A DNA stretch of 64,000 bases from Girardia tigrina. Its lineage: Eukaryota. The first letter of the stretch is position 1; the number at the start of each line of letters is the position of its first letter. The notes beneath the pieces were generated by a model that saw only the letters and a program-made list of their open reading frames with translations, was not told the origin of the DNA and searched no databases. Where the stretch lies: positions 26,949-90,948 of the forward strand of contig MQRK01195884.1 in NCBI GenBank assembly GCA_001938485.1, in the 5' to 3' direction. Both the position numbers and the translations under genes were made by a program. Shown piece by piece: positions 1-64,000 of the stretch.

Positions 1-176
1 AAATGTCCATATATAGACATGCGCAAAAAATCGTTAATATCGATTTTCTAACGAAGCCCTCGATAGAAGATTTTAATTTTTACATATATTGAATCAGGAT
101 CTGAAATAGATTCAGAAAGGGCAAACTGTTTTTTGGCAAATTTTTTTCGACTAAAAGTTGATTCAGGGCCACCGTG
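1..176. mobile_element. Possible Transib-like element end, truncated by the window edge
   Basis: Ends in ggccaccgtg (reverse complement CACGGTGGCC), a Transib-type terminus. The other end is not visible. Confidence 0.3.
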
Positions 177-3132
177 GATATTTGATGCTTTTTGTGATTT
201 TAATGAATTTTGGATTAAATTATGAAGGTTATTTTTATTTTTTTTGGATTAAAGTTTTTTTTATCATTAGACTTAGTTGATTCAGTTCATTTTTTTTTCT
301 TTTATCGTAAGTAAAAGTAGTTGATCCATCGTTTTCCCCGGATCAACTATTTTTACAATGTTGCTTTAATATTCAATTGTTTTGGTGTCAGATTTAAATA
401 AATTAATTAATTTTTGTTATGAAAGATTCTACTTACATCCATGATTAAGAGCATACAAAAGCGGATTCTCGTGGAAGGCGACCCAATGGGGGGTGTATGG
501 AAAGTTCCATTGTTTGTTAAACAAGTCAAAAGTTCCCAAGAAAATTAATCATGTTATGTAGCCATAGTACATCGAATTTAAAGACCGTTAGCCATTTGTA
601 TCGTAATCCAAGACATTGCCACCAAGTTGTGAGTAATCCATTTCCTACTCCTTCAAATGTTGATGAAATAGGTATTCTAGAAAGTTTCAAAAAAATACAT
701 CATGATCAATATTTCCTTCTTGTTTGATTCTAGGCCCGGTAATAAAAACTGAATACTGATTTTTGAACACCCAAAAATCTCAAAATTTTGGAAACCACAC
801 ATCCCCAGTTTTTGAATAGAACTTTAAAAACCTGAAGTTCGTAACTTTTACTTGTTGGAACAGCTCAGTTGATGTTATATCGTTTATCTTGTATTCTTCT
901 TCGCGCATATATTTGTATATCTACCACTTAAATTAGGACATATTTTTTTACTCTAAAGACAAATTTTGACCACTGGTTAATCTCTTTTTCATCATCTTAT
1001 ATTGCAAATTAAAATAAACAATGATAAAATCAAATAAGATATCGTTGTATATTCTATATTTGTTTCAAAACATGAAAAAACTTGTCAAATTCAGATAATT
1101 AAATTGAAACATTAAAAAAAGAAAAGAAACACACTAAAAATTAAAACATAAACTTTTGATAACTTGAGATTAACCCTACAATGCGTCGTGATTCATATTT
1201 AAATCAACCACATTTTATCTGAATATTTTTTACCAAGTCACATTCCCCGAATATTTACGTATTGAGAATCTATAAACTATATTTATTGAACGATTAAGTA
1301 TCCCGCCGACAGAGTTGCAATCTGTTTTATCGACGGAAATGACAGTTCATTGTGCCCATAAACATTTTTTTGTAAAAAAATGTTGCTCGGTGTTGCGATA
1401 ATATACGATTTTTTAAACACTTTTCTCCTTAAAATTATGTTTATGTTCGTTTTTAATATTTATATTAAAAATTAATTAATTTTTCAGAAAATAAAACTAA
1501 CGGCACCATTAATTATTTGAAAAACAAATATTAATTAAACATAATTATTTAATTGTACAATTATTTTATTTTTAACGATCAAACGACGTTTCTATAATCA
1601 CAATTTTCACATACATTAATCAATCGATGATTCATCTCAAACTAATCTAAACTAATTATTAATCATCAATATCGAGATGCGCACACCGCGCGAGAACTTA
1701 TTGTGGTCGCTGTTAAATCAATATTTTTAAATAAATTATGTATTAATTATTGACAAAATGCACAAAGATATTATTATTATCAATATTTATTCAAACACAC
1801 ACAGAGTTAATTTGGTCAATTCTTTGTAGCAAAGGAAATACTCATTTTAATTAATGTATATTGAATATTTCCCATAACAAAACGTTTAAATTCAACTATA
1901 AATAAAATTGCTCATTATTAAGAGTTATTAGATAAGCTGATAGAGTTAATTTTAAATTTCTCTGCTTAGAGTTAGATAAGTATTGAAAGGATAAAGCATC
2001 GACAATAAAATCTTTTGCTCATAAAAGTAATTTATAATCATTAGATTTATTGAATAAATAATCATATTTTTATATCTAAATGTTATTATCGTATTTTTAA
2101 AATAAAAATTTGCATACTATTTTTAAAATCTTTGAATATATGAATTTATTATTCTTAGAGTCCCAGAAACTTATTATATTCATGCATACACCATTATTCC
2201 GATTTTCATTTTAATTTTAATAATTAATGTACATAAATAATTTGAGATTTTACAATAATATACAATTTTTTCGGTTTTCGAAGTTTTCCATACATATAAA
2301 ACTCTGTTGCAAAGTCTTGTGCATAAATCACCATCAACTTATTCCTTTCTTCCAGCAAATGTTAAAAGGTATATATTTTTGTTACTCTGAACCACTCATA
2401 AATGCGTTTGTATCTTAATTGTAATTTTTAGTTTAAATCAGTCTATTCAGCAATTCCAGTATCTGAAAATATATAAACAACATACTGAGCGAGTAAAAGA
2501 GGGGTATGCACGGGGGGGGGGTAATGTGTGCTTACAGAGTAAGAAAAACGAGAAAACCAACTTAGTATTAGATGGCAACATAAACAAATATTTTTTTTCT
2601 TTCGGTCCTGATATCGTTTAAATAAACATTAAAAATTAAAATAAAAGGAAAAATATAGGAAAGTGGACAAAGGAACAGAACTAACAAAACTTCTTTCAAA
2701 GACTTTCAAATTTTCAACTTATAAGTTAAGTAATTATATTTTGTTTTATTTTTTTGTTGAACAGTATATCAACATCAGCAACATGTTACATGCTAGCCAC
2801 TTGCTTATCCTTCATTCGAGTACTTACAAAACATTCAAGCATGATTATACTGTATTGTTGAAAATAGAATATATTGACATGCAACAATATCAGAGAAATA
2901 TTTGACAAATAAGTTAGGCAAAACAGTCTCTATTTATTTTTTCAGTATGCCTCGTAAAAATAAGTCTTTAAAATATCGACTTACAAAAATAGTTTGGTTA
3001 CACTGCCCTAAATGAATCAAAAATTAAGGTTTATTTCATAACAAACCACCTAGTCGCCGAACTAAAATTTTACCGAACAGAAATTTCAGTCCTCATCCGT
3101 TTAGGTTGGACATTCACAATCATCTATTAGAT

Positions 3133-4114
3133 CAGGAGTGGTCAACATGCGGCCCACTTTGAACATTTTTGCGGCCCGCGAGATTCATCACACTTTTAAA
3201 AAAATATTTTTGTTGACTTACAATGCAATATTGAATTAAAACACATTTTCGAAACATCAGAATCAAAAATGTATTTTTATAATACGTATGTCACAAAAGA
3301 GAAATTTTCGAATTTGATAAATCTGGCATAATAATTTGTTCGAGCTTTTGGTTAAATTTACACCAACGAATCGTTTGAAAATGACTAAACACAAAACACG
3401 GTCAAAAACTAACGGACACTTATATACCAGCCTAATTTGCAAGAACTAACTGAAAGAATGGAAAAACAAATATCGCACTAGTTAAATAAATATATTTATA
3501 TATTTCTTTACAATATGCGTTTAATACCATCATTATTATACTATCTATGCTAATGTGTAGGAATATTAGTAAAAACAATGATAATTATTAAGAACATTAA
3601 TTGAGTTTTCACCACATTTATTTGAATTGCCACTAGAACAATTCTCCGTAAAACTTGCGTAGCTCTTCATCGTTCTTGATTGATAAGTTTTTTAATAATA
3701 TTCTTTAACGTCTCATTCCAACAAATTTAAATTATAATTTAATTATTGCAAAAAATAATTTAAACTTTAAATTAAAAATAAATTGTATTAATTTTAAGAA
3801 AATTATTATTTATGAAATATTAATTTAATTTTAAAATTAGTTGTTTAAATTTTAATAATTGATTTAACAAGCCGACGTTTTAAAATATCAATCTTCCACC
3901 TGGGTGAGAGAAACACAATCCTAAAACAACATACCAAACACCATTCAAAAATATTCCTCACAATAACAATTCATTATGTTTCATTTTCTAATTCCAGAAA
4001 ATATCTATAGTGAATTGAAATCTTATATGAAGATTCATAATTTTAAATGCGACCCGCGGAGTTATGATTGTTTTTCAAAGTGGCCCGTAAGATCATTTCA
4101 GTTGCCCCCTCCTG
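3133..4114 (+). mobile_element. Non-autonomous hAT (Charlie/SPIN-like) element
   Basis: TIRs caggagtggtcaac / gttgccccctcctg, subterminal gcggccc motifs, near-8-bp TSD tattagat/atttagat, and a remnant C-terminus PNLQELTERMEKQISH-stop. Confidence 0.75.
3554..3962. mobile_element. Solo-LTR-like repeat nested in the hAT element; related copies near 45390-45657 and 61530-62148
   Basis: TG...CA ends (tgtgtaggaata ... atattcctcaca). The block aatatcaatcttccayctgggtgrgagaaacacaatcctaaaa recurs three times in the window. Confidence 0.55.
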
Positions 4115-4774
4115 ATTTAGATAAACAAAACAAAATGATTTTTTCTCATTCCTATTCATTTTAAATGCAACAGTTTTACAACCTTTTTGTTCAGCTTGCC
4201 TTAATAAACTAACAGTAAAATATAATGAAATAGAAGAATAAAATTCGATTTATTTTTTTATTATACATAACAAATTCATACTTAAATTTATAATTGATAA
4301 AATTTAAAATTAATAAGAGACTTCAATACGTATAAAATCGTGTATATCACAATAAGTTCCGTTCGACGATCAAGTATTTCCGTCGACATTAATTACGAAC
4401 TTTTCAAATTTCATTTTCTTTTGAGTTATTAATGTAAATAATTTCATTTCAATCGTATTTAATCGCAATTATCGGTTCAGTAAATGATCGGGTCACACAT
4501 CAAAGAAAAGTAAAATAAGGATAAAAATAATGATTTATTATAGAGCATCGTATAATAAAAACAAAATTACAAAGTGCTATAATAATAAATCAAAGCATCA
4601 AGTCATCGAGATAATTACATCAGTCGTACACATACCGGATAAGTCAAAAAAAATAAATGTTTAATAAAGCGAAATCGTATAGTTGACAGTCAATCGAATC
4701 GGCACTCGTACACTCAGACTCAATTTACTTAACATTTTTATATGGACCAAGGAACAAAAAACACTCATGGAAAT

Positions 4775-4915
4775 TTATGCCAGAGTCGACACAATATTTT
4801 TCTGATTCTTGAATTTCCCAACCAATAATGCCATTTTTGGCAGAGTAATACCGGCTTTATAGAGCTCTGAAAGATCGATTGGTAGCCTGTTAAAGTCAAT
4901 TTTGTTTTCGAAAAC
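4775..4915 (-). CDS. DDAH: DDAH-like gene, exon 5 (terminal)
   Basis: ttcag acceptor; VFENKIDFNRLPIDLSELYKAGITLPKMALLVGKFKNQKNIVSTLA then TAA. The five exons total 834 nt (277 aa plus stop), all in phase. Confidence 0.9.
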   Translation of the reverse strand, partial: VFENKIDFNRLPIDLSELYKAGITLPKMALLVGKFKNQKNIVSTLA

Positions 4916-4975
4916 CTGAACGACAATTTAAAAAAATCATGGTGAGGTGAATTTTATTTTTCTAGGATTTTATAC

Positions 4976-5104
4976 CCCAAAACTATTCGGAATCATTTCG
5001 TCACACAGATGGATCAAAATATGGTTAATGTAGAATGTTTGAGCTGCGATATCTTCCGGTAGAGAGATCTGTTTGTAGGTGTATGTCACTACACTCATTA
5101 TCTC
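4976..5104 (-). CDS. DDAH: DDAH-like gene, exon 4 (absent from the ORF track)
   Basis: gtccag acceptor; EIMSVVTYTYKQISLPEDIAAQTFYINHILIHLCDEMIPNSFG resembles human KLTVPDDIAANCIYLN; donor gtataa, followed by a 60-nt intron. Confidence 0.9.
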
Positions 5105-5492
5105 CTGGACAAGAGGAATTTGATAATCTTTTAGTGATTCACAATTACAAGAAAAAAACTTTTAAAAAATCACAATAGTCTGTTGTTCAATATTTATAAA
5201 TTATTTGTCGATCTGCAAAATTGATAATAGTTTAAGACACTGTCATCAATAATCGCCAGAATTAATGATTAATGATGTGTTTCATTCCTCGAGGCAGTAA
5301 AGCGACATTGTCTTCCAGACCCCATTGTTGTACAACAATCATGCCTTATATTTAACGATTCTTTGATTTTCATAACTTTATTTATTTTATCAGAGATAAT
5401 AATTACTAGTATTCAAAATTTATCAACATTACCATACCACATTTTATCAATAAAAATCATAACAGTTATTGTAAAAAGTATCCTGAAAATAT

Positions 5493-5850
5493 AATAATAT
5501 TATTAATAAAAAATTTTTTTATAAAAACAACCACGTTTTTCAAGCATTACCAATGCACTAAAAAGAGGAAAATATTTTTTTTCTAGACATGTGAGAAATT
5601 TTATACCTAACCAAAAAACGTGGGGCGGGTTTCTGAATTACTGCTATTAGTAACTGCTATTTCCTCTTTACTGCTTTTTAGTAACAATCGATCATTTCTA
5701 TGCCCCACGTTTTTGGTTAGGTATAAAATTTCNNNNNNNNNNNNNNNNNNNNNNNNNNNNNNNNNNNNNNNNNNNNNNNNNNAGTGCATTGGTAATGCTT
5801 GAAAAACGTGGTTGTTTTTATAAAAATTTTTTTTATTAATAATATTATTT
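5493..5850. repeat. Foldback/inverted repeat (MITE-like) spanning an N gap
   Basis: 5521-5559 is the reverse complement of 5783-5821; inner arms 5595-5625 and 5702-5732 are also inverted. Confidence 0.6.
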
Positions 5851-6207
5851 AACTATTTTTAGTTATCATTTAGGAATTTTTTTTCAAAATTTTTTTTATC
5901 ACATTGTATTGTCATCGGAAGCCTGTATAAAACTTCATTCATGAAAATAAACGAAAAGATTGCTATTTAATACAGTGTATAAATTTGTAGATAATCGTAA
6001 GTGGTTTTTAGCAAATAAAATTAGAAAAAATTATTTTTTTTTCAAAATTTTTTTTATAATATTGTATTGTCATCGGAAGCAAGCCTGTATAAAAAATTCA
6101 GCTCAATTGGATGACTGAAAGTGGTCGAAAAATCAATCGCAAGATTTGGTCCAGACAGACAAACAGACAAGAAAGCAAGCTAATAAAAACGTGGTAAAAA
6201 GTACATA

Positions 6208-6654
6208 CGAGGAGTGCCCCAAAAGTTCGCGGACTGAGAGAATATGGCGTGGTCACGTGTGTGCGTGACTGTAACGCGCGGTGTGTGTACGATGACATGA
6301 GGGGGAGCCAACTAATTGTAATTGCAGATATTCTGCTCCGTTTACACCGCGTCTTTGGTGATGCCGCTATGGGAAGAACGGCTGTCTTTAAATGGGTGCA
6401 ACGATTCCAGGTAGGGCAACAATCATTGGAGGTCAATCAGTCAAGTGCGCGGATTGCGGAGACACCGCGTATTTTCTTCGATAATGATATTAGGAAGTTG
6501 ACACAGAGACTGGAAAAGTGTGCGAAACTGAATGGTGATTATATTGAAAAGTTTGATAGCGATTCTGATGAGGATTGATCAATTTTGTTAACTGGAATAA
6601 ACTTTTTGAATTTGTTGTTAATTATCAGTCCGCGAACTTTTGGGACACCCCTCG
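6208..6654 (+). mobile_element. Internally deleted mariner element
   Basis: TIRs cgaggagtgccccaaaagttcgcggactga / tcagtccgcgaacttttgggacacccctcg and TA TSDs. HTH remnant (VFGDAAMGRTAVFKWVQRF) is joined directly to the C-terminus (IRKLTQRLEKCAKLNGDYIE). Confidence 0.88.
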
Positions 6655-8159
6655 TATAACGCACAATAAGTCTGTAAACATGTAAACTCAATCCATATTT
6701 TCTCTTGAATTAGAATGTCCAAGCGTTGCGTGAATTATTCTGTTGTAATGGGACGATTTATATTAAGACAACAGTACTTCAAAGAGAAAAAAAATCACTC
6801 ATTATTACTCATAAATAAACTGATCTCATAGACTATCTAAATGTGGTATTATCAATGACGAGGTTAGAAAAACCGATTAGGCTGACTCTCAAATGCCCTG
6901 ATGATCTATATTTTACACTTATCCTTCCTTTATTATCCCATTCGTCCTCATGTATACTATGCTATCGGCACAAACTGAACTTACTTGGTCCAAGCCAACT
7001 TTTTGTCATTATTTGTTAAACCAAAAATAAATTTCTAGTTCTCAAAAGCAAAGAAATAAATGAAATTCAACTAGAAAAAATTGAATACAACAATCATCAA
7101 AAAATGAAAAGCAATGAGTAGATATTTCGGTAAAACAACCAACAGAAACAAATCAGAAAACATTATTCCCATCATATAGTAATTCGAAACCACCACTTCT
7201 GATATGCATGGCCAAGAAGTTGTGTTGGAGTCTCAAACCAATTGCAAAAGTACATATTCTGACAGTTTTTAAAATTTAAACATGGTTTACTTAATTACTT
7301 TAACAATAGTACAAAACTGTGTCTGTTCCATGGGAAAAGGATTTTTTCTCGTGGAAATCCAAAACTGAAATGGATGTGCGAGGTAATATTCTTATGTCAC
7401 AAATGTCGAAATTCGTATATCGGTGACAAATCGTATTAGTGTGCATTCACAACCAAGTCGGACGAGTAAGGTCTGTAAATATTTTAAGTCGTGCCAGAAA
7501 AGAGAATCAGCTGACGTAAAAGATGAATTCTTAATTCTGATTTAGAATTTTGATACGGATTCTGAAAAGCAGTTTTGTAACCCACTATTGATGAGATATC
7601 ACAGCCCTTTATAATGGTTCAGAAGGGAAATAGTAACACATACAATGTTAAATACTTTTATTTGGCATTTGTGATAGATTAATGTATAAATTTGTAAATA
7701 AGACAAATGTTTGAAATGATTTTCTTATTTTCTTTCATTATTATGCATACTCCTACATACAAATGTGGAATATCATTATGTTGACGAAATTGTATTTAGA
7801 ATCAATTTAATTGTTTTGTTCTGATTTTAAAGAAAAATATTAATCAACAGAAAACAATTTATCAATATGCACGATTCTGGAATGTATTTGAAATGTTTTT
7901 GAGACTGGTGATAGTGTAATAACACATTTGGTCAATGCAAAACAAACGCACACCGACAAAAATACATTTCGTTTTGCATTTCTTCGTTCTTTACATATAT
8001 TTATTATTCTTTCCAATATATTTATATTTATTATTACTAAAAAATTATATCACATATAAAAATTTCTTTTATTTTTTAAATACATCTTATCCTTTTTTCA
8101 CTCTATTTTCGAGAAAATATTTCTGTTTATTCTGTTTTATATATATATATATATATATT

Positions 8160-8750
8160 GTATCCCTCAAGAAGAATATTTGCAAGAATATAAGTAGTTT
8201 CAATTACATCCAAAGTTCAAAGCTTCCTCTCAAATAAATCGAAAACAGTTCGTGGTTTGCAAGTTAATTTGGTTTATAAATTAGATTGCCACAGTGTAAA
8301 AACTCGTACATCGGAGAGACAAATCATCATCTCAAGACCGGGATTAGTGAGCACTCACAATTGAGTCGATCGAATAAGGTTCGCGATCATCGGTTACACT
8401 GTAAAATAGAATCCCTTCTGCTTCAAATGATGGGTTTTCTGTTTCACAGAAGGGCTTTGATTTACATTAAATGAGCAGCAGTTTTGTGAATCATTATTTA
8501 TAAGACACTTAAAATCTTTAATTAAAAATTTTTCAAACATTTTGCCACTATTATCCAGTAAAATATAAAATAAATAAATAATGTGTTCCCTTTTAAAAAT
8601 AAAATTATTAAAAGTAATATTAAAATAATAACTAACAAATCGAATTGCTAACGAAGGAAGAATTTCTGAAACATGTACAATAATCGATTTTTTAAAAAAG
8701 CTTTAAAATTATTTTTCAAAAATATTAAATTAACGTTCACAAGACTAAAG
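8160..8750 (+). mobile_element. Penelope-like element 3' fragment (GIY-YIG endonuclease plus pLTR)
   Basis: CKNSYIGETNHHLKTGISEH motif; degenerate hammerhead at 8643-8681; preceded by (TA)n. Confidence 0.8.
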
Positions 8751-8751
8751 T

Positions 8752-9156
8752 ATATTCAAAATTCACGAACTCGGCAATTTTTTTTAAAAATTTTTAATTC
8801 AATTATGAAATTGATATTAACTTTTAATATGAAAAATTATCAATTTAATATGAAAAAATGAAAAATTAATATGAAACGTTTGCAATTCAGCTTACCACCA
8901 AGGAAGAAGTGTAAATAAATATGAATAAAAATTTTACATTTGGAATCTATTATTTATTTTTTCCTATTAAATTGATAATTTTTCATAATAAATACTGAAT
9001 TTTTCATATTAAATTGATTTTTTCATATAAATTGATATTTTTTAATATTAAAAACATAATCTTTTATTTCAAATTGAGAAATTGTCATATTAGAATAAAA
9101 AATTATCATATAATTAGTAAATTCTGCAAAAATTGAATAGTTAGTGAATTCTGTAT

Positions 9157-9158
<2 letters not shown>
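8752..9158. mobile_element. MITE, same family as 21308-21598
   Basis: Shares aattcacgamctcggcaatttttt, ccacca..gaagaagt and ttggaatctatt with the 21.3-kb copy; degenerate TIRs. Confidence 0.6.
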
Positions 9159-9193
<35 letters not shown>

Positions 9194-9895
9194 NNNNNNN
9201 NNNNNNNNNNNNNNNNNNNNNNNNNNNNNNNNNNNNNNNNNNNTATATATATATATATATATGGTACCACGTTAAAACTTCGAAAAAAATCGAAAAAAAC
9301 GTCGAAATGTTAAAACATCGAAAAATAGTTTTAATAAAACATTAAATGAAATGATGTGTTATTAAATAGTGCTTAAGTGAATAAATGAATAAATAAATCA
9401 ATGAAATTTCTAAATATACTTAAATTATTTTTTTTGATCACCGAAAATGAAAATGAACTTACTCTATACGTATTTACTGGGTACGGATTCAATTAATCTT
9501 AAAATTTATGAAATCATATGATATCTTTTTTACATATTTATGTTGATGCATGTAGGTGATTGTTATATGTGATATAGTTTTCGTAAAATAACATTTTTAA
9601 AAATAAATTTCAAAAAAAAGTTCATAAATTCCTGATGTTGACGAATGGTGAAACCATTAGGAGAATAAAGAAATGTGTGGTTTTTAACGAAAAATTAATA
9701 GCTTTTTTAATAGACCGAGCGAATAGAAATCCAGAAACATATATTGTGGAATTGGCTGGTTTTAATTATTATTGATAAATCTTTTTCGACGTTTTTATTT
9801 TAGATATTTTTATTATGTCATAATTTTTCGACGTTATATATATATNNNNNNNNNNNNNNNNNNNNNNNNNNNNNNNNNNNNNNNNNNNNNNNNNN

Positions 9896-9927
<32 letters not shown>

Positions 9928-10082
9928 CTTAATAACTTTTTTAATAGACCGAGCGAATAGAAATCCAGAAACATATATTGTGGAATTGGCTGATTTTATT
10001 TATTATTGATAAATCTTTTTCGACGCTTTTATTTTAGATATTTTTTATTACGTCATAATTTTTCGACGTTATATATATATAT

Positions 10083-10286
10083 GCTTTTTTTATACAACTA
10101 TTGGACATGTTTCGATGTTTACATACATCATCAATATTCAAACAATTCAATATTCATATACTAAACATCCGAAAATTGCTAATGATGATGTATGTAAACA
10201 TCGAAACATGTCCAATAGTTGTATAAAAAAAGTTTTAATCAAATTATATTTTCGAAATACTAAACTTGCGTTCACAAGACTCAATA
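10083..10286 (+). mobile_element. Penelope pseudo-LTR with an inverted partial copy, inserted in (TA)n
   Basis: 10085-10132 is the reverse complement of about 10183-10231. The 3' part is near-identical to 21209-21300. Hammerhead-like motif at 10175-10216. Confidence 0.8.
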
Positions 10287-11009
10287 ATATATATATATAT
10301 ATATATNNNNNNNNNNNNNNNNNNNNNNNNNNNNNNNNNNNNNNNNNNNNNNNNNNATATATATATATATATATATATAAGGCTTTCAAAGTTAGAGAAG
10401 TCATAAAATGTAAATAATATCCTATTTTTGAAATTTAAAGATTGCCTTATTACAATTGTTTTATTATCTCATATGAAGCTCTTACAAGAGGTACAATAAA
10501 GAAATATGAAAAAGGAAATCGAGAATAAATATAAATTTAATTGTTTTTCTCAGGACCCCAAAAATACTTTCTCCTTTGTCGACCCATGGAATAAAATCAA
10601 ACTGATATGAAAGATGAATTCTTGCTTCTTATTTCCAATTGTAATACATATTATGAGTAATTATTGATCAGACGTTCAAAGTGTAAATATTAAACGTGCT
10701 ACAATATTAAATATTTTTATAGGCTACTTACCAACAAAAAATAACTTCATGATCAGTACAAGAATAATTATATCTTCAGTTAACAGTTATTCTTGCTGCT
10801 CTTTTTTATGTTTAAAAGATTTATTTTATCAATCATGAATCACACAAAAACTAAATAGTTTAAAATATGAAGAAAAGTAATCATATAATTCAAACTTAAA
10901 GTGACATTTAAATCACTAAACAGACTGGCATCACTGAACCCTTATACCGTTCTACTTAAAATTAGACGCTTAAACAAATATCATTATTATTTCAGAAAAT
11001 AACACAAAC

Positions 11010-11206
11010 CGTCAACATTTTGCGAGCAGATTCACTTTGACCTATAGCGAAGACATTGACTCCGGACATGGTTATGGCCTCTTTTAAATTACGAAATGGT
11101 TGTAACACTCGCACAGTTGTGGTTGGATATTCGGGAAAAGCTCGTGCCACTGCTTGAGCTCCATTTTCATTAGTATGAGCCGACAGACCGACAATGATCT
11201 CCTTAC
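11010..11206 (-). CDS. DDAH: DDAH-like gene, exon 3
   Basis: aaag acceptor, phase-compatible with exon 2. GKEIIVGLSAHTNENGAQAVARAFPEYP...GQSESARKMLT matches human GREFFVGLSKRTNQRGA...GSSESAQKALK. Donor gtttgt. Confidence 0.92.
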
Positions 11207-11559
11207 CTTTTATTACAGTAAACAATTTAATATTCTGACTTGAATCAAATGTCGATTATTTAAACAGATAATTGCAGTATTGACACAAATCCAAGTGAAT
11301 AAATAGACAGTTTTGTAGGTCACAGTAATTCAAATAACAAATATTGAGTTCAATACCCGATGATAAGGCGCTTTATTATCGAAAATTTAACTGGAATATT
11401 TTATATTATTTTACAATGAAAAAATAAACAACTTCGAAACTTATTCCAAAAAAGTTTTCATCTATAAGTATAATCGGGTAGCATATTTATTTTGTCCGAA
11501 TGTAAAACAAAGTTATCAAATTACTAAACTGAAATCATTTTTGTCTCCTAAATCTACTT

Positions 11560-11880
11560 TACAAAAGATAATTTAGTCTTTACAGACAAAAAACGTTCGT
11601 CAAAATTTATTGTGATTAATTTCGACGGATCAACCGTCATCATCAGACGAATTAACAATGATATACTCGCGTTTATATATCAAAGCAATGTTTATGTAAT
11701 CATTATGTCATTTAAATCATGAAAATACTTTCAATAAAGTTGAAGAGGATGGTGTTTGGACATTGATTTTAGGATCACAAGATTTGATCAACAATGCTTC
11801 ACACATCACCCTCTCCCAGTAATTATCAAATTGTGAACACAACATCTTAAAATTACTTACGTCAACTTTACTATTCAAAT
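11560..11880 (-). mobile_element. Penelope-like element 3' fragment
   Basis: Minus strand reads NFKMLCSQFDNYWERVMCEALLIKSCDPKINVQ...LLKVFS-stop (GIY-YIG C-terminus), followed by a hammerhead motif. Confidence 0.8.
11609..11650 (-). ncRNA. Minimal type I hammerhead ribozyme motif, core intact
   Basis: 5'-TCGT CTGATGA T GACGG TTGAT CCGTC GAAA TTAA TC ACAA-3': full CUGANGA/GAAA/UH core, 5-bp stem II, palindromic mini stem III. Confidence 0.75.
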
Positions 11881-11937
11881 AATTTATCGTCATTTTTGAA
11901 ATATTTATAATTTAGTCTCTTTTTAACATACATTTGA

Positions 11938-12081
11938 GGGGCTATCTAGGGGGGGGGTAGAATTTTGTGACGAAGTGTGACGTGGGGGGAGTGGGTTCAG
12001 TCTTTTTGTGACGAAATGTGACGAGAGGGAAGGTGGTTGGAAATCTGCTAAAATCCCGTGACGTCATTTATGGACAGCCCA
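11938..12081. mobile_element. PIF/Harbinger-like MITE
   Basis: Ends ggggctatc ... gacgtcatttatggacagccc; internal gtgacg repeats with G-runs. Confidence 0.55.
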
Positions 12082-13399
12082 TAAGATAAATTTTTACCTA
12101 ATATAAAAGTTCACTTCAATAATTAAAGAACACCAAAAGCATGTTAAATGCTATTGTTTGACAATAAAATGTTGTATTTCCGCTTATATGCATATTTGTC
12201 ATTAAAAAGATTTTTATCAGACATAAAATAAAACTGCAGTGTATTTATGATTTGAAGGTAGAACTATAAACTGGTTGTATATGCATAGAGACGATTGATT
12301 CTTTCAATATTTCAAGAATTATATTGACAAAATCAGTAGATTATGTTGAAGTTGACCCCTCAGGTAAAAATTAATGAATTTATTTTACAAAACTGATGAG
12401 ATGCGCTATCTTAAAAAAGAACCAAAGAGGATACAGAGTAATTGAAATAACAAAGTTGTTGAAAATCGTTGTATCAGTTATAATAAAAAGATATTACTCT
12501 CCAAATGTATCTACTGTACAATATTTAATATATTTGATAGAAACCTCATTATTTATTCACAAAATACCATCCGTTCTTATGGGACTGCAATCCCGTGTCA
12601 TAACGTCATGACAGAATATTGGGGGTGAATCAGGAATCCATGGAAATATAATTGTAGAATTTAGGAATATTCTCTGAATGGTAGATATAAAACAGGAGAC
12701 TGGCTTCAAATACAGAGGATGTGCGCATTTAGGTTTATAGTAATTACATCTATAGATAATGTATATTTACAGTTGTCTTGATAAAATCAAAGCAAGTCGC
12801 GTAATTTGACCTCGTTAAATCTGTTGTGATGTAATATGTTTATGGTTACAATTCTGGTGGCTAATGTTGGTTAGAAACTAACGTGCGTGTCCCAAGACGT
12901 TCATCAATTTAATGACTAAAATTATTCACTGAGTATCTGAAAAATTATTTTTTATTAATAAATTAACAAAAATGTTCGATGTTGTCGAATACTTATAAGC
13001 AATCATACCAATCGCCAATATATGATCGACCCATTGAGCGATTATTGTTATTAATCTGCATTATGATCACAACCAATAATTTTATTGATTCATTTTAATT
13101 AACTAAGAAATATTTTTCTTCCCATTCTCTTGATATATTGTTGATCCTGATCATTATTGAGTTGCCTTCACTCAGTTGTCAAATAAGAAATTTATATTCA
13201 CAGAAACTAAAATCAAACAGTCTAGTTTTTTACCGTGAATAAAAATGTGTTAAATTTATTAAAATATCATAATTTTTTCTAAATAAATTATTGATGTTCG
13301 TAAATAATAACAATTGTATAACCTTAATTTAATGGGTGTACCAGATTAATAAATGATCACCAACTAAAATCAACGAGTTGATTTTTTAAATTAATGCTA

Positions 13400-13690
13400 T
13401 AACCCGACAAATGCGCTAAAAGTGGTTTGCATACATGTTTTTGAACATTTATTATTAATTCGTTAATGCTAAGAAATATATAATGTCAATATCAATCTTA
13501 GTGCCAATATTAATTTAATATAATGGACCAAAAGATTAAAAAACACAAATTTATTATCAATTAAACAATTGTATAAAAGAGATAATCTAAATGTCAATAT
13601 TAAGAGCTATATTTTTAGCAATAACGAATTAATAATAAAAAAATTTCAAAAACATGTTTGCAATCCCCCTTTAGCGCATTTGTCGGGTCA
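13400..13690. mobile_element. MITE with about 45-bp TIRs, superfamily unclear
   Basis: acccgacaaatgcgctaaaag...catgtttttgaa is inverted relative to ttcaaaaacatg...tttagcgcatttgtcgggt. Confidence 0.7.
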
Positions 13691-13744
13691 CTTTTATTTA
13701 GATATTTTGTATAAAGTGCCAAAAATTTTAATTCCTTTTATTAA

Positions 13745-13969
13745 CCCTTTCCAGCCCATTGTTGTCATATGGCAACATATTTGAAAAATTAAATTACAGT
13801 TATCTCTTTTACCCAATTTAAATTTTACACATAGTAATAGTTTCTAAAAAGTCTAATAGATGACACTACATATATTAGAATGCAAAAAAGCGCGATTCTC
13901 ACTTGTTTCTAGAAACAAAACAACAATAAAAATTTTTTTTTCAAAAATAATAATTTGGACTGGAAAGGG
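13745..13969. mobile_element. piggyBac-type MITE
   Basis: TTAA|ccctttccag ... ctggaaaggg|TTAA. Confidence 0.85.
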
Positions 13970-15000
13970 TTAAGAAATTTTCAAATCAATGAGATATTTT
14001 GTGTTTTTGGATATGCGTATATTTGCCAACATCTGCTTGCGCAAAAATTTTAATTAACAAATAAAACGTTACCGATGATGAAAATTCAAAAAAGAAGAAA
14101 AAAACTTGGAAAATAATTGTAAAAGAACGAATTGTCGACATTAAAAATGAAATTGTTATGTGAAAATTGTATAATGTGGAAAAGAGACAAATTGTAAAAA
14201 ATGTGATTTGTTTTATTCAATGAAAATAAGTGAAGTGAAATATTGTGAATGTAAATATTGAATTGAAAATAAATGGCGTTCGAATGGAATTTATGTGTTT
14301 TTTATGAAAATGACAGTTTGATTGAAAAGAAATCGGGAATAAAAGAAGAATTAGTAAATACAGAGATAGAATTTTCGTCACGGATGGGACCAATAGAAGT
14401 TCAACGAGGCGGACGTCGATGGCATGATGATGATGATGAGCAAAAGGATAATGCTGAGGAGATGCGTCGACCGCGGAACGTTTGGGCGAGTCTGATCACC
14501 AGTGACAGAATATACAATCAATACCCCGGCCCCAGGATCGGCCACCGTCTCTAAAGTGCGGTAGCCACGATTCCACTGGGCACGCTCTGTTATCATCTCC
14601 TTTCTTATCCTTTCTACTTTGCACTGTTGTGGTAATCTAATGCTTTCTTGTATGTAATACTGTTTCAAATGAGCTGAAATTTGTTATTTCAATATTATCA
14701 AACAAGTTGTTCAAACGTAGGAAACCGAGAGATTATATTTCATAGAGCTAGTCCGAATAAGAGACAGTATTTTGAGTTCCAAAATCTATGGACAATGATA
14801 CGAATAATCATGCGATCAACATTTTTTTTGCTTCGTTAATTAAATTTCAGAGAGATCTCTAAGTAATAAAAATTTTTAAAAATTGTAAATTGACAACCAA
14901 AATTGTACTATTATTCTTTATTAATCTAAATTAATCATTAAGATTTGATAGCAAAAATTTTTTTCGAATCAATCGGTATAATCATGTCATATTCGTACTA

Positions 15001-15377
15001 GGAGTCGACCAATCTGTCTAAAAACGAATTGGTCTAAAGACAAATTGGTCTAAAAATGTCTAAAACAAAACAATCAACATAACAATAAGTAAAATAAAAA
15101 TGTAAAAAAATTCGACCAAGAATAAACTGTATTAAACCGGAATTCGGTAATAATAAAGTAGAGACACTCAATTACAAATGACTGAATAGTTTTCAATGGT
15201 CTCTTTTTGATAATTTAGTTACATTTTATTTTTGTTATGTTTGAACATAAATATTAAGATTTAGTAAAATCATTAATTCATAATTAATGCAAACGATAAT
15301 AGTTTTAATTTCACTTATTGTTATGTTGATTGCTTTGTTTTAGACCAATTTGTTTTTAGACCAATTGACCTAAAGCC
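15001..15377. mobile_element. MULE-type MITE
   Basis: Perfect 10-bp TSD attcgtacta (14991-15000 and 15378-15387), GG...CC ends, and inverted subterminal aattggtctaaa repeats. Confidence 0.85.
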
Positions 15378-16065
15378 ATTCGTACTAGATTGGATTTAGT
15401 AATGATCGAATAAGCAACAGTAGTGACTTTGATTGTCCTTTATCAAATTAAAATTCAATTTTTGTATAATTATCACTTTAAGAAAAGCTCATTTTAAAAA
15501 TAAATTTATCATTTTAACATTTTAATCTTTTCTATAACAATCGATAACTGAAGTACGGAAGCCTGGACCCCCAGAAACAGAAACTCGAGCAAATACCTTT
15601 GCTGCTTCTTGTTGCAGTATTAACATATAAGTTTAGAAATAAGAAGTTCAAACTGTGTAAGCAAGTCAATGAATACATGAATTACACGCAGCTAATGAAA
15701 TGAACATATAACTGAATGTAAAGGACACACTGACCAATATGACGAATAATACTGATATAATGTTACCAAGTTATTAATGGACATCACTCTGAATTCACCA
15801 TCACCGTATTTACTGGCGCTTTATTCTTACACGAAAGATTTGTGATCACGCTAGCCATACGTTCCAGCAAATATGATGATGAACTCTATTGAAAACGTTT
15901 AATGAAGTTCAAAATCTAAATTGATAATTCTGAATATCTTTTGGTCAATTTGAATTTTTTGTGATCATCTTTTATTAAACATATTAGTTCTACATGTAAT
16001 AGTAAAGATTCTTTTTTGTTTGCGTTCTAAAATGCCTCATAATAAAATATTTAGTATTTATTTTA

Positions 16066-16523
16066 CAGGATTATTAATAATTATATCCACTTTATTAATA
16101 ATTATATCCACTTTATTAAAAATTATAATATTTTTAGATATATAGTATTAATTATTTTTTGTTTCAAAAATATATGCTTTTAAGCCATACTTCTAATATT
16201 TTTCACTAGTTTTTAGTAAAAGTCTCTTTATTTTTCACTAGTTTTTAGTAAAAGTCTCTTATGTACGATATACCATACAAAATTTTACAAGTATATTAAA
16301 ATAGAAACAAAAAAGTCATTTAAGATTTTATTTAAAATTGCTCTCCATTGTATACTTTTCTGACAAATTCGTGTCGTACATAAGAGACTTTTACTAAAAA
16401 CTAGTGAAAAATATTAGAAGTATGGCTTAAAAGCATATATTTTTGAAACAAAAATGAATTAATACTATATATCTAAATATATTATAATTTTTAATAAAGT
16501 GGATATAATTATTAATAACCCTG
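16066..16523. mobile_element. Long-TIR palindromic Tc1/mariner-type MITE
   Basis: TA|cagg ... cctg|TA, with arms of roughly 150-200 bp. The left arm has two short tandem duplications. Confidence 0.85.
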
Positions 16524-17427
16524 TAAGAACATCCTAAATCTTATTAAAATCACAATGAAGAGGTTTCTGATTGTGAAAACATATTTATCCGCCACAGTTT
16601 TCTATTGAAAACACATTCGAAAATGGGCTGAATGGATTTGTCTTGAGTTTTGTTTGTGGAAGAGAACAATTCATTTTCTGGTTAAATAATTTCATTAAAT
16701 TGCAGTGAAATTGAAGTTGTTTTTAATTATCCCGCTACGAATCTTAGACTTGTTCGTTGTTTAGGGCAAAATAATATTTCTTATACTTCAATTGAATAGA
16801 TGTAAAAATAAGTTTGATTGCATTATTATAACTGCGATGGTTGCCTGTGAATGATGTATTATATGATGAAATGTATGGTGCTGAGTATGTTGTCTCTCCC
16901 AAAAATAATTGCCAACCATTAACTAATTAAAATTAAATAACAAAAAAAATTCGATTATAATTAACAAAAATCGAATTAATTTAGAAAATATGAAATTATA
17001 TTAAATTAAATAATTTGTTTTAATATCGTAGTTTTGGCAGTTATTTTAAAATTTATTGTCACGATGCAGAAGAAAACTACCAAATTCTTTATATTAAATA
17101 AATCTTTTGGAAATTGTATTCCGTCTAATTCTAACAATAACATTTTGAATTAATCGTTCCATCGCTCCCTCAGTGGTCGGTACCGTCTACTTGTGCTCTA
17201 TACCTGCTCTAGATTGTAATCTGAAGTCTGAATCTATTAACTCTGATAATACAAGACCTTCAGCAAAAGCATATAATTAAACAATAAACACTCTCGGCAA
17301 TAGATTCAGGCCTACTAAATGTAAGAAAGATTGTACTGAATATTTAATATTATCAGAGTTCAGGTGTTTATGATTTCAAATAACATTCTAACCAGAGTTC
17401 ACCATACATATTTGGTTTGATATGATA

Positions 17428-17665
17428 TCAGGTTGAGGAATAAGTTCCCGTCGTTTTTTGAATTTTTAATCAATTTAATATTTGAATCAAATTTTTTGAT
17501 TTGGGCGATTTCTACCAAAGAGGCGTTGAAAAACTCGTTGAACTTTGGGAAGAAGTCATGAACAATGGCGGAGATTATATTTGTGATTAATTTGTAGTAA
17601 CTTTTTCGTTAAAAAATAAAATTTTAATTTTTCAAAAAACGGCGGGAACTTATTCCTCAACGCAA
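17428..17665. mobile_element. mariner-type MITE
   Basis: TIR gttgaggaataagttcccgycgttttttgaa at both ends; TA TSDs. Confidence 0.85.
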
Positions 17666-18347
17666 TACATATATCTATTGTAAAGACAATTATTTACGTT
17701 CAAGAATAAAAGTTAACAAAAATCGACTTTCAATATACATATAATTTAATAAATAATATAAACGATGTCCAGTGTTTTCATAAGTAAAAACTTGTTTTTG
17801 AATGCATTAAAGTATACATGGTTGTAAAAACATGGTCGCAGATATCCAGTACAATTATTTTTCACACGATTTTCCATGTGAACGAACGATTTTGTTTGAA
17901 GTGATCAAATTGCAATGGTGATTTTAGAGTTACTTATTTTGATCTTCTTGATTAGTTGTGAATATATCGTAGATAGAAAGAAAGATTTTGATGTAAAATC
18001 GATTGTCAATATTGTGATAATCTCCAAACTTTCAAATAATATTAAGCTCCATATATCATTTAAGAAGTTTTCAAAAGTTTCCATCGACAATCGGTTAGTT
18101 CTAAGACGAAATGACCGACGGACGCCGAGGTAAGCGTTTTCATGATTCCAAGGGTGAAGGAATACATAAAGAAAGACCAGAAAGACACAAGAAGGGGATG
18201 AAATAAAGTTGCCCCAGATTCTGAAGAGAGACATGTCAGTCATCTTAAGAGATAAAATGGAGTTCTCCGTCGACTCTGTCCAACAGAATAACAGTATAAA
18301 AATAAACAAGGCTTATAAACGGAAAAAAATAAGATTTTATGCCACTA

Positions 18348-19360
18348 TATAGGGTTTTTCGAGCTATTTCTTAATTTTTACTGGCATTTTCATAACAAAA
18401 ATTAAAAACATTTGCTTATAATTATTAATAACGTTTATCTGTCAATCAACATTTGTTTTAATTCATCAAATAAGTTGATATTTACTGACATCATCTAATC
18501 TAGCCCATGCAGAATAATGCAAGTTCAAATAATCATGAGACAAGCCAAGAAGCGCAAGACAATCAAAGAGTCAGGCCTCATCGAAAAAGTTGTGCAGGTG
18601 GTCCTACAAATGGTGAAAATTCTAATCAACGATAGAAATAGACAGAGGGCGCATGGTCGCCAAATCGCTAGAAGGATTTTCGGTTAGAGCGATATCTTCG
18701 ATGTATGAGAAGAATTTTCAATCGGTCAATAGCATAGTGAAAAAATACCTTGCCACAGGAAAGATTTAGCCGATAAAAAAGGTGGCAGTACGTGTTCCAA
18801 ATTATCTTATGGTATAAAAGAAAATCTGTTGAAATTTGTTGATCGAAATTGCTTGATCACTTTAAAGGAAATGAGAACGTGGATACAATCTACCTATTGG
18901 ATAAACGTATCAATAAACACATAGGATAGATCTTTAAGAGTTTCACTATACTCTAAAAGATGTCACATTGGTACCTAAACGAAGAAACTGCACTACAACA
19001 ATTGGACTCAAACAGTATATGCTTCCAACTTTCGAGCATTAGTAATTATTAATGATGATAAAAACTTTATATTTTGGACGAAGTTGGCTTTGCTGTTGTT
19101 ACTCGTACAAATCGAGGTAAAAGTCGACAAGGAGAATCCGCCTATTTGACTGTTCCGGTGGCTAGAAATCGTAATATTTCAGTACTCGCGGCAATGAACA
19201 AATAAAGTGTTTATATGTAAAAAATAAATTAAAAAATGTCGTTACTCCATTTTTACACAATGTTTTTTGTATTGATATATTTTATGAATGAGACATTTTG
19301 TGTTGAAATTTATTATTAAATTGCCCGCAAAAATTATGAAATAACTCGAAAAACCCTATA
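18348..19360 (+). mobile_element. Decayed, internally deleted IS630-Tc1-like transposon
   Basis: TIRs tatagggtttttcgag / ctcgaaaaaccctata; remnant LDEVGFAVVTRTNRGKSRQGESAYLTVPVARNRNISVLAAM. Confidence 0.8.
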
Positions 19361-19639
19361 AAAATAGTGTAAAAAACTTTTTCTATCGATTTACATGTGT
19401 TATATTCATTTTCAAATTAAAATAAAAGAAAACCGTATGAAAACTACAAATAAATTTTATTTATAATTACAAGAAATATCGATTTTACATTTTTTTAGTA
19501 ATTATATAGATATTTTTGTCAATATATTAACTGGTAAAAAAAGAAATTATAATCCCTCGAAAAAAATAATAAAATTTATTTTAATTAAAAAATTATAATT
19601 TTTAAAAATTATTTTCATAATACAAAAAACCGATTTTTT

Positions 19640-20500
19640 CCAATTTTTAAAAAACGTCTAAAAATCAATATTCAAAATTTTAATTATTTATTTAAAAGAA
19701 AAAAAGAAAAAGAGACAAAAAGAAGAAAACTTAAAAGAAACAGAAGATAAAAAAAACTAAGAATTAAAATATTTTAATATAATTAGAGGAATCACTTTGA
19801 ACATTTAAGCATGGTTTATAATGCTTAATTAACAATTGCTTCAGTGATTATCCTCTCCTTATAATTGTCAAAAATTTTACATAAAACACTAAATTCCTTA
19901 ACACTCCCTATATTTTCTCGATCCCTACAATTCAATATATGATTAAGAATGGAACTATTTCGACTCGATTGAGTATGTTCAGCAATTCTAGTTCGAAGAT
20001 GACGGTTTGTCTCTCCAATGTACAAGGCTTCGCACTTGTGACATTTAAACTGATATACTATATTTNCCTGCATACTCAATGGAGTTTTTGATTTATTAGA
20101 AAAGAAACCAGAAACTTTATTTGTTGTAAAAATTACCTTCAATTTAAAAATTGAAGGAGTTCTTTTCATTAATGAATTTTTGAAATCTTTTGCTCCCTTA
20201 GAAAATAGTATCTTTAAGGTGATGTTTAACAAATTCTCATTGTTATTTGGAACTTCGATTATGTTGTGACTTTTATTATTTAATTTCCTAAATATGGAGT
20301 CAATGGCATCTTTAATTAGCTTATTTACATAATTTTTATTGTAGCCATTCTTTTCTAATCTATTTTGAAGGTCGTTTAAACCATCGTCCACGTTCCCATA
20401 TGAGGAAGATAAATTCCATACTCTATGCACTAGTCCACTAGTAAATAATGATAATAAAAAAGCCTTAAATTGAGTAGTATTGCGTAACAGTCTACCGCTA
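19640..20500 (-). mobile_element. Penelope-like element, 5'-truncated (RT thumb plus GIY-YIG)
   Basis: ORF 19825-20430 has LEKNGYNKNYV and NIVYQFKCHKCEALYIGETNRHLRTRIAEH. Its 3' UTR recurs inverted at about 61720-61830. Confidence 0.88.
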
Positions 20501-20534
20501 TATAAAAAGGACTTAAATCTGAAATTTCAATTAG

Positions 20535-20571
20535 TCAACTGAAGATGCAAATACGGCGAAGCTAGTATTGA
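20535..20571 (+). ncRNA. Degenerate minimal hammerhead motif
   Basis: TCAA CTGAAGA T GC AAATACG GC GAAG CTAG TA TTGA; stem I is intact, but GAAA has changed to GAAG. Confidence 0.5.
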
Positions 20572-20619
20572 AAAATAAAAATAAATGTTTGGAAAAATGT
20601 CTATTTTTTGTTTTATTAA

Positions 20620-21300
20620 CCCGATTGCCATTGGAATTAATTGAAAAGGATTATTCTGAAGGATTTAGAGCGTTTAAGAAGAGTATTTGTAGAACAATAA
20701 GTAGTGCTAAAGTAGTCTCTGTCACATCCAAAGTTTCCTCTCAAACAAATCGAAAACAGTTTGTGATTTGNNNNNNNNNNNNNNNNNNNNNNNNNNNNNN
20801 NNNNNNNNNNNNNNNNNNNNNNNNNNNNNNNNNNNNNCGGATTAGCGAGCACTCGCAAATGAGTCGATCGAGTAAGGTTCTTGATCATTGGTTATGTTGT
20901 AAGGATAGAACCTCATCCATTTCAAAAGATGAATTTTCTGTTCTACAAAAGGGATTTGATTCACATTACGAACGACAGTTTTGTGAATCTCTACTTATAA
21001 GACACTACAACCCATCAATTAACATTCAGAATGGGCAAAGTAAGGTTATTTCAATACTTAAAATTTTTAATTAAAATATTTTTGCCATATTACCCAATAA
21101 TATTTTCATAAATAAAAATGTTTAATTTCTTCGTTACCTTTTAAAGTAAATTATATTTATTAAAATTGTGAAAAATTGTATTATTCAAACAATTCAATAT
21201 TCATTTACTAAACATCGAAACATGTCCAATAGTTGTATAAAAAAAGCTTTAATCAAATTATATTTTCGAAATACTAAACTTGCGTTCACAAGACTCAATA
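20620..21300 (+). mobile_element. Penelope-like element 3' fragment (same family as 8160-8750 and 10083-10286)
   Basis: RISEH...FDSHYERQFCESLLIRHYNPSINIQ. The pLTR lacks the first half of the hammerhead, and the fragment ends in (TA)n. Confidence 0.85.
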
Positions 21301-21307
21301 ATATATA

Positions 21308-21598
21308 TAATGCCGAATTCACGACCTCGGCAATTTTTTAAATTTTTTTATTCAATTATTAAATGGATTATTATTTAATATTAAAAAATGCTTTTAAAAT
21401 ACAAACGTTTGTAATTCATGTGACCACCATTGAAGAAGTTTAAATAACTGTGAATAAACTTTAACATTTGGAATCTATTTTGCATAATAAATTAAGATTT
21501 TTTTCATATTAAATACATAATCTTTCATTTTAAAACGAAAATTTATCATATAGTTAGTGAATTTAGCGAATATTGTCTAGTTCATAAATTCGGCATTA
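21308..21598. mobile_element. MITE
   Basis: TIRs taatgccgaattcacgacct / agttcataaattcggcatta, with TA-rich flanks. Confidence 0.75.
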
Positions 21599-21669
21599 TA
21601 TATTGATAAAATGAAATCCGGATGATAATTTTCTATGAAAAACAAAACTCTTCCATTAATAGATATATT

Positions 21670-22400
21670 TATTGACAATATATTACGATGGATCTACCGT
21701 CATCTTCAGGTCACTAATTAATAATCAATTCACCTGTATAAAAATACAAAAATGTTGATTATGTAATCGATTGCATGAAATCATGCTAATCAAAAATTCT
21801 CAATAAGCTGGTTGAGACTGCCGATTGGACATTGATTTTATGGCAACGTAACCTAATTAACAATGCTTCACACGACACTCTCACCCAATAACTGTCAAAA
21901 TGATCACAGAATCTTGAAATTATCAAAATTAACATCACATTTACATTTTTTCCTATGTTCTGCAATTTTACTCTTACTCTCTTTTCGACCATGTTCTTGA
22001 ATTCGTCTACAGTGATGACGGACAGTCTCTCCAATGTATGTGGCATCGCACCCATTACATTTATATTCATAAACAATATCAGAACACAGTGTTAAAGGTG
22101 TAATAGATTTATTACTGAACATATTTTGAATTTTATGAGATCGTGATATAATTTTCAAATTTAATTCATTGTTAGTTGCTTTTAACAATGCATTTTTAAA
22201 GTTTTTAAATCCTCCAGAATAAGGTACAATTAAACAATATTTCGGCATATTATTAATATCCAATGATCCTTCGATTTCTTTCTCAGATCAATCAGGAGAA
22301 GCCAAATTCTGATTTTCCGAAAAATCTTTCAAAAGTATTTTATCCACTGTTTCCTTTATTAATTTATCCGAGAACAGATTCAGAATGGCCATTCTGATTT
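21670..22400 (-). mobile_element. Penelope-like element 3' fragment with a degenerate hammerhead (21674-21712)
   Basis: VPYSGG...DIVYEYKCNGCDATYIGETVRHHCRRIQEH and YWVRVSCEALLI. Motif GAC CTGAAGA T GACGG TAGAT CCATC GTAA TATA TT GTC. Confidence 0.88.
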
Positions 22401-23327
22401 GTGATAATAATGACATTGCAGATTGACGCATCAGCACAATTGTCGCTGATGCTGCGTTAATACTCAAGTAACATTGAATTAAAATAATTTAATAATAAAA
22501 TTTTTTTTAATATTAATTTATTTCTAAAGATAATTATTTATTTTTCTAAATTTTCTAAAAATCGATTAATTGAAAACTTGATAAATTTTTAATTAAAAAA
22601 AATATATTGACTTTTGTTTTTTTTATTGAAAAATATGTTTAAAATGATCAAATAATAACTGGAAAAAAATAATTAAACAGCAAAAAATGTTGAATAACCG
22701 ATTTTTTTAGTGTGACATTGAAAGAAATCATTAAATTATTCTCAAATATTATCAAATAAAACGTGAAAATTAAATTAATTACTGAAATAACTTTCTTGAT
22801 AAAATGACTTGTTTTAACGTTCTAAGGCAACCGGAATCGAAATTCTTCTAATGTGCCGATAATAATAATATATTATTAATAATAATAACGTAGATTGTAG
22901 AATAAGCAGAATTTTGTTGTGCTAGCGTTAATAATAATGAAATTTATTTATCGATTTTTGAATTGATTTATTTAAATATTTATTACTATTTTTATTATTT
23001 AACTATTTAATTAATTATTAATTAATTAATTGATTTATTTAATTAATTATTTATTTGGTTAATAATTTATTTAATTAATTATTAATATATATATTTATTT
23101 TATTATTTATTTAATTATTTCAGTAAATAATTGATTTATTAATTAGAGGGAGGAACAAAATAATATCTCACTCGGAAAGAGAGGAAATAAATCAATTTTT
23201 ATTTATTAATTAATGATGAATTATATTTTTGTAGAGGGGGCAGATCGGAGGTCATTCCAGAAATTTAACAATCGATAATGCACGCAAGCGAACGCTCAAA
23301 CAATCGATCACAAAAATAGCGACTCAC

Positions 23328-23430
23328 CGGTGAACAGAACATCGCTGCCCGCAAGATTCGCGTTCTCCATATTGATCTCGACGATCTTCAGTCCCAGTTC
23401 CTTCTTGAGAGTCTGTCGAATCAAATTGAC
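23328..23430 (-). CDS. DDAH: DDAH-like gene, exon 2
   Basis: attcag acceptor; VNLIRQTLKKELGLKIVEINMENANLAGSDVLFT(G) aligns to human ENATLDGGDVLFTG; phase-1 donor G|gtgagt. Confidence 0.92.
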
Positions 23431-23475
23431 CTGAATGAATCGATTAATCGATTGATAAAATCGATAATTCGCTAC

Positions 23476-23739
23476 TTCTCCTTGTCGGTGCGCGCCATAC
23501 GGGCTGCACATGAGCGCGGTACCATTGAGAATCACCGCCGTGTCGTCCACCTTCACGCATTCCGGATGGCGCTCCTCGGGCTCGAGCTCCAACACGTCGA
23601 CACCGATTTCTCGGAGAATCTCAACGAAATTGAAATGTTGTTCGCGCGCTTTATTCAAATCGAAATTTGGATTTTTGTTGAATTGCACGAATGATGTCGG
23701 TAGACTACTGACGATCGCAAAAGCGTACTTAAATGCCAT
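23476..23739 (-). CDS. DDAH: DDAH-like (dimethylarginine dimethylaminohydrolase family) gene, exon 1 of 5
   Basis: MAFKYAFAIVSSLP...AREQH...HPECVKVDDTAV...RQGE matches the DDAH N-terminus (human LPDCVFVEDVAV). GT donor at 23475, followed by a 45-nt intron. Confidence 0.92.
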
Positions 23740-24719
23740 AATAATAATTTCCTACTATTTATAAATTAAACAGTGAATCAATTATTTTTACTAAATTGAT
23801 GTAATAAAACAAAAAGTGAGGATTGGATGTTAGGATGAATATATTATTGTAATTTTTTTATTGTTTGATAAGAATAATGGATTTTTTTCGTTTGTTTGTT
23901 ATGGGGTGGGGAATTAATTTCGGTAAATAATTTATTTTACAGGGGAACTTATTTCGAAAAATAATTAATTTCATTAAGGAAATTATTTTTTGTTTAGTAG
24001 GAGCAATGAATTGGTTTTTATTTGTGAAGGATGAGGAATTATTTCGATAAAGAATTAATTTCTTTAAATCACTTTTTTCGATAGATAATTAATTTCGCTA
24101 AAGATCTTTTTTTTTTCAATAAAGAATTAATTACGTTAGAGAACTTATTTTTTGTTTAGTAAGAGTAATTGATTGGTTTCGTTTATTTCTTTGGACTGAA
24201 GAAATATGTCGATATAGAATTAATTTTGTTAAAGAAGAAATTTATCTAGAGTTATTATTTCGACAAAGAATTAATTTCTTCAGGATTTAGAATTATTTAA
24301 AAAAATTTACTTTAGTGCAAATTTTCAGTAGACATTTTTAGTGAAATTAGTTTCGTAATTAGTTTGTTATTATATGATAAGTATTCGAAATGGTAAAGTA
24401 TTTCTTTGGGAATCAAAACTAATTTACCGTTTTCATTACTCTTCCATATAAGTAAGTATTAAATAGTTAATAGTAATTTTATAACAAGAAATTATTATCG
24501 ATAATAATTAATTGATATTTAAAATTTGATTTTTATAAGATCTATGTAGATTTGAACTAGATTTGATTTGATTTTTGATAATTTAATTTATTACTCTTTT
24601 ACAAGAAATTTAAGAAGTATTTAAGTCTCTTTGGAAATATTGTTACAAATTTTATTGTGTTAGATTAATATATAGTGTCTATTAACTTGATGACTGGATT
24701 GTAGTCTCGAAACAAATCG

Positions 24720-25306
24720 TCTTCTTTTATATCCTTTGGATATAAATGTTACATTTGAGGTACATATTCATTTCTTAAAAAATTGCCTTTCAGTTAAAAT
24801 TAAATGTATAATACGTGTTTAGGAATAATCAATATTAAAATTACAGAATACGTATCGGGAGCTGTTTGATGGAATTGTAGAAAAATGCAAATTAATTAGA
24901 CATCCTGTAGATCCATTGTCCATAATTACAGATTTTGAAATTACAACGATGAATGCTGCTAAGGTATGTTTTGAAGATCATATTGCAACTCGTGGATGTT
25001 TTTTGCATCTTGCCCAAAGTACATGAAGGAAGATTCAGGAGCTAAGACTGACAAGCTCTTATAACCATGATGATAAATATTAGAGTTTTTTGTGGTATGA
25101 TGGATAGATTGGCCTTCTTGCCACTTGACGATGTAAAAGAAGGAATGAAGAGTTTACGTTTCATTAATCCACCAAATGAACAAAAATTAATATCATGATT
25201 TGATGTAGCATATGCTACAGGTACATATCGCAGACTGAATGCTTCCGAAACAGCGGCGAAACATCGTAACATTCCTCCACAATTTCAGCTTCCCATTTGG
25301 AATGTT
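24720..25306 (+). pseudogene. MULE (Mutator) transposase remnant, 5' half
   Basis: ITDFEITTMNAAKVCF...RGCFLHLAQS...LAFLPLDDV...PPQFQLPIWNV; interrupted at W-N-V. Confidence 0.85.
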
Positions 25307-28300
25307 TGTTGAGGTAATTATTAAAAATAAATAATAAAAGTATTAAAAAATAGACCTTGTTTTAATTAATAAGATAAAATAAGATTTTATTTATCTTTTT
25401 ATCAAATTAAATATAATTTATATATAAATAATTTAATTAGAAATAATTGGAAAGGTAAATAATTAAGAATAAATTAAGAGATATTTATTATAAAGAAATA
25501 ATCCAATTATTTTAAAAGGTAAATAAAGAGAAATCAAATTAAAAAGATTAGTATAAAAATTCGAATAATAAAATGATAATAAACGGCCGGAGTAACTCCA
25601 ACGCTTTTGCTTCATCTCTTCCATTAAACAATTCGATTTTTTCGAACAATGTACCGAATCAAACGACTTTTGTACCGAATCAAATGGCTTTTCAATCGGC
25701 TTTATCGAATAATATTTCGAATTCATCACCGACTTTATCAAATTTTTCCAACTTTGCTAATGTTTCATCAAATAATCAATTTTCTGTCCCCCCCGGCGGG
25801 ACTGTATCTTTCGAAAACCACCAGACGGTAAACTCAATGGAGACTCAAGAGAGTAAAAATAAGCCGAAGCGGACTCCTGCTCTGGCAAGAACTTAAATCC
25901 AACTGACTCTACCTTATACCGGTCCAACTCTAATGATTTAAACAACTTTAATAATAATAATTTTATTCCTCCAATTAACAACTCTCTTATTGATAATTCT
26001 CTTAATACAAATAAAAACTTTGAATTTCTTCTAAAGGACGGTAGGAAAATCTGGAGAGTGGATTTCTCAAAAACAGTTTAATAGCTTCTGTCAGGAGAAT
26101 AAACTCTTTATTTTCCCGAATGTCTTCAGAGACTTCTGCCTTTTTCTTAATAAGAAAACTTCCATCTCTGATTTCTTTTCTCCTTCAATCTTGAAAGATT
26201 TCATTAAGAACAGATTTAAATGTATGATTAATAAGTTTAATAAGAAAGTCGTGTTCATTTCCCCTGGAAAATTCGAAAATGCACTCGATACGTTTTTTAA
26301 AAGGACTAAGAAAAATCTTCCTCGGGGTAAGTACTTTGAAATGTTTAAGGATTTCATTATTAACAAAGTGGACTTCCTTCCTGAGGAAATCTATTCTGAT
26401 AGGGTTCTGTCTTGCTTTCTGGATTCTCTCAATAAAACAAAAGCTAAAGGAAAAGTGAATATTAACTTTCAGGGCATTAATGAACCGTCTGGCAGAAAAT
26501 TTTCTGTCAATTTTAAAAGTTTCAAATCAAAACTGAAGGACTCTCCCTCCTTGCTAGCTCGAACACTTTGGTTGATCTACCACTTTTTGATACCTTTTGT
26601 CAGTTTCTTCAGAGCTCTCCAGCCTTTTTCTTCAACAGACCCTATGAAAACTCTCTTATTGTGTCGTTTTTAGATAGCCTTTCTCAAGAGAATGCGTCAT
26701 TTAATACATTTTATCTTGTTTTTCAACATTTATTAAAAGCGATAGTATATCAATGAAATGCTGTTTGTTTGGTGTAAAAAATAAGATCAATATCTTCAGA
26801 GAAAATTTTGTTCCTCTTAGACACAATATGTTTAAGTTTGCTATTATAGAATGAAATAAAGCTCTTCCTGTTGCACCAACTTTCATTTGTCCACTTCATC
26901 AATGTTTTGGTCCTTCTGCCCCTTCTTGTCATCCTTTTTGTTCTCTCTTCTCTCTGACTCCTTCATCTTTCTCCTTTCCCCACATTGACAACACTGTATT
27001 TTTATCTCGTATAAAAGATTGGGAAAGTAAATTTCCAAACTCTGTAGTCTCTTCCTCTTCCTTTTTATCCTCCGCTCATTCTGATCTCTTCTGGGTTTCG
27101 CTCCGCACTCTTGCTAACAAAAAGAATGAATTTCATCCTGCCCAACTTCTTGCACTGCAGAATGAGCTCTGTCCATCTGTTCCTTTGCCTCCTTATTCGA
27201 CCTCGGATTTCATTGCCAAAGCTCTCACCAATATTTTAGTTGACTCTAAAAATATTAGGGAACCACCACTTGATCCGAAGCTCGTGAGTATCTTCTTGAT
27301 GGTGAGGGACATATTTTCCCAAATTTCTTTTGATATAGCAGACATTTCTATAAAAACATTTATTTTTTATTACAATCAAATAAAAAGTGTTCATCCCATC
27401 ATCATAGCGGAGAAGATTATTCGTATTATTTTGGGACCCGTTGAGGCTGAAAATGCGATCAAGGTTCTCTATGGTGTTGATGTAAATGCACTTTCTTTTC
27501 CATTTACTCATCTAATTGAATTCCATTAACTACTGCTGCTATTATTGAGTCTCAAAAGGACATTAATATGAAACTGAGTGGTGAGAATGATGACGCTGAT
27601 TTATCAGGTGCTGAAGAACTTTTCGTGTCTAGAATCAACTTTCCTACAAAGAAAGTAGCCATCGGGGAAGCTGCTCATGTTTCTTCATCTATCTACATTT
27701 ACAAAACTCATGAGCGACCAATCACTGTTCAATCTCAAACACACGCCTCTTCTTGTAGTCGCTCTCGTTCCCCTGTTTGCTCTAGAACTCACTCTATCCC
27801 TTTCAGCTGTGAATCTAGCTCCCCTCCACTGCCCAATATAAGTCCTATTGTTCCTGTCTCTTTGATTTCATCTGCATCTCTAGTCAGCTTCTCTACACGC
27901 CTTCCACCACAACAGTCACAACCCTTTCTTGGTCCTGATGACAATCAAATGGACTGGGAAGGCTCTTTTTTAACTCTGGTCAAACACCTTCTGCATCTGA
28001 AGAAGACTCTGTTATTACTCCAACTCTTGCAAAAATTTCTCGTCCAGCTGATCTCAACTATATGTGTAAGCAACTTGGGGATAAGAAATATCTTGATAAA
28101 TTCATTGAGAGAATGCTGGAAAGAGTTAAACTGGCTGTAGCCAAGCATAATGATCAAATTCTGTCAACTATTATTCTGTACCTCATTAAAAAACTTAACA
28201 TATCTGAGGAAAATATTCGTAAAAATCGCAAATTCACTGCTCTTTGTAGATCTTTAGTTGTCGTAAAAATTCGGAGTTTGATCAATCCTGATCAATCTCG

Positions 28301-31300
28301 TTGACATTCTGTGTCTGAGACACTACCAGAATCTCTTGTCCGCAATATAACCAGTCTCCCTTCTCTTCCATCTGAGCTCTGGGATGTGCCCACATCTGGT
28401 AGTGATATTGACCTTTTTGCTAATCATTTTATTCATAATAATAAAATCCTTTACATTTCTCCTGAAATTGGTTCTGAAATCCCTCTTGGTGATCTTGATT
28501 CACCTACTATCAACATTACTCCCGAATCAATCACTAATAAAGATTACCTTTTGGTTCTAATTTGTATAGAATCATGTCACTGGATTGTCATTTTAAAAGA
28601 CTATGTCAGAGGTGCCTCCTTCTGGTTTGATCCTCTTGAACCCTTCTCTGAATTTGCCCATGTAGCAGAGGTCTGTTGTAAGTTAATTGTTAACAAAATA
28701 AACTCCTACAATTTTACAAAATGTCATATTGATAACAGATTTGTTTAGGTGAACTCATCGGACTGTGGACTCTGTCTGTCTTTTCCTTCTCTTATTTTCT
28801 TGCTTGTCCTTTTGTCTTGAGCTTTCCCCCTTTCTTCTCCGTCGTCTTCTATTTTCTCTCTCTTCAGACACTCATTCTGATAAACTTGGATATGGGAAGA
28901 CTCCTGCTACCAAGCTCCTTAACTATCTCTCTTTCGATCATTCTTATGTTGATGCATAATGTGTCAAGTACATCAACACTCCTTATACTTTTGTTTTTTC
29001 TGTTTGCCTAACCCGAGCAATTCTTTCGAAGAACAGAGACTATATTTTGATAAACTTCTCCCTTTGTGATATTGTTGGTCGTTCTGTTCTTCACTTTAAA
29101 AAAGAGTTTAAAAAAGACTTTAAAAAAGAGTTTACTGCATTTAGCGACTTTGTGTATCATAATTGTGTGCATCACTCTCAAATCTCTGTAGTGGATGCTG
29201 CTCCAAACTACACTTGATCATACAAAGGGATTGATAGTGGTCTACTCATTTGTGGATACATGAAGCACATTTTAACTAAGCATAGAAATAATATTATTAA
29301 CGTCCAATCTATCCGTCTCCATGCAAGAAGAATCATATTAAACACTAAAATTCAAAAACCTAAGAAACAACACATTAAAACTTCTACAATGCTCAGTGCT
29401 GCTCGTGTTGCACTAGCTGAAAAGATACTAACAAATTATGCTTCTTCTGACATGGAGATATTCTATAAAAATGTGTTAGATAATTGTTACTTAATTAGAA
29501 AAGTAAAACCAAGGACACTGTATTTGGGTAAACCTGAGAAGCTTAGAAAGATGAATGACTCAAAGCTGAAATCTATATTTTATTCTAATCCAAAAGCAGC
29601 AATGAAACATATTCTTCCATCTGCTCGGGTAGACTCTTATCCTCTCCAAAAGTTTTTACTGAATTTATTACTAATAATTGTAGAAATCAAATCAATCTTT
29701 GTAATATTAATTATAATCCTAACTATCATAAAAGGGGTCCGCACTTTGAATTTCATATCCCTACTCTTGAAGAGATTGTTGCGTGCCTTCAAAGCAAGTC
29801 TCAATCAGTTCCTGGAAGTAGTAGTATTATATACAAAGATTTATTATTTTGTGATCCAACAGGCATTCTTCTCCATCACCTCTTTAAAATGATACTTGAA
29901 AAATTTGAAACTTCTCAGTCTTGGAAGAATTACAACACTTTAATAATTCCTAAATCTGGCAAAGATGGAGAGTATCATCTGCCGTTGTCTTGGAGAGGAA
30001 TTGCTCTGCAGGAATGCATTTTTAAAATATTAACAACTCTCTTGTGTAACCAACTAATTGGCTGGATCAATCAGAATAAATTACTTCACCCACTATAGAA
30101 GAGTCTTGGCCCCTCTGATGGTTGTGCTGATCACATCTTTCTGATCCGGGCAATTATTGACTACTATAGAAAGTATATCAATAAACAGGTGGTAATTGCG
30201 TTCATGGATATGGCTGCAGCCTTTGATACAATTTCAATTAGTCATATCCAAGATCGCTTATTTTTAATGAGAGCGAACGGGAATGTTACTCGTTCGATTG
30301 GTGAATTTTATAAGAACTGCTCTACTATTGTCATATATGAGAATGAATCTACTGCTTCCATTAAAATCAATATTGGAGTCCGTCAGGGTTGCCCTTTATC
30401 TATGCTGCTATTTAATACTGGAATAAATCCAATCATTAATGAAGTTGAAGTTCGTAGATGTGGGGGGATTATGATTGGCTCCAGGTTAATCTCTTGTATG
30501 GCTTATGCTGATGATTTGGTCTTTTTCGCTGAATCACCTGATAAATTACAAAATGTTGTTGATATAGCCTCTAATGCAGTCAAAAGTATTGGTATGTCTT
30601 TTAGAGCCTCTAAGTGTGCCATTCTCGATATCCAATACAAAAAGAACACACACACATAACAATCGACCATGTAGACATACCAAATCTTGAAGTTGACGAG
30701 GGATATATGTACTTAGGATCATTTATAGGTCTCATTGTCACATACACACCTGAGAAACTATTCTCTGACATCCTCGCTGACTTAAACTATATTAACATGT
30801 CACTCCTCCTTCCTTGGCAAAAACTGCATGCATACATGTTATTTGAACACTCTAAATTTATCTTTAACTTTAGAAACTCATTCATTCCATTTAGCAAGTT
30901 AACAGAGTCTGTTACAGGATGGGATATCAACATTAAAAGACTTTTCATAGATGTACTAAGAGTACCCGACAACACATCAACACCCTACATCTATGTGTCT
31001 CGTTCCAATGGAGGAGCTGGAATGACTTCTGCCATAGATGAATATATAATCCAATCCATTAGTCACTCCTTTTACATGTTAAACTCCACTGACCCCAATA
31101 TTTCAGAAGCTGCCAATGCCACACTTAGACGCTCTTTACCGGACAGATCTATTGGTTTTGATGTTACACTAAGCTGGCTAAACACTTACAATAAAGAACG
31201 TAACTCATGGTGGAATAAAATACAACAGGCCATCCATGTATTCAAAGACACTCATGGAGTTTTAATTCGATTTCTATGTAGTTACCCTAGAGTAGTGATA

Positions 31301-33050
31301 TCAATCTCACAAAATGTTGGTGGCAAAGTGACTCTTGAGACTATTAATTCTAACAATAAAGATCAATTAACTAAAATCATAAGGAATTGTGTGTCGAACT
31401 CCTATTTGGATCAGTGGAATAAGCAGAATAGTGCTGGTTGATATTCAGTGGCTCTATCACAATCTGCCAACTCTACCTCACCAATATATAACGGTCGACT
31501 CACAATTGCTGAATGGCAATTTATTCATCAAGCACGCTTATACACTATTCCTGTTAAGTGCAGACCGGGTATAATCATTCGCATTCCCTGTTAACGAGGC
31601 TGCTCTAAAGATGAGACTCTTGCTCATGTGTTGGTGGGCTGTAATTTCTTGAGTAACTTCTGGAATGCACGACACAACGCTGTGCTTGATATCTTCACTA
31701 CTGAGATTAAAGCACACTAGGGTGGGTTAGTACATGTGAATGAAACCTGTCGGTATGTTCCTTCCACGAAGCGTGTTGATTTGCAAATCTTCTTTGAATC
31801 AAAAAATACTTAGTTCCTTCTTGACGTAAAATTTCCCTATGATTCCATGCACAATCTTGAGAATGCTGACCGAGAGAATGTGAAAAAATATTTCCCCTTA
31901 ATGTTGCAAATCAAAGATGTATGTGGTTACAAAGTCGTCCTTGACACAATCATTGTTGGTGCTCTTGGTGCATGGTGGACCCACAATGAGGACATCTTGA
32001 ATGACCTCAATTTATCATTTAGAAAAAAACTATAGCCAATGCCTGCGTTGAGTCCAACATTCGTTGGTCCTGCCGTCAATGGGAAGCCTTTCAGGACCCT
32101 CGAGAACAGAACACACACTCAGACATGAAGATGTGATGCACGATCCAAATGCCGGCTTCGAAGCCCTTCAAGAATGGCCCATTTTTGATGAGTGTGACTC
32201 TGACTCTGTGTTTGGAGAGGATCACGGGTTATGGTAGTTGTATGTTTAACATTCTGAGGATTCATATTAGTATTGGGATCAAGATTTTGAATGTTTGTGT
32301 TAGATACAATGACCCAACTTAAGAGTGTTCACTTGAGTTGAACTGCTATGTATGGCAGAGGTGAGAGCTTTTTATGTATGTTGGATCCCAAGTTCTATAA
32401 CTCAGTTTGTTTGGTATCACGATTGCGGTCTTCTGTGTTTCTGCTTTGAACATAGAAAAAGATGAACGCTTGCAATTGTGGGCCCACATGTGCTGGTCTG
32501 CTCTCATGCTCCGCAAAGTTCCAAAACATTTTCAAAAACATTTTGCAAAAAAAGAAGGTTTTAAGAAAAAGGCGAAGAATTATTGATAAGAGAAAGCCCT
32601 AAATTATATATTGAAAGGTTTGCAAGAAGTTAAAAATTCGAAAGGTCAAAAATTTAAAAGATAAATTCATTCAAACGTCTGTCTAGACTGAATTTAATTT
32701 ACATTGTTTAATTGAGCCATATATAAAAGCTCGAATTTCAAACTCAGAACTGATGGAAATTTTGATCATCGGAAAGCTTGAGCAATTGTATAAAGGTGCG
32801 AATAATATATCAATTATATATCTTAAAATAACTATATTCTCTATATTAAAATTTGTTCAGACAAAAGAATCTCTTCTCCCGTTCTATCCAAATTGTAAAT
32901 TATTAATATAGGATTAATTCATTTAAATACTTTCTTAAATTTGATAAATATTTGTACATTGTATATTATAAATAAAACATTAAAAAACAATAAAAATCTT
33001 ATTCTTTTTAATTTCTATTTTTAAATTTTTAATCACATTGATACCCCACA
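25307..33050 (+). mobile_element. TG...CA insertion with a 4-bp TSD (probable solo LTR) hosting the non-LTR element
   Basis: TSD TGTT at 25303-25306 and 33051-33054; ends tgttgaggta / taccccaca. TATA-like tatataaaag near 32720 and AATAAA motifs in the right part. Confidence 0.75.
25573..32553 (+). mobile_element. Decayed near-full-length RLE-type non-LTR retrotransposon (NeSL/R5-like): long N-terminal region, Ulp1-like protease, RT, CCHC finger, RLE
   Basis: Protease motifs HWIVIL..FDPL..(stop)VNSSDCG. RT motifs IPKSGK..SWRGIAL, FMDMAAAFD, GVRQGCPLS, AYADD, YMYLG, GGAGM. ETLAHVLVGC..ARHNAV, KRVDL..LLDVKFPYD. A-rich 3' end. Many stops and frameshifts; 5' boundary approximate. Confidence 0.88.
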
Positions 33051-33160
33051 TGTTCATCCAGTGACCTTGGAAGGAGAAGCTCGAACCAACAATCAGAGCA
33101 AAGGTTGGAATAATAAGCTATCAGAAATAATTGGTCACAAGCATCTTACACTTTACTACA
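33051..33160 (+). pseudogene. MULE transposase remnant, 3' continuation
   Basis: HPVTLEGEARTNNQSKGWNNKL...HKH. Rejoins WNV in frame once 25307-33050 and one TGTT copy are removed. Confidence 0.85.
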
Positions 33161-33479
33161 TTTCAAGCAGATTGTGTCACAGTTACTACGATTGGGTATT
33201 AAGATCTTTAAATTTAAATTTTTACTTTTTAAAACACAAATCTTTAATCTCTAATCTTTAATAGTTAATCTGACTCCAATTAATCTATAAGGGCTTCCAA
33301 TAAATAATGAACACAAATTCTTTTATGAAACTTTATTGTCAATAACACAAAATTAACAAGTAGAATAATAATAATAATTCAATTCTTTGATGACAGAAGA
33401 ATTGATGACACAAACACAAATCAATAATTCGTGCGAGTTAACAGATTACAGTGAAAACTATGAACATCCTCTCCCCTTG

Positions 33480-36400
33480 ACCCCATCTAGGTCAACTCAA
33501 CTCTCTTTCACAATCTTTTCTTCATACGATCCATCCTTTGCCTTCTCTTTCTTTCGTTCCTGGTAGATTCTTTCAACATCCTTCTCCACCGAATCATTAT
33601 TTTCATTTTTATTTTTTTTGTCTCCAATTCTCCCATTTTGCTCCCTTCTGATAAAGAAAGTTTGGTCCTTTGTACCATAGCTTTAAATTTTTCAAATCCT
33701 TTCTCATTAAATCCTCTCGATAATATATCCGCGGGATTCTCTTTCGTCGAGATATGCTTCCATTGAGACACATTAGTTCTTGACTGGATTACCCCAATCT
33801 TGTTTGACACAAACGTTTTGTAATGCTTTCCATGTTGAGTTATCCAATAAAGAACGTCTTGACCGTCGCTCCAAAAGTGAATCTCTTTCATTTCCACCTT
33901 CAATGCTCGCGATGTCATTATAGCTAATTTCGTTCCCAAACAAGCTGCAATTAATTCTAACCTTGAGATGGAAATCACTTTCACAGGAGTCACTTTCGCT
34001 CTGGCTATTACAAAATTTACTCTCTCATCCTTCTCTCTTTCTTCTCTAGCAAACACGACCGCCCCATAAGCATCTTTGGAGGCGTTGACGAACACATGTA
34101 TCTCCTTTTCGCTTTCGTTTTCTTTAAATAGCACTCTTTCACATTCAATTTCTTTCAACCTTTTAGCGTTTATCAACCATTTCTCGATTTTACAACATAT
34201 TTTCTTTGGTAATCCTTCATCCCATTTCAGATCAAGCACCTATATCTCTTGAAGAATCACCTTTCCTATGATTGTAAAGGCAGAAAATAATCCTAACGGA
34301 TCGAAAATCTTTGCAATCACACTTAAAAGCTTTCTTTTGGTCGATATGTCTTCTGAATGCACTTTCATCTCAATTCCAAACGTGTCTCGAGCAGCATTCC
34401 AGGATACTCCTAAAGTCTTCGTCATCCGAGAATCCTTGTTTTCCAATTCAAGATTTTTCGAACTATGTTCAGATGGGATCGTTCTCAGAATTTCCACGTT
34501 GTTGGTTAGCCATTTATTAGTTTTTCATCCCGGCTACACCCCAAATTTCTTTTATTTCTTCCATTCTCTTTAAGCCTTCTTCCGTTGAACCCACTGAAAT
34601 TAAGGTATCATCCATATAAGTTCCCCGAATCAACATTTCCGCTACCTCTGGATATTTATCCTTAAATCGCTATGCATTAACTCTGGTCACTAATTGAGCA
34701 ACAAAAGGAGACACGTTCAAACCAAAGATTAATCTTTCGAATTCATAATATCGCTTCTCTTCGTCCACATAACATTCAAATCTTAAAAGTTTTCGATTTT
34801 CAGGATCCACTCGAATTTGCAAGTACATCTCTTGAATGTCACAAGCAATCGCAATTTTTCCTTTCCTGAATCGTAACAAAATCTCGATCAAATCGTTCTG
34901 CAGCTTTGGTCCTGAAATAATTTTGTCATTAAGACAAATTACATTGCTCTTTGCAGCGGCGTCGAAAACAATTCGAATTTTGGTTGACTCTTTCTCCCTC
35001 TTTACGATAGGAAAATATGGAAGCCACCATTTCGTTTCATTAATGTCAGGCTCATATATCCTCCGAGTATATCTCTTTCTCTCGTAGTCCAAAATGATAT
35101 TTTAATATTCCATTTTCAATGTCAAATCTTTGTCAAATCTCTTTCTCAAACTTTCATTTCTTCTTCGAGACATTTTCTTGCTCTCGAGTAAATTGATAGT
35201 CTCCTCAACAAAGGGTAAATTAACCTCGTAACGTTCTCCATCATAATAAATGTTTTCTTTAAATGTTTCTAAGATCTCATTCTCCTCTCTGGTGTTTTCA
35301 GTAGAATCATTAATATCTTCAACTTCCAAGAATCTCGATAATAAATTTTTCAAAACCATTTCTTCCGAGCACAGAGTCTGAATCATTTGAGTTTGGATTA
35401 AATTCCATCTTGTTGTCGGTACTCGTCCAACGCAAGTCCATCCCAATGGAGTCAATCTTGCGATTGGATCATTTTCTTTTCCTTGAATCTCTCTGATCAC
35501 TCGATGTAACTGGAGATTGTCTGCTCCGATCAATACATCAACTCCTGCTTTCTTGTCGATCTTGGGGAACTCTATCTCCTGCAGGTGATCCCAATTTTTC
35601 GAAAGCATTCTCCAGTTACATAACTCATTCCTACTCAAAATTCGATCAATGGCATAGGCATGGAATTGTTGGACAGTCTCTTTTGAAATACTCTGCAATT
35701 CAATCTGGATTGGTTTCACCTTCGATTGCCTCTGAACTCCTCCAATCGTAGCTACTGGAATTGATCTCTGTCTTCCTCGAATCCCAAGTTCCAAGCACAC
35801 TGATTTACTAATATAACTCACCGTACTGGCGTCATCGAGTAAGGCATTTACCTTTAACTCTTTTCCGTTGTGTTTCAGTATAACTGGAACCGTCCTCAAG
35901 GCAATATACGTTCGATTATTTACTGAGCGCTCCGTTCTCGTCATCAGTGTATTTTCCCGATTTTCTCCATCCTTCTGAGTCTTTGAGTTGCTGAAATCCA
36001 TGTGTAACAGCCAATGATGTTTTCCTTAGCATCCATCTTTTTTTACAGAAACCTTGCTTTAAACAGTTTCTCAAGGTATACCCTTACCGTAAACAGTTAA
36101 AACAAACTCATTTCTCCATTAGAACCTCTTTTCTCTAATTCAAATTTAGATTTAAGAACTTCTTACATTTCTCAAGAAAATGTTCCTCTTCACACAGGAA
36201 ACAACTTATCTTTCGAGCATTATTAACACCTTCAAATATTTGATCTTCGTGTTCAGTTAATAAAGTCGTCTTTTGTTTTGGTCTTTTTGTCGCATCCGTT
36301 CCATTTAATCGCTCATCGGTCTTTCTTTTCAGTTCGGTCTCGATTTTCAACAATTATAAAAATCTTTCTATTATGGGAAAGCTATCTCCTTTTTCTTTTA

Positions 36401-37540
36401 ACTGCTCTCTTTCCCACATCAGTAATAAATTATCCGAGACGCTTTTTAGCAATTCATTATAGAAAAACCCATTCTCCAAATCGTGACATCGATTTTGATT
36501 CTTCAATTTGAGTACGATTTCCTAGATCAATCTAACATATTCGTCTAATTCTTTGATTTCATCAGTCTTGATCGGCTTGAATCTCCAAACTTCCTCCATC
36601 AGAGTCTGAAACATCCTGTCCTCCCCCGTATCTCTCTTCCAGTCGTCTCAAGGCAGTCTGGAGGGCATGAGAACCGAAACCCATGTTCTCGATAAGTTTC
36701 AGAGGTTCACCCACTAGAGATTGCTTCAAATATAATAATTTCTCCTCGTCTGAAGCGTCCGTATCAACGACCGTTACTCGGAACGTCATTCTCCGAATCT
36801 CGAATTCCTTTCATCCTTTTCTCCAAACGTCGGCACCTTGAGTGGGCTGAACATCCTCAACTTTTTCTTTGTCTTCACTTCGGATATGATATTTGGAGAA
36901 GAAGTTCGGATACTCATTGACGTGTCTTCTTCGATCAGATCTCCATACTTCTCATAATTTTCCCCGATTGTCCTCAATTCTTTCTTCATCTCATCGACTT
37001 CTTCTTTTAATTCGTTCTTTTCTCCAATATCGATCAAATTTTCAAAATATTGTTTCTTCATACTTTTCTTCGTAATGGTCACCCTTTGATTTTACCGACG
37101 ACCTTTCTTTAATTTCCTCAAGAGCCGAATTTCGCGGCCTTGTTAATCTCATTTTTTTCGTCCTTTTCTTTTTCAATTCTTCTTTGAATTCAAATTTTGA
37201 ATTCTCCTCGTCCATTCCTCCTTTCAGACGGAGAAGAAGCTCAATCGTTGCATCCTTCTGAATTCCATGATCTCGTAACGTATTTTCTTCATTCATCGTC
37301 TTCCCACTGTAGATCAATCTCTGGAATCGTTGCGGAATTCCTTCTCTGTCGAAGATCATATCTTTCAAATTTTTGACTGTATCATTTGAATCGACCTGAA
37401 TTAAAATTGTTTTCCCTGATAGTAATTTTAAAAATATTTGAGATAAATTCGATTCAACTTTACTATCTCGAAAATTATTATCTCAGGCCCTTATCTTGTC
37501 TTTAACATTAAACTCATTCTCATATTGGAGCAAAAAGAAA
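33480..37540 (-). mobile_element. BEL/Pao LTR retrotransposon fragment (Ubl-gag, protease, RT, RNase H; integrase and LTRs not seen)
   Basis: Gag DUF1759-like KLLYLKQSLVGEP..LEERYG, three zinc knuckles ending HHWLLH, ALLDDAS protease, KIRIVFDAAAK/GPKLQ/YMDD RT, FDPLG, and HVFVNAS..AYG..RLEL..NPADILSRG RNase H. Confidence 0.92.
37216..37443 (-). other. Ubiquitin/NEDD8-like domain fused to BEL Gag
   Basis: SQIFLKLLSGKTILIQVDSNDTVKNLKDMIFDREGIPQRFQRLIYSGKTMNEENTLRDHGIQKDATIELLLRLKGG: 76 aa, ungapped against ubiquitin, 39/76 identical by hand count. Confidence 0.9.
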
Positions 37541-37626
37541 GGAGGGAGATCTCGAAATTCAAAATTTATATTTAATGTATATATAATATATTCAATTTTT
37601 GTATAAATAAATATATTATTACTTAC

Positions 37627-38210
37627 ATTTCTCACCGACCGAGTATGAACTACAACTCGGAAAAATCGAATCCCGCGCTCCTCATCTGTTCGCGTTGTGG
37701 TCATCGTCGAGGGTGGTTGACACCCCCTCGCTTGAACGACGATCGTTGAAGGCGGCGACCGGAATTCTTTCGCCCGAATGGCGATCGCTAGCAGCTGCGG
37801 CCGGAAACCACGCTCCCCTGCTACCAGATGTTCCGTCTGATTTAAATAAAACGCCTTTGTTAGGGTTGCGTACTAAAGAGTGAAACGGGGAGATTCGGTC
37901 GCCTAGCAATAAGGCTTACCGTATTTCGGTGGCGTTCATACTTTCGAAGGGTCGCCACCTTACCCGCGCGCACCGTGATCCAGACGATGAAGGATCGGGG
38001 ATCGGTCACTCGTGACACATCGGAAATGGCGCAATTGATCGAGGAAGAGACGACCGATGTCGACGATTTACAATCGATAAACGCGACAATCGCTCCGCTG
38101 GAGTTGTTGTTCTGATGAATTCGGATTGTTTTGATTTTGCCATGACTAATGTCGGTTTCTTCGCAATTTTTCGGTAAATTATTAATCCATAAATAACAAG
38201 TGATTCTCAT
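37627..38210 (-). pseudogene. spen: Decayed copy of a spen/SPEN (Msx2-interacting protein) first exon
   Basis: MRITCYLWINNLPKNCEETDISHGKIKTIRI...AIVAFIDCKS resembles SPEN RRM1 (MVRETRHLWVGNLPE...FVDIKS) but has deletions and frame breaks. Ends at a strong donor gtaagt (37626). Confidence 0.65.
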
Positions 38211-39605
38211 GATTTGGAACAAACAGAAAGTAAATCTTTCGACAATTTATTCTCTTGTTGTTGTTGACTTGGATTTCCAGTAAATCATAAAATACGAGAG
38301 AAAATACGTTCTCGATTTGTAATTATTGGAATCGTTTTATTTATGGTATTATCCACAAAAAATTAAATATATACGGAAAAAATTGTGAATGAAAAATTAG
38401 CAAGGTTTTTTATTTAGAAATTTAAAAAAGTACATATAATTGGTATTATTAAAACACCAACAGTTTTTTTCAGTTTTTATCAAAAATTTATTGAAAATTT
38501 TTTTTAATTTTTAAAACTGAATTTTTCAGTTTTAAAAATTTCAGGAGTCGCAAGTCCAATTAAGAAAGTTTTTTTCAAAATTAAAAATCAAAAAAATAAA
38601 ATTAAATATCACTTAAAAAACTCTTAATTGGTTGCTACTGTTGATGCGATTTAGTGAACACTACAGCCTTTTTAATAATTTGATGACATTTTTATTATTT
38701 TGGGATTTATTGAGAAATGGTAAAAATTATTATTTTTAATTAATATTTTTTAGAATTTAAATATTTTAAAAAATGACTTAGAAAAATTGTTCGAATAATC
38801 ATGATTAAAAATAGAAATAAGAAAACCAATTAGAATGATGACAAACGATGAAAGACTTTCTGAGAGTCACAAGGACTCTAAATGCGATTATAATAAAAAT
38901 TCAAACGAGACTTGTCTAAATGTTCTTAATAAATGAACATCTAGTTAGATGAACACATTGAATGTACATTTGCAAGTTTAAAAGAACAACCATAACTAAA
39001 CAGAGTTATTCATATCTAAGAGATTGTATATTCTCCAGATTCGTGAAGTCTTTGTTATAAATTCATGTTAACAAAGATATTATTGTTCTCCGATTTCATG
39101 AAATTTCAGGTTTACAAAAACAAATTTCAAATTTTTAAAATGTTAAACTTGCATAAAATGTTAAAAGTCATAGGTAACAACCATTTCCAACTTCAAAATC
39201 ACTTGTATATATAGTTTCAAAAATACACATGTATTAAATGTACCTAACCATCTCAAGTACATATGAACTCCGTACTTCATATTTAAAACTGAAACAACAT
39301 CTTTTACAAAAGCAAAATATTCATTATACATAAAATTAAATGTATTTAATGTTTTAAATTAAAAATAGCAAATCTGATATCTGATATTAGGTGTATTATA
39401 TTTCAAATCATGCAAATAATTAATTTGGATAATTTCTAGATTTATTTGGAATTAAATTGAGGATCAAATTTTCTTTCAATTTTGTTGAATATTTAAATTT
39501 AAATATCTGTATCGTAATTTTAAATTCGAAACTGATTTTTAATTGCAAAAATATTATGTGGATGAAACAATTGAGAAAGCACGCACCGCGCTCAAAACTT
39601 TCAGA

Positions 39606-39642
<37 letters not shown>

Positions 39643-39770
39643 NNNNNNNNNNNNNNNNNNNNNNNNNNNNNNNNNNNNNNNNNNNNNNNNNNTATATATA
39701 TATATATAATTTTCTTTCAAATTTTGAAATGCATACCCTCTACATTTTTTACTAATGCTATATGATATTT

Positions 39771-42546
39771 CGGAGCACGACTTTTAAGTCTCGAAAATTA
39801 TATCTCGAAAATTAAAATTAAAAAAAAATAAAATTTGAGTAAATTTTAGAAAAAAATTAAAAATTCAAGTAAATTATAGACAAAAATGAAAAACTGTAAA
39901 ATTTAGAAATAAAATGAAAAATCTAATCAATTTGACAAAAAATGAAGAAATCCCGTAAAATTTAGAAATTATTTAGACGATTATTTAGGAACAAGTTTAT
40001 TATTTACAAACATAAATGGAAATCATTGGTCCATTTTAAAATTTTGTGCAAGGCCACGCAAATATTCGACAATTGTTCGCATGCCACCTTCTCCAAATCC
40101 GCCTTCAACAATGGCTGAAATTCTCTGGTCAGCTTCTTGGTACTTTTGACGTTTGTGACGTCGATGTTGGCCACCGAAAACTTCTTCATATTCCTTGTTA
40201 CGAGCGGCTTGAACAGCATTCAGCCCATCTATGAAATGCCAGATAGTCGGGTGGTCCATACAGAGCACCTTTTGCAATTGTTTATTTGCTGATTCAGAAA
40301 ATTTATTTGTACGATCGTTATTGTCCAAGACACGACGATGCAAGTTCCTAAAAAATAAATATATCATTAATAAAACTAATAATTAAATACTTACCAGATC
40401 CGTGGTGAGAACAATGGTTCACGACGTCGAATTCGATTACCGCGACCAATAATACGTCCAAAATAACTATCTTCTAGCCAATCTGCCAATACTTGGAGTT
40501 CATCTCGGAAATTATCTGGAAACGCTTGAACAAGAGCCTCGAAAGCGTCATCAAGCTTATCAAGTGGAACGAAAGTCAAAGCTGTGATCATTTTTCACCA
40601 TAAACGAAAATCAGTATTGTCATCGTAAAGAGACCTGAGACCTGATATTAACCAAATTATACAAAATCAAAAGTATGAATTTTCAAAACCTGAACTTTTC
40701 GGTAACTTTTCTGCACATTGCCAGATTTAAATGAAAAAAAATATCCATGAATTTCAACATTTGGCCATGCTCCTTGAATTGATCGAAATTCTGCCAACTC
40801 AAAATCTGTTGCTGCTGATGTCAGATTCATTTGTGGACGAAGTTCTCTGATCAACCGAAACAATCAATCGTATGTTTCACGGCTTTTATTCGGCAGCAAT
40901 GCATAAAACAAATGAATAACATAAGAGCCACGCAAAGCCAAAATTGAGAACACTTGACCAAAAATTTGAGGACAAACCTAAAATAAAAAGCGTTTAACAA
41001 CAAAATTATAAATTGAAAGTAGTTGAAAAAATTACCTTGAATGTTCCATCCATGTATAGTTTGTCAACTTGATTTGACCATTCAGCATGGGCCTCACATG
41101 CTAACAGAAGAATGCGATCTAAGCCATTTGCATCGTCAATCAATAAGAAGCGTTCATTCCTGTATTGTTGGTATATCTCTGGAATGACAAGTTCTGCTGA
41201 GGTCTGTTGATCAGGTAGCTCTTGCTTCATCTCATTGCGAACACATTGAATAGCCGTTGCTATAATATAATTTTTTGGCAACTGGCCCATTAAAGTTTCA
41301 GAGTTTCCTTAAAGTGCATGACTGATCAAGTGATTTGTTAACTAAAAAATAATGTTCATTTCATTATAATGAGGCCAAATTCATCAGTAAAAAACACAGG
41401 TGAGTTTTAAGATGTTTACTTTATTTTTTCGACTTATAAAAAATAATTTTAAATTAATAATGAATATATTAAGATAAGCAAAAAAATAATTACCTCTTGA
41501 ATCTCGATTGCACGACGCTTGATGACATTACGGATACAAGTTGTTTCAACTGAAGCGGGATCACTTTCATGATTGTGTACGTTGATTTGCTTGATTATTT
41601 CACCATTTCGAACGTGTAATCGAGCCGGACACGAATCTTTGTTCATCTTCTGACAGCGCCAAAATCCAACGGTTCCATCCATCTTGCTCCATATATAGAA
41701 GACATATTTGTATCCTTTATTGACAAAAATGTCTCAATTGCGATTAGTCTTCAACTGAACTGTCATTTTAAACTTTCGCAAATAATAAATATAAACAAAC
41801 AATCTGAGACTTAATAAATGTATTAGATTTTTCATTTTTCTGTATTCATGAAATACACTTCTAATGAACCAGTTGATATGAAATTGAAAATACGGAAGAA
41901 TTTTTCATTCCATGAAATTCTTCATTCTATGGGGATTATTTCTCAACAGAATTCAAAACATTTAGAGCAAGATGTGGTCCTTACTTTATCATCAATATTG
42001 ATTCAAACAATATAATCAAAGGTCTCATTTTTTTTCTTATTTTGCTATTTTCATCACTAAAAAGCACTGTATTTCCTTCATCCGATTCATAAAACTAAAA
42101 TGCAACATTTCTAGGATTTAAAATTGAATATATGCTTTTTCGTCTTTTAATTAATCAAACATTTAATGATGAGTTATGAATTTAATAACATTAAATAATA
42201 ACATGTAATAATTGTATGTTTCCTATTTCATTTCTTTATCTTATGGATTAAATTAACGATGGGGCAATCCATTTACTTCTATCCTTTTGAATAAACCATT
42301 ACTTTATCTTATCTTTTCCTTCATATCATGAAATATATTAAGTTATTCTTTTTGTATTTTTGTTTCTCGAAGTTAAAACTTTTAATATAGCTTTTTTTCA
42401 CTTTTTCAAAATTTTACTTGAATTTGTATTTTTTTTCTATATTTTACTTGAATTTTTCATTTTTTTCTAAATTTTAATTGAATTTTTCATTTTTTTAAAT
42501 TTCAATTTCCGAGACTTAATTTTCAAAACTTAAATGTCATACCTCC
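39771..42546 (-). mobile_element. Decayed full-length MULE with a FLYWCH domain and a spliced transposase gene
   Basis: TIRs ggagcacgacttttaagtctcgaaaatta / taattttcaaaacttaaatgtcatacctcc; 9-bp TSD atgatattt/aagatactt. Motifs FWRC..CPARLH..HNH, YMDGTFK, TDFE, ALTFVP, RTNKFSES..HPTIW. Confidence 0.9.
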
Positions 42547-42583
42547 AAGATACTTAAATATAAAATTTCATCTTTCTAACATA

Positions 42584-43712
42584 CAGTGCCCCCCCCCCAG
42601 TAAACCCGCGGGTGCTAGGAGCCATTAATTTAACCCGCGGTTTACTGAAAGTTAGCATTTGTAGCAGTATAAAATTGGGTATTTGTAAAATATGAAATTT
42701 TAGGTCAGTTACACATTCAAAATAAGGTATACTCAACGCTTATTTTAAAAATATCTAAATACAAGTGGTTCATAATAAAATGGTTCATATGTATTTAACT
42801 CTCGAATTGATTAACACTAAAGACGGTTCCAATAAATTTATTTATTCCAATAAAATATAAAGTCGTAAAATTTAATCACAGTCATTTTGTGTTAGTGTTT
42901 AGTCTATTATTTATTTACTTGAAAAAAGTCTGTGATTCTTTTTCTGTTTCGGTTGATTTTGAAGTTTGATATCAGAAATAAGTCTCTTCATCATAAGAAG
43001 CTTAGCAAAATTATTCGGCTTACTTTCAAAGTAGAGGATTGCTGTTTCAATTCCTTTGATGGCTTCTGCAGCAGTTGGAACGGGGATCACAACTCCACCA
43101 TCGTCATCATCCTTAGGACTATCCTCTCCAGTACCATTGGCTGTTGTGTTTGTCTGAGTCACGAGAGCAACAATTGATTCATCTGATAGCATCTCAAACG
43201 TGGGTTCTGAATTGTCACATTGTAACCACGCATCATCAGCTGGTTAATCGATATTCAGTTCGTGAAGCAAATCAGAAAGATCGATTAGCTCACTGGATTC
43301 TTCAAGCAACTAACTGATGTCTTCAGGCTGTGAACTATTGTTGGTTGCATTTTTTGGAAAAAGAAATTAAAACCCTTTGCACCAACAATTTCTAACGGTG
43401 CTTGTAGTTACTGAGTCTCAAGAATCTGCAGCCAAGTACATCATTTCCTTGATATCGATTATGGTGACAAATGTTCGATGCTGACTTCTTGCCAGACCAT
43501 TTTAAGTAACATTTTTTTACGGTAAAGTTGCTTTTAAAAATTATAACAATAAATTAAAAATATATAAGCATTGTTATGTATTATTGCCGTGTTTTAATAA
43601 TAATATCAGGTTTAAAAATGACAACAAATAAAAAATTTTTTGGGATCCATACATCCAGCCGCGGTTTAACTGATCCACGGTTAAGCGAGCAGCGGTTTAC
43701 TGGGGGGCACTG
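42584..43712 (-). mobile_element. Internally deleted Tigger/pogo-type element
   Basis: TA|cagtgccccccccc(c)agtaaacc ... ggtttactggggggcactg|TA; C-terminal remnant TVRNCW, LSDESIV, VPTAAEAIKGIETA. Confidence 0.85.
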
Positions 43713-43879
43713 TAATTGCAACCAGTGCCGACCGAGGTTCAAAGTTTAGTGAAAAACGTGTTATGTCTTGATATTTCGGTCTGGTATAAAATCATTATAA
43801 ATGCAATATATTAAAGTGAATAAAAGTAAAAATTCAATAAAATGAAGATTAATCTTTAATCAAAAACATAAAGTAATAA

Positions 43880-45145
43880 TAATCAGTCAGGGTAACTTCT
43901 TTTTAGAGTTGTTTTTTATAGTCTGGATACAAAAAATCTACAACAATTTAAATATATGACAAAAAGTCAATTTAACTTAAAGTTTTGACGGGTCATAGCG
44001 TTTGCTACAATCTGAGGTTTTGTCCCGGTTGAAGTTGGCAATCATCTTCTTCTTAGTTTGGTTATCAACTGCATCATCAAACAGTGATAGAATAACTGTC
44101 TCTTCACATAAATACAACAAGTGATGGCTAAACTTGCTGATAGAAGCTTTAGAAATTGTTGCGTCAACTTTTTCGTACTCTTTTAGCATCTTCAAGAAGC
44201 GCAAATCTGGGTTAGTTGCTTTCATCGCCACTGTACATTCGAGCCAATGTTTAACATATAACATCACGACAAATAAGCAAACATATTGTAGAGTCTCATT
44301 GTCCTTCACAGTTATTCTACATTGTGACTGAAGTAAACATATTTTTAAAGAATAGATCGCTCTCGTTATCCAGCGTGCCTGATGCATGGCTCCGGGAGCT
44401 TAAGTTTTTATTTTTTCCTCTGTGTCTCCTCCCAAAAATAAAACGCACAGTTCGACCAATTCACGATAGTCATCTCTTAAATAACCTTTGTCTAATTCTG
44501 CCTTATAAAATATTAACAAAGCTTGAATATCTATCTCGGCGGTAGGTTGTTTTACGAAATTAAGAGATGGTTCAATGTTACTAGTGTCGATGTTTTTCCA
44601 ATTTTCTCTGAACTTTTTAAACATTGGAATCAATTGGAATTCATTGGAATCTGGGCTACTAGTAATTTGCTTAATTTTGCTTTCAAAGACAGCTTTTAGG
44701 AAAAATTCATAAACATGATGACGACAGGGAAAAGCAGCAATTCTCTTTCGAAAGTTTGCTCCAAAATAGCACAAGCTCCATTGAAACGGCCAGTATTGGA
44801 AACTGTTGTGTCGCAGCACATTATTTGTACTTTATCGTGAAGGTTCCAGTCAAAGAGAGCTTTTGAGACAGCATTAGCTTGATGTTTTCCAGAGGAATAT
44901 TCTAGTTTCGGCACTGCAAGAAGCTGTTCCTTATCGTCAAACGAAGCAATAACTGGCAAGCTTTCTTCTTTAGAACTTCGTACATCCAAAGCGGGTAATA
45001 GTTTTCCATCCCAACGGACTGTGACTACGTCGGGTACATTGTTTTGGAAGTCAGATTTTATTGCTTCTGCCCTTGATTTTCTAGTTTCAGTACGAATTCG
45101 CTGAATCGAGGATTTATTAATAGGGAAATCATCACTGCTCAGACT
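43880..45145 (-). pseudogene. hATm-like transposase remnant
   Basis: EQLLAVPKL..G, CCDTTVSNTGRFNGAC, PCRHH, RDDYRELVEL, PGAMHQARW. Confidence 0.8.
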
Positions 45146-45839
45146 ATATCTTGATATGCCAATGTCTCACCGTGATGGATCTGATGTCATAAGACACAGT
45201 GAAACAACCGCTTTTTCACAATAAATATCGGATCTAAGTAGTCTGGGACGTGTAAGTCTTGTTTTGGTATGTGAACTCTGGAATTTTGTAAAAATAAATA
45301 GTTAACGTATCTGCAAGTATTTGGAAAATTGCCACTGTAGGGTTCTTGATCGATAAAAGAAGTCATGAACGTAAAACTTTATTTCTAGTAATTTTCAATT
45401 TAGTAATTACAAAAATGATTTAAACTTTAAATTAAAAATGAATTTTTTTATATTTTAAGAAAATGATTATTAAAATATTATTTATGAAATATTAATTTAA
45501 TTTTAAAATTGGTTTTTTAAATTTTAATAATTGATAAAACAATCTGACGTTTAAAAATACTTAAAATATCAATCTTCCATCTGGGTGGGAGAAACACAAT
45601 CCTAAAATAACATACCAAACAACACACAATAAACACCATTCAAATATATTTCTCACAAGAATAAAATATAAACATAATTAAAACATAAAGAAAATATAAA
45701 TATAATATTTTGCTACGACGAATTACTTAATTTTCATTTTGCTGATCGAAATTCAAATAATTACATATTATTTAAGATTAAAATCAAATTAAAAACTTTA
45801 AGTTAAATATTTTAAATAATACTTTAAAATTGAAGTTTT

Positions 45840-46091
45840 CATTTTCCCTAAATTTTATTTGAATTTTTTTATGTTTTTTTAAATTTATTTGAATTTTTCA
45901 TTTTTTCTAAAAATTATTTTTTCTAAAATTTACTCAAACCTTTACTTTTTTTCTAAAATTTACTTGAATTTTTCATTTTTTCAAAACTTTACTGGAGTTT
46001 TTCATTTTTTAAAATTTTTATTTCCGAGACTTAATTGTTCTGAGACTTAATTTTCGAGATTTAATTTTCAAGACTTAAATGTCGTGCCCCC
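45840..46091. repeat. Isolated TIR of the 39771-42546 MULE family (another near 55083-55140)
   Basis: ttccgagacttaatt...caagacttaaatgtcgtgcccc matches the MULE terminus. Confidence 0.7.
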
Positions 46092-46199
46092 ATTGTTCTA
46101 GTGATTGAAGTATGGGAATATATCAAAAAAGGTTTTCCACACACTTTGTAGTGGTATTCCAGGCACGCAATTCAACTGGGAATAATGGATCTTGAAGTT

Positions 46200-46560
46200 A
46201 CTGACTTCGGTATTTATCTGGTAAATGGCTCACGAAAGTCTTATCCCTTGGTCTGTAAGCCTTTGTGTTCGTTCAAGCTGCTAAAACGTCATAGTGTTTT
46301 AGCATAATTGCAGCAAGATAAGAATCATCTTTGGATAACCCCAAAACTATAGAGTTAATCTTGGTTGATGGTTTTACATATATGTTCGACATCATCCGGC
46401 CTCCAATCGGCTTCCATGTCACCAACTTTATTTGATAATTCATCATTGCTATCGAAAGGAATGTTTAAATCATTCGGTGGCACAGGAGGCTCCTCTCCTG
46501 TGTCATATGGTCTTGGCAGGACTGCTGACGGTAAATCAGAGTTATGAATAAGACAAACTT
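46200..46560 (-). pseudogene. Probable Sola-like transposase N-terminal remnant
   Basis: DLPSAVLPRPYDTGEEPPVPP and GLSKDDSYLAAIML..YRPR resemble, from memory, the PSA..PVPH..PVP and DL.LSK motifs of Sola transposases. Confidence 0.4.
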
Positions 46561-48862
46561 GTTAATAAAGACTTGTTTTATAAGTTTTGGAATTGTTGAC
46601 TCATTCACGTCTATTTGAAATATTCTGAAAAAAATCTATTGTAATTGTTTAAGTATTAATATTATAAAATAATTTACAAGAAAATTATATTACAAATTGC
46701 AGCAATTACACAATTTGAAGCAACGCTCAATTCGAACGCCTTAAAATAATTGGATATATATGTTATTTTTATAAATGTTACATATATAATGTTATTTTTT
46801 ATTTGTTTCTTTTCATTTTTTAAATTTATTATATTGTTTTAACGTGTAAACATCGAACGTTGTTTCGAAATATAAAAATATATTATTATCATTTTTTTCT
46901 GAATTTACATAAACTCTGGATGTATATTAGAGAAAGGACTATCATATATGTGTTCAGCATAAAATTTTGAATACAGTAGAGGTAAAGACTTCTTTGTATA
47001 AGTTTGACTGTCGGGTAGTGATATCAATTTAATATTTGGATTGGAATTTAAATAACCAGAATGTGTCAATTACAAAAAAGGTAACAGTTCTTGGAGTAGA
47101 TGTAAATAATGTCGATGGAAAAATTATTTTGAAGAGAGGCAATTAAATACAAGATGAAGATTTTTCCGAATCTTTATCGAATCGAGAACTTTATTCTTTA
47201 TGCGAAAACGTTGAAAATAGAATTTTAACCCTAGCAATTCAAACATGGCTGATGAATTGACTAGGGTACCGAAGATCCTGACAAAAAGCGTATGTTGCAC
47301 TACTTCGACGACAGTTAAAATAGAAAAATTAAATGAACTTCAGCAAAAATTTCACGAGGACGGAAAAGAATAAAATTTCTTGGTAAAGAGGAAAATATCC
47401 AAGTGACAAATACATAAAGAATTTAATTTCAAAATGTCTACATTGTCAGTCTATTGATTCAACACCGGTGAAATGAGAAAAGGTACATTTATCAGTAAAA
47501 TGTAATTGGTATCAACTGGCAATGGATGTAACAAAATATATTGGGAAGAAGAACTTAAGTTGAATTGACTGCGAACTAACAAGATTATCAATTCGGAGTG
47601 AAATTTGAAATGAAAGTCGAAATTATATTATTCAAACAAGGAACTCCTTCTGAATTGTAAGTCTTTAATTATACTCCTAATTTGTTGAACTGGCATGTTG
47701 CTGGAAATGGGAGTTGACATATCGTGCTCGCAACGGATTAATCGGTCACGACATTGTAGGAAGAAATCACCGAACAATGAAGATAATCAAAGCGTGATCA
47801 AAAATAACGATAGAAGAAGCTTTATGGTGATACAATAATACACCAACAAAAAATAAAGAACCGTCGACTTGTATGATATACAAGTATAATTATTACAGAC
47901 GTAAGGAGACTGTAGTTAGAAACAATGTTTATGTAAAAGGTAAAGAGATAGAATTTTGTGACTATCGATTGATGTTGGTTAAACCGATGCTAATTACAAC
48001 CTTCAATCTACAATGGTTAAGAGGCATAACGATGAATAAGTTTTTTTACTGCAATTATATAGTTGAATAAGACTGTTCACGATTCCCTATGCATGTCAGG
48101 GATTTACGACCGATAAGAGTTGAACCAGCGCAACAAAGATTAAACCGAATTTTACCGATGTAACTTCAGAAACTGATGAATACTAGAAGGACATGCATTC
48201 GGAGAAAACTGAAGTATTTAGAAGATTGCTTCCTAGATGCAGATTCTATTACAAACGAATCTGATGGAGATTGGGAAATACATTAAAATATTTTATTTAA
48301 CGAATATTAGTTTAATATTAAAAATTCTTATAAATAAAGTTTACTTATTTCAATTTACTCTATGACAAATATGTTGATGCAAATACAAAGATATTAAAAG
48401 TCACAGTTGCAGCATATTGAATTTATAATTCTATACACATAAATAATATCTCAGATATTTTAATTAAAATAGAAAAGTAGTTTGAAAAATTATAATTTAA
48501 TAATAATGTTATAATAATTCTAAACGGGAAATAACATTTTGAAATTTGTAATTTACGTTGAAGGATGTTAATTGAATATGTTGACATACGCGGAAACCGA
48601 GTTTGAAAGCTGACCTCCGGCTTTTAGGAGAGGAATTCTTAATGACTATTTCCACTTTCAATATTATTCTTGCATTACTTCAAACTTTCTTTGAGACAAT
48701 GTCATTATTTTTCTGATTTTTTTAAAAGATTATTTCGTATTATAAATTACATGAAAGAAATTGTTAAAATTATTTTATGTAGACAGACATGGAACAATTT
48801 GTTTTAATTAAAGCATTTTTATAATTTTAGTAAATTAACAGCTGTACATTTGTCTTTTCTTT

Positions 48863-48883
48863 CCCTAACCCTAACCCTAACCC
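48863..48883 (-). repeat. Short interstitial (TTAGGG)3.5 tract
   Basis: ccctaaccctaaccctaaccc. Confidence 0.8.
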
Positions 48884-49147
48884 CTTTATGGTAGGGAAAG
48901 TCGTTAATTAATGATATAGATTTTATTTCAACAGCAAAATTTTTGCATAATCAGAACAAATGAATTTTCAAATAATTTTCTAATAACATACTTATAACAA
49001 GTAAAGAACAATTTTACCTTTATTTATTATAATTAATTCAATTACTATTTGAAAATAACCACATGAAACATAATTATTTAAAATTTCTACTTTAAACTAT
49101 TGCAGAATTTGTACAAAAATCATAATAATGACACATTTTAACTAATT

Positions 49148-49148
<1 letters not shown>

Positions 49149-49213
<65 letters not shown>
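49149..49213. repeat. (TAA)n microsatellite
   Basis: About 21 perfect units; this explains the poly-Leu ORF 49092-49280. Confidence 0.95.
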
Positions 49214-49339
49214 TGAAATTCCATGATATAGAACTATTTTGCATAACAATATAGTTTAAATAATTACTTTTAAAATACAAATATATATATTTTATGTTTA
49301 TTTATTTATTTAAAGACGGATAACTCTTTACTACAATTA

Positions 49340-50030
49340 TTAGGTCTTGTAATAATTAATGTCGTTTTAAAAAAAATATTTGAAAAAAAATTATTAAAAC
49401 AAACAAAAGAATTTAATCAACAATATAGTCACAGTTGTTTTCAATTAGTTGTGCCCAACGTTCAGGTAACATCTTAATACCTCTGTTATCAAATCCTAGT
49501 GATTTATATTCAAAAAATTCAGACAAGGTGTTTTTGATGCACTCTTCATTTTTGAAATTTATTTAACTAAGAAAATGTTGCAATGAACAAAGCAAATGGT
49601 AATCTGATGGTGCAATATCTGGAGAATATGCAGGTTATGGTAGAACTTCCCATCCCAACTGGCATATTTTATCCGCTGTGAATCTTACGGTATGCGGTCA
49701 TGAGTTATCATGATGAAGAATTACACCCTTCCGATTAATCAATGCGGGTTCTTTTTTTCTCGAAGCTTGGTCTGACCTTTCATATTGCGCACTATACACT
49801 CCACTTGTAATGGTTTGGTTGTTTGGTAAGAGTTCAAAATGAAAAAACCTTTAAAATTTTACCAAACACACAAATCACCTTTTTCACATGCAAGTCAGGC
49901 TTTGGCGTGGGTTTCGCTGCTTTGCTTTTGTCCAATCATTGTGGTTGTCTCTTCCGATTAACATGAAGCACCCATTTTTCATCTCCCGTAACAATTTGCT
50001 CTAAAAAGCTGTCGCAAGCTCTTTTTGCGT
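49340..50030 (-). mobile_element. mariner transposase 3' fragment with TIR (second same-orientation TIR at 50329)
   Basis: IVTGDEKWV, HHDN..PH, AYSPDIAPSDYHL; TA|ttaggtc terminus. Confidence 0.85.
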
Positions 50031-51065
50031 AATTTTAGGATTTGTGACCACAAGAGCCTCAAGTGCTTCCTAGTCAAAATCAGCTACACGGCCTCGACAA
50101 TTTTCGTCATTCAACGAAAAATTTCCATCTCGAAATTTCTTAAACTAACGCTGACATTTTCTGACTCAAACTGTATCTTAACCCAAAGCACTACATTTAT
50201 TTTTAGTAGCCTCATTTGCTTTTCTTCCCAACTGGAACTCATAAAGCATGCAATGCCTTATAATATAAGGCATATAAGTATAATATAAGTATATGATTCA
50301 CCACCCTGTGCGTCAATGCAGAGTATTATTAGGTCTAGTAATAATTAATGTTGTTTATTTAATCTTTATTTAAATGCATCAATATAACTTACTAACCTGC
50401 GGTAAATACAAAAAGTGTGGTATATCCAAAAAAGGAAAGCTTTATTAACAAGGTTTGTTGCAAAATCTTGTGTTTTAATTGTTGAATTCTTTTCGAAGTA
50501 GGTGGTAAAGGATGGTTGATGAAGACCATATAAGCCTTATATGCCGTTATAGCCATCCATCAGTTTCAGGATTTATCATTAATGTAATTAATAAATAAAC
50601 ATATTTTTTAAAAAATGTTTATACAAGATTGATACAATTAAAATTAAGATTGTTTGTTAATAATTAATAAATAAACATTGTGGTGCTTCTTTTTAGAAAA
50701 AACTATAATTAAAAAAATGAATAATAAAAAAAACTTAAAGTTGTTTAAATAATGTACTCCATTATTGAAAAAAAATAAAATTGGTTTTTGAATAAATGTC
50801 TAAAAACTGTCTTGATCATGTCACACGGCTTGTGTGACTAAACTTCAGATGCGATAGTTGCTGATCTGCAACCATCAGCGATCTGTAATAATCAATCTTT
50901 TATTAACTTTTTTTTCAAAATATGTTTATTTATTAATGATATTAGTAATAAATCCTAAATCTCAACAATTGTTTATAAAATTATGTTATTTAATTATGAT
51001 ATATACAAATTCCTTTTTGGTTTAATTTTTGGTAATTTTATAAATCTGTTCAATCAATGGACGAT

Positions 51066-51105
51066 CCACCTGATGATATTCTGATAAGAACGAAACATGT
51101 CATGA
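51066..51105 (+). ncRNA. Minimal hammerhead motif (core intact, stems mismatched)
   Basis: CAC CTGATGA T ATTC TGATAA GAAC GAAA CATG TC ATG. Confidence 0.55.
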
Positions 51106-51539
51106 TTTGTGAAATAATAAATGATTACTTAACAAAATGTTTATGTTCTTTTCAGTTTCTGAATGAAGGGTTCGAGTGCACCCGGAATTCAAAAGGGAGC
51201 AACACCTCGGATGTAATTATAGCAACTTTTGAGATTCCCTCCTTCTTCTCTTTCATCGTCAACCGGAAAATTAAATCGAAAACTTTGCTAAAATGAAATT
51301 TTACCCACATAATTTTTGGCCTCCAGGTCATAAATATAAATTCAGTATTTCTGTTTCCGATTTATACGGCAATCGTTTCTTTGATCTAAGAGTCGCTCCT
51401 GTCGATTCCGATGAGTTGCTGGGCAAATGAAATCCAAAGATTTTCAATTTTACAATTTTTATTGTAAAGTACCGTATAATGTGTTACTTTAATACCTGGT
51501 ATGGACTGACCTGATAATTATATTATTATTCCTCTCAGC

Positions 51540-54500
51540 TCTAGACCCGACAAAAAAAAACTGACTGTCAAGCTGTCCATGTAATTACTCCAATCTTCTA
51601 AGTATATGGACATAGCATAAAAGAATGTAGCATCAATCGGTCAACTATTCGACAACAGCATCAGGCCAAACGAACAGCAGAGCTGAAGGCTGATTTCAAT
51701 GCACAAGTACCAATGGTGCTTCACTGGGATGGAAAACTCATGGATGACATTACAGGCGAACAGAAAGTTGATCGTCTTCCAATCATTATCTCAGCATCCG
51801 GTATTGAACAGCTTCTCTGTGTTCCAAAAATATCCTCTGGAACTGGTCAGGCAATGTCAGATGCATTATTCAAGGTTGTGTCTGATTGGGATGTCACATA
51901 TAACATCAAGGCTTTAAGTTTTGATACAACTGCAACCAATACTGACAAGAAAAATTGTGCCTGTGTGCTGCTTGAAACACTGCTACAGAGAAAATTATTG
52001 CATCTGGCATGTAGACATCACATCCACGAGATCCTTCTCGAAGAAGCCTTCAAATCACTTTGGAGCTACCAACTTCTCCACAAATCCAGTTATTCAAGAG
52101 GTTTCAGGTATACTAGTGTAATATTGCACCGTCTAGCTACAAATCGGGAATAGAAGACCCACTCATTTCCACAGCACTCTCAGGAATATCTGCTGATGTC
52201 AGTTAGTTTGTGATTAAGCAACTTGGAAAGGATCAGCAACGTGATGATTACAAAAAACTCCTGGAACTTACACTCCTTTTTTATGGAAAGTTCCACCACG
52301 TGGCGTGTCTTTCATGAAACCAGGTGCTATCCACCGCGCACGATTCATGACAAGTTTCATCTACTCACTGAAAGTATTCATGTTTAGAGATACAGGTTTC
52401 CCTCTCACCGAAGGAGAAGTAAAAGGACTTGGAGACTTCTGCGTGTTTGACCTCAAGGTATACATCAAGTCTTGGTTCCTCTCCCGTCTATCCACAGTGG
52501 CTTCAGCCAATGATTTACATCTTTTAAAACATCTTAGTACAATTGATTCACCATCAGCAAAGGATGTGTTAAGAAAAATGTATGAAAAGCTGAGGTATTT
52601 AAATAAAGATTGGGGACATTAGCTTTCATTGGGGATATTTGAGAAAATAGCCATGATTGAAGCACTCAAACATGAAGGAGAAGAGTGTCCTCCTACACGT
52701 ATTTCTGTGGAGCCATCGAAGATAACTGGGAAAAGACTTCATGATTTTGTTTCTAAGAATACACAGATTTTTTTCAGGATCCTGACACTTCCGGATTCCT
52801 TCTTGGAAACTGATCATGACACTTGGCATACAAATCCAGATTAGATACTAGCTGAGAATGTTGTCAGAGAGTTTCGTGTTGTAAACGACACAGCAGAACG
52901 ATGGGTTGCATTGATGCAAGATTTCAATACTCTGTTAACAAAAAAAGAGGAGCAGGTACAATTTATTCTGCAAGTTGTAAGAGAGCATCGAAAATACCGT
53001 ATTTATCGAACTATAAGTCGCACTTGCATATATGTCGCATTTCGTTTTTTTAATTTTGAAAATTAAATTCAACAGCGTATAAGTCGCATATTTTTGTGAC
53101 TTGAAAACTTGAATCACAAACTTATTTTAAATTATGCAAATGAAGAAATCATTAAATTTAAATTAATATTATTTTAATTTTGACGATAATTATTTTAATT
53201 TTATTAAAATAATTTGAATTTAAAATCCACGTTAAAAATGAAGAAAACAAGAAGATCGTTTATGGTCGAAAGAAAAGTGGAAATTATTGATTATGCTGAA
53301 AAACATGGCAACAGAGAAGCAGAAATAGAATTCAATATAAATGAAAAAAAAACATTCGGGATTGGAGAAAATCGAAAAATCTTTTAAACGTAATGCTGAA
53401 AAAAAAGAAAGCAAAAAGAAGGGGATTTGTACATTGGCCCGATTTAAAAAATGCCGTTAAAAAGTATGTAATTGAGAAAAGGGAGAAAGGGTTTAAAGTT
53501 TCTACAATTGATATTAGATTAACAACGAAAAAAATGGCAAAATATGATTTTGATATAGAAAATTTTAAAGGAACGAATGGTTGGTGTACAGGATTTATGA
53601 AAAGAAATAATTTAAGCATGAGAGCAGTAACTTCAGTCGGACAATTGTTGCCAGCTGATTGGGAAGAAAAAAAGAATCATTTTTACTTTTTATTAAAGAT
53701 AAAAAGAGAGATATCGATTTGAATATGGGAATATGGATGAAGTTTCTGTTAGTTTCGATATTTCGGATACAAGGAAAGTTGATGAAAAAGCAAATAAAAG
53801 ATATTCTGATCAAAACAATCGGAAATGAAAAATATAATTTTACAGTTATATTAACTGTAATTGCCGATGGAAAAAAATGTAAACCAATGGAGATATTTAA
53901 AAGACTAACAATGCCCAAAGAAAATTTTCCAAAAGGAATTATTGTTGGAGTCAATAAAAATGGATGATCAAATAGTGAAAAAATGAAAAAATGGATACCA
54001 AAAAGTTGGATAAAAAGAAATGATTCATTTTTAAGCCAAAATCACTTTTAATATACGATTCTGATAGATGTCATCTTACTGAGGAAGTTAAATATGATGT
54101 CAAAATTATTCTGAACTTGCAATGATATCTTTTGGCCTCACCAAAAGCCTTCAACCACTTGATCTATCAGTTAACAAATCGATCAAATCTAAGCTAAAGA
54201 TACATTGGGAAAATTGGATTATCAATGGTTGTCACATTTACAACAAAACGGGGAAAATCAAAAGAGCGACATATTCAGAAATATGCGATTGGATTGTTAA
54301 AAGCGTGGAAGATGTTACACCACAGTGTAATAAAAATGGATTTAAGAAAGCAGGGATTCAAACTTATGATGAAAATATCGAAGGTGATGATGATTCAGAA
54401 ATTGAAGCTGGAAGTGAGGATAAAGATTTACAAGAAATCCAAACGGAATTTTTGCACATTTTCGAAACATTTGAAATAATAGATGATGAAGATTTTGATG

Positions 54501-54830
54501 GATTCGAGGAAATCGAATAATCTTAAAATAAAATTATTGGTTTTGTTTTTATATATTGTTGTTTTTATTTTTATATAAATCACACACGCGAATAAGTCTA
54601 ACCAATTTTTTTTAATTTTCATACTTTTTTTCATATAAGCCTCGGTTTATAGTCCGATAAATCCGGTACTATCCTGACAGTAAGAAGTCTACACTTCTTC
54701 AAGTACTTGCACCACATTAACAGTTGATTCTTTTTTAATTAATAAAATATTTTCTTTGGCTTGTTCACTTTTCTATTTTACACAAAGGTTGCATAGTGAC
54801 TGTTAGAGGGGTTTTTTGGTGAACTTAAGA
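51540..54830 (+). mobile_element. hATm-like transposase remnant interrupted by a pogo element
   Basis: VLHWDGKLM..VDRLPI..EQLLCVPK, FDTTATNT, ACRHH, PGAIHRARFM, VVNDTAER. HRK|Y-YPDSKKSTL resumes after 54668. Boundaries approximate. Confidence 0.82.
52997..54666 (+). mobile_element. Decayed full-length pogo-like transposon
   Basis: TA|ccgtatttatcgaactataa ... ttatagtccgataaatccgg|TA; CENP-B HTH FKGTNGWCTGFMKRN and LQPLDLSVNK. Confidence 0.92.
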
Positions 54831-55185
54831 TATTTGAAAATTTTTGAATTGAGAATCTTATTTCTATTTGGGATGAGTCAAAATAATGTTTTACTAATTA
54901 AAACGATTTTTTAATAAAATTAACTATCAAAAAAGTTTTCTGTATGTAAAATTAATTTTTAAAATAATCTAATTTCTATAAAAAATGAATATTTTGTAAA
55001 AGATCAAATGATTAAAGAGCTTACTTTAAGTAAAAGTTAGTTTTTAAAAACTAATTTACTTTCTGTAAAAAATGAATATTTTGGGGCACGATATTTAAGT
55101 CTCGAAAATCAAGTCTAGGAAAATTAAATCTTAAATTAAAAAAATTAAAATATAATAAATTGGAAATAAATTTTATTGTTTTTAA

Positions 55186-55650
55186 TCACAAAAGAGAATT
55201 TGATATGGAGATAGATTTTCTTGGGGTTAATGATAATCGATGTGAAATAGAAAATCTTTTTTTGGATGGACTAAATAAAGTCGAACGACGATTTTTGTTT
55301 GGTATCGGTTCAAAAACCACATATTCACCATAATTATCAACGAATCTATCAAATGAAGACTTTCTTCTATTTGGCATTAATGGCATCAAATAATCCATTG
55401 TGAGAATGTTTAAATTGTCAGACAGACTACCATATCTGTCCTCTGGATGGACAAGGGCCCATTCCACCCCTCCATTGATACTGATTATCGATGGATGGCG
55501 ATCTTGAAACCGTACCTTTCTATCTTGCTGAATATCAAAATTAGGATCCCTAGATGACTTCTCGTATGATTCAATATTTATTTGAGGGCAGTTGACAATT
55601 TGAGAGTTAGTTTGAATAGAATTAGAAATCTCTGTATCATTCACAAGAAT
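55186..55650 (-). CDS. Probable terminal exon of an unidentified host gene
   Basis: Acceptor ttttgttttag at 55651; 154 stop-free codons with no TE motif; includes RKVRF and basic/Ser motifs (RRKSS, RRST). Confidence 0.55.
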   Translation of the reverse strand: MLVNDTEISNSIQTNSQIVNCPQINIESYEKSSRDPNFDIQQDRKVRFQDRHPSIISINGGVEWALVHPEDRYGSLSDNLNILTMDYLMPLMPNRRKSSFDRFVDNYGEYVVFEPIPNKNRRSTLFSPSKKRFSISHRLSLTPRKSISISNSLL

Positions 55651-58158
55651 CTAAAACAAAATAATCAGATAAGTAAATCAACAAGCAAACCAAATTAACT
55701 GTTGGAACAAGTACATTCATTAATAATGAACTTCAAAATAAATTTTATCAAATTATGATCGTTAGTAAGTAAAATACTATTATAAATGGTCTTGTCATAT
55801 AGTTGTTTTTGCTTCATCATCCCTGACGACTGACCCCCCCACACGGGTCCAAGACATCATTCGAAATGATTCTGCATATTTAATTAGATTATTCAAATAT
55901 GTATTCATTCATTGAATTTAAGTCTTGATTTTCAATCGAATTAAAACTAATTTTTAATTAGCAATTTGAGGGACATTTTAACATAAAATAATAATTTTAA
56001 ATAAATAAAAATAATATAAAAATAGATTTTCTTTCTCTAAAACATCAAAAACTAATTTGTTGAATTGACAATAATAATTATTAATTTAGTATAACCCATT
56101 CATGGACAGATACAGAATGTGTTATATTTTAGCTTCCTCATGGTGGATTCTCATCATATATGATATATATTTCTTTATTTATTAATTAAATAAAGAAAAT
56201 GATGTACAAATATCAACAAAGCAAAAATATATCATACATGTAACCTACTAATGTGTTAATAATAAAGACATTTTATGTTCATTTTTATAACGTATAAGAG
56301 AAATTATAAATACTTGTGTGAGAATAATTAATATATAAATATTTATAAATTAAACTACTATACATTTTATATCTATATCAAGTTATATAAGGAATTCTAA
56401 ATATAGTAAACTCCTGAGATTGTTTAAATCAATCAATCAATTAATTATTTTCGGCACAGCTCTTAATTATAGGTTAATAAATATTATTCTCAATAATTCG
56501 TTTTTTAATATGAAAAATCCTTATAACCTGTATGAAATATTTAATGTAAATATTTGCTTGTACGTTGCGATTTAAATGCGAATTCATCAATTGATAACTA
56601 TATTATGCAAAATATCTTAAAATTAAATTAATTAATTTATTTCATATAAAGTTAAGAAAAGGAAGTTTATTTAAATATTTTTATTTTAGCAGAATTTTCA
56701 CTGTTTTGTCTGAGATCGATTTCAGATTTCGTTCTGAAAAATAAATCGTTATCGATTAAATAGCGTTTTTGATAATTATAATTAAATTATCTTTAGAAAA
56801 TAAAATATCAATAAAAGTTGTTGATGTCTGTACTTTTAAAATAATTAAAACAAATATAAATTGACTTAATTCCCAACTTAAAAATCCAATAGATTTCCCT
56901 TTGAACTTTGTAAGCTATTGCCCGTTTAACTTTTCTGTTGCAAAGAAAAAAAGAGAATAATATTAAAAAAGGTAATTATGATGAACCAGACGAATATTAA
57001 CAATTTATTGAAAATATAAAAAATGCTCTGAATGATAAAAAAACAAACAAAGACCCTTTTAACACCGGCCAGTTTCTTGGGCATTCTGGAGACTGCGCCA
57101 AACATACAATATAATTATTTAATATTATGAATCATTAAAATCATAAAAGTAAAATTCTAAAATTTTGATGATTAAACATTTTTGTGAAAAAAATTTTTTT
57201 GCATAAATTATTTTTTAAATTATCGTAACTCAATTTTGTTANNNNNNNNNNNNNNNNNNNNNNNNNNNNNNNNNNNNNNNNNNNNNNNNNNNNNNNNNNN
57301 NNNNNNNNNNNNNNNNNNNNNNNNNNNNNNNNNNNNNNNNNNNNNNNNNNNNNNNNNNNNNNNNNNNNNNNNNNNNNNNNNNNNNNNNNNATATTTAGAA
57401 TTTCAAAATGTGGTTTATGTAACTAAAATATTGTTCCTTATAAATTTGTTTGAATAATGAAAGTTGTATTAGAAATAAAGTTTGCAAATTATGACTTTGA
57501 ATTTTAATCAAGAACCCAATAGTTGTAATTGTAAAAAAATTCTCGTCGAAATTTTAAGAGATAATTTTGGTATTTTTTGATTTATCTGGATACCAGCAAA
57601 GAAATGAAGTATTTAGAATTTCGATTTTCAATAAAAAAATTACGTTTAAGGGGTATTGATGTGCTTTGCTCATTCTGAATTTCGATTAATGGTTTGCAAT
57701 GTCTCGGCAACATTCATAAAATTGCAACTCATAATGCGAATTCAAAAACATTTTTAGAACAGAAAAAGTATTAAACAGAGGTGCTCACAATGACTTTTTT
57801 CAGTGGGGAGAGCAAAATAAAATATTTAAATAAAAATATCATCAATTCCTTGTTATTCATTCATTTTTTATGAATCCATTTTGTATTCTTCTTTAAAGCG
57901 TTCTAAAAGAAAAAGATACATGCATATTTCATTTCTTTCAAATCATATTAAGAATTCTGTATATAGTTTTCCTCAGCCTATTTATCGAAATTTTTTTTCT
58001 ATTTTATTATCCAATATTCTTCTTGCGTTCCATAATGATTTTATAACATTTATCAAAAAACGAGATTAGACAATAATTTTATAATGTCACAATTTTCCTG
58101 AATATTAAAACACAAGAGATTTTATTAAGAACACTTTGGATCCATTAGTATACTATAA

Positions 58159-58345
58159 CTAGGGGGAACCCATTTCGCCAAGTCTGGCGAATTTTTTTGT
58201 AAACTAAATGCCCGTAAGGAAATTTAATTTTATTATTATTATTTTACATACAACAATAAGCGAATCAATAAATCCTGCCTCGAAAAACACTTTAATCATC
58301 GGGAACTTCACACAGACAGAAATCATATTTCTACTATAGTATTAA
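58159..58345 (-). mobile_element. Non-autonomous Helitron-like element
   Basis: Minus-strand 3' end has hairpin ttcgcca-gact-tggcgaa, 11 nt, then CTAG|T. 5' boundary approximate. Confidence 0.6.
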
Positions 58346-61300
58346 TTATAAATAGAAATATGTTATTATAAAAATTCATATAGATCTAATTATCCTCACA
58401 TGTCTCATTTTACCTTTCAAATATCTTTAGTGAGCGCCTATGGTAGTAACAGATCAGTCGTATTGGTGATCAGTCATAATTAAAAAGACAAATATTCATA
58501 TTTTCACTATTTACTTATATGTTCATGGTAAGATACTCTAAGACAAATGGGGAATGATGTATGAATTCTCTTGTAGTAGAGCGCTAAATCTAAGAAGAAT
58601 TAATTTTGCTAAAGTAAACAGTTTATTGAACATTCATTACTGGAAATGAGCAGCAATTATCTGAATCTTCCATCAGGAATGTCTGTGAATCTAAGCAAAT
58701 TTGAATGAATATTTTCCATTTTCTGTGAAGAAAAAAACGATTAATGAAAAGCGATTTTAAAGAAAAAAATCTTTTTTTAATTATTTTTGGAAAAATTAAT
58801 TCTAGTTCAATTTTAAATGAACGATTATTTTTCTTTAGTTTTCTTTACTTAAAAAAATTTACGAAATAAACAATTTCCTGTATTAATTTTTTAGTTGATT
58901 TTTTTTAATTTTAACAAGTTTGAGATTGTTTGCCGTATTCGATATAAAGAACAACTTAAATGATAATCAATATTTATTTACTGCAACCAAGTTCAAATCA
59001 GCGCAAACTTTCATTAATTAAAACAATATCAAAAGTTCACATTATCATTGTTGTTGGTATTAATTGTAATAATAATTTTATAAAACCGTTCTAATCTATT
59101 AAGAACACTTATATGATTTCCAATACTTTTATTGATATCACTGTAAAAGTAATTATGTATCAATAAACTCACTTTTATTCACAAAAAGAAATTAAGTTTA
59201 ATATTCAATTAAATATATAAAATATATTCAACAAAATGATGATACAACGGAAAGTGTAAAAAGAAGAGTGTATTAGACCACACGAACAATATAATATAGC
59301 TGTAGAGGATAAAGAAATAAAAGATATGTGTTTATCGAGTTCACCAAGGATATATCACTGTTAAATTAAATGGTGGTTAATTTTCAAGTAAAGAATTTAT
59401 TCAGTAACAGCTTATGTGCTTTCGTTAGAATTCGGAAAACCAACTCTTGATATCGTTTGAGAACATTGGAATAGAAAATACCATAATTTTAAGCATTTGC
59501 TAATTTTAAGCATTTAATTAAGTACTAAATCCTAGCGACCAATTCTTATGCAAGACAAGAAAATGAGTAAAAACTATGTTGCAAATGCTAATCTTTAATC
59601 TAGCAAATGCTAGGATGAATACTAGATAGTTCTGCAGCTATCTAGATGAATTTTCTAATCAATATGATGAATGTCTAGAATGCTTTGATATTATATATTT
59701 TTCATATTGAAGGAATGAGAAGTTAGAAATATGTTTTAATTACAAATAATTTCCTAAAATCAAATTAGGGGCCCAGGAAATTTTCATGACATAAGGTCAA
59801 TTGAATATAAATATTATCACGATAATATTTCATTTTGAAATTTATTATTTTAATAGTATAAAAACAACCAACAACAAAGGCATGATATTTGGTGTGTGTT
59901 GTTGTTGTTATGTTGAGTTGTGTTATGAAATTGTAACTTGTTGTATGTTTAATGAATGCGATTTGTAGTAGTTGTGTATTGTGGGTTCGCTTTATTTCTG
60001 ACACCACTATAAAAACAACCAATTCAACGAGTTTGCTGTATTAGCTGTTCTTATATATTATTTATTTACAGATAATTGTAATAATCCTTCAGCTAACAAA
60101 CTAGGTTAACCAAAATGCGACGTTTGGTGAACCTAGTTGTAATTTTTTTTATAAACTAAATTGCAGACAGAATTCGAACGATTTTTAATAAAACACTTTT
60201 AATACACAATACAACGATTCAATTAATGAAATATAAATACCGTACTTGTTGAAAATATTGTCGCTAATCAAAAATAATACAGCTGTTTTTTTTGATGATA
60301 AATTTTGTAATTGTCAAATTTCTGATTTGGCAGGAAAAATAATAAATAATTCGGTTTCGTATTTAGATTCAAAATAGTAAATAATTTGTGATAGATAATC
60401 AGAATAGAACTTGTTTCTTATTTCTAAAAATCGATATTTCTATCGATTACAATTTTGAATTCAAAATTCAATTCAAAATTGTCTTTATAATTAAATTATC
60501 ACAACTATGTACTTTATGATAATTTAATATAAATAATTTTAGTTTCTTTTTTAACCTTTCTAACTTCTTCATTATTTCTTCTTCACCTTCTTCTTCTTGT
60601 TAAATAAAAAAATAAGATAAATAAAATAAGATAAAAAGAATTATAAAATAAATAAGCATAACACCAGACACAGCCACATAGATCGACGCTTGATTGTACA
60701 TAAATAATAATACATAAATAATAAAATAAAAAAACAATAAAATAAAATACAGATAAATCCCCTGAGTGAAAAATCCTAGAAATGTACATGATAAAAATGA
60801 AAGGGTAGGTCGTAAGATGAAAAGAAAGAAAAAAAATCTTAGTTTTGCTAATGGACAATTACATTGGACTACTTACGTACCAAACACAAACTTGTCAGAT
60901 TATTACAAATAGCATTTAAAATGCAAAGTTTATTAAAATAAAAACAAGCCTTTTAATAAAATTTAAAGAGCTAGTTTATTTTTATTTACAATTTATAAAA
61001 TTCAAATTCTAAAAAATACTTTTACTAACAATATTGTCATTTAAGGATTACCAAAGACAAAAGGTTGCTAAAAATTAAATAATTTAAAAGCACATTTGAT
61101 TGGTCAAGAACCATATCAACGCTTAAGCAATTGCTAGATCGTTAATACTAGGGCTATATTCTTTTCTTGCATAAGAATATTAGCATTTGCTAACACTAGT
61201 ATTTGCTCGGTAGCATTTGCTAAAACTTAACTTCTTTTCTTGCATACCGCTGATTGTTCTTGATTGATAAATTTAAATTCTATTTATATACATGTTTTAT

Positions 61301-61593
61301 TCGAATAAATTGAAACTACAATTCCTTACTAAAAATTTTACTTTATTTTCAATAAATTATTTATGATTCAATAAATATTTACGTGATAATCCACTATTAA
61401 ATATTTAAAATCCCTTTCAAATAGATTCAAAATATTGTTAAATATTTATTGATTACTATGTATTAATTTAATTTTAAAGTGGTTATTTACATTTCAAAAT
61501 TGTTCGAATAATCCGACGGTTCAAAACATTTAAAATATCAATCTTCCATCTGGGTGGGAGAAACACAATCCTAAAACAACATACAATAAACAC

Positions 61594-61909
61594 TGTGAGG
61601 AATAGTAACTATATTTTAATATAGAGATTTTAATTTAAATATATTTTAAATTCGTTCATTACAAAAACAATAAATACGCATTAAAAACACGCTTAATAAA
61701 ATTATATATATATATTTTGTTTTTGTCTTCTGTTTCTTTTAAGTTTTTTTCTTTTTTTTGTCTTTTTCTTTTCTTTTCTTTTTGAATAAATAATTAAAAT
61801 TTTGAATATTGATTTTTAGACGTTTTTTCTTGTTATTATTATTTTTTTTTTAATTAAAAAAAGTAATAAAAAAAAATTAAAGGAATTTAGTGTTTTATGT
61901 AAAAATTTT

Positions 61910-61940
<31 letters not shown>

Positions 61941-62124
61941 CCATATTTATAATTCGGTTAAATTTAGAAAATTGTTAAATTAAAACTTCTAAAAAAATTT
62001 TTGTTTTAATATTTAGAATTAGCAAAAAAACGATAATTAAAATGGAACAATTTGAATTGGAATAAATTTTGTTTTATGGATCAGACTTTTGATGCAATTT
62101 GCACTGCAAACAGTTTTTCTAACA
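61594..62124. mobile_element. Solo LTR with a 5-bp TSD, inserted in another LTR-like repeat
   Basis: aacac|tgtgagg ... ctaaca|aacac. Contains a Penelope 3' UTR fragment flanked by (TA)n. Confidence 0.75.
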
Positions 62125-62267
62125 AACACCATTCAAAAATATTCCTCATTTTTTTTGCCATTTGAAAACATCTATTTCGAAGTATCTTAAAGTTTTTTAT
62201 ATATTTCTGCCATATAACTAATAAAATAGTTTTGTTAGTCTATCCATACATTATACAATATAAATTA

Positions 62268-63891
62268 CCCTGAAATCTCGTTATAAGCCTTAGGCTTAGT
62301 AGTGAATAAAAGTTTTTTTTCAGCTTGGTACAGGCTTAGTATCTAGTAGAGGCTTAGTAAAGAAATTAGAAAACATTAATTAAAAATTTTTTTTATTTAA
62401 ATATAAAAACTTAAATCTGATCTTTATCATCATCACTTCCAAAGTTTCTCTCACCCGTTAAAATGTCAATGAGTTGATCACGAATTTCTTCATCATTAGT
62501 TTCCATGTCATCATCGTTATCATCTGGGTCTTCTTCGGAGACTTGATCAATTTCTTCTTCATCATCACCGTAGAATTTGATTGTTGTCTTTTTGAAACCA
62601 CTTGTAATTGTTGAGACTGGAACTTCATTCCATGCTTCTGAAATCCATTTTGTAATTTTTTCGTATGATACACGCTTTAAATTTTTAAATTTTGTATAAT
62701 TTTTGTAACCATTTATGAACCAATTTTCCCACCTGCTTCGAAGACGTGATTTGAACGATTTATTGACACTGATATCTAGGAATTTTAGTTTTTTAGTTAG
62801 ACCTCCTGGAATCATAGCAATCAAAGTACCACTGCGATGGAATTTTTCCTTGACGTTATCAGTTTTGTGACCAGGAGCATAAGTAATGATTTACGATTGA
62901 ACATTACATTTTTTCACTTCATCCAAATTACTTCATGCCAAAGTAGAGTTTCTGAAGCAGTCATACATGATTTTTCATTTGCCGAGACGATTACATTTGA
63001 AGAATGATTGACTTTAGGAATTGTTTTGCGACGAAAAATGAAAGAAGCTGGTAGTTTAATTCTACTTGCTGTTACGCAAAGAACAACCGTGAAGCGTGAG
63101 TATTCAGAACCTGTAGTGGTAACATGATTATCAGATGACCCTTGAAAATACATGGTGAATTTTGATGGAATATCAAAATATACGGAACTTAGTCCATATT
63201 TCTAATAGGATCAAGTGAATAGTTGTCTTTATGTTGAGTTACGAAATCAACGAAAGATTTCGTTTTTTGTTTCCAATCATCTGGGAGTTTCTGACCGACT
63301 GATGTCACTGCACGGCAAACAACACCATTTCGTTTCATGAAATTAGAAACCCAACAGCAAGATCCTTTGAAGTCATAAATTTTCGTCCGAATTGCATGTG
63401 CTTTTACTTCACGCTTAATAACCGAACCAGACACTGGATGACCCTCTTTATGCTGTGCAGCAATCCAGGTCTTCCTATGTGCCTCGATTGTTGGGTATTT
63501 TGCTGATCTTTTTCGTTTGGCAACATTTCATTCCTTCTTTGTCGCAGCTTCCATTTCTATTTGTTGTTTTTCCCATCGCCTAATTTGACTAATGTTTACT
63601 CTAAAGTGCTCAACAGCTTTTGCTAGAGAATTATCGACTGCAAACTTGACAACTTCGAGCTTGTAATTCAACGTATAAAACTATCGTTTTTGGGATGACA
63701 TTTTAATTACCCTAAACTTTTAAAATTAATTATTCAATAACATGAATTTTATATTAAAAATTAATTGCGAAGATTTTAGATAAAAATTCAGGTAGCGGCT
63801 TAGTAAAGAAATTAGAAAAATTATGATGACCGAAATTATTTACTAAGCCTCGGGCTTCGTAACTAGTAGAGGCTTATAACGAGATTTCAGG
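62268..63891 (-). mobile_element. Decayed full-length pogo-like transposon
   Basis: TIRs cctgaaatctcgttataagcct / aggcttataacgagatttcagg, TA flanks; FKGSCCWVSNFMKRN, RFTVVL, IPGGLTKKLKFLDISVNK. Confidence 0.92.
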
Positions 63892-64000
63892 TAGTTTAAA
63901 AATCTTATATTTTCATTAGTCTTACCTCAAAATTTTCATATTTGTCAATGAGATTTTTCTCAAAACAAATTAATTTAGGCTGGGTTGGGTTAATTGTAAA

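Follow-up and report, generated by a model that had tools for sequence, protein, structure and literature searches.

Linear fusions of the type Ub-GG-X, including host polyubiquitin and the ubiquitin-ribosomal protein fusions, are cut by deubiquitinases, normally at once, unless X is proline. Passages of PMC8310069 describe viral polyproteins that contain such a unit: in cytopathic BVDV (Osloss, CP1 and CP Rit) ubiquitin releases NS3, and pestivirus inserts consist of host ubiquitin, in some cases with its first residues missing and placed behind a piece of another host protein. Host sequence is also found in LTR elements, and sections of Tan et al. 2016 (PMC5131818) on LTR-mediated retroposition report spliced pieces of host mRNA, sometimes from several genes, in sense and in frame, with template switching as the proposed route. 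In planarians, the giant Gypsy elements Burro/GYPSM1 carry a Ubi2/SUMO-like motif (PF11976) among their captured domains, as stated in parts of PMC6431247. For BEL/Pao elements, the main text of a survey (PMC3118150) has no instance of the word ubiquitin (its supplements may bear on priority), and no description of ubiquitin before a BEL Gag was found in the literature searched.

Here, we analysed 64,000 nt of the Girardia tigrina genome (contig MQRK01195884.1, positions 26,949 to 90,948 of the forward strand; this whole stretch is hereafter the window), which hold a decayed, integrase-less BEL/Pao copy on the minus strand whose Gag is preceded by a ubiquitin-derived domain (Ubl). Ubiquitin before Gag is a feature of a whole lineage of elements; judged by analogy, the lineage probably represents a new form of BEL/Pao that carries a pestivirus-like processing signal. 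The features of the window are collected in Table 1.

Table 1 Features of the BEL/Pao copy and other features in the window (positions are those of the window).
Feature	Position	Strand	Remark
5' LTR remnant	37829..37835	-	last 7 nt, CGGAACA; same end as the L031 LTR
PBS, begins TGGTAGCAG	37809..37826	-	presumed tRNA-iMet type; small variant in window subfamily
Leader in Gag frame	37444..37808	-	first ATG 37704-37702; one stop 37485-37483
42-nt repeat in leader	37740-37810		copy number differs among elements, frame kept
Ubiquitin-derived domain, 76 aa	37216..37443	-	RLKGG end; Pfam ubiquitin and alignment to ubiquitins
BEL Gag	36014..37215	-	helical N-terminal part from Met 37215
DUF1759 capsid part of Gag	~36830-36600	-	Pfam, E 6e-4 (below cut-off, decayed copy)
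Cys-His knuckles of Gag	36203-36165 and ~36040-36014	-	
Aspartyl protease	35630..35878	-	Pfam Asp_protease_2, E 3e-5; LDDAS at 35839-35825
Reverse transcriptase, broken	34600..35000	-	Pfam RVT_1, E 6e-6; YMDD at 34618-34607
Pao RNase H region (Peptidase_A17)	33865..34340	-	E 1e-27 and 2e-7; no integrase after
Polypurine tract and first 5 nt (TGTTC) of 3' LTR	33462..33478	-	then unrelated repeat
Solo LTR of another high-copy family, 808 bp	37858-38665	-	TGTAGTG...AACA; AAGGC duplication on both sides
Decayed non-LTR element	~25500-32100	+	RT-like and endonuclease-like motifs by eye; presumably R2/NeSL-like
Possible Ulp1-like piece	28305-28748		no Pfam match
Exon-like frame	23308-23751	-	dimethylarginine dimethylaminohydrolase-like by eye; no Pfam match at E 0.001

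Almost nothing is left of the LTRs of the window copy. At locus L031, the LTRs are 444 bp long and 98% alike, with TG..CA ends and a 5-bp target duplication (AAGAT). The 808-bp block upstream of the PBS was considered as the element's own LTR and rejected, as it is a solo LTR of a different family with 1117 candidates in the genome. The Gag frame is shifted near 37045, 36815 and 36620 and carries stops; the original prediction, made from the letters of the window, that the Ubl runs after small frameshifts into a BEL Gag with a DUF1759-like part and zinc knuckles proved correct, and the DUF1759 match reaches E 8e-14 in the sister copy L039. Integrase is missing in the window copy, L039 and L043, and present in the related ubiquitin-bearing elements L050, L135 and P0001. 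In L039 and L043, 383-446 nt separate RNase H from the polypurine tract, and together with the window copy they probably form a non-autonomous subfamily. A PBS was found in every family examined. Its common form is complementary to L108, a shortened tRNA copy in the genome that has CAT in its anticodon loop and ends in CCA, which was not called as a tRNA by ARAGORN or Rfam and which we take to be of the iMet type.

The Ubl of the window copy matches Pfam ubiquitin (PF00240) with E 1e-21 and aligns without a gap, being identical to an animal ubiquitin unit at 39 of 76 residues and to the genome's own ubiquitin at 40; as predicted, it ends in LRLKGG and is followed directly, in frame, by MDEENSK. 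The best 60 matches in a PDB search were all ubiquitin or its variants, and the domain has R72 and is by eye unlike host FUBI. A FUBI origin was also rejected for the most diverged Ubls of the genome, which end in KLLGG: they match Pfam ubiquitin in 3/3 cases tested and are unlike host FUBI. Conservation was scored over 17 representatives, 13 from this genome and four from outside. Fold residues are conserved and the tail is kept (G76 17/17, G75 16/17, L73 16/17, R72 13/17, R74 9/17), the exceptions being one family with LCGG and single copies with EG or GE. K48 and K63 are each present in 13/17, the Ile44 patch is poorly kept (I44 9/17, V70 8/17, H68 8/17), and M1 is retained in three. Identities range from 27 to 73 of 76 across families, and host enzymes may cut the most diverged Ubls (27-40/76) poorly. 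About half of the families have Met after GG and several have Ser; proline was never noted. The junction thus keeps the cleavable look ascribed to it, and the Met-initiated Gag that had been envisaged holds for some families and fails for several, since those with Ser after GG lack a Gag start codon of their own.

A query of the Ubl and the Gag start against the animal's own genome (1.43 Gb) yielded 2776 candidates and at least 150 scored matches, at 39-100% identity. Because this selects on ubiquitin, a Gag-only query was used too, and ubiquitin lay directly upstream in 39 of the 50 loci fetched; the 11 misses comprise eight loci without upstream DNA and three without a Gag start. Copies of the element lacking the Ubl, or a Ubl matching a host gene, i.e., the outcomes against which the original prediction had been set, were not what was found. 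From 150 DUF1759 matches, 46 loci were chosen; ubiquitin was matched at 22 of them, and at least 10 more had a diverged Ubl ending in KLL(G/S)G (Pfam ubiquitin in 3/3 tested). At the remaining loci, L222 has only the tail of ubiquitin before Gag, L203 has a candidate Ubl that gave no Pfam match, and others are shifted, truncated or gapped. The 116 distinct ubiquitin units fell into 17 clusters, some of which are fragments of others. Overall, the layout occurs in about 15 Gag families, down to ~45% RT-RNase H identity, and GG precedes Gag in 129 of 152 copies (anchored on 16 Gag starts; copies inside one family are not independent), which supports a family-wide version of the suggested capture of ubiquitin by the element.

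A stop-free frame links ubiquitin and DUF1759 at L033, L037, L039, L047 and L048; long open frames in genome listings were discarded as evidence, being mostly runs of N. L050 has LTRs, a PBS, two ubiquitin units and integrase in last place, and no envelope gene was seen in it, the one full-length element examined. In copies with tandem ubiquitin, GG is present at the Gag-side tail in 10/10 and at the upstream tail in 0/10, a comparison that may trace to one or two events.

The searches also returned several variant arrangements. One Ub-BEL family (L037, L267, L264) has two CCCH zinc fingers instead of the usual Gag knuckles, and at L269, L270 and L271 ubiquitin and the Gag start continue into a long coiled-coil repeat rather than a capsid domain. 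The KLLGG family (L200, L212, L213, L226, L231) carries an LRR-gene piece in a ~1.3-kb leader, with more than 100 matches, and its LTR pairs lie ~5 kb apart, which suggests a short non-autonomous form. Many dispersed polyubiquitin genes of two or three units with AT-rich codons (L237, L243, L248-L254) lie in a repeated 2-3 kb unit; they are saturated at silent sites relative to the GC-richer L238 type and are possibly carried by another mobile element. At L256 (847-1779), ubiquitin and a second diverged unit are followed by a CCHC-like motif unlike BEL Gag, perhaps a ubiquitin fusion in another element class.

Outside this genome, a Gag profile run against 1.84 billion protein representatives returned at least 150 matches, and ubiquitin before Gag was found in six of 156 proteins scanned, one of them belonging to the window family and one lying, by eye, close to families of this genome. 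P0129, P0134, P0138 and P0149 have ubiquitin before a Gag with 34-58% identity to the nearest of 11 Gags from this genome; P0138 also has, by eye, an HSP90-like piece. P0001 comes from a JGI metagenome and is 95% like family L047; its single unbroken frame of 1709 aa runs from an HSP90 piece through ubiquitin, Gag, protease, RT and RNase H to a partial integrase. The outside proteins with ubiquitin before Gag are JGI, ENA and MetaClust records. A ubiquitin-plus-Gag query against long proteins was dominated by polyubiquitins, and the lack of BEL domains in the best 120 of its 398 matches is uninformative. Among longer proteins, a Gag profile gave two distant matches without ubiquitin, which is weak evidence, and the nearest named relatives (Sycon, Mya, fish) have no Ubl. 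RT-RNase H identity amounts to 44-45% with P0002/P0003 and 36-37% with fish elements. In an RT-RNase H tree, which includes five own rows without Gag in view and is drawn without named superfamily references or a non-BEL outgroup, a single clade (SH-aLRT 95) unites P0001 with all 21 own rows and leaves out four ubiquitin-less outside proteins. With an N-truncated row and a long branch placed outside the group, monophyly of the ubiquitin-bearing Gags was rejected (p-AU 0.0006); it was not rejected (p 0.26) once the truncated row was taken in, the long branch removed and distant outgroups brought in, the group for this second test having been redefined after the first tree. The Ubl is covered by contigs from two runs of a single leaf-litter metatranscriptome study, one of which spans the junction, but these contigs may not be transcripts.

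The Ubl is internal, and the Gag frame is open back through the PBS into the LTR. The three frames of the window leader hold 1, 8 and 14 stops, where 8.2 per frame are expected. Between PBS and ubiquitin at 39 gap-free loci, the Gag frame holds 157 stops and the other two frames 427 and 395, with shuffles giving an expectation of 402, and leaders free of any stop number 13 in the Gag frame vs. 1 and 2. Over the final 240 nt ahead of the PBS at 54 loci, the sense frames are stop-free at 14, 8 and 2 loci vs. 2, 0 and 4 for the antisense frames, and in two families the frame with eight seems to be that of Gag. The PBS-to-Gag distance modulo 3 is distributed 20/18/10 over 48 decayed copies and is uninformative. 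The proposal that Gag begins with the Ubl as its N-terminal leader is not supported, given that M1 is rarely kept and that the frame begins well before the Ubl, within the leader or LTR. It had also been stated that no in-frame start Met survives in the window copy; the first ATG past the PBS does lie in the Ubl frame, but a stop separates it from the Ubl.

Pieces of host genes occupy this open region. Pfam matches in 19 of 62 leader frames comprise HSP90, Nckap1, tubulin, PRMT, SMC, phosphoesterase, Vac14, LRR, 14-3-3 and a second ubiquitin, and 7 of 22 LTR frames, a set that overlaps the leader set, have a host piece (HR1 and cyclophilin included); an RPB10 piece also lies upstream of ubiquitin. 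In the Vac14 piece, three exons of the host gene follow one another directly (92-96% identity), with the two GT-AG introns absent and the start codon present, i.e., it is the 5' end of a spliced host mRNA. It lies downstream of an AATAAA run and therefore probably in U5. The captured pieces keep long open frames, vary among copies of one family and derive from unrelated source genes. The source gene of the LRR piece was looked for and not found, and Pfam recognised no host piece in the window's own leader. By eye, the leader at L089 (2524-2781) resembles a piece of elongation factor 2, without a Pfam match. An intron in the AT-rich leader, considered on account of a GTAAGT donor-like site in the window family, was rejected, as other families have no consistent site; no GT-AG joint occurs in the contigs, though contigs do not prove absence.

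The Ubl protein is under selection. Between families, pS of the ubiquitin units is mostly 0.7-0.95, i.e., saturated, vs. a pN of 0.03-0.45, which agrees with the long selection foreseen in the original prediction. In the 19 window-type copies, four silent changes (49 sites) and one replacement (179 sites) recur in at least three copies, and the rare changes (23 silent, 45 replacement, five stops) are as expected for decay after insertion. Furthermore, Ubl modules have been swapped between families at the GG junction: L050 and L034 differ at pS 0.24 in ubiquitin vs. 0.89 in Gag (43% Gag identity), L141 and L167 at 0.25 vs. 0.89, and the window type and L168 show the reverse, with a Gag pS of 0.36 and a Ubl pS of 0.88. 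Between the window copy and its sister copy L046, DNA likeness starts again at 37222, at the Ubl-Gag junction. Several families carry a near-host ubiquitin (pN 0.02-0.03 and pS 0.36-0.6 to host), and in two families pS to a host polyubiquitin unit is 0.36-0.43, which suggests that these two re-captured ubiquitin from the host.

From these patterns, we infer that the Ubl serves as a spacer cut by the host, with deubiquitinases cleaving after GG and freeing Gag-Pol from a variable translated leader, a sequence-based reading to which we assign a probability of about 0.7. Translation would begin upstream, within the leader or LTR and in some cases at a start codon taken from the host, and the cut after the Gly-Gly would give Gag-Pol a fixed Met or Ser start. 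The leader would then be free to change, and host sequence taken up in the 5' region would leave the capsid unharmed. Host pieces and fresh copies of ubiquitin would presumably enter by template switching during reverse transcription.

It is unlikely that the released leader-Ubl is itself the selected product, its free GG end being conjugated to host proteins or acting as a decoy and the host fragments serving as dominant-negative modules. The retention of K48, K63 and R72, the regaining of near-host ubiquitin in several families and the long open frames of the captured pieces are consistent with such a function; however, copies within a single family carry different pieces, whose source genes are unrelated, conservation does not extend to the Ile44 patch, and L222 has only the ubiquitin tail before Gag. 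Since a released product requires the same cleavage, this explanation would add to the spacer reading rather than replace it.

Quite improbable is a start of Gag at the Met after GG, with the Ubl serving chiefly as a recombination handle, or as cargo that is maintained through repeated exchange with the plentiful polyubiquitin mRNA. Such a Met occurs in about half of the families, the swaps are centred on the Ubl and the genome has many polyubiquitin copies, but the Ser-type families have no Met at this position, strongly diverged Ubls still show a pN far below pS and keep GG, and the leader is open in the Gag frame. We consider it very improbable that the Ubl remains attached, whether to recruit ESCRT or further ubiquitin receptors or to direct Gag to the proteasome, given that an intact GG is normally cut at once when the next residue is not proline. 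In favour of an uncut fusion, its fold residues are conserved and, according to parts of PMC3751857, ubiquitin on Gag helps retroviral budding; however, no envelope gene was seen in L050, and the poor retention of the Ile44/Val70/His68 patch speaks against the ESCRT recruitment raised in the original prediction. A one-off insertion of a ubiquitin pseudogene beside a BEL copy, to which the decay of the window copy and the unrelated repeats on its flanks might point, is refuted by the genome search, the Gag-only search and the GG count, the same junction being present in dozens of window-family copies, about 15 families and unrelated metagenome proteins.

If the Ubl is such a host-cut spacer, a whole retrotransposon lineage would need host deubiquitinases for its first maturation step, which would explain how constant capture of host mRNA upstream of Gag is tolerated. 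The elements would also constitute a natural source of exon shuffling, and their naturally diverged ubiquitin series (27 to 73 of 76) may reveal the minimal needs of deubiquitinases. A wider proposal, towards which we remain somewhat sceptical, is that the LTR of this BEL/Pao lineage is an exchangeable translation-start module that samples host mRNA 5' ends together with their start codons, has them translated in the Gag frame and discards them by means of a ubiquitin that the host cuts. Such a module could borrow host translation control, recombine between distant families via ubiquitin homology and make host-fragment-ubiquitin fusions with conjugatable ends.

Relative to the known systems, the layout combines familiar parts in a different order. 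In host ubiquitin precursors, ubiquitin is both the N-terminus and the product, whereas here it is internal and often half diverged. As in the pestiviruses, ubiquitin lies within a polyprotein; there, host hydrolases give an authentic N-terminus, as they presumably do here. However, the pestivirus inserts are found in sporadic RNA-virus mutants and before NS3, whereas the Ubl precedes the capsid protein, has long been diverging and is fixed across a whole lineage. In LTR-mediated retroposition, as far as the relevant passages of PMC5131818 go, retrocopies replace internal sequence; here, multi-copy families retain their gag-pol, and the pieces, which lie in the LTR and leader, are joined to it in frame via ubiquitin. 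Burro/GYPSM1 are Gypsy elements whose motif lies downstream of Gag, between MATH and BCL-2, and the portions of PMC6431247 that deal with it state no processing role. With BEL/Pao (Belpaoviridae), the elements share a DUF1759 Gag, Cys-His knuckles, protease, RT and Peptidase_A17, integrase in last place (L050), TG..CA LTRs and a 5-bp target duplication; they differ in the ubiquitin before Gag and in an LTR and leader that look translated and hold host pieces.
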